In this document: in pieces, positions 1-64,000 of the stretch | Layout: the number at the start of each line of letters is the position of its first letter | Numbering within the stretch: position 1 is the first letter of the stretch | Source of the DNA: Sporopachydermia quercuum | Lineage: Eukaryota | Reading direction: 5' to 3' | Length of the DNA: 64,000 nt | Assembly (NCBI GenBank): GCA_001599295.1 | Contig: BCGN01000008.1 | Coordinates: 186,001-250,000 of the forward strand | The notes under the pieces: model-generated | The model's database searches: none | The model's input: the letters and a program-made list of their open reading frames with translations, nothing else | Told to the model about the DNA's origin: nothing | Made by a program: the position numbers and the translations under genes

Positions 1-2403
1 TTTATGCCAAACAACATTTCTACCAGCATGAAATCTATCCCCATTAATAAAGGTAGAGCTAGAACTTCCATTGTAATTATAATGGTTGATTCCATCACCA
101 TTTATACCAAACATATAGTCATTCACACTATCGACAACTGTTTCTTGATGATCAGTCAATCCGCAAGCATCAACATCAAAAGAATCTTGTAATGATGCTT
201 TCTTAATACCATCAAAGCTATTCATATCATTCATATCAGCTAATTCATTATGTTTTGATCCCGTTGCTCCATCAACTCTTAATAAAACTCTTCTAGTTCT
301 GAGGAAATCCCATAGTTTCTTTTCGGAAAACCTGGGTTGTTGATAGATTGAATTTATAAAGCTGAAATAAGTGTTGAACATTTGTTTAATGAACAGTATA
401 ATTATTCTCCCGAGTTTGAATTGGGACAGGAATAATTCGATTGTTTTTTTCAATGAATGGTTCTGGATCTTCATAATACTAACAGTAAGATTAGGCTTTA
501 TTGAGTCGTCAGCGGAGTCGAGGTTTTCGTTGAATTGTATGTTTTCATTATTTGGTTGATCGTCCTTGATGTTATTGTTATTGTTATTGTCATCAGTTTT
601 GAACGTAACGGCAGTTGACTCCTCATTCATTCTCCTATCAATATGATCAACTGCTTCTTCCTTCTCATTCTGCTTTTTATAGTTACCGCTAAAACTATTC
701 TTATTGTTGATCTTTTTCTCATCATTATGCTCATTATCTTTCTTTCCACCTTTCTTATGATCCTCTTTTATACTGTCCCCATCATTTATATTACTATAAT
801 TAGTATGATTTCTATTTTTCTTCCTCAGTTCATCCATGTCTTTATTATACCAAAAAGGGTGACCCTCAGTGGAAAAGACGAAATTAGACATTTCAGTATT
901 GAGCAAGTTTGACTCATCAAAAGTCAAATATAAATATTTCAACGTTTCAGATAAAACAAAACTATCCATTTTATCCTCTGATACGCCAGTTAATACATTT
1001 TGAACAGAAGCAAATCCACATTTTGCTCTTCTCAAGTTCCAAATGTCATTTAAAACTGATTTGGCCACTTGTAAGTAAAAGGGATCCTTAGTAGCTCTGT
1101 ATAAATAGTAATTGGATTCAATGAATTCAGGACGTAATGGATACCAATTTAATAACACTTGTCTTGGCTTCAAACGATCATTATTATAATTGGATTTATC
1201 TGTCTGAGAATTACCATTATCTGTCCTTGGTCTATAATGATGATTAGCTTGATAGACCCATCGTTCTGGGATTCCCATATAGGTGTTCCACAGCTTGAAA
1301 TATACCATATGCAATTTGATAGCATCATCTAAATTACCATTGAGGACCTGTAAAGTAGGAAAGAAAGCAGCCAGAGCGTCAATCCAAGTCGTGGAAGGAA
1401 CACCATTGCTGTAATCGAAATTTCTATACATCCAATCAGATAATGAGTGCGTTCTTACAGCTTGATATGACTGCTGAAATACTTCCATTGATTTATCATT
1501 ATTAAATAAAATACCATGTTTTAAAGCATACTCGTAAAATGAATCAATGCTAGCACCAATTCCTGTTAAGGGCGACAGCCAATCACCAGTCAAAGGGTCT
1601 AATGACATTGGTACAGCATTCAGATCTGATCGGCCTTCCCACATAGTCAGAAAAGCCTTGTAGGCCCTATTTTCATAAATAGGATTACCTGTTAATTTTG
1701 ACAATAAGGAGAACTCTAGAATAAGACTGCCTGCTCCAGCAGTACAGGTTTCGGTTCCTAGGTGATTCTCCAATATCCTTTGATCGTAAGAGCGTAGTAA
1801 GTTTACTCTTGGCATAGGAATACCCTTTTTCGTATCAAATGCTTCCAGCAACTTATTGGCCAGTTCAACGGCATATTCTAGCAAAAACCCGTCATAATCT
1901 ATGATTTTCATACCTAATCTTTCTTCTGATGCGTAGAAATGCGATGACAGTAATCCACCTATTATTCTGATTGTTGTTTCAAATACTTGGACTATTCGAT
2001 CGTTTTTCAAGTTTAGGTGCTGCTTCGTAAGTACAACAGCAGATTCAAATCCCTTATGATCCCCCATTATTGCTAAAGTGTCCATAGAGTCTATATGGGT
2101 CAATAGAAATTCTCCTAAAGCGTCATTATGTCCTATATCCATTATATTATCATTAGGACCTCTAGGAGTACATGATATAGGTGATACTTCGTCAAAAGGG
2201 AATCCATATTTGAGATAAGAGTTCCAGCCGTGATAGAACATTCTTCTTGATTTTTCTTTCAAGAACTCCATTTCTTGCCTCGTGAATCCTTGATTTGAGA
2301 ATCCCGAGACAGATGTTATTATCATTTGTATGTATAATACTGTTAGTATTATGAAAGACAATCCTTTTGACGACCATCGTCTGGTCGTATAAGGAAGCCG
2401 CAT
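1..2403 (-). CDS. MNL1: EDEM-type ER alpha-1,2-mannosidase-like protein (GH47); 3' end runs off the window
   Basis: Missing from the ORF track. Manual translation from ATG 2403 gives MRLPYTTRRW..., a hydrophobic signal anchor, then MFYHGWNSYLKYGFPFDEVSPISC, THIDSMDTLAIMGD, QVFETTIRIIGGLLSSH, ETCTAGAGSLILEF, GIGASIDSFYEY and YPLRPEFIES, all GH47/Htm1 motifs. Confidence 0.9.
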   Translation of the reverse strand, partial: MRLPYTTRRWSSKGLSFIILTVLYIQMIITSVSGFSNQGFTRQEMEFLKEKSRRMFYHGWNSYLKYGFPFDEVSPISCTPRGPNDNIMDIGHNDALGEFLLTHIDSMDTLAIMGDHKGFESAVVLTKQHLNLKNDRIVQVFETTIRIIGGLLSSHFYASEERLGMKIIDYDGFLLEYAVELANKLLEAFDTKKGIPMPRVNLLRSYDQRILENHLGTETCTAGAGSLILEFSLLSKLTGNPIYENRAYKAFLTMWEGRSDLNAVPMSLDPLTGDWLSPLTGIGASIDSFYEYALKHGILFNNDKSMEVFQQSYQAVRTHSLSDWMYRNFDYSNGVPSTTWIDALAAFFPTLQVLNGNLDDAIKLHMVYFKLWNTYMGIPERWVYQANHHYRPRTDNGNSQTDKSNYNNDRLKPRQVLLNWYPLRPEFIESNYYLYRATKDPFYLQVAKSVLNDIWNLRRAKCGFASVQNVLTGVSEDKMDSFVLSETLKYLYLTFDESNLLNTEMSNFVFSTEGHPFWYNKDMDELRKKNRNHTNYSNINDGDSIKEDHKKGGKKDNEHNDEKKINNKNSFSGNYKKQNEKEEAVDHIDRRMNEESTAVTFKTDDNNNNNNIKDDQPNNENIQFNENLDSADDSIKPNLTVSIMKIQNHSLKKTIELFLSQFKLGRIIILFIKQMFNTYFSFINSIYQQPRFSEKKLWDFLRTRRVLLRVDGATGSKHNELADMNDMNSFDGIKKASLQDSFDVDACGLTDHQETVVDSVNDYMFGINGDGINHYNYNGSSSSTFINGDRFHAGRNVVWHK

Positions 2404-3646
2404 AATGCAGTTCAGATTAGCAAATCAATGCAAATGTGTGCTTTCAGTATGAATATATGAACCGACATAGCAGTATCGCTGATACTAAATAAATAAAAGT
2501 TGTGAAGTAGCTGCAATCATGTATTCCATAGGTACTTGGTGGCCGATTGGTATTATATCTTTGGTGATAAAAACGGATGATGACAATCTGTATTGTATCT
2601 AAATACCACTTTGTGGTGTCACAATACCCCGAAATAGTTTCAAATGTAAGATACAGGCTGAACCAAACACGTAAACACCCAAAACAACAAGAAAAACAAA
2701 TGTAAGAATTCAACAAGCTTAGCAGCCAGCAAAGGTAAAAATATACAAACAAAAGAACTCGTATGATTGCGTAAAATGTATACGTCTGACACCATAAATA
2801 ACTTCCCTATGATCACTTGACGCTGGATGTCCAAATTGTTCAAGGGAAGATGTTCAAACAGCTTGACACACCAAGAGAAGCAGAACAAGCTGACAACCTC
2901 ACTGAACAAGTAACAACTTCCAACAAAATCCACTTTCTTATTTATCTTCAGGCTTTTCAATTTGATTATATTAACAACCTCTGATGTGCAAACACCCTTT
3001 TTTTGCAGATCGAATTTAACGGTAAATGATAAGGAAATGGAGTCATTATTAATAAGGCCACCGCAAGCCACTTCGCATCTCACCATTGAAATCGTTTTTG
3101 TCACACGAATATTAATTATATCAAGTCTCACTATGCATGCATACCTCATTTGAAGCGAGACTTGAATTCTGCTTGGGTATCTAACATCCGGGTAAGGTTC
3201 CATTAAAGTTATGTGCACAGAACAAAATTTTCACCTTAAACAGGCATTATGCGCAAGATACAATAATAACATGCATTTATATGCATTAAAATCATCACAT
3301 GTATATATATAGCTATGTACAATTAATGCATGAATCCCTCATTTTTCAACAGAAACAGGTTTTCATTGGCAAATTCACAGGTGTATGTCATATTCACTAA
3401 AGGAAAATTGTCCTTTGGTGTTGAAAGAAGGAGCCAGTATATCACCACCAAGAGACACTAGAATATTATAAATAGCTAATCACAAGAGTCTATCGTAATG
3501 CAATATTAGGCACAAGTTAATTTTGATCAGGAAGACAGTATAGTATACCGATAAAGATTTGTCATATCACTAGTGACGAACATAATCATACAACACCAAA
3601 GAATACATCCCATTGATCATCAACTACAGAACCGAGAAATATCAAA

Positions 3647-4096
3647 ATGGTTGAACTTACACAACTTGACGAAGAGCAAGCCAATGAATTTGAAGCTACA
3701 GCCACCAACGAAAAAGTTGAAACTGTTGGAGAATCTGATGATGAATCTGAATTTGAAGATGATGACGATGACTTTGATTTAGAGGACGAGACTTTATTGG
3801 AAAGATTAGCAGCATTAAAGGATATTATCCCGCCTCAAACTAGAGACGTTATTGCAGATGGTGTCAGCTCTGTTGTTTCAGTTGCTTCAAGCGGTTTGGG
3901 AAGTATCGGAAGAGCTGCTTGGTTGATCACATCCACCACACTTTTATTAGGAATTCCTTTCTCTTTAACTGTTTTATCTGAACAACAAGCCATGGAATTA
4001 GAAAGTGAAATGAAGCTTGCTGATAGCACCAATGAATTGTTAGCACCAGGTGCTTCTGATGCTTTCCAACCACTTCCAGGCGTTGCCAAGGCTTAA
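3647..4096 (+). CDS. TOM22: Mitochondrial import receptor subunit Tom22
   Basis: MVELT start, acidic cytosolic domain, ETLLERLAALKDIIPP, TM segment W.ITSTTLLLGIP. Confidence 0.96.
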   Translation: MVELTQLDEEQANEFEATATNEKVETVGESDDESEFEDDDDDFDLEDETLLERLAALKDIIPPQTRDVIADGVSSVVSVASSGLGSIGRAAWLITSTTLLLGIPFSLTVLSEQQAMELESEMKLADSTNELLAPGASDAFQPLPGVAKA

Positions 4097-4513
4097 GATG
4101 AATTGATGAAGGGGTAAAGAATTATAACGGTAGCGATATTAGCAATGGTTGTGTTGATTTGATTTTATCTACTTACTACCAAGTTGTTTATTCTTCGTGT
4201 AGATATTTATGGAATTGTTATCTTTCTTAATCAGTGTATAATGACAGCTGAATATATTGAAATATTTGGAGCATGATTAATGTAGTTTTATTTTGTAGTA
4301 GATGTCAGGAACCAACTGCTATACATACTGTAATTATTGTAACTTGTAGTAATCTAGGATATATTTATTCTAAGTACATGAGTGTAAATATGTATATGTA
4401 AGATGTGTCAGTTGGTATATATTAGATATACAAGAAACCGATATGCAGAAGGGATGATTTGAGGATTGATGAAAACCCGTTGAACAGCAAGCCAATTCAA
4501 CTCTACAACAGAT

Positions 4514-5725
4514 TCATTCTGTTTTCTTATGCTTGATGGATAAACACCAAATGTCTAGGTAAGTCGTTATCTCCGTAACGATCTCAGTAACAAACATTCC
4601 ATATAGACCCAAGCTCAAGCCTAATCCAATGCAAACTAAACCACCAGTAACAGTTTCTTCATCTAATCCCCAAACGTTCTGAATCAAATATGTCAGTGGA
4701 ATCATAACTGAAGGAATAAGCATTGGAGCATTGAACATGGGAAATGGCTGAAATGTGAGATGGCCAATGATTATTCTACCAACAGAGAAAGCACTGGTCA
4801 AAGCAATCATAAACATGAAAACAACGCAGTACTTTTCAATAACTGTAGGGAAAAGATATGCCCATAAAAATACAGTTGCGTAATATGAGAAGAAAGGAAT
4901 GTGTCCTTTCAATGCTTCCTTCATATCGATTTTCTTACTATGAGCATGTTTCCTGACGTTAGTAGGACATGACAAAATATTGAATGACAATCCAATTGAT
5001 CCTAGAATCATATAACCATAAGTCAGGTTGAAATTAAGAATATAATGTTGTAGCCAAACTGGAGCATAACTTGCTAATGTAATGACCCATTCAGGAGCAG
5101 AGAAATTGAAGAGTTCAAACACAGGAGTATGCCATAATGAAGTACCAAATTTAGCTGTCAACAAATGAGCACCTACAATTAATAAAATACCTTCAACGGG
5201 ACCAGAACAAGCGGATAAAAACAATGTTCCAGTGTGATATTCTTCCCAAGTGCTGAGATAGAAATTTGTAAGGGTAGCAAACTGAGTGATTAAAATCTGC
5301 CAACCATATCCCATAGAAACACTGGAAGCAAATATAATTACACATAAACTAGTATTACAAGCATCAACACAATGATCAAACAATTCACCCAATGGTCCCG
5401 ATTGTCCAGTTCTTCTAGCATGTGCTCCATCACAAGCATCAAACGTTTGATACATAAACAATCCGATAGCGTACAAGACATAGACAAAACTTGATGAAGG
5501 TTTATCTAATGTTGGATCTAGAAATAAGCAAATGATCAAATCAATGACAATAAATCCAAAACCTAACAACGTAACCAAGTTAGGTGCCATCCATAAGGGG
5601 AATATTTTCACGAATTGAACCCAGAAAGGTTTCAAAACATATTTTGTAACAATCGAATGATCCTCTGAAGAGTATTTATACTTCCTAAGATTAGGAAGGT
5701 AAGCGTATGGAATGAAGACACCCAT
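4514..5725 (-). CDS. Choline/ethanolamine phosphotransferase (CPT1/EPT1 family)
   Basis: CDP-alcohol phosphotransferase motif DACDGAHARRTGQSGPLGELFDHCVD, WMAPNLVTLLG, multiple TM helices, C-terminal KHKKTE. Confidence 0.95.
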   Translation of the reverse strand: MGVFIPYAYLPNLRKYKYSSEDHSIVTKYVLKPFWVQFVKIFPLWMAPNLVTLLGFGFIVIDLIICLFLDPTLDKPSSSFVYVLYAIGLFMYQTFDACDGAHARRTGQSGPLGELFDHCVDACNTSLCVIIFASSVSMGYGWQILITQFATLTNFYLSTWEEYHTGTLFLSACSGPVEGILLIVGAHLLTAKFGTSLWHTPVFELFNFSAPEWVITLASYAPVWLQHYILNFNLTYGYMILGSIGLSFNILSCPTNVRKHAHSKKIDMKEALKGHIPFFSYYATVFLWAYLFPTVIEKYCVVFMFMIALTSAFSVGRIIIGHLTFQPFPMFNAPMLIPSVMIPLTYLIQNVWGLDEETVTGGLVCIGLGLSLGLYGMFVTEIVTEITTYLDIWCLSIKHKKTE

Positions 5726-7132
5726 TTTAATGATGTTCTGGTTCTCAATTGCTGATTTGGACTTATATGTTGTTTTTATGAATTAATGTCGAGATTCCAA
5801 TATATAATGGTATCACCAGTTCATATAGAAGCCGTGTGTTCTTGATAACCAGAAAAAAAAAATGTTTGGATACCAAATCAGATCATAGATAAATCAATCT
5901 ATACAGAACTTGATCAACAGGCTCTGTAATTGTACTTAGAAATCAGTTGAGGGTTTACCTAACAAAGCACCAATCAACACAATTGAAAGAACTCCTTTCA
6001 GATCTGCTATTACGATCAGTTTTCTGTTTGTTCTGTTTGCTGATAGGTAGGAATAGATAGGCAACTCAGGTATGGTAATTTAAGTTCAAAAAGGTTTATT
6101 TACAAGAAAGAGCTGCTTTACGTCATGATTCTTATTTTGTATGACATAGGACAAAGTGAGACAATCAATATGGAATGACAGTGATTATTTCTTTGGCGAG
6201 GTGTAGTTGATGGAAAAGGAGAAGTGTGATCAATTAGAATTTTATTGTTCCAAATTATTTGTTTGATTAATTGATCACTAGTCTACATGCTAGTTATAAT
6301 GATTGATATAGAGAAGTGACAGTTGATCCTGTTTAGAGATGTTAAATGATTACACTATCATGACATAAAAAAGAGTTGAAACACTACTACTACCTACCAC
6401 TTGCCTCTTGACATGAACAATGTAAAGAGATTGGACACAACAACATTTTGATATTTTCAAGAATTTGATAAGATTTAGTAGCTTACCAGCTTTGACAAAA
6501 TATCACTCTAGACCGAAATTTATTCAGAATCAATTTGTTATGTCATACATTATTCCCTGCCAAATATGATTGTCAGAACAACGTGGAAACAGGAAGAACG
6601 TGACAGAAAATCGCTCAGAAGAACCAGAAGAGCCTCTGATGAGACTGATTCATTTTTCGATTAACCAGATAAATTGCCAACAATCTTGTGAGTACTGTCG
6701 TACTATAGTGCTCATAACCTACAACAACTGATGAATAAATAGCACTTACTAGTTGTAATTTGTCAAGCTTAGTCAATAATCTTCTCAGTCTATTCCCCAA
6801 AGAGTGTGCTTTTTTGTAACACTATAAGCTTATGATGGACAAAACTCCAATTAACTCCCGCTCTCACTTCGTGATCATGTGAGCCTCGGTTACTGCTGTA
6901 TTTATTATCTCCGAAATCGCAAAACCGGAAATTGCCCTGACATCTCTTATTATGTTACATTCACATAATTTAAAACTAACAACCATCACTTACAATGACC
7001 ATGTTCCTATACCGACATTACTGTTCTATGACTGAATAACACTAAATGCTGAAGTATCTCAACTGTTAAATAGAGACACTTTTTGTATTTTGAGTTAAGG
7101 TCAATTGACAATACTGAAAATGTTCTTTCAGC

Positions 7133-9418
7133 ATGATACATTGTGGCATTTGTAAGAAATCTCCATCCACACAATCATCAACAGTAACATCAACATCAAT
7201 AACAGGTTCAGGGTCCCTGAAAGAGCATGATAAACTAAAAAGAAAGAACGCACCTACTAATAAATTAGGTTATTTAGGTATAAAACAACGGGCAGCATCA
7301 GTGTCTCATACAAAGTTCAATCACACAAAACATCATAATAAAGATCCATCATCACCGTACCAGAATCCTTCGAGAAGGGCTTCAGAAGCTGATGCAGTGG
7401 CAGTGGCGGTGGATATGAACAGAAATTATTCAACTGGTAGAATTCCTGACAATCAAATAGTTTATAATGACTTAAAATACTACTCGAATACCCGCCTTTT
7501 AGATAATGTACGTTATGGACATCATAATGTGTCATCTATACCAATGACACGCAACTCTTCAGCTCCTCAACATCAGTACCAGCAAGTAAGGACTAAGGAT
7601 AATCGAAGCATGAGTCTCTCAATATCAGCAAGAAGAATGTCATATATTGATAACTTGAGTCATAACTATGACATGGAAAGAGCATATGATGAGAAAGGAC
7701 GCAGAAATAGTACATTTCACGATAGTTCCAATAGAAATAACAATATTAAACATCCCACAATTTCAAATGATAGTAGAATGGCAAGTACTACTACTAAAGA
7801 TCCTTCGTCAATATCATTATTTAGTCCTGTGATAATACCTGATAATTCTGATATCCTCTGCGTATCTTGTGCATCTGACAGCTCTTTGAAACAAAGAATG
7901 AGACTCCTACTTGCACTAGATGAAAAGGCAAGATACCAACGAATGGTTGATCGAGTTCTAGAACAGAGTATATGGGATGAGCAGACTCATGAGAAAAGTA
8001 GTTTCATACTGAGACATTTATTTAAATCATTACAAAATGAGGAGTCGTCATTGTCTGGACGTACCAACAGCAGTTCTGCATCTCCTACTATGGCTTCCTC
8101 TTCTGAAGGATTAACACCTTCTAACAAAGAAGTTATTTCGTTAGCCAACAGACTGTTGAAACTGAAAGTGAAAACCAAAAGAAACCGTGTTTCCAACCTA
8201 AAAACTCGAATCAATGAACTGAAAGACCAAATCTCACAGCTATCTCAACAATTCAAGAGTATGGAGATTAATGTAAACCAGAAACGGACTCAACTACAAG
8301 AAACGGAAGAATGCGTGAAAAAGGATGAAGAGATCAAATTGCGTGATGTGAGACAACAGCTCAGTAAGACGAATCACATTCTTACACGCAAACTAATACC
8401 ACATCTTGAGAATATGCAAGCTTTAACGTTTCAAGAGCTGATTAGAATGTTCGTTATTAAGAGGAAAAGACGGAAAACATTCGATAGGCTGAATCCGGGG
8501 TCTGGAAGTGATGACAATAGTAACACCAAGATTATCAATGCAATGAGCAATGATATCAGCGTCCAGCAAGATAGAGAGAAGTTTCAACTGATGATTTCAT
8601 TTAATACTGTCCCAAGGCTAGAAATACTAAGCAAGTTTTCTATATATGAAGTAAATGCTTCTACCAATAGAATAGCTTTTTTTCTTTATCTGGCTAGTTA
8701 TTATTATGGCTATGCACTACCATTTGAACTATTGCCTCCTGGTTACTTGCACAGCGAATTTCGGGTAAGATCAAGCAAAATTAAAGACGCGAAATATGAT
8801 TTAGGTATACCTATATCTATACTGATAAATAAGAATACTGAACTAGAAGAAGATGTTAGTGATAACACTGTAACGAAGTGCCCTACATGGAAAGAGGTAC
8901 TGAAAAATAAATATGATATGAAGCTATTTGTCACCGGGGTTAGTTTGCTTTTATGGAACATTGCAAAAATGTCACGAGATGTATTCCAGGTTTGTCCAAA
9001 AAAGTATTCAGAGCTAGCTGACATGGATACAATGTTGGTGAATATGTTATTAGGAATAAGTAGTGAAACGGATGATCAATGGGAACAGGACAATGTGAAG
9101 GGCAGGGGAAAGGACAGGGGAAAGGACAAGGGAAAGGACAAGGTAAAGGGCCAAGATAATGATAATGATAACAGTAATGATAATAATGGCGGGGACCAGG
9201 AAAATGTTGATTGTAATAATAGGAATAGGAATAAAAAACATAGCAATGTATTGATAGAAGAGGAGAACATCAAATGGGATAAAACAATGGAAAGTGTGAA
9301 TAACATACAAATTATTATTTATAAATACTTCAAGGAACAATTTGGTGTTGAATTAGATCAACCAGGAGATAAAATTGATGCTAATGAAGCAGACGAGGAC
9401 TGGCTAGTGTTGTTTTGA
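7133..9418 (+). CDS. ATG14: Atg14-like autophagy PI3K complex I subunit (Atg14/Vps38 family)
   Basis: N-terminal HCGIC plus a later LCVSC, long coiled coil, YYGYALPFEL segment, acidic C-terminal DEDWLVLF. Family assignment by motif recall. Confidence 0.65.
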   Translation: MIHCGICKKSPSTQSSTVTSTSITGSGSLKEHDKLKRKNAPTNKLGYLGIKQRAASVSHTKFNHTKHHNKDPSSPYQNPSRRASEADAVAVAVDMNRNYSTGRIPDNQIVYNDLKYYSNTRLLDNVRYGHHNVSSIPMTRNSSAPQHQYQQVRTKDNRSMSLSISARRMSYIDNLSHNYDMERAYDEKGRRNSTFHDSSNRNNNIKHPTISNDSRMASTTTKDPSSISLFSPVIIPDNSDILCVSCASDSSLKQRMRLLLALDEKARYQRMVDRVLEQSIWDEQTHEKSSFILRHLFKSLQNEESSLSGRTNSSSASPTMASSSEGLTPSNKEVISLANRLLKLKVKTKRNRVSNLKTRINELKDQISQLSQQFKSMEINVNQKRTQLQETEECVKKDEEIKLRDVRQQLSKTNHILTRKLIPHLENMQALTFQELIRMFVIKRKRRKTFDRLNPGSGSDDNSNTKIINAMSNDISVQQDREKFQLMISFNTVPRLEILSKFSIYEVNASTNRIAFFLYLASYYYGYALPFELLPPGYLHSEFRVRSSKIKDAKYDLGIPISILINKNTELEEDVSDNTVTKCPTWKEVLKNKYDMKLFVTGVSLLLWNIAKMSRDVFQVCPKKYSELADMDTMLVNMLLGISSETDDQWEQDNVKGRGKDRGKDKGKDKVKGQDNDNDNSNDNNGGDQENVDCNNRNRNKKHSNVLIEEENIKWDKTMESVNNIQIIIYKYFKEQFGVELDQPGDKIDANEADEDWLVLF
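9101..9152 (+). repeat. Coding 12-bp minisatellite (GKDR/GKDK units) in the Atg14-like gene
   Basis: GGCAGGGGAAAGGACAGGGGAAAGGACAAGGGAAAGGACAAGGTAAAG, about four degenerate units. Confidence 0.8.
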
Positions 9419-9689
9419 GGTAGTACTATACGATTAGAAATGTTCCTATATGTCAATAAATAGTTATCCATATTACCAAGTACATTTGATATTTATAATG
9501 ATAGTTTGAAACTATATCTGATGATTTAACCCAATAGCAGCCACTTAAAATAGTTGTGCATTTATATAATTTTAAGTTCTGCTACTATTACTTTTATTGT
9601 TCCTCCTCATCTTTCATTTTCATCTAAATATCAAATAATATATTATCTATAAAACTATTACGCAACAAACACTACCTAAATACATCTAA

Positions 9690-10988
9690 CTAAAGCTCCT
9701 CCTTAGTAACAGCATAAATGGATTCAGCTAGATACTTCACATTCTTAGAAGTAATACCAGCAATTGATACTCTACCATTTCTAGTGAAATAAATAGAATA
9801 CTTCTGAGCTAAAATATCAACTTGTTCCGGTTTCAATCCAGTGAAACAGAACATACCAATTTGTGAGGTAATATGGTTCCAGTTCTTCTTGGATCCTAAT
9901 TGTTCTAAGTTGGATTTCAATAAAGCTCTCATTGAGTTCATCCTATCAGCCATACCCTTAACTTCTTCTAACCATTGAGCCTTTAATTCAACGTCGTTAA
10001 GAATCTCATTGACAATTCTAGCACCATGAATAGGAGGATTTGAGTATAAAGGACGAATGACAATCTTTAATTGAGAATCAATCTTTGCCTTCTCTTCAGG
10101 AGAGGCAGCAATCAATGAGAAAGCACCAACTCTTTCACCATACAAGCCCATGTTCTTAGCAAATGATTGACATAAAGCAATTTGTTGCCCTTGAGAAACA
10201 AAATATCTAACAGCATACGCATCCTTGACGCAATCACCAGAGGCAAATCCTTGATATGCCATATCGAAAAATGGGAAATGGTTCTTTTCTTTACACACTT
10301 CAGAGATTTTCCTCCATTGTTCAGGTGTAGGATCAACACCTGTAGGATTATGAGCACAGGCATGAAGTAAAATAGCTGATCCACTAGGAATAGCCTTTAA
10401 ATCAGTAATGAGGCCTTCAAAATCTAATGAAATGGTCTTGTCGTCATAATAGCTATAAGTACCTACTTCTAAACCAGATTCAAGGAAAACAGCTGAGTGA
10501 TTGGCCCACGATGGCTTAGGAATATAAATCTTCTTGCTGGGTAAAAATTTAGCAAGGAATTCACCACCAACTCTCAAAGCACCAGTTCCAGAAATCGTTT
10601 GAGCAATTGAGATTCTCTTGGTTAACAATGGTTCAGAATCTTCGCCATAAGCCAACTTAGCTGCTGCTTCATTGAAATCAGCTAATCCAAGAATTGGGGC
10701 ATATTCCTTATCGAGTCCTTTCTCTAAGACTCTTTGTTCAGCAATCTTGACAGATGGAAGAACATAAGGCTTACCTTCGTCATCTCTGTAAGCGCCAACA
10801 CCTAAGTTGATCTTCCTTTCGAAAGTATCCTTTTTGAAAGCTTCGGTGATACCTAAGATAGCATCAGGAGGACCTAAAGGAACTTTGGCCCAGGTAGATT
10901 CAAATCTCATGGCTGGCACGGTGAAACGAGCCATTTTGGCTCTGGAAGCGAGAGTAAAAACTCTCTTGGAAGTAGCTAATCTGAGCAT
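9690..10988 (-). CDS. AAT1: Mitochondrial aspartate aminotransferase
   Basis: True ATG at 10988 ([11 protein letters not shown]..., Arg-rich presequence). Motifs [23 protein letters not shown] and the PLP-lysine motif [12 protein letters not shown]. Confidence 0.95.
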
Positions 10989-12227
10989 TGTTGGTGATTC
11001 TATATATTTATAGTAAAGAAAATACTCAATGACAGTCAAAGTAGTGCTGATTTTAACTGAATGGTATTTGATGAAGTAATCTTCTAGTAAATTTTCTATT
11101 ACAATACTTTTCAAGCTTTTGTTTAATTAATCAATCATTAGTTTGATTAATTGATGGATTGATTGGTATATATAATAGGAAAGATCGAAATACTTTTCTG
11201 CATAATAGGTAGAAACAAGATGAGTAATTTGATAGTAGATGAAGGAAAGTACGGTTTGTGATATCGGCAGATTTGACAATTTGAAATATTCTAGGGAATA
11301 AAGCCTAGAAAGTGAAAAATGTCAGACACCCCTGAGAGTACGTAGTGATGTACGGTAAGAAAAATGACAAAATAGTAGGACATGGGATAAAAAGGATGAA
11401 TGATGAGATGAAAAGTGAGAACCCTGAGAAGAGATTGCATTAGATTCGCTTCACTGTCTGTTAGGCAGGAGTTTATTTGAGTAATGTGACTATATGATGA
11501 CTTTGACGCTTGAAATACAGTGAGACATGGATTGAGATCATCCCTGTTGGTATTTTTGTATGATCTTGTTTCATAAATACTCCAACTACTGTTTCTCACC
11601 GTTACATTTGAATGTAAAGAATACAAATGTAATAGTTTAATGAATGAGAAATAACCAATATGATTATGGAGATGGAATAAATGAAGATGACATGTCACAT
11701 TGATCAATCGTGACAATATATAACCATTCTTGTACCATCAACAATACATTAATTTTCCCTATAAAACTCGCACAATGGTCCGCAATTAGATCAATTATAC
11801 CCATATAAATATTTAACTATTCATCTAGAAAACGCTTGCTATAACCATTGCTATTGTTCCTCTCTCATACTAATTATCAGCAATCCATTGAGCTTTTATC
11901 TTGACCCTTCATGTCATATAATCAATGTCTTGTCATCGCGATTTCCCTTACCTTTGACAGACAGACATTTTGTCACATCATGGCTCTTCAATGTGAGTCA
12001 TAATATAATCATACTTAATTTCCTTTTACAACAACCACTAATTATAACCGGATAGAAAAAAGTCTGTAAGGTAAACCTATACATAAAACGTATCCACAGT
12101 TTGCTAAAACAACTATTAAATATCGAATCAAACCGTCTCTTACATTTTAGTCAGATTTACCATATATTTTCTCAAGTTAATCATTGCATTATGGTGCCCT
12201 CAAGCAAACCGTTGCGTACCGTGTCAT

Positions 12228-12416
12228 ATTCACGCCATGTCAGGTATTCGAACTGTCGAAATAATTCTTTTTAGGGCTGGATCATGTTTTAGTTCCTGAT
12301 ATGTGAGAGAACAATAGTTGCCCATCTGTTACTCCCACTTAAATTTTGATCATATCCGGTAATTCCTAAGATAGGTAGATCGGATATGAAGGCTTCCATC
12401 GGTATTTAAGACATTG
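12228..12416 (+). ncRNA. Candidate box H/ACA snoRNA (target unassigned)
   Basis: Long hairpin 12228-12307, H-box-like AGAACA 12308-12313, second hairpin 12338-12410, then ACA 12411-12413 plus 3 nt. The wobble pairs are G.U on the + strand. Confidence 0.5.
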
Positions 12417-13324
12417 GATCAATTAAATAGGTAATTCCTTAATTCCTCTTCATAGTAAAACTTTATGTGTTGTAGGGAACACCGCATGTTCTGACATTTT
12501 TTTCAGAAGCAACACAGTCAATAAATATGTCTTTATCCATTACAAGGGCAAGAAAACAACAATCAAAACCGGAAAATTACTGCAGGAAATGAAATTTGTT
12601 TTGCTCAAGTTTTATTGTAGTCAAGCTTTTATAATGTCATTTTAATGGTACTTTATTGTTGGTTTATTGATATTGTATTTTTGTAAGCCGAGGGCCAGAA
12701 GCAATGATTGAAGCAATGATTTAAAGTTTCGTAAGTGCGCCAATCATACATCTATTTTTCCGGTTAACTCACCATATATTATGAGCTTTCTGACGAACAA
12801 GCCAGTTTAAATGAAGAGAAACAAATACCAATGAAAATGAGAACGAGACTTCACGAATGATGAAATATGAATGGAGACCAATTCAAATCACTTATGGAAT
12901 TTTCGGTGTACATTTATGGGAAATTACTTCTGGCACTTGGAAGTAATGCTCTTATCATCTACCAAACAATTGACTTATCAAATCATTGACACTTTACAAC
13001 GGCTTTCTTCTATTATCACAAGTCAAACAAAACCACCATAACCATTGCCTCTCAAAATGTCGCTCATTTTGCGATCCGTGACTTGAATTAATTCTTTCTG
13101 TCTGTCCTGTCCTCTTGATTGAACAAAACATAATACGAAAATTCACTACACATATTCAAAACTCACTCCACGTCTCCTTTCAGTAGTTTTTTATATCCTA
13201 ATTTCAACTCTGCGCCACATTGTGGCATTGACTTACTCTTAGTTCCACTTTTAGTAAAACACGTTGAACTTTAATTTGTCAACGGTCTTACTCCCAATTC
13301 GGACATTCAACGTCCCAAGTTTCT

Positions 13325-13372
13325 TTCTAGAATCTTCCAGTACCTTCTCATACTTTCTAGTCCATTCAAGAA
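13325..13372. promoter_or_regulatory. Extended heat shock element (Hsf1 array)
   Basis: Perfect TTCtaGAAtcTTC at 13325-13337, further TTC at 13345, 13355 and 13365 in 10-bp phase, closing GAA at 13370. TATAAATA at 13492-13499 lies upstream of the sHsp-like gene. Confidence 0.85.
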
Positions 13373-13699
13373 CTATCTTTATCAATAGAAATTGCCTGTT
13401 TCAGATTCTATCATTATCTCACCAAAGGTAGTTTATGCTATCGCGATAAATATATTGCCTTCCACTTAGTAATCACTATTATGATAAACCGTATAAATAA
13501 ACGCGTTGATACCTATTTTCGACAAACTTGGTTAACATTCTTGTTGCTATTGCATTATCAATAGAAAAGATCAACTTGCATACAATCAAGAGATCTTAAC
13601 TAATAGAAACAAACAATACATTAATTCAAATCAAATTAAATCAAATTAAACGATACGAATAGTAATTTGATAATAACATACTAAGCACAACAAACGGAA

Positions 13700-14671
13700 A
13701 TGTCAAATCATCTTTCTTCCCCCGTTATGGTCCTCGGAGCTGGTCCAAGTTCATCTCCTTTTGACGAATTCTTTGATTTTTTCTCTGCTCGACCAAGTTA
13801 CTACAATAACTCATCACAATTTGATAGGTATTCTCAAAAACCTTTGAGAAATCGATGTGGTCGTTCTTCGAGGCAACCACTTGAAGCTGCTGATTTTATG
13901 GATCCTTTTAGCTTATTTTCGTTTGGCCAACCTATAACCTCAAGACCAGGAACGACTTCGCACAAGACACATTGCCAACAAAAACAAAAGGATGTCAATA
14001 AGAAGAATTCCACACCTACGGTGATCAAACCAAAAGTGGTTTCTCCTACAAAAATTATAAGAGAAATCACAGTCAATCCTGAGGTGAATGTTAACAGCAA
14101 AGAGAACCAAATATCAGTTCAAACAACTTTGCAAGGAATAACACCTGAGAGCCTTTCATTGGATTTCGATGCTTCTAACAACGAATTGATCCTGAGTGGC
14201 ATTATTATAGATGAAGCTACTAAACCAAATAAGGATAATCAACTGGTGAAGACTATTGCTTCTTTCAATAAAGTAATCCCTTTACCAGTGAAACGTCAAG
14301 AAAGAATTTTAGAAGATAGTATATGTGCTTCTTTGAACAATTCAGTCGTTACTATCACATTGAAGAAGAAATTACCAACGAAGAGAAGAATCAGAGTTGA
14401 AACCAATTCCAACTCTAAGCCAGGAAATGACATAGAAACTGAACCTTTGAATGAATCAATGGATATTGATCACGAAAGCTCAGTTGAAGACAGCAATTCA
14501 TTGAAACGAACAGATAATGAAGTTGAAACTAATGATGATTCCTCGTACGACTCTGACTCATCTGTTTCCTCTGAGACATTAGAAGCATCACCAAGAATAA
14601 AAAGGGTCAGATCTCCATTAATGGAAAATATCACTGATGATTCAGAAACTATTCTTCAATTTGGTGCTTAA
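13700..14671 (+). CDS. Small heat shock (alpha-crystallin domain) protein, possibly a Btn2-like sequestrase
   Basis: ACD-like core (PEVNV..LQGITPESLSLDFD..ELILSG..FNKVIPLP..ICASLNNSVVTITLKK), IRV motif, acidic tail with SPLMENITDD, strong HSE upstream. Confidence 0.75.
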   Translation: MSNHLSSPVMVLGAGPSSSPFDEFFDFFSARPSYYNNSSQFDRYSQKPLRNRCGRSSRQPLEAADFMDPFSLFSFGQPITSRPGTTSHKTHCQQKQKDVNKKNSTPTVIKPKVVSPTKIIREITVNPEVNVNSKENQISVQTTLQGITPESLSLDFDASNNELILSGIIIDEATKPNKDNQLVKTIASFNKVIPLPVKRQERILEDSICASLNNSVVTITLKKKLPTKRRIRVETNSNSKPGNDIETEPLNESMDIDHESSVEDSNSLKRTDNEVETNDDSSYDSDSSVSSETLEASPRIKRVRSPLMENITDDSETILQFGA

Positions 14672-15040
14672 ATGAAGGGTCAATCGATTATAATCTAATG
14701 AATGAATTAATGGTGGGCAATCTATATGCATGTATCTTAGAGACCAATAATTAACTGCAAAATCATTTCAATGATGTGTGATTTATGGTATAAATAATAG
14801 TAACAATAATGATAGTATATTCAATGGATTAGTTAGAGAACTTGTAGACTATATTGTAGTTGTTATAAATAAATTGAAACAAACACTCCTGCTACTGTAA
14901 ACATCAAGAACATAAACCCATATTTCTCCATAGTATGTTCTAAAAACGCACCATATTATAAATGATATATACCTTAATATAATTTATCATTCATTTTACT
15001 ATATACATAATTATTCTTCCACCTTTTCTCTAAAAAGCAT

Positions 15041-16288
15041 TTACATATACTTTCGGACATGCTTAAGTTTCTTAGTGAAATCAGTACGTGCTGATTGATT
15101 TCTATTCTTTAAAAGTGTTGCTAACATAATAATAGTGAAACAGCATAATCCGTACCATGTTATGATATATTGGAAATGATTGTTCCTCAACTCAACTTTT
15201 GGTTCCTTTGCCAATGGCACTCCAGCAGCAATAAACTGTATAGGTAAAAACTCATGGTCATCACTATCGGCTTCAACCTTGCCTCCTGTCTTATATTGAT
15301 TATCACTTAAGTTCAAGATTGCTTGAAGACAAACGGGCTGTGATCCAGTTTCCTCGGCAATTCCTTCAATATCCATGAAATGATAGTCGCCCTCGGCACG
15401 GTTGCCTTCGGGAGTAAACATGTTTTTTTTAGGATTTGCTCGTAATAGACATTGTAGTTCGACTTCGCCGTCCGGAAGACTTAAATGTTTTAGTTTTCTG
15501 GATTTCGGGTCCAATTTATTTTTAGCAATCCATCCCCTATTGACAAGGACTTTACTTCCATTAGTTCTTTCCAATGGCGTGACAATGTCGTAACCTGATT
15601 CACCGTTCCTAATTCTAGGACCAATATGAGCTTCTTGATCATGTCTGAATTTTCCCTTGACTAAAACGCGTCTGTAATCGAATTCCGGTATAACTTCAGG
15701 GCTTATTTCCCAATAGTTAGTATGATACTAAATCTGGGTATTTGGATTATATGTCGTAAATCATGAATCTAAAAACTGATAAAGTACTTACTTCACGGAT
15801 GGCGGTAATGGTAACGGAGGAAGAGCTAAACGGTCTTCACATTTAGCAATTAGATCAACTTTCCATTGCAGACGATACAACTGCCAAGTTCCCAATCCAA
15901 ATGAAATAACAGGCATCAATACTATTGGGCTTGTTAGTTGAAACAAGTCATAACAGAGTAATAAGTTCAGTAATCTGGTATATATAATATCAAAGAATGA
16001 ACAAATGTAACAATTGCACCTGCTGAGTGCCCTTCTCTTCTAAACAGCCAGAATCACTAACTTCTCTCAATTTTCTATTATTAACATACCCATTAAGCCC
16101 ATCAGAACACCTCGGCCAAATCTATGTTCACTCTTTCTTGAGTCCTTGCTTTTAATGGGTTTCCAATCAACCATACTTGATTTGACTAGTCGTGGCGCCA
16201 TTGTAGTGAAGTTTCTACCACTTGATACTCTACAACAAGGCAGTAGTACGCTCCTCCGGGAGCTCTGAATTATCAATGATTTCATCAT
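15041..16288 (-). CDS. SHY1: Cytochrome c oxidase assembly factor Shy1/SURF1, 3 exons
   Basis: Exons 16288-16090, 15921-15792, 15701-15041 (329 aa). Introns GTATGT..AACTAAC..TAG and GTAAGT..TACTAAC..AAG. Motifs FGLGTWQLYRLQWK, LVNRGW, NNHFQYIITWYGL. Confidence 0.93.
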
Positions 16289-16952
16289 TTTGACTTCAGC
16301 TTCAATTAGCAGACAAACAGGTGTTAATCAATAAAATGTCTGAGGTGCTCTTGTTATGAGAATATGTACAGAAATCCAGCAAAGCATGGGTGACATTGCC
16401 AATTTCAAACAATCTCAATAAAGATCTAATTTCTAATAGACGCTGTATTTTCCGACACTCGTATTCCACCAGTATTATTGTGAGAAATAGAAGAAATAAT
16501 TACTTCCTTATCTAACGATGTTTCATGAATGAATTCTTTTCTCCATCACAGACACCTGAGAAAGGTTCAATTGGAGAGACAACGAGACGAGACGTGAAGA
16601 ACTAGCGCAGGCATGATGTATGTTATTAGATTATATAATCAGTATTAAACTCTCATCAACCACCAATAAATAAGGATTACTTAATCTGTATTATGATATT
16701 ATGTATTCTTTTGTTGATAGAGTTTAGTGTAAATAAACCAGACAGGAAGGAGATCAAATCAAATGATTCACGTATTTTGCTACCTGCTTATAAAAATCTC
16801 CGTATTCCAGCAACTTTCTACTGTCAACAGATTATCTATGAGAGACGCTAATCTTATTACTTCTTTCCGTCTATTTTCTCCGATCCCAATTCTAAAGCAG
16901 AAGTCCACAGAGCCTAGCTTATCAAAACATTCAACTGATAACGCGTATCACA

Positions 16953-17723
16953 ATGTCTTCAAAGGAAAAATCACGACCATCAACACCTCATCGATTGATA
17001 CAAAATACAAATTTATCAATCCATGGACCACCATCAGGAGGTCACTATGGAAATGATAATGATACAATGCCTCTAGAGAAAGCCTTGGGATCTTCTGTCT
17101 TTGGAGAGATGTCAGATGCATTGGCTGATTTAGATGTCAATATTACCAATTTACAGGAGATCCACGAGAATTTGACAGATTTCAATGAAAGTTTTGCTGC
17201 ATTTTTGTATGGCTTGAAAATGAATGCTTGGTGTGTTGAATTCAATGAAGCACCTTCACTTGAAAATATACAACGTATGAACGAATTATCTTCCTATCAA
17301 GATAACAACGAAGGAAATAGAATGCATGAAATGGATGTTGATAAACCATCAAATACCATTCAAACTTTACATCAGACTTCTCATATGCGTGGTAATAACG
17401 GAATCGGCACTGTCCATAGCGGCGGTAACAATGCTAGTAGTACGAATAGCAATCAAAACAGTGAGTCAGTAAAGTCACAAGATCCTGAAGATTTAGAAGA
17501 TGAAACTACATACATGACAAATGATGGATCATTTATTGTTCAACCCAAACCTTCTGAACCTTCTAAACGAAAGCCGTTGACAGCTACAGTAGTAGCAGCA
17601 TCGGCTCCTTCAAGGATACCTCAAGCAAGGAAACCTGAAAGAAGCAAGATGCCGCATGGATACCGAGAGACAAAAAGTTCTTTGAGAAGACAGCAAATGA
17701 TAGCCGAAAAAATGAAGAAGTAA
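16953..17723 (+). CDS. DAM1: DASH/Dam1 kinetochore complex subunit Dam1
   Basis: RPSTP N-terminus, LSDALADL-like core followed by IHENLTDFNESFAAFLYGLKMNAWCVEF, C-terminal SRIP. Confidence 0.92.
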   Translation: MSSKEKSRPSTPHRLIQNTNLSIHGPPSGGHYGNDNDTMPLEKALGSSVFGEMSDALADLDVNITNLQEIHENLTDFNESFAAFLYGLKMNAWCVEFNEAPSLENIQRMNELSSYQDNNEGNRMHEMDVDKPSNTIQTLHQTSHMRGNNGIGTVHSGGNNASSTNSNQNSESVKSQDPEDLEDETTYMTNDGSFIVQPKPSEPSKRKPLTATVVAASAPSRIPQARKPERSKMPHGYRETKSSLRRQQMIAEKMKK

Positions 17724-18096
17724 AATACTTGCCTTTGCTTTCTATGGGTATTATATGACAAATCCTAAAAGGAATCTACATATATTGGTAGAAGCACAAA
17801 TGTTCCAACTTAAAACAGTGTGATGCTGCTGTTTAGTGCGGTGTCATACTGATGCTAACATTGTATTTGACTATGTACCTGTTTTTGATGATTTGATTGG
17901 GAAGATCGAATCCTGTTTCAAATATGATACTAAAACAGCTTTGTAAACCACTCGAATACGTTAAAATATCTCATATCATATTATGGTATTTTATTAATTG
18001 ACTACTCTTTCTTATCAACACATCTATTACTCATCAGTACTTAATATACAAGCTATAAAACAGCACCATTATTTGCAGACTACATCACTCTAAGAA

Positions 18097-21000
18097 TTAG
18101 CCAAACGTTGATGAACCTCCTTTGCCTATCTTTTTCCTTGCAGATAATCTCCAGCTGTCTTGATTAGCTGCGTATCTGTCAAACAATGGAGTGATCTTCT
18201 CCTGTTGCTTTCTCTTGCTAAGCTTTGAACTATCAGCAACTTTGAAAAACGTCGGTGCAGCCTCAGCAAGCCATTTCGGATCAATCGTTGTTACTCCATG
18301 CATGTACTCCTTAGATGTCAATAACAGAGTATGATATATAACATATTCAGCGGCTTTGCCATACAATGCACTAGATGGATGCATATAAACAGGAGTACTC
18401 TCGACCAACGTTTTGTAACCTTCTTGAGGGTCCTTCCTAGCAGCATTTCTGAAAAAACCTGAACAGAAAGCTTTTCGTATATCTTCGGTTCTTCTATCAC
18501 AAGATATAATTGCATTTTTATATCTTTGCATGATAGCTACCAACTGTCGACGAACATCTTGGGCCCTTCGCATGCCTCGATCCTGTATAAAGTTCTCCAT
18601 ACACCATGTTTTAGAACAACCATTCTGAATCCAAGCGTTATAAACATTAAGAAGAGTCAAATGATCACCATTGACATCGTGAAACCTAGCTTTCTTCTGA
18701 TCCGCCTGTTGCTGCTTCTCTTTAGGTCTATAGAAAACAGTCTGAACAGATAACATAGCAACAATAGATAATACTTCCTCAGAACAACCAAAATCAACTG
18801 AGGCCAATAGTACTTTGGCTAATTCAGGTCTCATAGGGAAATCAGCCATTTTCCTTCCTAATCTTGTCAATAAACCTTCATCATCTAAAGCTGATAGACT
18901 ATACAAATCCTCTAATGCTGTCAACATAGTATTAGTCGGTGGTGGGTCCATGAAGTCAAAATGAAGCAAGTCATTGATTCCCATAGCTTTCAACATCAGA
19001 ATAGTATGTGATAAGTTCTGTCTTTGAATCTCCGGGATAGTATTAGGTAGCATTTCATTCTCATAAGCATCATTGGTGTACAGACGATAGCATTTGCCTG
19101 GGCCTGTTCTTCCTGCTCTTCCTGCTCTTTGATTGGCCTGGGCTTGGGAAATTGGTGAGATGACAAGGGAGTCCATTCCAAGCTTAGGATCATAGGCATT
19201 CACTTTGACAAAACCAGGATCAACAACATAATAAATACCATCAATAGTAATTGACGTTTCAGCAATATTAGTTGCCACCACGACTTTCCTGCTGCCAGCT
19301 GGAGCAGGCTCAAAAATCCGGCTCTGCATCTCACTTGGTAAAGCTGAATATACTGGTAGGATAATCAATTCTGGTACCGATGGGCCTAAAGCTTTCATCC
19401 GTTCATATAAAGTCTCACAACAGGTATCAATTTCCTCCTGACCAGTAAGAAACACTAGAATATCACCAGTTGGTTCAGATAAATGAATCTGCATAACTGT
19501 TACTAATGCTGCTTCTAAATAATCAGGCTCAGGCTCTTTAGCATAGAGAATATCAACAGGATATGTTCTACCTGGTATGAACATTATAGGACAATCAAGA
19601 AAGTATGATGAGAACTTCTTGGAATCCAACGTGGCAGAGGTAACGATTAATTTCAAACTAGGTCTTCGTTGTGAAGCACTTTTCAGTAAAGCAAACAGAA
19701 TATCAGTGGCAACTGTTCTTTCGTGTGCTTCATCTAGCAAAATTACTGAATACTGTTTCAGATCAGGATCCAGTAAAGCCTCTCTTTGGAGCATACCATC
19801 TGTCATATACTTAATCCTTGTTCTATCACTGGTACAGTCTTCAAAACGAATAGTATATCCAACTTCTTCTCCTACTTTACAGCCAACTTCTTCTGCCACT
19901 CTTTTAGCTACGGATGTTGCTGCAACTCTTCTTGGTTGTGTGCATGCTACTATACCGTTGTTAGCATAGCCTTCCTCAGCAAGATACTGTGTTAACTGAG
20001 TAGTTTTGCCTGAACCTGTATCACCAACGACGATAATAATCTGATTATCTCGTATAGCGTCTAGGAAATGCTGACGGAACTGATACACAGGAAGAGACTC
20101 CCGTTGATCTTTGATGCTCATAGATGTTCTTTTCCCGTATGAGACATTCCTATTAGCTTTTCTCCACTCAGCAGCAGTTTGTAAGATACCTTGATCAACT
20201 GATTGGTTGTGCTGCTGCTGCTGTTGATACTGTTCAGCGGCCAATGGATCTTCCCCCTGATAATTTGCCCTTCTTTCAGTTGCTGCTTTCCTCTCAGCTT
20301 CTCGCTGGCTTTTGATTTTCTCTTCTTTCCTTTCCCTAGCTAACGCTGACCCGTTCATAGCTGCTCTATTCATTGATCCATCAGGAGCTTTCACAATTCT
20401 GATAGGACTCAATTCGAGAGTTTTCTTCGTCTGACCCCTCAGAAAGGGTGGTTCTTCTTCTTTCACTTCTATATCAATTTCTTCTTCTGGCTCATACAAA
20501 TCTTGGCTTGAATTACTAAACCTGCTGGAACTGTCTCTATCATCTTGATGTTCTTCTGCTGCTAGTTGTTTACTAGTTATAATACCTGCATTTCTTAGCT
20601 GTTCTAATTCCCATCTTTCTGGTGATGTCAATCGTTTTCTTGATCCTCTTGCAAAAGATTCGTTGGCCCGTGCCTGAGCAGCTGAACTTCCTTTCAACGG
20701 TATAGAATTACTACCAGAGGCATAATCAACACTTGGTGTAGTATCAGGTATCTCTTGGCCAGTTTTTTGGTCCACAGCTTTCATTGAAAGACTTATCCGG
20801 TTACCTTCTACTTTCAACACTTTAACGAAGACTTTTTGATTCTTGGACAAGACATCGGAAGGGTCTGTAATCATAGATAAGCTGATGGTTGATTTATGAA
20901 CTAGTCCATCGGGCTTATGTTCTACTTCGTTTAAGCGAACGAATGCCCCAAACGCTGTTAACGTTTTCACCCTTCCTGTATAGATTTTACCAACAATAGG

Positions 21001-21660
21001 CTTAGGATCCAGAATTTGCCGAGCAGAGTTCGCCGAGTCGTTGAATTGGTCTCCTCTGGAGATCCGAGAATCATTCCTATTCCGTATAGGTCTACCGAAT
21101 TCATCGGTATTACTTTGGGAATCCGGACTTCTACTGCGACTCCGGCTGTGACTGTGTCTTCCGTTCCGAAAGCTGTTCCGAGAGCTGGTTTCACGTCTAT
21201 TTCTACCAACCTCTGATTTATGGTTATTTCGTGTACCATTATTACTCATTATATCATCTTTATTGCTGCTAGTTCTTTCATTGATTAAATCCGATTCTTC
21301 CCACTTTTGTCCATTTTCTAGTGTCAATCCCGTAAAAATCCGCTCTTTAGTTTTCAAATCATTCCGTAGTTCCCCATCCGTGATAGTTTCCGATTTCGAC
21401 ATCTTTTCCGTTTTCCTTCTCTGCTTATATTTCGGATGAAGCTGTACAATCAACGAGTCCATCTTGTGAATAAACGACTCGGAAAACTCGGCTCCCATTT
21501 CATTCAACTGCTTCTTAAATTCCTCCACGCTGTTGCATTTTTCATGGATATCCAACACAAACTGAGCTAATGTCTTGTCTTCTATACCAATGAAGTGTGA
21601 TATCTCTGTGGTTAGTTTTGACACTAAGGAAATGACTTCCAGTTGTTGTAGTTCATCCAT
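18097..21660 (-). CDS. PRP22: DEAH-box spliceosomal helicase Prp22 (DHX8)
   Basis: S1 domain, RS-rich patch, RLTSPERWE, GDTGSGKTTQ, DEAHERT, SAT, QRAGRAGRTGPGKC. Confidence 0.96.
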   Translation of the reverse strand: MDELQQLEVISLVSKLTTEISHFIGIEDKTLAQFVLDIHEKCNSVEEFKKQLNEMGAEFSESFIHKMDSLIVQLHPKYKQRRKTEKMSKSETITDGELRNDLKTKERIFTGLTLENGQKWEESDLINERTSSNKDDIMSNNGTRNNHKSEVGRNRRETSSRNSFRNGRHSHSRSRSRSPDSQSNTDEFGRPIRNRNDSRISRGDQFNDSANSARQILDPKPIVGKIYTGRVKTLTAFGAFVRLNEVEHKPDGLVHKSTISLSMITDPSDVLSKNQKVFVKVLKVEGNRISLSMKAVDQKTGQEIPDTTPSVDYASGSNSIPLKGSSAAQARANESFARGSRKRLTSPERWELEQLRNAGIITSKQLAAEEHQDDRDSSSRFSNSSQDLYEPEEEIDIEVKEEEPPFLRGQTKKTLELSPIRIVKAPDGSMNRAAMNGSALARERKEEKIKSQREAERKAATERRANYQGEDPLAAEQYQQQQQHNQSVDQGILQTAAEWRKANRNVSYGKRTSMSIKDQRESLPVYQFRQHFLDAIRDNQIIIVVGDTGSGKTTQLTQYLAEEGYANNGIVACTQPRRVAATSVAKRVAEEVGCKVGEEVGYTIRFEDCTSDRTRIKYMTDGMLQREALLDPDLKQYSVILLDEAHERTVATDILFALLKSASQRRPSLKLIVTSATLDSKKFSSYFLDCPIMFIPGRTYPVDILYAKEPEPDYLEAALVTVMQIHLSEPTGDILVFLTGQEEIDTCCETLYERMKALGPSVPELIILPVYSALPSEMQSRIFEPAPAGSRKVVVATNIAETSITIDGIYYVVDPGFVKVNAYDPKLGMDSLVISPISQAQANQRAGRAGRTGPGKCYRLYTNDAYENEMLPNTIPEIQRQNLSHTILMLKAMGINDLLHFDFMDPPPTNTMLTALEDLYSLSALDDEGLLTRLGRKMADFPMRPELAKVLLASVDFGCSEEVLSIVAMLSVQTVFYRPKEKQQQADQKKARFHDVNGDHLTLLNVYNAWIQNGCSKTWCMENFIQDRGMRRAQDVRRQLVAIMQRYKNAIISCDRRTEDIRKAFCSGFFRNAARKDPQEGYKTLVESTPVYMHPSSALYGKAAEYVIYHTLLLTSKEYMHGVTTIDPKWLAEAAPTFFKVADSSKLSKRKQQEKITPLFDRYAANQDSWRLSARKKIGKGGSSTFG

Positions 21661-22524
21661 TATGAATGATCTGGCGATGCAAGGCTAAACATGAAAGCAT
21701 TAGAACATAAACTGAAAGGATTATTTGATAATAATCGTCGTTTTAGCGAATTCGATCTTGATATGATAATTGATGGGAAGTTTTGGCCTTCAAAATGAAA
21801 AAGAAGAAATCTTTACTATGATGAAAATTTCCAGTTCGAAAAGTAATAATCTCCGGTTTGTCATGAGGGAGTTTCTGAAGACAGGAATGCAAGAGAATTT
21901 CGGAAATGATTATGTAACGAGAGGTGTGAGCTAGTGCTGAGTTGAGTAAATCACTAGCTAGAATGCAATAGCATACTAGCTAAAGTGCTATTCTATATGC
22001 CTGAAGTGTCTTTTTTTTGAGATTAAAACGTTCGATAGCTATTAACCGAGCTACTGCAGGATAAAATAGCCATGAGTTCACAGGAAGTATGAATAGTACA
22101 CCATCATCTTGATTATATACAGTTGTGCTAACTCTTTCAAAATACTAATAAATTGAAGATAGATATATAGATTCAATACGATCAAACAACTATAGTACTA
22201 GCAAATATTCAAATCTCCCGTAAACAAGAAATTCTCCTGATAATCTTTCCCAAACTTTCCGATTATTTTCTCACGTGACTTTATTCATAATTTCCGCTAT
22301 TTGAAATTCCGGACACAATACCTTCTCTCTCAATAGAACAAAACTGTTAGCATCATCACATATCTTCTCTCCTCTCTTTATAACACTACTATATCAATTA
22401 ATTATTGACGATCTCCTCCTTTTTCTATCTCTAATTCATCCTTCCTTTCTTTTCTTTGCCTTGACATTTTTCATCCTGACTTTAGTTTCTATGGATACCT
22501 TTTGCCAGTCGGTTAAGATCAGCA

Positions 22525-25500
22525 ATGGCGGCAGAGATCTCACAGAACACAGGTTCATTGCCTGGTGATTTATCGTCATCAATGGAAGATATAATAAATG
22601 CTTTACAGCAACTGAACGTTTCAAACGAGCGTGGAAAAGAAAATCAAAAACAGAAGTCAAAAGATGAGTTGATTCAGAAATATCTTACCCCAAAAAATAC
22701 ATTAGACTGGAAGATTCTAGATTTAATTCAAGAGTAAGTACTAATTGATGAGTTAGTAGTGTTGATAGTGTTCATTGTGTTATATGTACGATTTCCATAT
22801 TATCCTACTTTTGTTTTCTTTTTATTTTCATAAACGATCTTGCTTTTAATCTAACAAACGAACAGTATTCCAAAGATTGAATTGAACCAGTATCAAGATC
22901 AATTACTGGAAATTCCAAACAGTATCTCTAGATTCATTTTCAAACCACGTTGGAAAGGTATTGATGGAGAAGTAATAGGATTTGACGAAGTAGCAAGCCA
23001 TGATCAAACTAATGAGGAAACAGGTACTAATTCATACTCGTTAAAACGACAAATGGGACCTAAATCAGATGAAATAAAAGGAAGCACTTCTCAATTGCCT
23101 TTTCAGCCTGGTGGAATTTCTATGGATGCTAGAACTTTAGCTAATAAGATTCTATTAATGCATAGAGATGCTGATGGTCTATTTGACATTCCTCCATCCT
23201 TAAGTAGAGGACTAAAACCCCAAGCGAAGTTAGAAACTTCTGATGGGATTCATCAATTAGAAGAAGAGAATGATGATGAGAATGACAGTAAAATAGCAGA
23301 GAACACCTCGGATGAAGGCGAAGCCTTAGATGAGATAAATTACGGAGATATTGATATCAGCAGTAATAACAACAAATACGATAATAATGATTTCTATTCC
23401 AAATCTATTGATGAAATATTACCAATTGACCTCAGTTTTGGGCGTGTTTTACCGTCAAATACCGCTACAACTACTAGACATAAAGAATGGGCTCATATGG
23501 TTGATCTAAATCATCGAATTGATAATTTTGATGAATTGGTTCCTAACAAAGCTAGAGAATGGCCGTTTGAACTGGATACGTTTCAGAAAGAAGCTGTGTA
23601 TCATTTAGAACAAGGAGACTCAGTTTTTGTGGCTGCTCATACTTCTGCAGGTAAAACAGTAGTAGCTGAGTATGCTATTGCTATGGCAAATAGAAATATG
23701 ACTAAAGCTATCTACACATCACCTATTAAAGCATTAAGCAATCAGAAGTTCCGTGATTTCAAGGAGAACTTTAAAGAAATAGACGTTGGTTTAATCACAG
23801 GAGATGTTCAGATAAATCCAGAAGCCAATTGTTTGATCATGACAACAGAAATTCTCAGAAGTATGCTTTACCGAGGTGCTGACATCATCCGAGATGTAGA
23901 ATTTGTTATCTTTGACGAAGTCCATTATGTTAATGATGTCGATAGAGGTGTTGTATGGGAAGAAGTTATTATCATGTTGCCAAGTCACGTGAAATTTATT
24001 ATGCTTTCGGCAACTGTACCGAACACGTTTGAATTTGCCGACTGGATAGGTCGAACTAAGCATAAGAATGTTTACGTAATCAATACACCAAAGAGGCCGG
24101 TACCCTTGGAGTATTTTATATGGACTAAAATGGATATGATAAAAGTTGTCGATGCGGAACGAAATTTCCTCGAATCAGCGTTCCGGAAACATGAAGTTAC
24201 ATTGAAACCGGAATTAGATAAAACAAGTTCCACCCAAGGGAAAGGGGGAAACAATTCCCGAGGAGGACGAGGCGGTAGTAATTCCAGAGGAAATCCCGGA
24301 AACAATAGGGGTCGAGGGAATTCCGGAAATAATAGAGGTAGAGGAGGAGCATCAGCTACTGGAACACCAGCTAGAAAGATTTTCAATCGTGATGGACCTA
24401 ATAAAAGTACTTGGGGAAGTCTTATTGCTAAATTGAAGAAGAAAGAACTTCTTCCTGTGGTGATCTTTGTTTTCTCCCAGAAAAGATGCGGAGAATATGC
24501 TAAATCGGTGGAAAGTGTTGATCTGAGTAGTCAGAAGGAGAAATCTCAAATTCACAGGTTTATTGATAAATCTGTATCAAGACTCAAGCTGGAAGACCGA
24601 GATTTACCTCAAATTATTGCTATTCGTGAAATGCTAGGCAGAGGTATTGCTGTGCATCATGGAGGCTTGTTGCCTATTGTAAAAGAATGTATCGAGATTT
24701 TATTTGCTAAAGGTTTAGTGAAAGTTTTATTTGCTACGGAAACATTTGCTATGGGTTTGAATTTACCTACAAGAACTGTTGTTTTCTCCGAAATTCGAAA
24801 GCACGATGGAAGAGGTTTCCGTTATTTGCTTCCTGGTGAGTTTACCCAAATGGCTGGAAGAGCGGGCAGAAGAGGTTTGGATAAAACTGGTACTGTCATC
24901 ATTATGTCGTACAACGAGCCTTTATCGAAATCAAAATTCAAAGAGGTGGCTTTGGGAACTCCAACAAAGCTTCAAAGTCAATTCCGTTTGACCTATAACA
25001 TGATTTTGAACCTACTGCGTATTGAAGCCCTGAGAGTAGAGGAAATGATCAAACGGTCATTCAGTGAGAATTCTACTCAAGTACTATTGCCAGAGTATCA
25101 AGATAAAGTAGCTAAGCTCGAGCAAGAACTTGATAGTCTGGCTGGCATTGATTGTAAGTTATGTGGTGATGGTACAATGGATTCATTCATCTCTAAGCTG
25201 TATGAGTATGAATCATTATATGCAGAGTTCATTGGCTCGTTTGGTCATCAATATAAAAAGCTTGGTTTGAACGTCGGAAGATTAGTAGTAGTACGATATA
25301 AAGGGATTGTGAGATACGCCCTGGTAGGTGCCTATGTGTCTTCTACTCATATTCCATTATATTTACTACCTCTTCTTTCAGGTTCAAATAGTGATCATGG
25401 CAAATTTCCCTTTTATCCAAACAAGAGTTTGTTGAAACAACTGGATCCTGTTCAGCTTGATGTTAAAAACTATGAGAATTTGAAGTTTGTCAAAATAACC

Positions 25501-26442
25501 AAGAATGAGCTTTTGAGAATCACTTCTATTGTTTTCCGAGGTAGTTTCTCTAAGATTGCTAGCAAGGATCCTGAAACGTTGAAACTGCTTGAAGTATTTA
25601 TGAAACGTATTCATCGACATAGAAATGATTTACCAATGCTAGACGTGCTGAAAATTGTTAAGACGATCTCTGAACAAGAAATGGCAGGTAAGATAGCTGA
25701 ACTGAATAAGGAAATTGATTCATATGAAGTCTTCAAATGCCCTAAGCTTATTGAACATTTATCACAAGCGAATGATGCTTATTCCAAACGGAAGCAATTA
25801 AAAGAGCTCAAGAGTTTTGTTTCAGAGGACAATTTGGATTTATTGCCTGATTATGTGCAAAGGTTGAAAGTATTAGAAGACTTAGGGTTTGTAGATAACA
25901 GGTTGAATGTCGTACTGAAAGGAAGAGTAGCATGTGAGATTAATTCTGGTTTTGAGTTGGCAATTACCGAATTGCTACTGGACAATTTTCTAGGTGACTA
26001 TGAACCAGAAGAGATTGTTGCTTTGTTGTCATGCTTCGTGTATGATAAGAAATCTGGAGAGCAAGAGATAACGTTAGCAACACCACGTCTTGAAGCAGGA
26101 CAGAAAAGAATTGAGGAAATTGTAAACAAGCTGAACTTAACGTATGAAAAATATCAAATAGTGCTGACCCAAGATGAGTCTGAGTTTCTCGAACGGAATA
26201 GATTCGGGTTGGTCAATGTTGTGTATAGTTGGGCCCACGGGCGAACCTTCAATGACATCATGATGGTTAGCCATGAATCTGAAGGTACTATTGTGAGGGT
26301 AATTACCAGGTTAGATGAGATCTGTCGAGAGGTTCGTAATGCCGCTTTAATCGTTGGAGATTATGTTTTGCATAATAAGATGGTTGAAGCTCAAGAGAAG
26401 ATCAAACGTGATGTTGTGTTCTGTGCTAGCTTATACTTGTAA
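22525..26442 (+). CDS. SKI2: Ski complex DExH RNA helicase Ski2, 2 exons
   Basis: Exons 22525-22733 and 22866-26442; intron GTAAGT..ATCTAAC..CAG restores frame. Motifs AHTSAGKT, DEVHY, RGG insert, QMAGRAGRRG, C-terminal KRDVVFCASLYL. Confidence 0.95.
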
Positions 26443-26820
26443 TAATGTGATAAAATAAGATCATCAAAATGAGATTGAAGCATTTTAGTAAAGTAACTGT
26501 CATAAATTTAATAGTTAATGATATAAACATAAAAAAATATATACAAGTCAATCAGTTATTCAGTCTGTATAATGGTTTCCGATTTCTGAGAATAACGGAA
26601 ATAATGGGAATTATATGCGAGCTCCGGAAATCTTGTGTGTTTATCAGGTGTCACTATGTATGTTCATCGTTTCCGCTCTTACCATCACTTTCTTTTGTTC
26701 ATTAAATCATCCAAAGCGCTCATCCTCATTATATCAAATGCTCATCATCCATAATTTGAAGTACTTTTTGGAGAGTTACATTTTTGGAATCTATTATAAA
26801 GAGCTGAACACAATTTCGCA

Positions 26821-27302
26821 ATGAGTTTTATGGGCCGCTGGTTTGTACCAATTCTAGCTGTGGGCTGGAGTGTCTATGCAGGTATGTTACACTGAAAGAT
26901 TCTATTGATATGATGACATTGACATCTCTATTGCTATTGTTGATCCAGGAGTCAGTTCTAACAACTGAATGAATAAATTAGGCATCAACTTTTTCAGACC
27001 TATAATTTTGTATGTTTTCTATGGTTCGGTTGTTCAATGAACCGTGAGTAATCACCAAGTTGAATCTGTAGTTCTAACTAGGATTAAGGGAGGACTTAGC
27101 AAAGAACGGAAAGCTTAAGCCTCAGTTTGAAGGAGAATATCTTGCCGTACATAAAAAGGAAGAAGAGAGATTACAGCAAGAAAAAGCTTTTTTCGATCTG
27201 TTCAAGAAACCTGATACGGGCGATTCGGTCTCCAATAGTGCTGCTCATAGTGCTGACGCTAGTACCACTGTCCAGGAATCTGACCCTCCGTCAAAGAACT
27301 AA
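26821..27302 (+). CDS. ECM19: Ecm19-like small single-pass membrane protein, 100 aa, 3 exons
   Basis: Exons 26821-26881, 26982-27009, 27089-27302. Both introns start GTATGT and have TTCTAAC branch points. Product MSFMGRWFVPILAVGWSVYAGINFFRPIILEDLAKNGKLKPQ... resembles the recalled Ecm19 core (SVYTG.RFF.P...L..DG.L). Confidence 0.8.
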
Positions 27303-27712
27303 CAATGATAATAACGACAAATCCACAATGAGTCCGGTACCATAAATATTACTACAATAAGGCCAAACTATTAATATTAAACTAACTGATTCAAATTTTG
27401 TATATACTTATACCGCTCTCATTTAGATGGGAAAGTATCATTTCTCTCATATTGTCGCATTATCTCCGCTATTGCCAACTCCGGAAATAATGTTCTTACA
27501 CATCATCCGAACCATATCGTCTCCGAAATTTCTCTCCTACTATAAAATTTTTTATCCTATTAGCATATCATCAATTCTCCTCCATCTTACAAGTACTTCG
27601 CTTTCACTTCAAATCTCCTATATATTTTGCCCTATTGACTCGCAATTTTTAGCTTACGTTGTATTGACTAACTGATAATCAATTCAATTCAAATCAGCTT
27701 ACTTTCATTACA

Positions 27713-29785
27713 ATGGCCAAGACAAAGAAAAGGTCCAAGAGGGACAATAGAAATAAGGTCCTGTCGAGGCCAAAAAATCAATCGAATAAAAATGATTCAG
27801 TAAAAGAGGAAAAAGTGAGAAATTCGAAAATCAAACCTTTGATTGAAAAATTGTCTTCTCCTGTTCCAAATGATAGATCAATTGCTGTATCTGCTGTATC
27901 TTCAATGTGTGATGATGCATATCTCAGGAGCTTACTACTGAAAGAGAGGATAGTGAAAATAGTGCTAGAACAACTGATAACAGACGCGAGCTTTGAAGTC
28001 GTGGTTGAGAGTTACGGTTTATTAAGAAATCTATGCTCAGAAGAAGGCTATGATGTTTGCATGTTTTTATTTCGTAATGGTATATTCACTGCCATAGCTG
28101 ATGGTATTAGTAAGTGTGAAGCAGGATTCAAAGTTTTGACTAAGGACTCTAAAGCTGTTGAAAAGACACTTCTGTTTGACTTTTCTGAGAATTTAATCTC
28201 ATTAATAACAATCTTGGGAAACAATATAGACGAGGCGTTTGATTATATTACTTCGGGTTTCCCCAAATTACCAGAATTCATTTCATTGATCTTCCAGAGT
28301 GCTGTTGATAAAGACGGTGAGCAATCAACTCTTCCTTCAACTCAGCTCATAAACCAAAGTTTAGAATGCGTTTTCATTTTCTCAGAAAGCTATGAATTTA
28401 TCGAAAAGCTTGCTTATTTCAATATAACTGTTGAATCTTTGAAACAATCTGGTTTATTTGCTAAGTATGCGTCAGTTTTAACTACAGTGTATGGATATGG
28501 TATAGAGTATCAGTTTATTGCTACAGAAGCTATTTCCAAGAAGGTTTCAATCGATGGTAATGAAAAAGAAATTGCAGTAATTCTTGGGGGTCTCCTGAAA
28601 GCAATCTCAGAATTAAACGTTGCTGAAGCCATAGAAAAAACTAAGATGGCTGGTACAGCTGCTGGAGCTACAGGAACTGCTGTTAGTACTATAGAAGCAA
28701 TCGTTGATTCCAGAACCAAAGAAGAAGCTAAAATAGAACAACAAGAACGAGAAAAGCTTCGCGCGATTGACGTGGCATTAGATATTATTACCGGGGCGCT
28801 ACGTTCAATCGCTGTTAGTTCTAATGATATCTTCAAGCCAGATGAGATAGCAGATGATGTAGAGGAGGACAATGAAAGTGAGATCACTGAGGACATTGAA
28901 ATGGACATTATAAATGATGATGGGGAGAATAATGATAATAGCAATAGCAACGATGCAGCTACCAAACTATCCAATAATCTTTCAACGACTCTATCAACTA
29001 TTATTTATCCTGGTCTAACAAGTTTACTTCAATTTGACGAAATACGGAACAAAGCATTAATAACACTAAACAATCTTATTTGGCTTGTCACTGGCTCAAA
29101 TATTATCACCGATGAATGGAAATTTCTTTTACAATCGTTATGGAAACAGTGCGAAGAAACATCAATCGATTTGCATAATGATAAAGAGCTTACAGCAAAT
29201 AAGTTTGAAACTGTGTACTCAATTTTAGGTATTGAATGGGGTTTGATAAAATGTTTAGATGTGAAGGTACCTTCAGAAAAATGCATTTCAATGATAAACA
29301 GTTGTCGAACAATTTTCTCTTTGTTTAACCGTAGCGAGATAAAGAATACTAATGATCGTACTAGTAATGAAATTCAAGAGCTTCCAATCACTGATGAGGA
29401 GAAAATTGAGTTTATTACGAGAAACATTGGAATTCTCAGCTTTGTCTGTTTAAAGGATGACTCAAATATTGATGTCGTGAAAGCAGTTACCGAATTCCTG
29501 TTCAGTTTATTACCAACTGAAAGTAATAATACCAGTTCAGTTGTTCCTGAGTTATTGGTTGAAAGTTTGAATAGTTTATTTGATATTTATGGTGATAAGG
29601 CATATAAATACGACAAGGAGTTGTTTGTTGATGGAGAATTATTACAGGTCTTGCAAAAGTCGCTTCCTAATGTTAAAGCTGTTGTCAAGAAGATTGATAG
29701 GAAGAAAAATTGGGGTTTGAAGGAAAGAGCTACAGAGAGTTTAACTAATCTTACTAGATTTATTAGTTATAAGCAAAGGGAGTAG
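27713..29785 (+). CDS. SYO1: Symportin Syo1 (HEATR3), uL5/uL18 import adaptor
   Basis: Basic N-terminal NLS MAKTKKRSK, ARM/HEAT repeats (GLLRNL..EEGYD), acidic loop, LFDIYGD..Y.YD, NL.RFI.YK. Adjacent to UBC9 as in S. cerevisiae. Confidence 0.9.
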   Translation: MAKTKKRSKRDNRNKVLSRPKNQSNKNDSVKEEKVRNSKIKPLIEKLSSPVPNDRSIAVSAVSSMCDDAYLRSLLLKERIVKIVLEQLITDASFEVVVESYGLLRNLCSEEGYDVCMFLFRNGIFTAIADGISKCEAGFKVLTKDSKAVEKTLLFDFSENLISLITILGNNIDEAFDYITSGFPKLPEFISLIFQSAVDKDGEQSTLPSTQLINQSLECVFIFSESYEFIEKLAYFNITVESLKQSGLFAKYASVLTTVYGYGIEYQFIATEAISKKVSIDGNEKEIAVILGGLLKAISELNVAEAIEKTKMAGTAAGATGTAVSTIEAIVDSRTKEEAKIEQQEREKLRAIDVALDIITGALRSIAVSSNDIFKPDEIADDVEEDNESEITEDIEMDIINDDGENNDNSNSNDAATKLSNNLSTTLSTIIYPGLTSLLQFDEIRNKALITLNNLIWLVTGSNIITDEWKFLLQSLWKQCEETSIDLHNDKELTANKFETVYSILGIEWGLIKCLDVKVPSEKCISMINSCRTIFSLFNRSEIKNTNDRTSNEIQELPITDEEKIEFITRNIGILSFVCLKDDSNIDVVKAVTEFLFSLLPTESNNTSSVVPELLVESLNSLFDIYGDKAYKYDKELFVDGELLQVLQKSLPNVKAVVKKIDRKKNWGLKERATESLTNLTRFISYKQRE

Positions 29786-30771
29786 AAGTGTGTGATCAGC
29801 TGCTGGAATCATCTGCAGGAATTAGAATCAGTAACTGGAAATAGTAGATCAACGTCGTAAGAGTTATGTGGTAGTAAAGAATATTTGAGTATTAGAGTGT
29901 ATTGTGAGAAAAGTAGACTATGAGGGAATAGTATTCATTATGCTGATATGTTCATGCTTATACATTATGAGTATGATATATAAACAAAAGCGATGACATA
30001 TAATTGGTCCTAGCTCATATCTTGTTAACTATTCAATCATATTATATAGCGAATTACTATTGACTGAGACCATGAGCAAATGAGTTTCTTAGTGAAAGAT
30101 ACTCAGGTGATGCCATGTTATTTGCTATGTAAAATTTATTTATTCATAATAACAAACCTGTGCACCACAGCAACAGTTCACTGTTGATGAGTTGTTCATG
30201 TACTAGTTGAAACGGAAGTAGTAATAACGAAAGCATTAAAAGGCAAAGGAGAAGAAAAACAAGGGAATACAAGCAGCAATCGAATAGAAGTAGACGACAA
30301 ATAATAATTGTTGGTTCATTTAGGCTTCTTACTGCCTATAGTATAATAGTTTTCTAGTTTCTTTCCCAAACAGCAAATGTTCCTCTATGATCATCTTTTT
30401 CTTCTTATGCTACGTCTTTAATTGACTTGATGCAAACCAACTCTGATATAACATTGCTTATTCTCATTTCTGCTACTCTCCATCTCTTCGGTCGTTTCTG
30501 TTAACTTCAAGGCAACATACTTTCCCTTTTTCTTGTTCTGCCCTGGTCGTATTCCTTCTTTGCTAACTATGCATGACGTTACCACTTGGACTAAGAACTT
30601 ACTTCACCCACGTTATATCATATCTCTTTTTCTCTCAGCTTAACTACATTACTAATACATTTCTACCACACATACTTGTCAAGCCGACACATTCTATTAA
30701 CAATACATTTATTCAAAATCTTCCTGTCCAACACATTTGAATCATCTATCAGTCTCCAGTACTCTTACATC

Positions 30772-31376
30772 TCAAGCGGAAGTGTACCTTCTACATTGCT
30801 CTTTAACCTTTCTTTCATACAAAGCAGTATCCGACTTGAAAGCCTTGAAAGCATCTACCTGAGCTGGGGAATCAGGATTTGGATCATTCAATAATTCTTG
30901 AATACCTAGTAAAAGCTGCTTTACAGTAATTGCTGGTTTCCAATCCTCATCTTCATTCAATATACTAAGACAAACAGTTCCACTAGGATAAATATTGGGG
31001 TGCCAGAACCCAGCAGGAAATTGACATTTTGGTGGTTTAGTAGGATATTCTTCTGGGAATCTAATGGTAATAGGATATGTGCCACCGTCCCATAAAGTGT
31101 TTGCTTTGCCAGGGATTCCTGCATTCCATGTCATGAGGTCTAAATTTCCTTGGGCATCTTTAGCGGGTTTGGCGAAAAATCCAAAAGGATGATCCTTACG
31201 CCATTGTTTTCTATTTTTGTAAATCATGTTAGTAACAAGATAATCTTGAAAGTTGATACTTATAGCTCTGATGTGTTGTGAAGTGAGTTGGTAATGTATA
31301 CTTGATTGGATGATCAAAGGAAAGAAACAAGTACATACCTTTCTTCTTGCAGCCTGTTTTTGCACAGAGTCGACAT
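30772..31376 (-). CDS. UBC9: SUMO-conjugating enzyme Ubc9, 2 exons
   Basis: Exons 31376-31339 and 31210-30772 (158 aa). [24 protein letters not shown] and [15 protein letters not shown]. Intron GTATGT..TACTAAC..TAG. Confidence 0.97.
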
Positions 31377-32285
31377 TTTGATGCAATTTCAATAGGAAAT
31401 ACTGACTGTTACTATGATATTTCATATGAATTTCTAATTTGATTATTCATGGATAATCAAAACAAATCATAATATATGACAAAGTTGAATAAGCTGATTT
31501 GAACGGATCTGTTGATGTTCAAAAAGGATATGGGGTCCAAATAGATGATTATGTAAGGATAAATCGTAGGTAGAGATTTGGTTCGATTTTAGTGATTATA
31601 TAATCATTTCATATATGGAATAGATGTGGATACTGGCGTTCTCACAATTACAGTAGCTAAAGCCCGTATGAATTTATACTATCAAAGGAAATAATAAAAA
31701 GACTCCTCTAATATCTCAAATTCTTTTTCAATTCTATTCATTATTTGACATTTGTTTTATCAACGCTTTCATTGTCTACCGTGAATCAACTTTCTCATTC
31801 TTAAAATCTCTCAATGTACCCTCTCAACCGAGGCGGTGAATCTTCAAAACCGGAAATTATACCCCACTCACTCCAATGTCATATGTCTCCTGACAATACT
31901 CCAAATCCGGGTAATACATTCTACTTAACCGCGGTGAAGTCAAGACATAAAGAAATGTTTTATTATTATGAGACCTCTGGATGGGACAGTAATAAATGTA
32001 GCATAAATAAACCCCAGTTATTGTAGCTACAGTATTGGCAAGTCTTTCAACCTAATGTTCTCATGAATTCAAAGTTTCCTATTTTCTTACTAGATTTAAG
32101 TATGGCAATTAGGCGAAGTAACAGGGAAGCATTTCAATCGTCTGTTGCAGAATAGGTACAATTGGCGCATGTCATTCTTCTCTATCACGAGCAAACAACT
32201 TTCATCAACTGGAATTGACACGGGCACAGAACACTTTTTATTCTACAAATTTTCCGTGTACGATATAAAATAAAAATCACTCACA

Positions 32286-33444
32286 ATGGGAGCAGCCTCA
32301 GATTTTGACGATTTAGACGACTTGGATGAGTATTTAGATGAGTTCAATGACATTCTAAGTAAACCACCAGGACATGGTATAACTGATTCCTCAGCTTATA
32401 TGAAAAGTGAAGATGAGTCTAAAGCAAGTGTAACACCTGCGGTTGGATACAATGCTGAAAATGGAACAGGAAACATAGAAGCTGAAAACGGAGATAAAAA
32501 TTTACAAGATCTTCAGATGAATAAAACTAAAGGGCAAGAAAATGATATTGAAAACGGAACAGGATTGGGGATAGATTTCGATACATTTGATCCCGATGAC
32601 ATGGATCCTGAAGATTTTGCTCAGCAAGTACAACAGGGAATGAAAGAACTATTCAAGGGGATGGATACGTCACCAGATGCTCAAAAACAGCTGGAAACTC
32701 TTTTACGTGAAGTTTCCGTATTAACAGGAACTTCAGAACCAGAGCCAAAAGGCGATTCCAATAAATCAGAAAAAATACCGGCTGGAAACTCGTCTTCTAG
32801 TTCAGGTGCCTCAGCAGGTTTGAACTCAGTTATATCTGATGCGTTGAACAGGATGAAAGAATCCGGCCAGAAAATTGACAATGAGATAGAAAATGAGACT
32901 TCCGATGACTTTTTGTCAGAGATGCTCCGTCAATTAAACCTATCTCAATCACCAAATGGTGAAAAGGGAGATTTCAATATCAATGATTTGTTTTCAGATA
33001 TGTTAGAGCAACTAAGCAGGAAAGATATATTATATGAACCAATAAAAGAACTAAGTGATAAGTTCCCTGCCTGGTTAAAGGAGCATAAAGCTGGTTTATC
33101 TGAGGATGATAGGGAACGTTATTTATTACAGCAGCAACTAGTCGATGAGATGGTTGCTAAATACGAAGAGAGAAATTATAGTGATGAGAGCAAAGAGCAT
33201 AGAACTTATATTTCAGAAAGGCTAGAAAAGGTATGTTATGTTGAGAAACATGGAAGCTTTATTCTGCAGATGGTTATTTGATGAGAATATAAATAATGAA
33301 ACTAACTGATTGATATAGATGCAAAATGCAGGTGCTCCTCCAGCTGATTTAGTAGGTGACTCTGGAATCCCTGGTTTAGATTTCAATGACAATAGTCTTC
33401 CCGATATCCCTGATAATCTTGATCAACAATGTGCTCAAACATGA
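32286..33444 (+). CDS. PEX19: Peroxin Pex19, 2 exons
   Basis: Exons 32286-33230 and 33319-33444. DDLDDLDEYLDEF N-terminus, KDILYEPIKEL..KFP.WL. Exon 2 MQNAGAPP...CAQT* supplies the CaaX box. Confidence 0.93.
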
Positions 33445-34435
33445 CAGTGATGGTTGTAGTTAGTTTTTATGATTATTTGTAATTTGTAATGTGATGTGAA
33501 GAAACTTTTCACTCATCAGTACCGTTGTATCCTAAAGGATGATAACTAGTGTCAATTCTTGTTGAACAACAGTAGGAGGGTGACCATAATCTCCTTCTAT
33601 AACTAAAAATGACAATTTGATGAAGTTTAGTGGATTAGATTATTTGGTGAGTCATTCGACCTGTCAATATGAAAGATTATACTATGAATGGGTAACGATA
33701 AAGAATTAGTAGTCTGACAATTATGACTGGCTCAAACTACTTTTCTCTCACAGTGAACATATGTCAATTTTGAATGTTATATTATTATAAATGATCTATT
33801 CGGTTATACTGAATCAATCAAAGTAGTTCTATAAGATAACTATAAAGTAATTAAAAGAAAAAGAGAAGGAAAGAAGACCATGTTACTTGAAGAGTTCATA
33901 CATGCATGTATGAAAATGCGTACACATGTACTCCATCAAATTGATGCATCCAATTGCATAATTTATACATCGACTGTAAACTTAAAATACCAAAACAATC
34001 GTAAATTCAATTCATCTTTAAGTGCTTCACAACAACAGCATCAACCATCAATCAATTAATTGTTTTTGAATTCACTACATAAGCTATAAATCAGTACATT
34101 GTATAGATGCTCGATCACACTTACTAGTGATATAAAGTGTTTCACACCAACGATACACTTGGTGGATTACATAGCTTGTTTCTTCCTATATGACGTTACA
34201 ATAGGCATACCAGATTGTAATAGAATCTATAGCAGTGGATCAGATCATATTTACCATAAGGTGTATGCTATACATAGAAGAATACTTACATAAATAGGAA
34301 TTCATATTATTATTCTTGAAAGAAAATCAAAGTGTCGACAACTCAATCAGCAAGCAGTTCAACGTCACTGGTTTTCTTATTTTTACTGAATAGCCAGAGA
34401 AACTACTACTACTACATACACACATACAGTCAAAA

Positions 34436-37329
34436 ATGGGTAAGTCTAGTTAACTAATGCAATTGGTTGATACAATTAATTTTATCACTGGTGCTACTAT
34501 TATTAATTTTCGTTTATTTCATACTGACAATTCATTATAGATAAATCAATCCAAAGAGGACTTAATGACAGGTTCTATGATAAAAGAAAAGCTGCAGCAT
34601 TAGAACTTGAACGACAGATCAGACAGCTTATTCTACAACAAGATTCAGCTAGAATCCATAAGATTATTGAAGAATTATGTAGAGATTATGCATATGCAGT
34701 ACACCAACCCAATGCTCGTAATGGTGGGTTGATTGGTCTTGCTGCTGCTGCAATTGCCTTAGGACAAAATGAAGTAGCTCCTTACTTAGAAGACATCATT
34801 CACCCTGTTCTAGCTTGTTTTGGTGATCAAGACGCAAGAGTACGTTATTATGCTTGTGAAGCTATGTATAATATTGCGAAAGTATCAAAAGGAGAGATCT
34901 TAGTATATTTCAACGAAATATTTGATGTACTATGCAAGCTGGCAGCAGATTCTGATATTTCTGTTAAAAACGGTGCTGATCTACTCGACAGACTTATGAA
35001 AGATATTGTTGCTGAAAAGGCCTCCACGTATGTCTCTACTGTTCATAATATCAGAGATGAGCATGATACTTCTTTACTTCAAACAACTATGGTAGATCAT
35101 TCAGGTAAAGTAGTTATGGTCAATGCCCCTCATTCAAATACTGCTTTTTCTTTACCTAGATTTATTCCCTTGTTAACTGAAAGAATATATGCTATCAATC
35201 CTTTCACCAGAATGTTTCTAGTCTCATGGATCAATTTATTAGACTCGATACCTAATTTAGAGCTCATTTCGTATTTACCGGCCTTTCTCGGAGGTCTTAT
35301 ATCGTTTCTGAGTGATACCCATAAAGATGTCAGAGTTGTCACCCATTCTACTTTGGATGTCCTTCTCCATGAGATAAAACGAGTGGCTGAATTTCAAAGG
35401 GCTCTCAAGCAACATCGTGAGCGAAAGAAGCTTTCGGAAATGAAACAGGACAAAATAGGTAAACTGGGATCTGACAACAACTTGTCGTCGCAATTCCAAG
35501 ACAAATTATCAATTGAACCATTAGCGCATTCATCAGATGTTGAGGACGATGAAGGTGATGTTGAGAATCATCGAAGATCTATAAATGATCCCAGCATGTC
35601 ATATATGGATACTTATGACATGAATGATGAAGATGATTTTGATAAAAGCAACTTTGATGATGAAGGATTATATCTCCCTGGAGAAGATGTTCATATTGAT
35701 TATCCTAAGACAATTGAAATACTCATTTCTCACTTAGACTCGTCTGAAGAAGAAATCCAATTGGTGGTACTTTCATGGCTAGATGCTATATTGGAGATAT
35801 CACCATATGCTCTATTGCCACACGTACCAAAGCTTCTGTCTATACTATTGCAAAATATTTCATATGATGATGAAATTGTTCGTGAAAAGGCTCTATTGGT
35901 TAACAGCAATATAATGGCGTTTATTGAGAGCTTACCTGGTGAAGAATCAGATTCAGGTGATAGTTCTGGCGATAATAGTAGTGCTGGTGCTGGCTCTAGT
36001 GCTCATGCTGGAAATAGTACTGCTGATAACGACAATGGTAGTGCTAATACTCCTTCTGGTTCTGCCGGTGGACATAACAATACAGTGTCATCGTTGTCAG
36101 CTTCTGTTGATGTTAAGTCCAAACCTGACTCAACTCCTAGAATTGTTCCTATTGGCTTTGAACAAGAAATAGAAGAAAAACTGGACTATGGTGCCACTAT
36201 CAACACTTTGACTCTTCATTTTCTCAATGAACATGAAGTAACAAGATCTGCTGCTTTAGATTGGTTAATCATGCTTCATCATAAAGTACCCAAACAGTTT
36301 CTTGTATTACATGATAAGATATTTATCACATTGCTAAAAGCTCTAAGTGATCCTAGTGAAGATGTCGTAAATAGAGATCTCCAACTGTTATCCCAGATCT
36401 CTTATGAAAGCGATGATAATTATTTCAGTCTCTTCATGTCTAATCTGCTTAGCTTGTTCAAAGTAGATAGAAGATTACTTGAAAACAAAGGATATCTTAT
36501 CATCAAGCAGTTATGTATAAGCTTAGATCCTCAGCGTATTTATAGGATTTTAGCTGAATTGCTGGAGAAAGAAGAAGATGTTGAGTTTGCCAGTATCATG
36601 GTTCAGATATTAAACAACAATCTGACAACAGCACCTGAATTAAGTAAACTAAGGAAAATGTTAAGAAATCCAATGGACAAAGATGAGCTGCAAATGTTTT
36701 TCATCTTATTTCGTTGCTGGTGTCATTCAGCACCAGCAGCACTTTCCCTTTGTCTATTATCGCAAGCTTATGAACATGCATTTGCTGTACTACAAATATT
36801 CACAGAATTTGAAATTACGGTTAGTTTATTAGTGCAGATAGATATTCTGGTTCAGTTACTGGAATCTCCTGTATTCACAAGGTTAAGAATGCAGTTATTG
36901 GAGCCTCGCATGTATCCTTATTTGCACAAATGCTTGTATGGAATTCTAATGCTTCTACCGCAAAGTTCAGCTTTCAATACATTACAGAATAGGTTATCAA
37001 GCGTTGCACCTTTAGGTTTTTTCCCAGGTGAGCAAGGAATGGGATATAATGTCTCTAACGTTAATAGCAATGGTAGCAATAGTGGCAGCAATGGTAATGC
37101 CAATGGTAATGGATCCTCACCAGACTTGGAGTCAAGTTCTATTATAACGTCTCAATCACGAAATGAAGAATGGAAAGACTTGTTAACGAAGTTCAGGGAA
37201 GTTCAACAAAAACATGAGCAATTAAGAAGCGTCAAAGCTGAGAATATGAGAGCTCAAGCGCCAGAAACACGACCTAAAATAACAAGTAAAAGAGGAAGTT
37301 ATATAAATCATCCTAATAATAGTGTCTAA
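34436..37329 (+). CDS. VAC14: Fab1/PIKfyve complex scaffold Vac14, 2 exons
   Basis: Coding exon 1 is only ATGG (34436-34439); intron 34440-34540 GTAAGT..TACTGAC..TAG. Gives MDKSIQRGLNDRFYDKRKAAALELE, HEAT repeats and QLLESPVFTRLRMQLLEP. Confidence 0.95.
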
Positions 37330-37569
37330 TCACGGAAAAGACGTTTTGAATGGTATCAGTGGATATGGTAGTTGATAAAAGAAGAACAAATTGTTAGTGG
37401 AATATGGTTACCGGGTGAATATTTGCCAATCTATGTTTATAAAGTCATCAACACGCAACAAACAAAGTTGTTAATGCGCTGGTTGGATCTAGATTAAAGT
37501 TATTATGTATTTATTGTTATTATGATGATTTAAATAGTAAAAGTCGAAATCCATCTATTCATAGTTTAT

Positions 37570-38391
37570 TTAGTAATCAACTTCCCTTATACCATCTTTA
37601 TCAACAACCTTCACTAAAAGACCTTTGAACCCAATAGGTAGACGTTTTTCTAATTCATCTTCACATAGTCTCAAAACTTCTAATACTTCTTCTAAGCTCA
37701 TTCCTTGCTTGAAATGTCTATCTAGAAGTGATAAACAGTAATAACCAGCATATCCATGAGCGCCATAGGGAAGAGAAACTTTAGTGCCGATATAATCTAT
37801 ATAATACAATTCTGGACTTCCTTCTTTCGTATTGTATCCTCCAATGAGAAGATTCACCTGATATGGTTTCTGGTGGGACGTTAGTATTGTTACGAAGGAT
37901 TGACCTTAAGAGAGTGTAATGGCTACTCAAGCCTTTGGCAATTATTTGATGCCAAGTACTACTGTAAGTAGAAGATATAATACGTACTCTAGTTCGTAAA
38001 GAAGCATGTAGTTGGCTTCTGACAAAACTGGCAACAGCTGGTGTTGTCAAATCATAATTGTATCTTACTGAGTATAACTTGGTGTTGGCTCTGATATATT
38101 CACTGAAATTGACTGTTCGAACGAAAGTTAGTACTTATAGAAATGGTTACTCTACTATTGATAGGTGATCATCACGACTTCTCGTAGTGCAAATGAAATA
38201 TAGTTGATTGCGAGTCAGTAAATCAACATACCTGTGTCACCAGCTTCACCAGTATAAGCTAATAGGTTATGCTTATTGAGATCGAGTGTTTTATCATCAG
38301 TAGCTTTTAGCACACTTATACCCCTAACAAATGCTTTAGAAGTAGCTATCAACACCCCATCAGCGTATGTTATTCCTAGAATAACATCCAT
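37570..38391 (-). CDS. PRE1: 20S proteasome beta-4 subunit, 3 exons
   Basis: Exons 38391-38232, 38112-37988, 37869-37570 (194 aa). MDVILGI, GEAGDTVNFSEYI, RKPYQVNLLIGG, AHGYAGYYCLSLLDRH. The second intron has a GTACGT donor. Confidence 0.95.
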
Positions 38392-38763
38392 TTCTATCGA
38401 TACTCTGATATTATTTTTAATTGGATCAACTTTAAAGCTGCTTGAAAGCGTGCTGGTTCAACGTTTTTCTTCTAATATTCAATTTAATACCCTCAATTAC
38501 TTCACTCCGTTGATAGCTTCCTTAATTGGTTTCTGATTCTCAGCCTGTTTCTACCAACTAAACAGTTCTTCCAATTCAATGCAAAACTTTCTATTGAATC
38601 TTTAATTGCGACAGTGACAAATCTTCATGTGCAACTAATTGTTCTCATGTGGATTCACAGGATGAATAAATTATATTGAAGACGATGTGTGATAGAACTT
38701 CTCAATACAACAGCGAAATGACTCTGTAAATGAGCATTTACTTAGTTAGACATATACAAATTG

Positions 38764-38772
38764 TTCGCCACA
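38764..38772 (-). promoter_or_regulatory. PACE-like (Rpn4) element upstream of PRE1
   Basis: TGTGGCGAA on the - strand ~375 nt upstream of the PRE1 ATG; a variant of GGTGGCAAA. Confidence 0.45.
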
Positions 38773-38920
38773 AACAAACCAGATTCTAGCACAAACCGGT
38801 GAGATCTTGTGTACCTTCCCCCGTAATATTGGGAGGTATTTCTAGAGATAGCATGACAATGGTAACTTGGTGTCTCCTTATATTCCCATCATTCACGTGA
38901 TGTTTGGAACTAAATTTCAA

Positions 38921-38950
38921 TTTCGCGTCTTATCTGGCTCTGACACGAAA
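38921..38950. promoter_or_regulatory. MCB/SCB-like G1/S elements upstream of PRI1
   Basis: ACGCGAAA on the - strand (38921-38928) and CACGAAA (38944-38950), ~200 nt before the primase ATG. Confidence 0.5.
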
Positions 38951-39140
38951 TTCCGATCTCTTTGTCTGATAACTGCAACTATAGATAGAGAGAGAAGAAA
39001 AAATAGCTTGTTGAAGATAATATATATGTACTGGGTATTTGAAATTGAGAATCAAATTGAGTACTTTATTGTCTTGGCTTCAGCTAGTTGGATATAGCTC
39101 TTGTTCTAAGTACTTGCTGTCAGTTATATCATCAACCATA

Positions 39141-40664
39141 ATGCCAGATCTAGAAGCAGGAACACGAGGTCGTGAACTCACAGTGCCTGTGGCATCTTCG
39201 AACCCTTCATCACCAGTAACGAGAAATTTGACTTCAGAAGACCTTGAGGAGCTCAGAGAGGATTTGGAATCTTCACCAGTGAAAACATCTTTAAGTGGGA
39301 ACGGAATTGAATCAGGCAATGAAGAGGAGGATGATCTCAACGGTGGTGGTGATATTACCATAGAAGCAAAGTCTCCAACAGAAGTAACATCAAACACAAC
39401 TGCTGACGAACCATCACCAGCTCCAACACCGAAGAAAAAAGAAATAAAAAGAGATCACATGCAGTTATACTATGAGAGGTTGTTTCCCTTCAGATATCTT
39501 TTTCAGTGGTTAAACCACTCTCCTGTTGTTTCTACAGATTTCACCAACCGTGAGTTTGCTTTTGAGTTGAAAGGTGGTGTTTATATGAGATACAATTCAT
39601 TTAAAACCATTGAAGAATTCAGGAAAGAGTTATTAAGACTAGTTCCTACAAGATTTGAAGTTGGTGCTGTGTATACAGCAAATCCTAGAGATAGAAAGAT
39701 CCTTGCTAAATCAGCATTAAAACCTTTAGACAAAGAGTTGGTTTTTGATATTGATTTGACTGATTATGACGGTATTCGAACGTGTTGTTCAAAGACGGAT
39801 ATTTGTCATAGATGTTGGAAGTTTATCAACGTGGCAATGGAAGTAATGAACACTGCATTGAAGGAAGATTTTGGCTTTGAGGAACTCTTGTGGGTTTACT
39901 CTGGAAGAAGAGGTGCACATTGTTGGGTATCTGATCAAAGGGCAAGAGCTTTATCCGATAGTGAGAGGAAAGCAGTAGTAGAATACTTGGATATATTCAA
40001 AAGCACTAAAAATGGTAAACTGATACTCAAAAGACCATTGCACCCACATTTATCAAGAAGTCTTGATACACTAAAGAACTATTTCCAAGAAATTGTATTG
40101 GAAGATCAAGATCCGTGGAGAGATGATCCAGAATTTCTATTAACATCCATACCAGACAAAATACTATCCCTGTCATTGAAAAAAGAATGGGATGATCATC
40201 CTGAAAGGAGCAGTTTACAGAAATGGGAAGATATTGATCGCATAGCAAGCAGAGGAGTATCAAAGAAACTTGATACTAAAGCATTAGCTGAAGCAAAGAA
40301 AGATATTATACTTCAATATCTGTATCCAAAGCTTGATGTAAATGTATCTGTTTTAATGGGGCACTTGCTCAAATCTCCTTTTTGTATNCATCCTGGAACT
40401 GGGAATGTCTGTGTGCCCATTGTCGATGCAAGCTTTGATCCTTTTGAGGTACCAAAAATCGATCAATTATTAGTAGAATTAGCGAATTATGAATCTCGTG
40501 AAGTTGATAAAGCGGATAGCAACTCAGATAGACAGAAGGATAAATATGATTATAATAAAACAGCGTTGAAACCTTACGTTGAGCAATTTGGTCGCTATGT
40601 TCAATCGGTGGTGTCTAATGAAAGAAAGCTTAAGAGAGAACGTGAAGATGATCTAACATTTTGA
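39141..40664 (+). CDS. PRI1: DNA primase small (catalytic) subunit
   Basis: ATG 39141. Motifs REFAF, KELVFDIDLTDY, YSGRRGAHCW, YPKLD, HLLKSPFC.HPGTG. One N at 40388. Confidence 0.96.
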   Translation: MPDLEAGTRGRELTVPVASSNPSSPVTRNLTSEDLEELREDLESSPVKTSLSGNGIESGNEEEDDLNGGGDITIEAKSPTEVTSNTTADEPSPAPTPKKKEIKRDHMQLYYERLFPFRYLFQWLNHSPVVSTDFTNREFAFELKGGVYMRYNSFKTIEEFRKELLRLVPTRFEVGAVYTANPRDRKILAKSALKPLDKELVFDIDLTDYDGIRTCCSKTDICHRCWKFINVAMEVMNTALKEDFGFEELLWVYSGRRGAHCWVSDQRARALSDSERKAVVEYLDIFKSTKNGKLILKRPLHPHLSRSLDTLKNYFQEIVLEDQDPWRDDPEFLLTSIPDKILSLSLKKEWDDHPERSSLQKWEDIDRIASRGVSKKLDTKALAEAKKDIILQYLYPKLDVNVSVLMGHLLKSPFCXHPGTGNVCVPIVDASFDPFEVPKIDQLLVELANYESREVDKADSNSDRQKDKYDYNKTALKPYVEQFGRYVQSVVSNERKLKREREDDLTF

Positions 40665-40912
40665 AAAGCTTAGAGATTATTATAACTAATATGTACGATA
40701 AACAAGGAACATCTTAATACAGTTTAATACAATAAAGAAGTTTAATCCACCTGGAACTTTATATATAATGAGAACCAGAAGGAAACTGAACTATTAAACG
40801 ATCCATCGAATCTATTACATACTTCAGTCTTATTTTCTTTGCGATTCTTGCGCCTGCTGACCAAAAAATTATATGCTAATTGTTTCCCTATAACAAATCA
40901 ACCTTTACATTT

Positions 40913-43189
40913 CTACATAATTGTACAGGATGACCCTGGTGCACAGGAACCAACAAAACTCCCATACATACTCTTAGAAGCATCCAAAGCGTCACCAGCA
41001 CCACTGTTACTACCTTGAGGACATATAATTCTAATCTCTTGCTTGCCAGCTCCATGCCACCAAAAAAAAATCTGTTTATTGGGACTGACACTCCATTTTC
41101 CTGAACTTACCCTAACACTTAGGTCCTCATAATCATAATGATACCTAGGAAGAAATATTTCAGTTGGTATATAAGATGATTCATCTTCTTCATCACCACG
41201 AATAACTAAGTGTAATTCGGTTGTTTTGATATCAAAAGTGAAAGATACTGGTACTCCTCTTGTTTTACATGGATATGGTCTAATAATGGCAGGAGCAGCT
41301 CTAGTGCCATCAGCTCCAAAATCGCCAGAGATTTCAACATCCTCAGAGTCCACATCAAGTAAACTAACCGACTCGTCAGATATAGCTCGTGTGTGTTGAG
41401 TATGTGATGATTTGGAACGAATGGTTATAAGCTCGTTAGATCTTTTGGGGAACGAAAATCCAAATTGACGCGAATCAGAGGTATCTTGTGAACACCAAAA
41501 ACTAAAATCTTCACAGTTCCAGCCATCGCCATGTTTGTGGGTATTATTATGAACATAGCTCCAGTAAGTATGGTTCATGCAGGATCCATCAAGCCCATAA
41601 CTCAATGCATCTAGAGCTCTGATCTGTGAACTATAATCACCAGTACTGTAAGCCTTCTTATTGTCAAGGTCAAAGGGCATACCTGTTTCTGAAACTAAAA
41701 TCGGTATATTTCCCATGTGTTCTCTACATTCTTTCTTCATTTCTTCAAACTGCCGTGCAAAAGATTGTTTAATAGCTTTTTCGCCAAATACCATACCAAG
41801 CACAGGAGTTAAGTATTTTCCCCTAAGTATCCCAAGAGTGTCAATATTAAACCACGTGTTCCATTTCTTCATCATGAGGGTCATTCCATCATAATAATGC
41901 ACGCAAATGGCACATCTTTCATCTATCGCATCAGTTCCTTTAAAATCAGGAGGAATTTCCAAGACTGGCGATTGACAGAAAAGCATCACGTCTTTGCCCA
42001 GGTTATTTCTTGACAATCGTAGGAACTTCTCCCAGAAAGATCTAAAAAAATTATTGCTGAAGTACTTCATATCACATTTGTGACCATCAACACTTTTGAA
42101 ATAATCCTTTTGAAGTATTTCTTGAGTATACGTATTCCAGACACCATTTTGAGCCCATAGACACCGACCCTGTTCCCATCGAGGCGATCTTTTCCAACCA
42201 TAATGAGCTTCGTCATCGAAATCTTCTTTTTCAAGCCAAACAGACACCCCTTTAGGGTCTATCAGCCTCTTGCCAGTTTTCTTCGGACCTAAACTTGTAA
42301 ACTCATATACAGCAACTTCACAAGCTATGCCACTTGCTAGAAGCATAGATTGGAAGGCTGTAGGAGTTGTGCCATTTTTAAGCTTATCAGAAGATTCTGC
42401 AGAGATATCTTCACGACCAATGAGGCCAATATTCGGTTCGTTTAGGGATTCCAAGCCCAGAATAGCACCAGATATGAAAAGATCTGTCTCGGTAACAATT
42501 CTCTTATAAAGGTAGTTAAAAGCATTAAGGAAATGATCTTGTAGAAAATGCTGAATGTTCACACCATCAATAATAGCATTAGGAGCAAAAGTATCACCAG
42601 CAAAAAATAGTGTGTACATATACTGAGAGCAGAATCTATTATAATTTGTAGCCCACATCATACTAGGATAATCTTTCTCATCTGTAACAAAATTCTGAAT
42701 AATGGCTGCTTCTGTTTCAATCATGTTTCTTGGATTTAAACCAGCAGCGTATAGTGTCCATAATGGGGCTCCAGATCCACCAGAAAGGCGCGACCAAATA
42801 TCTTGATGAGGATCAATCAATATATAAAGGCCATGATCCCTAACTAATTTCATCATTTGTATAGTGTATTCAATGAATTCTTCATCATAGATACCTGGAC
42901 CCATATGTTCCAACGCTTCCCAAGGAATAATATATCTTACAGTATTGAAACCCCATTGTCTGATTCTTGTCAGATGTTGATGTGCAGATTCTAAAGGAAA
43001 CGGCCTACCAACAAAAGAAACAGAATCAGCGTTAAAGAATTCATCTTTGGTCACTGTTGCATATGTCGGAATATCTGGTCTCGTAGGTAGCTTGGATGAC
43101 CCATCAATATTTACTCCTTTGATGAAAACTGTTCTATTGCAATGATCTCTAAAGTTACCTTCAGAGTCCACTTTCAGTGGTTCAGACAT
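40913..43189 (-). CDS. EGH1: GH5 endoglycoceramidase-related glucosylceramidase / steryl-beta-glucosidase
   Basis: WEALEH.GPG.YD, DPHQD.WSR.SGGSGAP, catalytic NEP and ETG motifs, GDGWNCEDFS, C-terminal CTIM. Convergent with PRI1. Confidence 0.9.
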   Translation of the reverse strand: MSEPLKVDSEGNFRDHCNRTVFIKGVNIDGSSKLPTRPDIPTYATVTKDEFFNADSVSFVGRPFPLESAHQHLTRIRQWGFNTVRYIIPWEALEHMGPGIYDEEFIEYTIQMMKLVRDHGLYILIDPHQDIWSRLSGGSGAPLWTLYAAGLNPRNMIETEAAIIQNFVTDEKDYPSMMWATNYNRFCSQYMYTLFFAGDTFAPNAIIDGVNIQHFLQDHFLNAFNYLYKRIVTETDLFISGAILGLESLNEPNIGLIGREDISAESSDKLKNGTTPTAFQSMLLASGIACEVAVYEFTSLGPKKTGKRLIDPKGVSVWLEKEDFDDEAHYGWKRSPRWEQGRCLWAQNGVWNTYTQEILQKDYFKSVDGHKCDMKYFSNNFFRSFWEKFLRLSRNNLGKDVMLFCQSPVLEIPPDFKGTDAIDERCAICVHYYDGMTLMMKKWNTWFNIDTLGILRGKYLTPVLGMVFGEKAIKQSFARQFEEMKKECREHMGNIPILVSETGMPFDLDNKKAYSTGDYSSQIRALDALSYGLDGSCMNHTYWSYVHNNTHKHGDGWNCEDFSFWCSQDTSDSRQFGFSFPKRSNELITIRSKSSHTQHTRAISDESVSLLDVDSEDVEISGDFGADGTRAAPAIIRPYPCKTRGVPVSFTFDIKTTELHLVIRGDEEDESSYIPTEIFLPRYHYDYEDLSVRVSSGKWSVSPNKQIFFWWHGAGKQEIRIICPQGSNSGAGDALDASKSMYGSFVGSCAPGSSCTIM

Positions 43190-44298
43190 TTTTAATGATG
43201 GGTTTTTGTGGTTAATGGATGATCTTATGATGGTGTGTCTGTGGTTCAGAAAAGCGAGGGTCGAGAACTACACCGCCAAACTGGCGAGAATACTGAAAGA
43301 TGCTGATGAAACGAGAGCTTGTGAAAATACCAAATAAATCGATGTTTTGCATTTATTGCTTTCTCTTTGAGGCTAGTTTTTCTAGCCTGATCCCCAAATG
43401 TAATAGATCACAGATAGGAGACGTTGTGACGAGATAAGGTGCAGATGATCTATCTCTTTGGAGTCAACAAATTCACCTTGGATACTAGAATTCTCGCACA
43501 ATCTAATTTTTCTAATATCCTGTTCAAATATCTCGAATATTGTTTACATATATATTTTCTTGTTTTCGTATCAGGTGTCGATGATACATACATACAATAC
43601 TCTTTTTCTCGCGTCATTCATTCATGGGGCTATCGCTGATTTAAACCTTTTCTTGTTTAATTGGTCGTTATCCGACCATAGTTCTAATTCCGAGTTTGAC
43701 TATCAAATCAAGGCCTGATTGCTGGAAACTAGCAAATAAGAAACTACAATCCTACTCTACCTTCAAGTTTGATTCAATCTACAAATACCAAGATGTATAG
43801 GAATCTCTTTTACTCATACCGTATCTTCCGTCATATAGTTCATTTAGTGATCGGCCCTTGTATCTTCGATTCTTATCATTGTATGTTTATATGATGTATG
43901 TTTATGACTTTATGATCACGTTATCTAATAATTGTCTGAACTTAGACTGAGAAAATGAGATTGAGTCGGATGTATCTATACTTCTTATTGGACACTGTTG
44001 AAGGGAGATATGAAATATGAGCCAAACAGTATACTCGATTAGTAATATAATATTACTAATACAATATTACCAACAGATAATAAAAGTATGTGGAGCATGT
44101 GAAAATCTGGAAAGGCAAAGAAAGAAGCAAAATATTTTAAATACATTATAAGCTAAAGTACGTAGATGTTTGTCATGATTGGGGCTGCAAATGATGTATT
44201 TATACAGCTGAAATAACAAAGTTTACTGGAATATTGGATATTGTCTGGCTTGGTTAGATTTATTAGTAAAATTCTCTGTATTCTTGTTGTAAGTAAAT

Positions 44299-45603
44299 AT
44301 GGATTCAAGTGAGCCTGGACAAACTAGACCTGATGATCTGGAAGTGGAAGAAGAAGATTATATAGATGTTAGTGAAGTTGAAGAAGAAGTTGGAGACAAA
44401 GACGATGCTGGAGAGGTTGTTGATGATGAAGATGATGATAGAGAAATGGATGTTGATGACGCTGAAGCCGAAGGGGAAGATGAAGGTGATGGTGATGGTG
44501 ATCAAGAAGTTATCGAAATTGATATGTCTAATAACTCATCTACATATTTTGATAAACACACCGATTCTATATTCACAGTATTCAGTCATCCGACTCTACC
44601 ATTAGTTGTAACAGGGGGTGGTGATGATACAGGATACTTATGGACCACCAATTCACATCCACCAAGAATTTTAGCTCAATTGTCGGGACATAGTGAATCA
44701 GTTATTTCCGGAGCATTTACATATGATGGATCATATTTAATTACAGGTGATATGTCTGGCCAAATTAGGATATGGAAGTCTTTCAAGAAGGGTCAAGTTT
44801 GGCAATTTCATGACAAGCTAGAAGAAGTAGAAGAAATTGTGTGGGTTCGTGCCCATCCTCGACAACAAGTATTTGCATTTGGAGCTGCTGATGGTTCAGT
44901 GTGGGTGTTCTCGTTGGATCCTCATTTAGAACAAATCATGTGTGGTACTGCACACTCATTAGAATGTAACTCGGGAGTTTTCACTAATCTAGACGATTTA
45001 GACTCGTTAACTTTGGTTACATGTTGTGAGGATTCATCGGTTGTATCATGGAATTGCTACACTGGTACTACAAACTATGTTCTTACTAATGCGCAATTCA
45101 AGACGGAGACTCCTTGGATTTCAATGGCACTAAATGCCGCTGGTACCACCTTAGCAGTTGGCTCCAGAGACGGTAAACTTGCTATAATAAAGACCGAAAC
45201 AGGCGCTATTGCTACCATAATAAATACCATCAGTGATGGTCAGGAGGAGACGGACGCAAGTATTGAGGCTGTGTCTTGGTGTGATGTTCAACCTATTTCA
45301 GCCATTGGCAATGTAGCCGGAGAGATAAAATTATATGATACCGGTTCTTGGAGGCTAAGAAAAACCGTGTGCTGTGATGATGCTGTTACTAAATTAATTT
45401 TCTTAAATAACTCTCCTATTTTAGTTTCTTCTTCTATGAATGGTTCTCTTATTAAATGGGATGTACGAACAGGTGAACAAAAATGGAAAGGTTACGGTCA
45501 TAGCAGTGGTATTTTGGACTTTGCCATTCAAAAGAATGGTCAAAGGTTAATCACTGCTGGAGATGAAGGTGTATCTCTAGTTTTCAATGATGAAGAAAAC
45601 TAA
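44299..45603 (+). CDS. SQT1: WD40 chaperone of Rpl10/uL16
   Basis: Acidic N-terminus, EIDMSNNS.TYFDKHTDSIF, TGGGDD, C-terminal ITAGDEGVSLVF. Confidence 0.93.
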   Translation: MDSSEPGQTRPDDLEVEEEDYIDVSEVEEEVGDKDDAGEVVDDEDDDREMDVDDAEAEGEDEGDGDGDQEVIEIDMSNNSSTYFDKHTDSIFTVFSHPTLPLVVTGGGDDTGYLWTTNSHPPRILAQLSGHSESVISGAFTYDGSYLITGDMSGQIRIWKSFKKGQVWQFHDKLEEVEEIVWVRAHPRQQVFAFGAADGSVWVFSLDPHLEQIMCGTAHSLECNSGVFTNLDDLDSLTLVTCCEDSSVVSWNCYTGTTNYVLTNAQFKTETPWISMALNAAGTTLAVGSRDGKLAIIKTETGAIATIINTISDGQEETDASIEAVSWCDVQPISAIGNVAGEIKLYDTGSWRLRKTVCCDDAVTKLIFLNNSPILVSSSMNGSLIKWDVRTGEQKWKGYGHSSGILDFAIQKNGQRLITAGDEGVSLVFNDEEN

Positions 45604-45757
45604 AACAAAAAACTAGTTCGTGATTCTTTGCATAACACATCAATGACTCTATTTTATATGTACTTAGTTTCCTCCATCAGTTACAGTGTCAATTCGTGTT
45701 CACTAAATGACACTATTATATTGAGCTTTCTAATTTTCTCTTTCTGTTCTTTTAGGT

Positions 45758-46548
45758 CTATGTTTGTAGAGCCTGAGAGATTTTTTGATCTATTAACTTT
45801 TTCACAAGCTTCACCAACTGGGAATCGCTGCTTGAAACCTGCTTTTCTAGTTGCAAAGAAATTTGCTTTTCAATCAGCTTGCCCATTAAATCAACTTCAA
45901 CATTAACCCAATCGCAGATCTGCTTCTTTGGCATAACCACCTTGTCTTGTGTATAAGCGACCATCATAATTGAAAATGATGGATCATCGCTTGAACTGGA
46001 CACACCTGTGACAGTTAATGAGGTTCCATCTAAACTGATAAATCCTTTCTCGACAATATACTGTAAGAATTCTTTATCTCGAAGTCTGAAAGTAAAGCTA
46101 ATAGAATTTCCATCAGGTTCTCTTTTGACAATTTCAGCAATTGTATCAATATGTCCCTGAAAAATGTTAGTTATTGAAATCAAAAGGTCTTTCCACACAC
46201 TTTCCAATTCTTAGTAATTATGTGGCATACCTGAACAAAGTGTCCACCAAATCTAACTTCGCCAGAAATAGCACGTTCTAAATTAACTGGTGATCCACTT
46301 CTCAGTTCTCCAAGGTTAGTTCTGCGTAGAGTTTCTGGACTAACACCTACTTTGAATGTATCTTTAGTGAATTCTGTGACTGTCAAGCAGGTACCATTGA
46401 CGGCTATACTATCTCCCAGATGAACATCGCTTAAAATTTCACTAGCCTTTCCTATGACAATAGATGTTCCGTTACCTCCGGTGACACTTTGGTCGTTCGC
46501 TGTGTACTCTAGAACTTCGCCGATGATTTCAACAATCCCTGTGAACAT
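45758..46548 (-). CDS. RIB5: Riboflavin synthase, 2 exons
   Basis: Exons 46548-46231 and 46156-45758. MFTGIVE, GDSIAVNGTCLT, GGHFVQ|GHID. Intron is 74 nt, GTATGC..AACTAAC..CAG. Confidence 0.96.
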
Positions 46549-47222
46549 TATGAATAGTACTGTGAATTTCGGTTGATAGATTGATTGATTCCTAGATGAA
46601 GCAATTTACCTCTTGAATTTGCCGGCTATGTTGGCAATAGTGCTTCGTAGACAGTTAGAAAGATGAGTAAGTAGTACAGCTTTCAGTATCTCTGGATCCA
46701 AATGCTGATAATTATGGGAATGTTTCTCCGTCCGTCAGTTAGATAATCCTTCCTGTATTCTATTCTTCTTCATTATTTCACTAACTAGGACACTGATTAT
46801 TAGTCATAATCATAATAGTGGGGTTCGCTCGTTCAATCTTATGTAAGCCCCCTGATATGAAACTTTGTACTGAGAGGGAATGACATAAGCTGTATTGGTC
46901 AAACTTGCATAATAATACATCAAACTGCATTAATAAAGTAACTCATACAAGATGTAGGAAGTGTACATAAAAGAAATAGAACGATAAATTGATATTAATT
47001 ATTAAAAAAGATCATGAAATTAAGTAAAAACGCCAACGAAAGAAATCATTTGACAGAAAATTTGAAACACAAGAAACAAAAAGCTATTAATATTTTCCAC
47101 CAACTGTACAGACACAGGTATTAGAAAGAATATGTTGGGGTCAAAAAATGTATCAATTGTACAAAGGAACTCATATCTATACCACAATGTAACCAATTTT
47201 AAGCGCTTGAGTATCTATGCAC

Positions 47223-49214
47223 TCATTTACCTTCATTGTCAGAATCAAAGCCTTTCAAAGACTTTTCCTTGATAACAGGAATTCCCAAAACAACACCAGT
47301 AAGGTTATCATCAATAGGATCTGCTAGTGAAGAATAAGGGTGAGTGTCTTGAGAGCCCTGAGATTGTTGAAGAAATGAATCGGGCTCTTCGGGTGTTGAC
47401 TCGGGTAAAACTGATGCTGAAATAAGTTGCTGATGTAAAGGAGATGTTTTGACATTATTAATCAATGGGGTCCTTCTATCATTTACAGATGTCGATGATC
47501 GTTTGACAGTGCTATTTGATGATTGTCTTGGTGATTGAATAGGACCTCGTAAAGATGCAGCTCGAGAAACATCAGATGTCATACTGGAGTTTCTACCAGA
47601 TGCAGAATTTACCTGTTGTCCCTGTCGAATTCTTAATTGAGTCTTTGATGACAAACTGTTTAGTCTTGAGTCAAGATCATTTGATTCTAATTCTTCTTTA
47701 GACAGCTTGGTAGAAGCATACTCAATTCTAGCTTGAGCGCTAGGTAAAGAAGTGAGTTTCTTGAGCTCATTATACCAAGAAATCATTTCTTCATAACTGG
47801 GTGCCATGAATACCCAATTCTGACTTTTATGAGTTGCCCTCGGATTAGATGGACTTCTTTGTCTTCCCATTATGACAAATTTATTCGAACTTTCTGATCC
47901 GGACCTAGAGTGCTTTAAAGGTTGACAATCGTCTAGTAAGAATGACATGACAGGATAAGGGTCTTTCTTACGATCGCTGGATTTGAATTCGTGCAAAAAA
48001 CATGGGGTGAGGACATAGTAAGCTTCAGAGTACGTTCTTAGGAATTTAGACTTTCGTTGAAGTAATCCAGATTTCAATTCAACTGATGCTGGTGAATGTT
48101 GTTGAGGGTAAGCAATTTGCTTGAAATTCCTGTTGGGGTAGTTGATTGAAACAAAATTCTTGTCCTTTGCCATGAATGATTCCCACTCATAAGTCAACTC
48201 TTTTGAAATCATTCCATTTACCAGATTGTCAATGAGAATATCTTTAGTACCCAGAAGCTCGTCAGTGAGTAAATTGGTAAATGTAACAAGAGCATCTTTC
48301 ACTTCCTTAACAACAATCTTTTCCAATTCGACACCTGAACTTTGAAGGTTTTGATAGGCTTCTTGCAAAAAGTTCTCCTCAAATATTTGCTTTTTTATGT
48401 GTAGATCAAGATATTGCTTCAATAAATAAGGATCATTCTTAGGATCTAAACTATTAGGGTTGTTTAACAGAACAATGATTGAATCTTTATAAAGATTGAT
48501 CATTTGACTGGTTCTTGCAACATCAGTGCCTAATGATGATTTGAAGTCGGACTCCAAACTTCTTATTTCTCTAATCTTTTCTCCTAGATCGGCTTCTAAT
48601 CTCGCTAGTCTAGGTACAATATTTCCTGAGAGTTCTTTTGCTGTTCTAGCGGACTTGGCTGCCAAGGTGCGATGATAACATAATAAAGTAGTAGGAATAT
48701 CTTGAACTGATCCTGATCCTAGAGGTAAGAAGAAATTTTGAACAATGAGATCTGGTTTTGTAGATGGTGATGAAAATTTTCTGGAATACAGTTCTTTATT
48801 GGCATTCGAATTTGTTACGTCACGATCACTAAACAAACTTGTTAAGGGCCCAGCAATACCATTGTCAAAAAATGGGAAATTGACTGACTGCATTAATCGC
48901 GAATGAGTATCCGCTTGTTGTTCTTGCGCTTTAGAAACATCATTCATATAAACAATCAGAGATCTGATAACTCTTCTCCAAGACGCAAATCTGTTAGATA
49001 AAACATCAGTTGGTTTACCGTTCAATGGCACAGGAACAAATAATGGCGACGATAAATCAGAATTGGATACAATCGATCCTCCAGTTTTACTCTTCAATTT
49101 AGATTCAAATAATACAGATCCCTTACCATCAATATCAAGTCCACTTGTCATAGATCCAACGAATGATGGTTGTCTCTGTATGCTGTTTCTATTGGGATTC
49201 GAGGCCAACGACAT
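47223..49214 (-). CDS. SLM1: Slm1/Slm2-like BAR-PH TORC2 effector
   Basis: PTDVLSNRFASWR, FLPLGSGSVQD, DPYLL, EENFLQEAY.NLQ.SG.ELEK, PH domain GLLQRKSKFLRTY..YYVLTP.FLHEFKS. Confidence 0.88.
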   Translation of the reverse strand: MSLASNPNRNSIQRQPSFVGSMTSGLDIDGKGSVLFESKLKSKTGGSIVSNSDLSSPLFVPVPLNGKPTDVLSNRFASWRRVIRSLIVYMNDVSKAQEQQADTHSRLMQSVNFPFFDNGIAGPLTSLFSDRDVTNSNANKELYSRKFSSPSTKPDLIVQNFFLPLGSGSVQDIPTTLLCYHRTLAAKSARTAKELSGNIVPRLARLEADLGEKIREIRSLESDFKSSLGTDVARTSQMINLYKDSIIVLLNNPNSLDPKNDPYLLKQYLDLHIKKQIFEENFLQEAYQNLQSSGVELEKIVVKEVKDALVTFTNLLTDELLGTKDILIDNLVNGMISKELTYEWESFMAKDKNFVSINYPNRNFKQIAYPQQHSPASVELKSGLLQRKSKFLRTYSEAYYVLTPCFLHEFKSSDRKKDPYPVMSFLLDDCQPLKHSRSGSESSNKFVIMGRQRSPSNPRATHKSQNWVFMAPSYEEMISWYNELKKLTSLPSAQARIEYASTKLSKEELESNDLDSRLNSLSSKTQLRIRQGQQVNSASGRNSSMTSDVSRAASLRGPIQSPRQSSNSTVKRSSTSVNDRRTPLINNVKTSPLHQQLISASVLPESTPEEPDSFLQQSQGSQDTHPYSSLADPIDDNLTGVVLGIPVIKEKSLKGFDSDNEGK

Positions 49215-50407
49215 TGTAGCTCCAGAATTTGTCTTTTTTTTCCTGATTTCTAAACTATAGCTTAAACTTTTCCAGCAATTGATAGAAATTCACTTGCTAT
49301 ATGGAGACCAAATATACAATACAATATTGAATAGGGTTTTAATGGAATCGTTTAAAATATAAAAACATCTTTACTGTCAGGTTCAAAGAACAAGAAAACA
49401 GAACATGAAAAGATATGCAATATAATATACACATTACTTCAGTCATTAGGTAAACAAAGCTTATGTTTGTTCTGTGAACTTTAATATATTTTAGTGTTGG
49501 CAAGGCTGGGGTAATGATGCATGAATTATTACGTATGTTGGGTGCACATAATGGAGGTTTTGACAATGTCACACGTAGCTCACAAAGAGATCATGACTCG
49601 AAGGGGCATCTTGTAGATGATGAATAGGCGGATGATAGCTAGTTTCGTTGTTTACGTTGAATAAAAGTAGAGAATAATAAATGGGTGGAAAAGAACTTGT
49701 TGACGCATTTGACTGTACTAAGCGATGAATTGTAAATTTGTTTTGAGAACTTTTTGTATGATTTTAATCTCAAGTTAGGAAAGGTAGCACAAGTGTGAGG
49801 AATGGATGTGTGACAAGTTCTATTAAGCAAATGTGGAGGTAGGTGGGCTGAGTGGCCTAAGTGGGCTGAGTGAAAATTAGTCTTGAATGATGTTTAATGT
49901 CACCAAAAAAACTGAAAGCAACGCGAAAAAGGTTCTGGAAAGTCTGAACATTCTATTGATCAAAATGAAAAAATGAAAAGCGGGTATTGAACGTGAATAG
50001 ATTTTAATAAATAAAATGCTTGTTGCAATGAACCCATTGGATATGAGAGAGATGCCTTAGATATTGATTCATGATTAGTCAACTAGAAATCACCCTTTGG
50101 GCAACTTTCTGATGCGTAAATCCTGCATAAATTTTACATTATTGTGCTTTTCAATTTAAACTATAAATGTAGACTGCTTACAATGAAAATGGTTTGGTTG
50201 AAAGGTTATGACTATGATTATGTAAAACAGCTTCTTATAATTACACGTATAACTGTCTAATGTATTGAATGCTCCAACAGATAGTAGGAATGTGATATAT
50301 ATAGTGATATAATAGGATCTTGGTTCTAGACAGCGTCGTACGTTTAGAGGTTCAATCATCAGCTTTGACTCAGGTTGATGATAAGCCAGACTGACATTTC
50401 TACATGA

Positions 50408-51073
50408 CTAATCTTCACCAGCGGGCATTTCATCCTTCAACACTCTTAGTAATTTAACACGGATTTCTGTTTCGTTAGCCCCCCGTAGTGTGTCACTTAC
50501 AAAGCTTGCTTCAACCTCAAGTTGAACCATCTCTAATGCTCCTTTTATCACACCTACTAGTATGTTGGAGTACCATAGTTCTTCTGTTGCTTTTCCATCA
50601 TCCGGCAACTCAACAAAATCTGTAAGAGGTGAATCCTCTATAATCAAACTAAACTGTCTTCCATCTTGTGTCCAATTAGTGACGTTTGGTGTGATATTCA
50701 AAAACGCCTTAAATCCAACCTATGAGTATGATGTTAGAATTAGATGATCTTCATCAAGGTAATAAGATCTAAAAGAATCACTTACCTTGGAGACTACTTC
50801 AGCAGTGTCTTTGAATGTATTACACCGTCCAAGTTCTGATCGTGCAAGGAAATCCTCTATGAGTCTCAATCCGATGTTGTAACCCATTTTCTCTAGCTGT
50901 TTGTTCACTTGGCTGTAATTATTGTTGTAGTCTTTGCACAGTTGAACAACTATTGAACCATAAGTAAAGTTCAGTAGTTCTGAGTTCTAAATATAAGTAA
51001 AAGTCTGTTAGAATACGTGATTAGACATATTACACATCTGGGAAAAAAGGTTAAGGTTAAGGGCCATTTCATC

Positions 51074-51128
<55 letters not shown>

Positions 51129-51197
51129 GGTACTCACTATTTTCTCTGTTTGGTTTTTCCACACCTCTTCGCCGACTGTTCTATATGTTCTAGACAT
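50408..51197 (-). CDS. BET3: TRAPP core subunit Bet3, 3 exons
   Basis: Exons 51197-51138, 50986-50786, 50719-50408 (190 aa). EKI|NSELLNFTYGSIV, MGYNIGLRLIEDFLAR, LWYSNIL.GVIKGALEMVQL. Confidence 0.95.
51074..51125. repeat. (ATCA)13 tetranucleotide microsatellite in BET3 intron 1
   Basis: Perfect tandem ATCA repeat, read as (UGAU)n in the pre-mRNA. Confidence 0.95.
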
Positions 51198-52124
51198 CGT
51201 GAATAGTGTAGGTTATATTATTATTATGGACTTATAATTCGAACCCAGATTTATTACAGATTTAGAGGTGCAATAGCTAGTTAATTTGTTCGTTGCTATC
51301 TCCAACGATTGTTCAATGGTCCACTTATGTGAGTGATGTGATTTCTATTATATTGCTTCTAAAAGGTATCTCGTGGTAAACTTGTCAAGTGTCGATGATC
51401 AAAAATCTTTAATCTGTATCAAATCATATTTCTGAAAAGCAACTGTAGCTAATCTATCATCATAATTGAATAGAACTGTGCTTATTGTTCAATTGATTGT
51501 TGGTGATAGAGATTAAGGTACTTCTCACCAGACAGTAGAAACTTGCGTGAAAGGAGATGATTAAGAGATTAAATGGTAATCCACGTGATTTATGCAAGAT
51601 GGAAGTCATATACAGAACATTGCACTTGGGTTTTTACGTACTATAAGGAGATATCATGTCGATGAAATGTAACTATAAATGACATCTATAAGTCGAGCTT
51701 CTAATTCGTTAATTCGATTGCTTATTTTAAGTACTGAAGGTTCCCATACTTTTGGGGTGAGAATAATTAATGACGCCGTTATTATAGGTATTTTTTCTCT
51801 TGATGTATGGATGACAGAGACCATTTCATGCAGCATTATGTATGCACAGTAAATAATACTACATGTGCTTTCTAAGATCAAGGCCAAACCACTAGTCTTT
51901 CTTTCATCTCCGATTGAATAATGGATAATAATAAAGAGTAAAACAGGAATCTTGATATGTACAAGGGCCTCAAAATAGTTTCAACAAAGGCGGTGTTTTC
52001 TATTCGCTTACAAGTGTCGTTGACAATAGACTTTTTGTATGTGATCTGTGTGTCATGGATAGAAAACTGAAATGCAAAATCATGACCAAAATCATTTATT
52101 TCTATAAAAAACATTCCACGTTGA

Positions 52125-53498
52125 TTAATTTACAACCAATGACTCAATTATATGAGCAAACTTACCCTTGGTTGCATCATTTGCTTTCTCTAGTCGTTCT
52201 AAAGCAAGTGTATACAGTTTCTCTTGATCTTCTGATTCTAATGGGTAAAGATTAGATAAAGAAATCTGAGCTTCAGCAACATCAGCCCAACTTTGAGGTA
52301 CTTCACTGTCCTCAGCTTTGATCAAATGATTGATTGCTTGACTGCATAACTCTTTAGCTTTATCTCTGGCGTTCACTGCTTCTTCACTAATCTCCACATC
52401 GTCATCCTCTTCATCTCCCTCTTCATCCTCATTTTCATCTCCATACATTTCATCGGTATACAAAGCTGCCAACGGGGCTGCCTGTCTCAACAACTCATTG
52501 GCAATATATTTGTTGATGGTCCTATACAAAGACTTTGATCTTTCATCTTCAATGACAGAATCCAATGTCTCATCTGTTTGTTTCTCCTTGTTCTTGCTCT
52601 TTCTATTCTCACTATCACTTTCTGTAGCCACATCATTTTCAACAGCAGAAAGTAGTGTTTGAAGCTTTTCTAATGCCCAATCTCTTATATTTTCCTCTTC
52701 ATTTTGCACCTCATAGAAAGGATGTGTATCAGCTATTTCAAACTCTTCTTCCTCATCATCCTCTAAATCGTCTTCTAAAGGAGGGTTCAACAATTTAGGA
52801 ACAACGTCAAATATATCGATTAAAGAAGTCAAAGATTGAACATGATAAGAATCCACAAGTTTTCTTTCGACTGCTTCATCTTCAATTTCGTCATAAAGTT
52901 CTTCAGCTTCATCGATAAGTGCAAGTAATGAGTTTTCGTCAACAACGGCACTGTCTTTAGTCAATTTGGGTAACTCCACTGCAAAAATCTTGATCAATAT
53001 TGTCTTTAGTTTTGCTAATTTGATTTCCGTTAAAACTTCTTTTGAGTCGATTCCGTTTCCTAATCTATCAAGGGCAGCAGAAATGAAAGATTCTGGCGAA
53101 TCTTCTTTAGATACTACTTCATCTCCTCCTGCTTTAAAGTATGCCATTTCAGCTAATGCTAAACCATAGATATAATGAAAAATATCATCTAGTATATCTT
53201 TATCATTTGAAGCTCTTAGTAGTCTATCACATTCATGGATTATGCCATTCAGAACTAACTCATTATTTCTTTCGGAATTAATGAAAGTGTTCCAAAGGGC
53301 TTTCAATTGTGATAGTTCATCATTAGCATCTGCTTCTTCGTCAAGTTCAACTGCAATCTGGGCATCATCTGCTGAGGCAGCATCTCCTGCACCTAGTTCA
53401 ACTTCTTTCTCTTCGTTTGATTTGTTATCTTTACTTTGAAGCTTTTGCTTCTTTTGAGTTGAAGCTTTACTTAATCCTAAAGGCCGTTTTACAACCAT
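52125..53498 (-). CDS. ETT1: Ett1/Nro1 family nuclear import adaptor
   Basis: MVVKRPLGL.K, DELSQL.ALW, LNGIIHECDRLLR, AEAQISLSNL, A.ERL.KAN.AT.GKF. Confidence 0.9.
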   Translation of the reverse strand: MVVKRPLGLSKASTQKKQKLQSKDNKSNEEKEVELGAGDAASADDAQIAVELDEEADANDELSQLKALWNTFINSERNNELVLNGIIHECDRLLRASNDKDILDDIFHYIYGLALAEMAYFKAGGDEVVSKEDSPESFISAALDRLGNGIDSKEVLTEIKLAKLKTILIKIFAVELPKLTKDSAVVDENSLLALIDEAEELYDEIEDEAVERKLVDSYHVQSLTSLIDIFDVVPKLLNPPLEDDLEDDEEEEFEIADTHPFYEVQNEEENIRDWALEKLQTLLSAVENDVATESDSENRKSKNKEKQTDETLDSVIEDERSKSLYRTINKYIANELLRQAAPLAALYTDEMYGDENEDEEGDEEDDDVEISEEAVNARDKAKELCSQAINHLIKAEDSEVPQSWADVAEAQISLSNLYPLESEDQEKLYTLALERLEKANDATKGKFAHIIESLVVN

Positions 53499-53856
53499 AA
53501 TGAAATATGGTACTGATAAGAGCTTTTCACTTTTGGTATCACATCAACTTCTTGTGTAAACTACCAGTAATTCTCTTTAGTCCAGCGGAACAGCAACAAT
53601 AATTACCACAGAACCAATAATAGTAAGTATACTAATAAGATACGGGTTAGAAGAAATTTGCTCCCCAATTGAAATAATCCCTTGTTTCTTGATACATGAT
53701 TATTCATGCTCTCAACTTCCTTGAAAAATCAGGTCAGGTCAGAAAAAAATTATATGCAGGTCTAATGCTAACTCATGCAAGTCGTGAGTTCATGCATTAG
53801 CTTGTCTTAACTTCATGTCTCAAGTTGAATTGCAAATAGAAATCCAAAACATCATA

Positions 53857-53863
53857 TCACGTG
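53857..53863 (+). promoter_or_regulatory. Cbf1 site (TCACGTG) upstream of MET1
   Basis: TCACGTG ~300 nt upstream of a sulfur-assimilation gene. An adjacent RRPE-like AAATTTTTCA (~53873-53882) plausibly serves ETT1. Confidence 0.6.
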
Positions 53864-54155
53864 CGACGATAGAAATTTTTCATTTGTAATAGGTATAATT
53901 AATATTTGTATTTGATGGGTTTCCGCTCGATTTTTTCTATATAACATATTGCTACGACGCCTCATAATAATTCTTTCTCCTAAACTATGCGAAATAGATG
54001 ACAACAACCAAGCTGGAGACCCAATAGCAGTTTAACTTTACTTTTGGGAGAATTGGAAGTGGAAACAGACAGTTGAATCTCTTCAGGTGGTTGTCTCCTG
54101 CATTTGTATTGTATTGGTAAAAGAGATACATGAATAAAGAGAGAAGAGAATTGTC

Positions 54156-55778
54156 ATGACTCGGTTGCTCATAGCAAGAAATGTTGAAGAGGAGACACAT
54201 TTAATTGTGGGCTGCTCTTCTTTAGCATACTCAAGAGTGGTCAGTAGCTTGGAAGCTGGTGCGCATGCAATTTTGGTTTCTAACTTAGAGTCCGCCGGAA
54301 GGCTAAGAACGATAGAGGAAAGATGTAGCAAAAGTATAGACGATGGAAAGCTTACGATATTAGATAGGAAGTTTGAATTTGAAGATTTGGTGCAGCTGGG
54401 AAGAGAAGAAACAGATCATGTGGTCGATACAGTATTTGTTGTTACAGAGGATGTCAAGAATTATAGCGAAGTAAATGAGGTATATAAGAAATGCAAAAGG
54501 TTTCGGATACCTATTAATGTTGCTGATATGCCAGCACTTTGCTCGTTCACTCTTTTATCTTCTTTCAAGAAAGGAGATTTCCAGTTTGGTGTAACTACAA
54601 CTGGCAAAGGATGCAGGTTGGCTTCAAGGATAAAGAGGGAAATGGTAGGAATTTTGCCTAATAATATTGATGAGATTTGTCTAAGAGTCGGGGACTTGAG
54701 AGAGAAAATACGACAGGAAGATAACGTTAGCGCAGAGCTAGGACAAGATGAAGAAGATTTGGGTCAACACTCTAAGTTTAATACCTTAATTCTTGAAGAT
54801 AACGAAACAGCATTCCAGAAGAAACAACAAAGAATGAGATGGCTATCTCAGATTGTTGAGTATTATCCATTAGACAAGTTAGCAGAAATATCTATAGATG
54901 ACTTATCGAAGGCCTATAGAAAAGAAGAAGTGTTAAAGGAAGAGTTGGTGGTTGCACCTGCTAAGAAGGGATCAATCAGTCTTGTAGGTTCAGGACCTGG
55001 TTCAGTTTCACTTTTAACATTAGGAGCACTACAAGAAATTCTCAATGCCGATTTGATTTTAGCTGACAAACTCGTTCCTAGCCAAGTTTTGGAGCTGATT
55101 CCAAGAAGAACAAAAGTCTTCATTGCTAGAAAATTTCCTGGTAATGCTGAAAGAGCACAGCAAGAGCTCTTGGGTATGGGCTTGGAAGGGTTAGAACAAG
55201 GTCTAAAGGTAGTCAGACTAAAACAAGGTGATCCATATGTATATGGCAGAGGAGCTGAAGAGTATAACTTCTTTTCTGAAAAAGGTTACACCCCTCTAGT
55301 TCTTGCTGGAATCACATCTGCACTATCAGCACCATTATTGGCTGATATTCCTGTGACACATAGGGAGGTCACAGACCAAGTACTAATATGCACGGGCACA
55401 GGAAGAAAAGGTATTTTACCAGATATACCGACATATAAAAAGAATAGGACTACAATTTTTCTTATGGCTTTGCATAGAATCGAAGAGCTAGTTGAAAACC
55501 TGAGAAAACACAATTGGGATCTGAGTGTTCCCTGTGTTGTTTCTGAGAGAGCAAGTTGTAAGGATCAACGGTTAATAAGGACTTCTCTTAAAGATCTAGT
55601 TGAGGCAATTGAAGAGAATGGAAGTAGACCCCCAGGACTTTTGATTGTAGGCTGGACATGTAATGTGATCAAACCTCTTCCTGAGACTGAAAAATGGGTA
55701 GTAGAAGAAGGACATCAACATGAGGTTAGTAACGAGATGATCTCTGATTTGTTGGAGAAAAGCAAACATGAAATTTAA
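54156..55778 (+). CDS. MET1: Uroporphyrinogen-III C-methyltransferase (siroheme synthesis)
   Basis: N-terminal CysG-B/Met8-like domain, ISLVGSGPG, VVRLKQGDPYVYGRGAEE, ERASC.DQR. Confidence 0.95.
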   Translation: MTRLLIARNVEEETHLIVGCSSLAYSRVVSSLEAGAHAILVSNLESAGRLRTIEERCSKSIDDGKLTILDRKFEFEDLVQLGREETDHVVDTVFVVTEDVKNYSEVNEVYKKCKRFRIPINVADMPALCSFTLLSSFKKGDFQFGVTTTGKGCRLASRIKREMVGILPNNIDEICLRVGDLREKIRQEDNVSAELGQDEEDLGQHSKFNTLILEDNETAFQKKQQRMRWLSQIVEYYPLDKLAEISIDDLSKAYRKEEVLKEELVVAPAKKGSISLVGSGPGSVSLLTLGALQEILNADLILADKLVPSQVLELIPRRTKVFIARKFPGNAERAQQELLGMGLEGLEQGLKVVRLKQGDPYVYGRGAEEYNFFSEKGYTPLVLAGITSALSAPLLADIPVTHREVTDQVLICTGTGRKGILPDIPTYKKNRTTIFLMALHRIEELVENLRKHNWDLSVPCVVSERASCKDQRLIRTSLKDLVEAIEENGSRPPGLLIVGWTCNVIKPLPETEKWVVEEGHQHEVSNEMISDLLEKSKHEI

Positions 55779-56665
55779 TAATTAAAGGGGCATTTAGAAG
55801 GTTTGGTTATAGATTCTTTTTAGCCTATGTATAGTATAATAATCACATAACATAAAATAGCATAGTATGATAAGATTGTCTGTCATACTCCTTTTCTATC
55901 GTGAGTACTGGATTTCAATGTAGAGCTTGATCAACTGTTACTGATGTCGGGGAATAAGAAGTATTTCATGCTGCTTCATTGTTTTATTATAGATTTATCG
56001 AAGCATTATTCTATTATCCATTTCTTCATTCTTTCTGTCACCATATCTGCTATCCTTGTTTTTTTTGGCTTGGAGCCAATCCAATAAGATATCATGTAAC
56101 GTACCCCTTATGAGACATATATTATTCTCAAATGGAAGTTTTAAAGTTTAAGCATGTTTCTGCGCATTTCTGCATTTCTACATGTTTCTTGACTGTAGGT
56201 GGGAGTATTCACGATCCAACGCCTAAAGAATTGGTCATAATTATGTGTTTTCAAAGCTTTGGATATAATAACAGCATCTGGTTTTTCTATTTATCAACAC
56301 AGATTACATTGTTCTCCATCATCAGAAAAAATCGACTATTTTTCCTGTTCCCATTTTTCTTTTCTGTCCTTTTCTGTCCTATTGGCCAATGGACATACAT
56401 ACACTTTTCAGAGTTACTCACATTCATGTCCACATGAAAACCTCTATTGGTAACACCATATCAGATCTCACCAATATGCCCCGGATTCTTAGGCTTATCT
56501 CTCAAAGACATTTATTATTGAGATGTATAAGCAATAGAATATCCTGATATTTGACGTTTTATTGATATCAAACATATCATTTCTTATTCTTCAAGTTAGA
56601 GATAAAGTTATCAGGCAAGAGACCTCAACGTAAAGTCTTTAGAATAACTGGCTTCTTTTAACAGC

Positions 56666-57905
56666 ATGTTTCGAAACTTCTCTAATAGTATTTCAAAACG
56701 AGCTTTCTCTGTTGCATCAATCGCTAAATCGAAGGCTCCTTTAGCATTTACCTTCGAGTATGTAAATAAAATGGGGAGAGAAATATTATCAACGACGTTT
56801 GCCTAAATGTTGAATTTTTTTTTATATCATCTTTAGGACTGATGTACTAACTGAGCTTCCTGAAAACAGTATCGATGGTGTGTTGATCCGCGGTTCAAAA
56901 GGATTGACGTACGGAACAGAAGCTTTGAAACTGCTAAAACAAAACAATGTTCCGTTTATTTTACTGACCAACGGCGGGGGNAAAAAGGAATCCGAAAGAG
57001 CTGAACAACTAACCGATTTACTTAGTGTAGAGATTAGCCCAGAGCAATTGGTTCAATCTCATACACCTGTCAAAAAGTTTAAGAATACGTATAACAGAGT
57101 ATTGGTAGTTGGTGGACCATCGGACAAATGCCGTTACGTTGCAGAAGACTATGGTTTTAAAGACGTTGTTATTGCTGCAGATATTGTGAAGACAAATCCA
57201 AAAATTTGGCCTTTCCATCGATATCAGCCCAATGAATTAGAGCAATGGGGAAGAGAGAGAGATTTCTATAATGAAAGGGGACTTGCGGAAGGAAAAATTG
57301 ATGCTATATTTGTTTTCAATGACTCCCGAGATATCGGTACTGATTCACAGATAATATTGGATCTTTTGTTGTCGCAGCATGGCCATTTAGGAACCAGAAG
57401 AGATATACATAAATATCACTTTGACAACGAGTCAGACTACAGAAGATTGATCGATGAACCGAGCATTCCAATTCTATTTACCAACCAGGACTTTTTGTGG
57501 GCCAACGACTTTCCATTACCAAGGTTTGGTCAAGGAGCCTTCAAAATGATAATTGAAAGACTGTACGAGGCCGCCACAGGTGGAGGGAAATTAGTATCTA
57601 CCACATATGGCAAGCCATTCAAGGTTACTTATGAATATGCTCACGAGGTATTGAAAGAATGGGCTGTGAGCCAACATGGGTATACAGTTGATGAGGCTAA
57701 AGCACTTTCAAATATTTTCATGGTTGGTGATAATCCAGAATCTGATATCTTAGGTGCTAATTTATATGGATGGAACAGCATTCTCCTGAGAACAGGGGTA
57801 TTCAAAGATGAGGACCTTCCCATTTTGCCAAAAGAGAAGAAACCCAAATACCTATTCAATAATGTTCAAGAAGCTATTGTAGAAATTCTTAAAACCCATC
57901 TATAG
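56666..57905 (+). CDS. Mitochondrial HAD-IIA hydrolase (YKR070W/HDHD5-CECR5 family), 2 exons
   Basis: Exons 56666-56757 and 56870-57905. Presequence MFRNFSNSISKR. Motif I AFTFD|IDGVL is split by the intron; LLTNGG, GKP, MVGDNPESDI.GAN follow. One N at 56981. Confidence 0.92.
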
Positions 57906-58601
57906 CATAGATATTTGACACATATAGAAGCTGCCTACTATAGATATTCAAGCATAGAAAGTATAGAAATAAATTAATATACTTACCACAAAATGCAAGT
58001 GATTAAGTATTCATATTCAGTAATGACTAGCATCAAACTATGAGTAATTAAATTGTACAATGAAATAAAAATCAATTATCAATGGCTCATTTTGTCCAGG
58101 AGCAAAAATCGAACAAAAAACTAAGAGCAGGGAAAAAGTTGATCAAAAACCAGAAACTTCTTTAAAATCAGCTGAGTCATGTTATTTATGCAAAAGATCA
58201 AATCAAAGAAAACAGGGTGATGGAAGCAATGCCTAAGCAATTATTCAGTAATGAACCAATCCATGATCTACTTCAATCATCTCTCTCAAATGATATAAAG
58301 TCACAGTCTAAGCAGCAAACACATTGGCCATAAGTCATGTAATACAGACACTCTCAGGCGAAGCTAGATTCTCTTATTCCTATAACATGAAGCAAAACCA
58401 ATAGCCTAATAAAACAAATCGAAACATATTAGCTAATCTCAGTTGCAACTCCGAACTCTACAAATCTATATAATAATGATGTTATCCGCAACACTAGAAG
58501 ATGACTTCGTGATAGTTTTGACTGATAATGCGAATAGAACTACCAATACTGTTTAAAGTGTGTTCAAACCCAGAATATTGATCAGAGTATTATTTCCAAA
58601 T

Positions 58602-58791
58602 AGCTGACCAGCATGTTTCCCCGTTCTGCAATTTCAGTTCCTTGACCCGATTCTCTGATGGCTATGTAATTGGCGCAATATATAGTATAGAATACTATAT
58701 ATTACCCGAGTCGTTGCTCATTAGCTTGGGGGAATTCGGGAGATGATAATCGCCCGAGGGGTAGTCGGTCAGTGATGTCAGCAGGTCAGTT
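58602..58791. ncRNA. Unidentified structured RNA element next to the stop codon of the AN1 zinc-finger gene
   Basis: Five nested helices plus a possible crossing helix (see findings); locally GC-rich relative to the flanks. Confidence 0.5.
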
Positions 58792-58794
58792 GAG

Positions 58795-59058
58795 CTACAC
58801 TTTAGATGCAACAGTTTGCTCTGATTGAAGCTTTAAAGCATTTCGCTCGTGTAATTCTTCTTTACAAGATTGTAAGCCTGAACAGTTGTGGTTCTCAAGA
58901 AGTCTATGCTTTGAGCAAAAGTGACCTTCGCAGAATGCACAATCACCAACAATCCGCAGTGGAGCTGATGTACATGACTTCAATGAACATCTCTTCTTAC
59001 TTGTCTTCTTTTTAGGAATAGCGATGTTGCTTTGTTGGTTGGAAATTGTTTCACCCAT
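58795..59058 (-). CDS. TMC1: AN1-type zinc-finger protein, Tmc1-like
   Basis: RC...SC...PLRIVGDC.FC.GHFCSKHRLLENH.C.GL..CK. Lies near ETT1 as YOR052C does in S. cerevisiae. PACE-like GGTGGCAC at 59363-59370. Confidence 0.85.
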   Translation of the reverse strand: MGETISNQQSNIAIPKKKTSKKRCSLKSCTSAPLRIVGDCAFCEGHFCSKHRLLENHNCSGLQSCKEELHERNALKLQSEQTVASKV

Positions 59059-60953
59059 ATTGTTCTGTCTATAATTATCGTAATTGTATCAGTAAAAATA
59101 ACAGGCTTATTCAAGAGTTGACTGCAGCTGTTTTATTTTTTTATTCTTGATAGTCTAATTAGCCTTGTATTTTATCTTCTTTTTTTTTGCTTTTATCTTT
59201 TTACAATCAGGACTCCAAATCCGACGTTTCCTTTTTGTTTTTTCCTTCAATATAATCAAAAAGCAATAATAAAACTAAACTAATAGCTTATATCATATAA
59301 CAAGCCATTTATATTACTCTACAGTTAACAACATAGAAACAGTATCGAAACAAGAACAACTCGGTGGCACATCCATTATTATATACGAAGGTTAACTTGA
59401 ACCTGGTGATACCCACAGAACAGAAGTGCAACGCCTAGGAGTTTCTGTGACTAAAATGTGTTGCAGATTTGTACGTAAGAAAAATGTTGAGATTACTCAT
59501 TCGGAAATGGTCATCAATGCATGAGTGGTGAAAGGAAGTTCGGACAGGTTGAAAACTGGATGGGCAGTGGAAAGTTGTCCGGGAAGTATAAAGGGATGGT
59601 AGGTAATAATATAATGGAGAGAGAAATAGAAGGATTGACTAAGAGTAGGCGGATGAATGAATTTCAGTATCATGTAACAGAAGTAATAGGTCGTTAGAGG
59701 GATATTTTTGATTATTTATTTAACCAAAACATTTGAAAAACAAATCATCTTATGAGTAATGCAGTATCCGGAGGATGCGAAGATATTAATCAAACATTAG
59801 TGAATGAACAGCAGATCGATAAACACCTTGTCAGTAAGAATCTTGGATCGCGGGAAACGATAATCGAACTCTCGGGACAGTCGAGTAATTACCGTTAATG
59901 GTCAACTATATTTCAAGCAATCTCTTTATAAAATGCTTGTCCTGTTGCGTGATGCAGTTAACCTGCATGCCAATCCTAACTACAGTAGAATATATATGTT
60001 CCATCATCATTGATACTACAGACGATTTCTCCATAAACAACACATCTTAACAAATCATCTATTTATTCGTATCTTCATAATTTATCTGAAGATCTAATTC
60101 CACCTTTTTCCTATATTCTTATTATCTCAAAGAAGCTTTCTTTTCACTCCAGACACTCTATTCAAAATATCGCAGAACATTTTCCCCTGTTTCGTGAAGT
60201 AATTCTGCGTCTGAATTCATCATTGTTTCCAACCTAAATTACCCGAAATGAGATATGAAGTGTATACGCAAACAGTAACTCTAATTAGGCAACTATTTCT
60301 TATCATTATTGATAAGGAAACAAACGGAAGAATAATAGGTGATCAGAACAGTTTGGAATAAGAAGGAAAACACAATGAAAGAGAAATCAGGATTATTAAC
60401 GGATCGAGAAGTAATCGCTATTTCTGAAATTTGTAGATGTTGTTAATACCATTATTATTTCATTTATTGAGTATAAGGAAGTATGGTTAAATGTGACTTT
60501 ACGGTAGATGGAAGAAGGATCTAGGTGTCGGGCATAGTGTAAAGTGTGATTGGATCATCGACTTGTGGTAGCGTGTGGCATATAAAGTATGTCCACTATG
60601 ATAATGATTTGATAACCTGCTATTAATTCTTTTTTATTATTCCTGCTTGGTCTAGTTTATTAGATTCAGATAATATTTCATTATTCAGTATTATTAAGCT
60701 TTCCTTAAATTTTACAAATTGGCAATACTTAAAAATCAATATTTTATTGTATTACCATAGTCCACACGATAATTCCTATAAATAATAATAAAAAGAGTTA
60801 CATATATAAGTAATACCAAACGACAAAAAAGCCGTTATTTTCTAAATCCATACCCGTTCCAAAAGGAGAAACATTAACCATTCACCTTCTGCTTCACTTT
60901 AATTTCAAAATATTATACACACCAATATACATCAATTTCTATTCCTAAATTTG

Positions 60954-63383
60954 CTAAAATGAACTCCAACTCCAATCAGCAGGAACTACACTTGGCATCT
61001 TCTCTTCACGATCATTACCATGAACACTTACAATGCTACCTCTTCTCAAATCTTCTCTAGAACTTGCAAGCAACTCAAGCAAACTATTACCAATAACTGA
61101 CTTGTTACGACCCCGAGGTTGTAATCCATCAGTCATACTTTCTCTTGATCCATCAGGTTTGCCTCTATCAGTTTCTGGATAATGATAGTTCAATCCATCT
61201 TTACCAATCTTATCACTGTCTACCAATCTTGTGTTATTTGAAACGCCATGAATATAATCTCTTTCATCAGTTTTATAATCAATAGATAACAGTTCTTGAT
61301 CACCAGCTTTGGTATAACTAGTATTGAATACAACTCTAGGTGTATCGAAACCATTTGATCCCGTAGAACCTGAATTTCGAGACATATCTGTAGATGCACT
61401 ATCTTGAGAACCGCCTGCTCTTGTTGCCCGAGGAGATTGCCAGAGTTTACCAGATTTTATACTTTCATTGTCACTTGACCGGGACCTTAATTTGAATCTT
61501 CCGTTTGTCAACGTTTGAGGCAACGGCAATCCATGTTTGAGGGCCCAATTAACATCATAAATAAGCTTCTCAAAATCAGATGCACAGAGATCACAGACTT
61601 TACTCAAAATGCCTTCATCAATATTACCTAAACTTATGGTAGTGTTTATATATCCTTTATTGTCTGTTACTCGCATTCTTTCTATAACTTCACCATTGAA
61701 GTCATCAGTATCAGCTACATGGGACACAAGGTTAATTCCAACGACATCTTCTACTCGAAAATTGAAATCCGCGTCATATATGTTCAATTCAAGTAGATGA
61801 GAAAGACATGCCTTACAGAAAATTTCTCCACAGCGTCTACAGTGATGTCTCCTTTCGAAAAAGGTGAAAGGTTTGCCGCATTTCTTATTGAAGCACTTTT
61901 CACGTAGCTCATCAGGAACCCAGTGATCCTTTGGTAGGGTTGTTGGTTTCATCTTTGGTTTCCTTAGTAGTCGCAAGCTTGTGGTTGTTGGGTCAGAAAT
62001 AGAGACAAAAGGAGAAGCGGCTGGTAGATTTAGATTGAGTCTCAACCCTGTACCGTTGTCAATTCCTTCAACCATCGATTTGGAATGTCCTGACTTCCCA
62101 TTATTGAAATCAAGGCACTCATTTTTAGTAGTAGGAGAAAACAAAGAGTAATCAGATGTATCAGGTGCTGAAGAGTACATATCAGGTGACACAGCCGAAA
62201 TAGTATGGCTATGGCCTCTGCGAGTTTGATTATTGAATCTAGTAGTTCCCGGCGTGATAACACTTGGAGTGAAAGAACACGTTCTTAATACAGCAGGTAC
62301 GTATAGAGGAGTCTTTGGAGTTTGCAGTTGTTTAGGGGGTGACCGAGGAGGACTGGTATTGCTACTGTTATATTTAGAAGTTGTTGATTCCCTTTCGTTT
62401 TGATCTTTGTCAACTTTAGGTACTTTTGAAAAATCAGTGAAACTGTTGTTTCTATAGTCGTCATCTTTCTGATGCTCACTTTCTTCCTCTGTTGGCGATA
62501 ATAAGTTTTTGAAATCAAGGCGAGCTGGCTGACAACTAAGAGATCTTGTTGACAGGTTTGATTTTACCGATGAAAAAGAACCATTAGTGCTTGTTCGTTT
62601 AAGCCTTCTTAATGATGTTGCAGAACTGTTATTGAAATCAAGTGTTGATTTACTCTTTCTGTTGGAAACCCCATTGGTTGTCGAATCACCATTCAAATTA
62701 CCACGACTATTTTCGTCGTTTTTATTTGAATCTAATTTCCTCTCAAAAGAGCTCTTAGCACCAATCGGAACATTATCGTCGCTAGGTCCAAATAGAGTGA
62801 CCGACAATTTTACTGTAGTGGGAACCTCAGTCAACGTGGAGCTTGAAGTTGCCATACTTCTCTTGTTACTATAAAATAAAGACTTTTGTTTCTCGTTTCG
62901 TTTGTTTTGTTCGTATTGAGGAATATCATTAGGGAACAGCTGTTTCCTGCGCTGTTGTGAAGTCTGATTAAGTTCATTACCTTGAGCTGATTTATTCAAT
63001 TCACTTGCCTTTGATGCAACGTGTGAAAGACAAGAAGGTCTCTTCTCGGTTTGCTTCACTTTTGATGGGTCGATCTCTTTCTTTGAAAATGAAATAGTGA
63101 GTGATCTTTCTGACTCAGAAGGGACAAGTTTTTCGTTCACTTTAATTGAAGAATCTTGCGACTTCTCTGATCCCGAGGAACTTCGACTTGATATTAGATT
63201 TGTGCTTGAATTTGAGCCTTCTGAATCATATGCCAATAAAGATGTTGAAGTTATGTGTGATGAAGGGGAACTTGGCTCAGCGAGCGATTTTTCATCCGGT
63301 TTGTTCATAGCATGACAATCGTTTAATTTATTGATAGAACTGCTTGTTTGGTTCTCAGGAAACATTGACTCTGGTTTCTCCAT
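60954..63383 (-). CDS. PIB2: FYVE-domain TORC1 activator Pib2
   Basis: PLYVPAVLR motif, FYVE domain (WVPD, RRHHCRRCG, KVC) and diagnostic tail VPADWSWSSF. First in-frame ATG is 63383; the true start is uncertain. Confidence 0.9.
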   Translation of the reverse strand: MEKPESMFPENQTSSSINKLNDCHAMNKPDEKSLAEPSSPSSHITSTSLLAYDSEGSNSSTNLISSRSSSGSEKSQDSSIKVNEKLVPSESERSLTISFSKKEIDPSKVKQTEKRPSCLSHVASKASELNKSAQGNELNQTSQQRRKQLFPNDIPQYEQNKRNEKQKSLFYSNKRSMATSSSTLTEVPTTVKLSVTLFGPSDDNVPIGAKSSFERKLDSNKNDENSRGNLNGDSTTNGVSNRKSKSTLDFNNSSATSLRRLKRTSTNGSFSSVKSNLSTRSLSCQPARLDFKNLLSPTEEESEHQKDDDYRNNSFTDFSKVPKVDKDQNERESTTSKYNSSNTSPPRSPPKQLQTPKTPLYVPAVLRTCSFTPSVITPGTTRFNNQTRRGHSHTISAVSPDMYSSAPDTSDYSLFSPTTKNECLDFNNGKSGHSKSMVEGIDNGTGLRLNLNLPAASPFVSISDPTTTSLRLLRKPKMKPTTLPKDHWVPDELREKCFNKKCGKPFTFFERRHHCRRCGEIFCKACLSHLLELNIYDADFNFRVEDVVGINLVSHVADTDDFNGEVIERMRVTDNKGYINTTISLGNIDEGILSKVCDLCASDFEKLIYDVNWALKHGLPLPQTLTNGRFKLRSRSSDNESIKSGKLWQSPRATRAGGSQDSASTDMSRNSGSTGSNGFDTPRVVFNTSYTKAGDQELLSIDYKTDERDYIHGVSNNTRLVDSDKIGKDGLNYHYPETDRGKPDGSRESMTDGLQPRGRNKSVIGNSLLELLASSREDLRRGSIVSVHGNDREEKMPSVVPADWSWSSF

Positions 63384-64000
63384 ATTGCTTGGATTATAGG
63401 CACATTTTGATCTTCTTCTCACCTAAAAGAATTTCTGTTACTAAGGTTGTCGATTGTTTCGTTGATATCTAACACTCTTGCCTTTCATTCAGTTCAATCC
63501 ACCATCTACTTAATTTTAAGTGAATTTATTGTATTTAGAAAGTTCTTACTCAAATCACCTTTTCCTTTGAAATTTAATACTAATAAATCCTTGAATCTAT
63601 CCATACTCTCTCTGTACAGTGAGCCTGGCGAGTTAGTCATTTCACTACGAATGTAAATCATTGTCCTATAAAGTAACTTGCTCAGTCAGGCAAATGAGAG
63701 GTGTATGAATGATACAACCAAGATCTGTCTTGCCTACACTGAATTTATCAAGGCTATTACAAAAAGGGAGCCAATGATTAATTAGTGTATTTGTCATGTG
63801 AACTTAAAATATAGTTTTGAAAATCTGAGCTAAAATTGCTAGAAGAAGAATAAAAGTGAAACTTTATTCGAGATGGCTGTAGGGAAGGTATCCTATCTTT
63901 GGTATATAGATTTAAGGACCAGGAAATTTGATAATGAGTTCTTCCTGAATAACAATTTGATCAAAATAAATGTGCACTAAGTTTGATGGTGCAGTCAATC

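Follow-up and report, generated by a model that had tools for sequence, protein, structure and literature searches.

A GC-rich structured island behind the stop codon of a TMC1-like gene in a budding yeast: a possible orphan RNA

Introduction

Directly behind the stop codon of a TMC1-like gene lies an island of ~190 bases which is rich in GC and can fold into several hairpins. Does this island give rise to an RNA of its own, does it belong to the mRNA of the neighbouring gene, or does it have no function as RNA? A sequence-only reading had proposed an unrecognised ncRNA or a regulator acting as 3'UTR or antisense RNA. This is still the most reasonable class of explanation, but the specific ideas attached to it (a pseudoknot, an RNase P/MRP topology, and a strand assignment from G.U pairs) were not supported. 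Our best, tentative reading of the island is an orphan structured RNA, for which a + strand ncRNA is slightly more likely than an element of the TMC1 3'UTR. In the following, the window is the whole stretch of 64,000 nucleotides that was analysed, and positions refer to it.

Results

Location and composition of the island

Island, 58602..58797, strand not assigned: the whole GC-rich structured feature.

TMC1-like gene, 58795..59058, - strand: an ORF of 87 aa for an AN1 zinc-finger protein, the stop codon of which abuts the island.

CTGAC words, 58768..58789, - strand: three copies in a segment of 22 nt that lies immediately 3' of the stop codon.

TATATAA, 58467-58473, + strand: a candidate promoter element, judged by its sequence, 129 nt upstream of the island for a + strand RNA.

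TTACCCG, 58702..58708, + strand: a putative Reb1-type site at the foot of an A/T-rich hairpin.

The TMC1-like ORF matches Pfam zf-AN1 with an E value of 2.5e-13 and has 51 homologues. Its TAG stop at 58795-58797 (- strand) is the edge of the island. In tblastn comparisons, the C-terminus ...(T/Q)xA(S/N)KV ends at the same point in 7/7 orthologues, with exactly ...EQTVASKV in four of the seven. Hence, the stop codon is genuine, as all compared orthologues end there with a homologous C-terminus. The element thus begins at the stop on the mRNA strand and the three CTGAC words come next, as had been noticed before; the TATATAA word reported near 58467 is likewise present.

The window 58601-58800 has a GC content of 0.465, which is rank 1 among 906 non-coding 200-nt windows (mean 0.340, sd 0.037). 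For the 196 nt 3' of the stop codon, GC is 0.459, compared with a mean of 0.309 (sd 0.035, max 0.388) for 25 other ORF 3' flanks. The island is thus 4 sd above these flanks, which we counted in favour of a + strand ncRNA. It is situated in a gap of 890 bp separating two convergent genes. As such a gap probably exceeds the need of two 3' UTRs, it was also counted for a separate + strand RNA. All reading frames of the island contain stops and no frame exceeds 54 codons, so a relic of an ORF was not found in it.

Contigs from two sequencing runs of the same organism cover the island once each (at least 80% identity). Within the 64-kb window, the 22-mer that opens the island is unique and a second island copy was not found. 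One copy in these contigs and in the window does not fit a dispersed repeat or MITE. For two runs of other organisms, the contigs matched one piece of 50 nt within the ORF in the first case and nothing in the second.

The CTGAC word occurs 81 times in the window on both strands, and 3/81 are inside the island; a rough Poisson estimate gives ~0.01 for three copies in 22 nt anywhere in the window. TTACCCG, which we take to be a Reb1-type site by its consensus, occurs six times in the 64 kb against 1.87 expected, a number reached in 0/100 shuffles. Four CCCGA words are distributed over both strands within 58646-58757. A scan for bacterial-type promoters and terminators gave no terminator-like site, with models that are bacterial while the host is a yeast.

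Folding of the island

All six helices listed by the sequence-only reading are present in the sequence. They are described here together with the long arm predicted by folding of the + strand.

Outer (terminal) stem, 58602..58612 with 58781..58791, + strand: This stem has 10 pairs and an A.A mismatch. Its pair probability is ~0.3 in the 196-nt + strand fold. When 271 nt of the + strand are folded (z -2.40), it is part of the MFE structure as well as of the centroid.

Second stem, 58642..58652 with 58763-58772, + strand: The stem has 10 pairs and a bulged C and is weakly supported, with a pair probability of at most 0.03 on the + strand and 0.00 on the - strand. As this stem and the outer one both use the repeated GGTCAG words, they are in competition.

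P5-like stem, 58655-58662 with 58716-58724, + strand: Eight pairs are formed, with a pair probability of 0.94-0.96 on the + strand versus 0.03-0.06 on the - strand.

A/T-rich hairpin, 58677..58703, strand not assigned: This is a perfect 12-bp hairpin with loop AGA (+) or TCT (-) and TATATA in each arm. Its pair probability is ~1.0 on both strands. Among 13 local inverted repeats reported for the 64 kb, it is the only perfect one of at least 12 nt with separate arms.

GC hairpin, 58735..58758, strand not assigned: It consists of nine pairs and an A.G mismatch, with a GATA loop on the + strand, and is formed with a probability of 0.94 on the + strand and 0.33 on the - strand.

Crossing helix, 58616..58623 with 58727-58734, + strand: The eight pairs exist, but the helix is unsupported, as the + strand MFE structure pairs 58619-22 with 58758-61 and not with the proposed partner.

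Long irregular arm, 58637..58735, + strand: Capped by the A/T-rich hairpin, this arm is found in both MFE structure and centroid, with the segments 58637-41/58731-35, 58646-50/58726-30, 58655-62/58716-24, and 58664-75/58705-14.

The lowest three raw MFEs among 746 non-coding strand-windows are all at the island. For 58602-58797, the folding z-score is -2.66 on the + strand and -2.28 on the - strand, values which are reached by 23/746 and 44/746 non-coding strand-windows, respectively. The best local score of -3.39 was obtained on the - strand for 58654-58849, a segment that includes the end of the ORF; 0/200 shuffles were as good. A z-score near zero had been named as an argument against the element. 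The scores obtained (-2.3 to -3.4) place the island in the top 1-6% of non-coding windows. The island counts as exceptional for this window on account of its GC rank, its MFEs, the 12-bp hairpin, and the GC content as a 3' flank.

On the + strand (196 nt), the MFE is -64.6 and the centroid -63.1 kcal/mol, and the ensemble is well defined. The - strand has an MFE of -53.7 and a centroid of -46.4 kcal/mol with a diffuse ensemble, and the helices of the sequence-only reading have pair probabilities of only 0.00-0.37 there, the A/T-rich hairpin excepted. The nested part of the proposed six-helix model amounts to -44.0 kcal/mol on the + strand, which is 20.6 kcal/mol above the MFE and less stable than the mean shuffle MFE (-53.8). 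The crossing helix as an isolated duplex would contribute ~ -10.6 kcal/mol, too little to close this gap. Hence, the pseudoknotted model is not favoured thermodynamically. We also considered a decayed DNA palindrome. This was rejected, as the arms of the island minus the 12-bp core are no more complementary than shuffled sequence (849/2000 shuffles reach the score).

Assignment of the strand

The sequence-only reading had counted about seven wobbles that are G.U on the + strand only. Seven pairs of its helices are indeed G.T on this strand (7:0), and five helix positions become A.C mismatches on the - strand. In an alignment that favours neither strand, however, the ratio is only 6:3. As the 7:0 count came from helices that had been chosen on the + strand, the argument from G.U pairs is much weaker than it seemed.

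We counted for the + strand that three helices have pair probabilities of 0.94-1.0 (versus 0.03-0.33 on the - strand, except for the A/T-rich hairpin). Against it, we counted that the 6:3 ratio is not significant and that the z-score is equal or better on the - strand (-3.39, 58654-58849). The island edge coincides with the stop codon of a - strand gene, which is more natural for a 3'UTR element and also argues against a + strand RNA.

Search for known RNA families and for related loci

Comparison with Rfam on both strands, which had been suggested as a check, matched no family. At the gathering score, the whole window gave 0 matches. With E <=10 for 58200-59200 and 58580-58820 (241 nt) on both strands, only chance-level matches were obtained (snoZ30 with 17 bits, CRISPR-DR56 with 16 bits, GABA3, and ZEB2_AS1_2). 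ARAGORN found 0 tRNA or tmRNA genes in the 64 kb. Scanning 57950-58900 on both strands for H/ACA snoRNAs (hairpin-ANANNA-hairpin-ACA, 3 nt from the end, threshold -12 kcal/mol per hairpin) yielded 0 candidates. The same region was searched for C/D snoRNAs, defined as a C box RUGAUGA and a D box CUGA joined by a terminal stem. Two weak candidates resulted, one of them outside the island. The other, at 58740-58824 on the + strand, overlaps it, with a mismatch in the C box GAGATGA and a D box inside the TMC1-like ORF. No boxes flank the terminal stem of the island itself, and an Sm-like site was not seen by eye on either strand of the island.

Several further readings were dropped by eye because their defining motifs are missing and Rfam gave no match: LTR, intron, readthrough, SECIS, hammerhead, SRP, Y-RNA, and U-snRNA. 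The word ATACTTACC at 57981, which we take to resemble the 5' end of U1, was also considered. It was dropped, as its surroundings are AT-rich and unstructured and no U1 model matched; by rough estimate, ~0.5 words of this type are expected by chance.

SnoRNA and snRNA genes appear as GC islands in AT-rich intergenic DNA. Like the small stable yeast ncRNAs, the island is an intergenic, single-copy GC island of ~190 nt with a terminal stem joining its ends and a TATA word upstream. It differs from them by having neither C/D or H/ACA boxes nor an Sm-like site nor an Rfam family.

For related loci, a metagenome scan with the AN1 alignment gave 336 stretches and 168 relatives, of which 80 loci were kept (best identity 67%). 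All come from distant fungi, since none of the 80 has the Saccharomycotina-type end ...EQTVASKV. Behind these orthologues, nothing resembling the island was found (nhmmer 0 hits; blastn five hits, all with E >=0.2), nor did any of the loci have more than one CTGAC in the first 80 nt of the flank. A 3' flank enriched in GC by at least 0.08 was present in 3/78 usable loci, a count from fungi too distant to be decisive. Titles and abstracts of the literature on TMC1, YOR052C, AN1, and Rpn4 included none concerning a 3'UTR or antisense RNA. An exact look-up of six ORFs of the window in a protein collection matched 0/6. The best match of Sqt1 is only 56% identical, and the lineage has no close sequenced relatives.

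Comparison with RNase P and RNase MRP RNA

On the - strand, the helix order had been said to mimic that of RNase P/MRP RNA. The order can be drawn, but several defining features fail. Read in this way, the island would be a miniature RNase P/MRP-like RNA consisting of the catalytic core only (P1, P2, P3, the P4 pseudoknot, P5, and CR-IV-like and CR-V-like joints), with the A/T-rich hairpin replacing the specificity domain, which we consider most improbable. Equally far-fetched is the wider claim of a third RNase P/MRP-type RNA in a deep-branching budding yeast, a core-only pseudoknot of ~190 nt from the 3' end of a stress-gene transcript.

The likeness is mainly one of order. The - strand reads P1-P2-P3-(GAA)-P4...P5'-AGAGAAT-P2'-(19 nt ending GCAGAA)-P4'-CAT-P1', and E. 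coli rnpB has AGATGAAT immediately 5' of P2' (before GACTGT), ACAGAA before the 3' strand of P4, and 2 nt before P1'. In comparison with RNase P of bacterial type A and archaeal type T, the island can be drawn in the order P1-P2-P3-P4...P2'-P4'-P1', where P4 crosses P2. It has AG...A(A)T as a joint before P2', CAGAA before the P4 3' strand, 2-3 nt separating P4' from P1', and, as in type T, a size of ~190 nt. It differs in that several universal positions are missing and in its eukaryotic nuclear context. With RNase MRP RNA (NME1/RMRP), it has in common a CCCC/GGGG core of P4, the AGAGAA joint, and a spacer at the position of P19, but its P3 is a plain 24-nt hairpin without internal loop and RF00030 is unmatched. 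The internal loop of MRP P3 is the binding site of Pop6/Pop7. AGAGAA fits the six-nucleotide CR-IV of MRP (A1, G2, A7) described in PMC13184271 if the T is counted into P2', and the spacer between P2' and P4' has the position of the eukaryotic P19. Besides the six-nucleotide CR-IV, the MRP RNA of that paper has a 3-bp P5 that abuts CR-I and a P8 capped by a 5'-GARAR-3' pentaloop (PMC13184271). RNase P RNAs lacking the S domain are known as archaeal type T, which retains the universal positions of P4, J2/4, and J15/2 (PMC3579882).

The evidence against this reading is extensive. Models of RNase P (nuclear, bacterial A/B, archaeal, and type T) and MRP gave no match, even with E <=10 on the 241 nt of both strands. 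In RNase P, CR-I and CR-V form P4 with a universally conserved bulged U and GNAANNUC spacing, for example GGAAAGTCCGGG in E. coli rnpB. The corresponding - strand sequence CCGAATTCCCCC allows TTCCCC/GGGGAA, six plain pairs in which the bulged U is not forced. Placed in the E. coli register, the helix would have a C as its bulged base, and AA and TC are one base too close to each other; CR-I, which is GAATTC, is likewise one base short of the GNAANNUC spacing. The sequence-only reading had already stated that CR-I and CR-V are not canonical. At the position of CR-IV (AGNNNNAU-type, 8 nt), AGAGAAT (7 nt) precedes CGGGTCA, a match of low information that was recognised post hoc. CR-II/III are missing, and the P5 strands enclose no more than the 12-bp A/T-rich hairpin plus 26 nt that are unpaired. 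Neither a P8 carrying a GARAR loop nor a 3-bp P5 is present; the P5-like helix has eight pairs and starts 2-3 nt after CR-I. Pair probabilities on the - strand are 0.00 for P2, 0.03-0.06 for P5, and 0.33 for P3, and the model, at -30.7 kcal/mol with another ~ -10.5 from P4, does not surpass the mean shuffle MFE (-43.4). When the island is aligned locally to E. coli rnpB, the similarity does not exceed chance (- strand score 16, 363/500 shuffles; + strand score 20, 52/500). The - strand has no T-run for Pol III termination, and the gene would have to begin at the stop codon of another gene. If true, the RNase P/MRP-like reading would be remarkable; it is poorly supported.

Discussion

We tentatively interpret the island as an orphan, lineage-specific structured RNA of ~190-200 nt, most probably transcribed from the + strand, in antisense orientation to the TMC1-like 3' end; this is a possibility and not yet a probable identification. 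Such an RNA would adopt a Y shape, in which the terminal stem joins the first and the last 11 nt of the island. One arm would be the irregular one of ~100 nt capped by the 12-bp hairpin, the other the 9-bp GC hairpin. Transcription by RNA polymerase II could start from the TATA-containing, AT-rich region upstream, and the terminal stem might protect the ends together with protein bound to the RNA, as is the case for other stable small RNAs of yeast. Since the RNA would be the full complement of the ~195 nt that follow the TMC1-like stop, transcribing it or pairing with it could weaken the 3'-end formation or the stability of the TMC1-like mRNA. The missing snoRNA boxes, Sm-like site, and Rfam family count against such an RNA, as do the + strand z-scores, which 23/746 strand-windows reach, and the shuffle-level complementarity outside the 12-bp core.

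The island may instead be a relic or neutral sequence, i.e., formerly GC-richer DNA left by an ancient insertion or by the decay of a gene, with two hairpins arisen by chance. We regard this as doubtful. The stems other than these hairpins are what any stretch of 200 nt offers, the six-helix model does not reach the stability of shuffled sequence, and the arms outside the 12-bp core show shuffle-level complementarity (849/2000). Of the non-coding windows, 3-6% have equally low z-scores, and neither an Rfam family nor a homologue at the distant fungal loci was found. On the other hand, several independent oddities come together in 190 bp, namely the highest GC value, the lowest MFE, the one perfect hairpin of 12 bp, and the CTGAC cluster, and an unselected GC-rich stretch should decay in a genome of 36% GC. 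No further copy pointing to a mobile element was found, and a relic of an ORF is not evident. A rather unlikely reading is that the island works in cis as a structured 3'UTR on the mRNA of the TMC1-like gene (- strand), where it would govern which poly(A) site is used, how stable the mRNA is, or how this proteotoxic-stress gene is translated. This mRNA necessarily enters the island, as the island starts at the stop codon, and by eye, neither TATATA nor an A-rich signal occurs in the first ~95 nt after the stop, which means that half of the island or more must be part of the mRNA. The best z-score of the region (0/200 shuffles, with the ORF end included) is on the - strand, where windows rank 2 and 10 among 746. 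The 3' flank is unlike the 25 others in GC, and the clustered CTGAC words could be protein-binding sites. The A/T-rich hairpin would sequester two TATATA words, a motif that we take to be the yeast polyadenylation efficiency element. Like structured cis-elements for localisation or stability in yeast 3'UTRs, which form no single family, the island begins at the stop and combines hairpins with a repeated word (CTGAC), but it is far larger and more GC-rich than known yeast examples. GC-rich structured 3'UTRs of ~200 nt are rare in budding yeast, which counts against this reading, as do the weak - strand helices (0.00-0.37, except for the A/T-rich hairpin), the diffuse ensemble, and the five A.C mismatches. 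Flanks of distant orthologues are rarely enriched in GC (3/78 by at least 0.08), a count made indecisive by the distance.

Finally, the island could act at the level of DNA in the convergent gap, as a Reb1-type roadblock or nucleosome-free site or as a GC-rich origin, with the stems being incidental. GC-rich replication origins have been described in some non-Saccharomyces yeasts. The over-represented TTACCCG word, the four CCCGA words, and the site between two convergent genes are consistent with this explanation. A single 7-mer is thin evidence, however, and a protein-binding site explains neither an island of 190 bp nor its terminal stem; we therefore consider it unlikely.

What the island means depends on which of these readings applies. 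A 3'UTR element or a relic would be of local interest only. If a discrete RNA is made, as we tentatively prefer, it would be a structured RNA without family from a budding-yeast lineage without close sequenced relatives. Physically linked as it would be to a conserved stress gene of the Rpn4 type, such an RNA would offer a tractable case of either a new small RNP RNA or a structure-based control of the 3' end of a proteostasis gene.

The island and its gene neighbourhood

With a GC content of 36%, the window is AT-rich budding-yeast nuclear DNA. The GC-rich structured stretch at 58602-58797 (the island) lies inside an 890-bp gap separating two convergent genes.

Genes flanking the island
ending at 57905, + strand: HAD-type hydrolase ORF (Pfam Hydrolase_like, E 5.6e-17)
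58795-59058, - strand: AN1 zinc-finger ORF of 87 aa, the TMC1-like gene (zf-AN1, E 2.5e-13)

The AN1 ORF has 51 homologues, some named Tmc1p by their sources. Because seven orthologues compared by tblastn share its end point and a homologous C-terminus (exactly ...EQTVASKV in four of the seven), its stop at 58795-58797 is judged genuine from sequence, and the island starts exactly behind it. This agrees with the sequence-only reading, which had placed the element right after the stop; the three CUGAC repeats reported to follow were found as three CTGAC words. An N-terminal ubiquitin-like domain is common in TMC1-like orthologues of ~146 aa (Lipomyces, Yarrowia, Tortispora). No exon for it was found in the window by tblastn, and the Kuraishia and Sugiyamaella orthologues likewise do not have it. 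The closest database match of the window's Sqt1 ORF reaches 56% identity, and not one of six window ORFs is matched exactly in the protein collection; by these comparisons the lineage is isolated. None of 80 TMC1-like loci from a metagenome scan (distant fungi, best identity 67%) showed similarity to the island, and none carried the Saccharomycotina C-terminus.

Upstream of the TMC1-like start codon, at a distance of about 305 bp, lies GGTGGCACA (59363-59371, +), which agrees with eight of nine positions of what we take to be the Rpn4/PACE consensus. Such words occur twice in the window (0.40 expected), and this one would fit the gene as a proteasome-stress target. Upstream of the gene, a second GC-rich non-coding patch (59381-59700, GC 0.435) shows very strong G-over-C skew on +, reaching +0.6; 34 nt of it (59601-59634) recur on a further contig from this organism. 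At the island's opposite flank, 75 nt past the HAD-like stop, ATACTTACC (57981-57989, +) has 58004-58010 as its partner in a 7-bp inverted repeat. It is presumably identical to the U1 snRNA 5' end; the U1 model did not match there, and the likeness is probably due to chance. The window further contains a perfect (ATCA)13 microsatellite (51074-51126) and two N bases, one of which (about 56990) gives an X in the HAD-like translation.

Composition and copy number

The island is a genuine feature and an unusual one, with exceptional composition and stability. The GC content of 58601-58800 is 0.465, the highest of 906 windows of 200 nt in non-coding DNA, for which the mean is 0.340 (sd 0.037), and that of the 196 nt behind the stop is 0.459, as compared with a mean of 0.309 (sd 0.035, max 0.388) in 25 other ORF 3' flanks. 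The three lowest raw folding energies of 746 non-coding strand-windows are located here, and the hairpin at 58677-58703 is the sole perfect local inverted repeat of at least 12 nt among 13 reported in the 64 kb. At ≥80% identity, contigs from two same-organism runs cover the island once, and this single copy rules out a dispersed repeat.

Fold and structure model

A pseudoknotted multi-stem RNA had been proposed on the + strand, and the sequence confirms every helix listed for it.

Proposed helices with pair probability on +
58602-58612 with 58781-58791: outer stem, 0.3 in the 196-nt fold, yet part of MFE and centroid in the 271-nt fold
58642-58652 with 58763-58772: second stem, ≤0.03
58655-58662 with 58716-58724: stem, 0.95
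58677-58703: perfect 12-bp AT hairpin, 1.0
58735-58758: GC hairpin, 0.94
58616-58623 with 58727-58734: crossing helix, about -10.6 kcal/mol as isolated duplex

The model built from them is not thermodynamically favoured. Its nested five-helix set gives -44.0 kcal/mol on +, whereas the MFE there is -64.6 and shuffles have an MFE of -53.8 on average, and the crossing helix is insufficient to close the gap to the MFE. The second stem scores low because it rivals the outer stem for repeated GGTCAG words. Outside the 12-bp core, complementarity of the island halves is at shuffle level (849/2000). The structure model is thus less good than the first impression. Pair probabilities, MFE and centroid best support a predicted Y shape, in which a terminal stem carries two arms, one irregular, ~100 nt long and tipped by the AT hairpin, the other the GC hairpin.

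For 58602-58797, the fold z is -2.66 on + (1/200 shuffles as good) and -2.28 on - (4/200). When every non-coding 196-nt window was scanned, with noisy values from 16-25 shuffles per window, 23 and 44 of 746 strand-windows, respectively, reached these levels, and island-local windows ranked 2, 10, 23 and 26 by z. With 200 shuffles, 58654-58849 (-) gave -3.39; the longer 58590-58860 gave -2.02 on - and -2.40 on +.

The window's strongest fold signal lies in a 1.9-kb ORF-free gap (11738-13684), with z -5.3 at 13182 (-) in the scan and -3.66 for 13150-13400 (-) (0/200 shuffles as good). This purine-rich region has several hairpins and no Rfam match at E ≤1; the gap may harbour a long or unclassified ncRNA.

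Strand

All seven wobbles cited in favour of the + strand are indeed G.T there. The helices had been chosen on +, however, and a neutral alignment that sets the left arm against the reverse-complemented right arm, with mismatches weighted alike, gives six G.T(+)-type and three A.C(+)-type. MFE structures contain eight G.U pairs on + and five on -. Centroid and MFE differ by no more than 1.5 kcal/mol on +, whereas on - the centroid is 7.3 kcal/mol higher, so that the predicted + ensemble is better defined, and the proposed helices apart from the AT hairpin have p 0.00-0.37 on -. Pointing toward - are the stop codon as island edge and the best z. At least some of the - strand has to be transcribed as 3'UTR. 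Overall, the balance leans modestly to +.

Known RNA classes and competing readings

A known RNA had been one foreseen outcome, and Rfam gave no family for + or - in searches as permissive as E ≤10 on 241 nt. The island contains no tRNA, no ORF and no H/ACA candidate. For C/D architecture, none of the candidates was credible; one of two weak ones touches the island. In the same gap, 58168-58283 (-) is a weak box C/D candidate by its motifs (C-box-like GAGATGA, CTGA 116 nt downstream, 7-bp A/T-rich terminal stem); on the opposite strand, snoZ30 scores 17.3 bits at 58212-58292, below its gathering score of 50.

The mimicry of RNase P/MRP claimed for the - strand is topological only. The helix order P1-P2-P3-P4...P2'-P4'-P1' is natural for RNase P and can be drawn on this strand; in order and adjacency the elements would then agree with the E. 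coli rnpB sequence used as reference. There, the P2 3' strand comes right after AGATGAAT, the P4 3' strand is preceded by ACAGAA, and P4' and P1' are two bases apart; the island has ...GCCATCAG-AGAGAAT-CGGGTCA-(19 nt ending GCAGAA)-CGGGGAAA-CAT-GCTGGTCAGCT. CR-I and CR-V are non-canonical, as had been noted: the universal bulged U is absent from the six plain pairs that P4 can form, and CR-I spacing is one base shorter than what we take to be the consensus. Roughly eight of 13 signature positions match by hand count, which is not significant given free placement. MRP CR-IV has six nucleotides with A1, G2 and A7 (PMC13184271), and the island AGAGAA would fit if T is assigned to P2'. Archaeal type T RNAs, which have no S-domain, retain the universal P4, J2/4 and J15/2 positions (PMC3579882). 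The island is without a specificity domain, and without the P8 GARAR loop and 3-bp P5 of MRP. RNase P, MRP and type T models did not match it (E ≤10, 241 nt), P2, P5 and P3 have weak pair probabilities on -, and the RNase P-like model energy is no better than the shuffle MFE. Alignment scores against rnpB are no better than chance (52/500 shuffles reach the score on + and 363/500 on -), which also covers AGCTGACCAG, common to the island + strand and the rnpB 5' end. The resemblance does not survive testing, and an RNase P/MRP-like RNA is highly improbable.

A DNA-level element is improbable too. It would draw on TTACCCG, which we take to be a Reb1-type word: it lies at 58702, and also at 3189, 8762, 31908, 47402 and 60239 (six versus 1.87 expected; 0/100 shuffles reach six). 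This excess points to a functional site for a Reb1-like factor in the genome. A cis-acting structure in the TMC1-like 3'UTR, to which the stop-codon edge and the best z on - point, seems unlikely, and a relic without function only slightly less so.

Beyond the directly observed composition, helices, copy number and absence of family membership, an RNA-level function of the island is somewhat favoured. Tentatively, we read it as an independent orphan ncRNA of the + strand. TATATAA, reported near 58467, is present at 58467-58473, and Pol II may transcribe the RNA from this TATA region. The terminal stem would protect its ends, and the transcript would overlap the TMC1-like 3' end in antisense.
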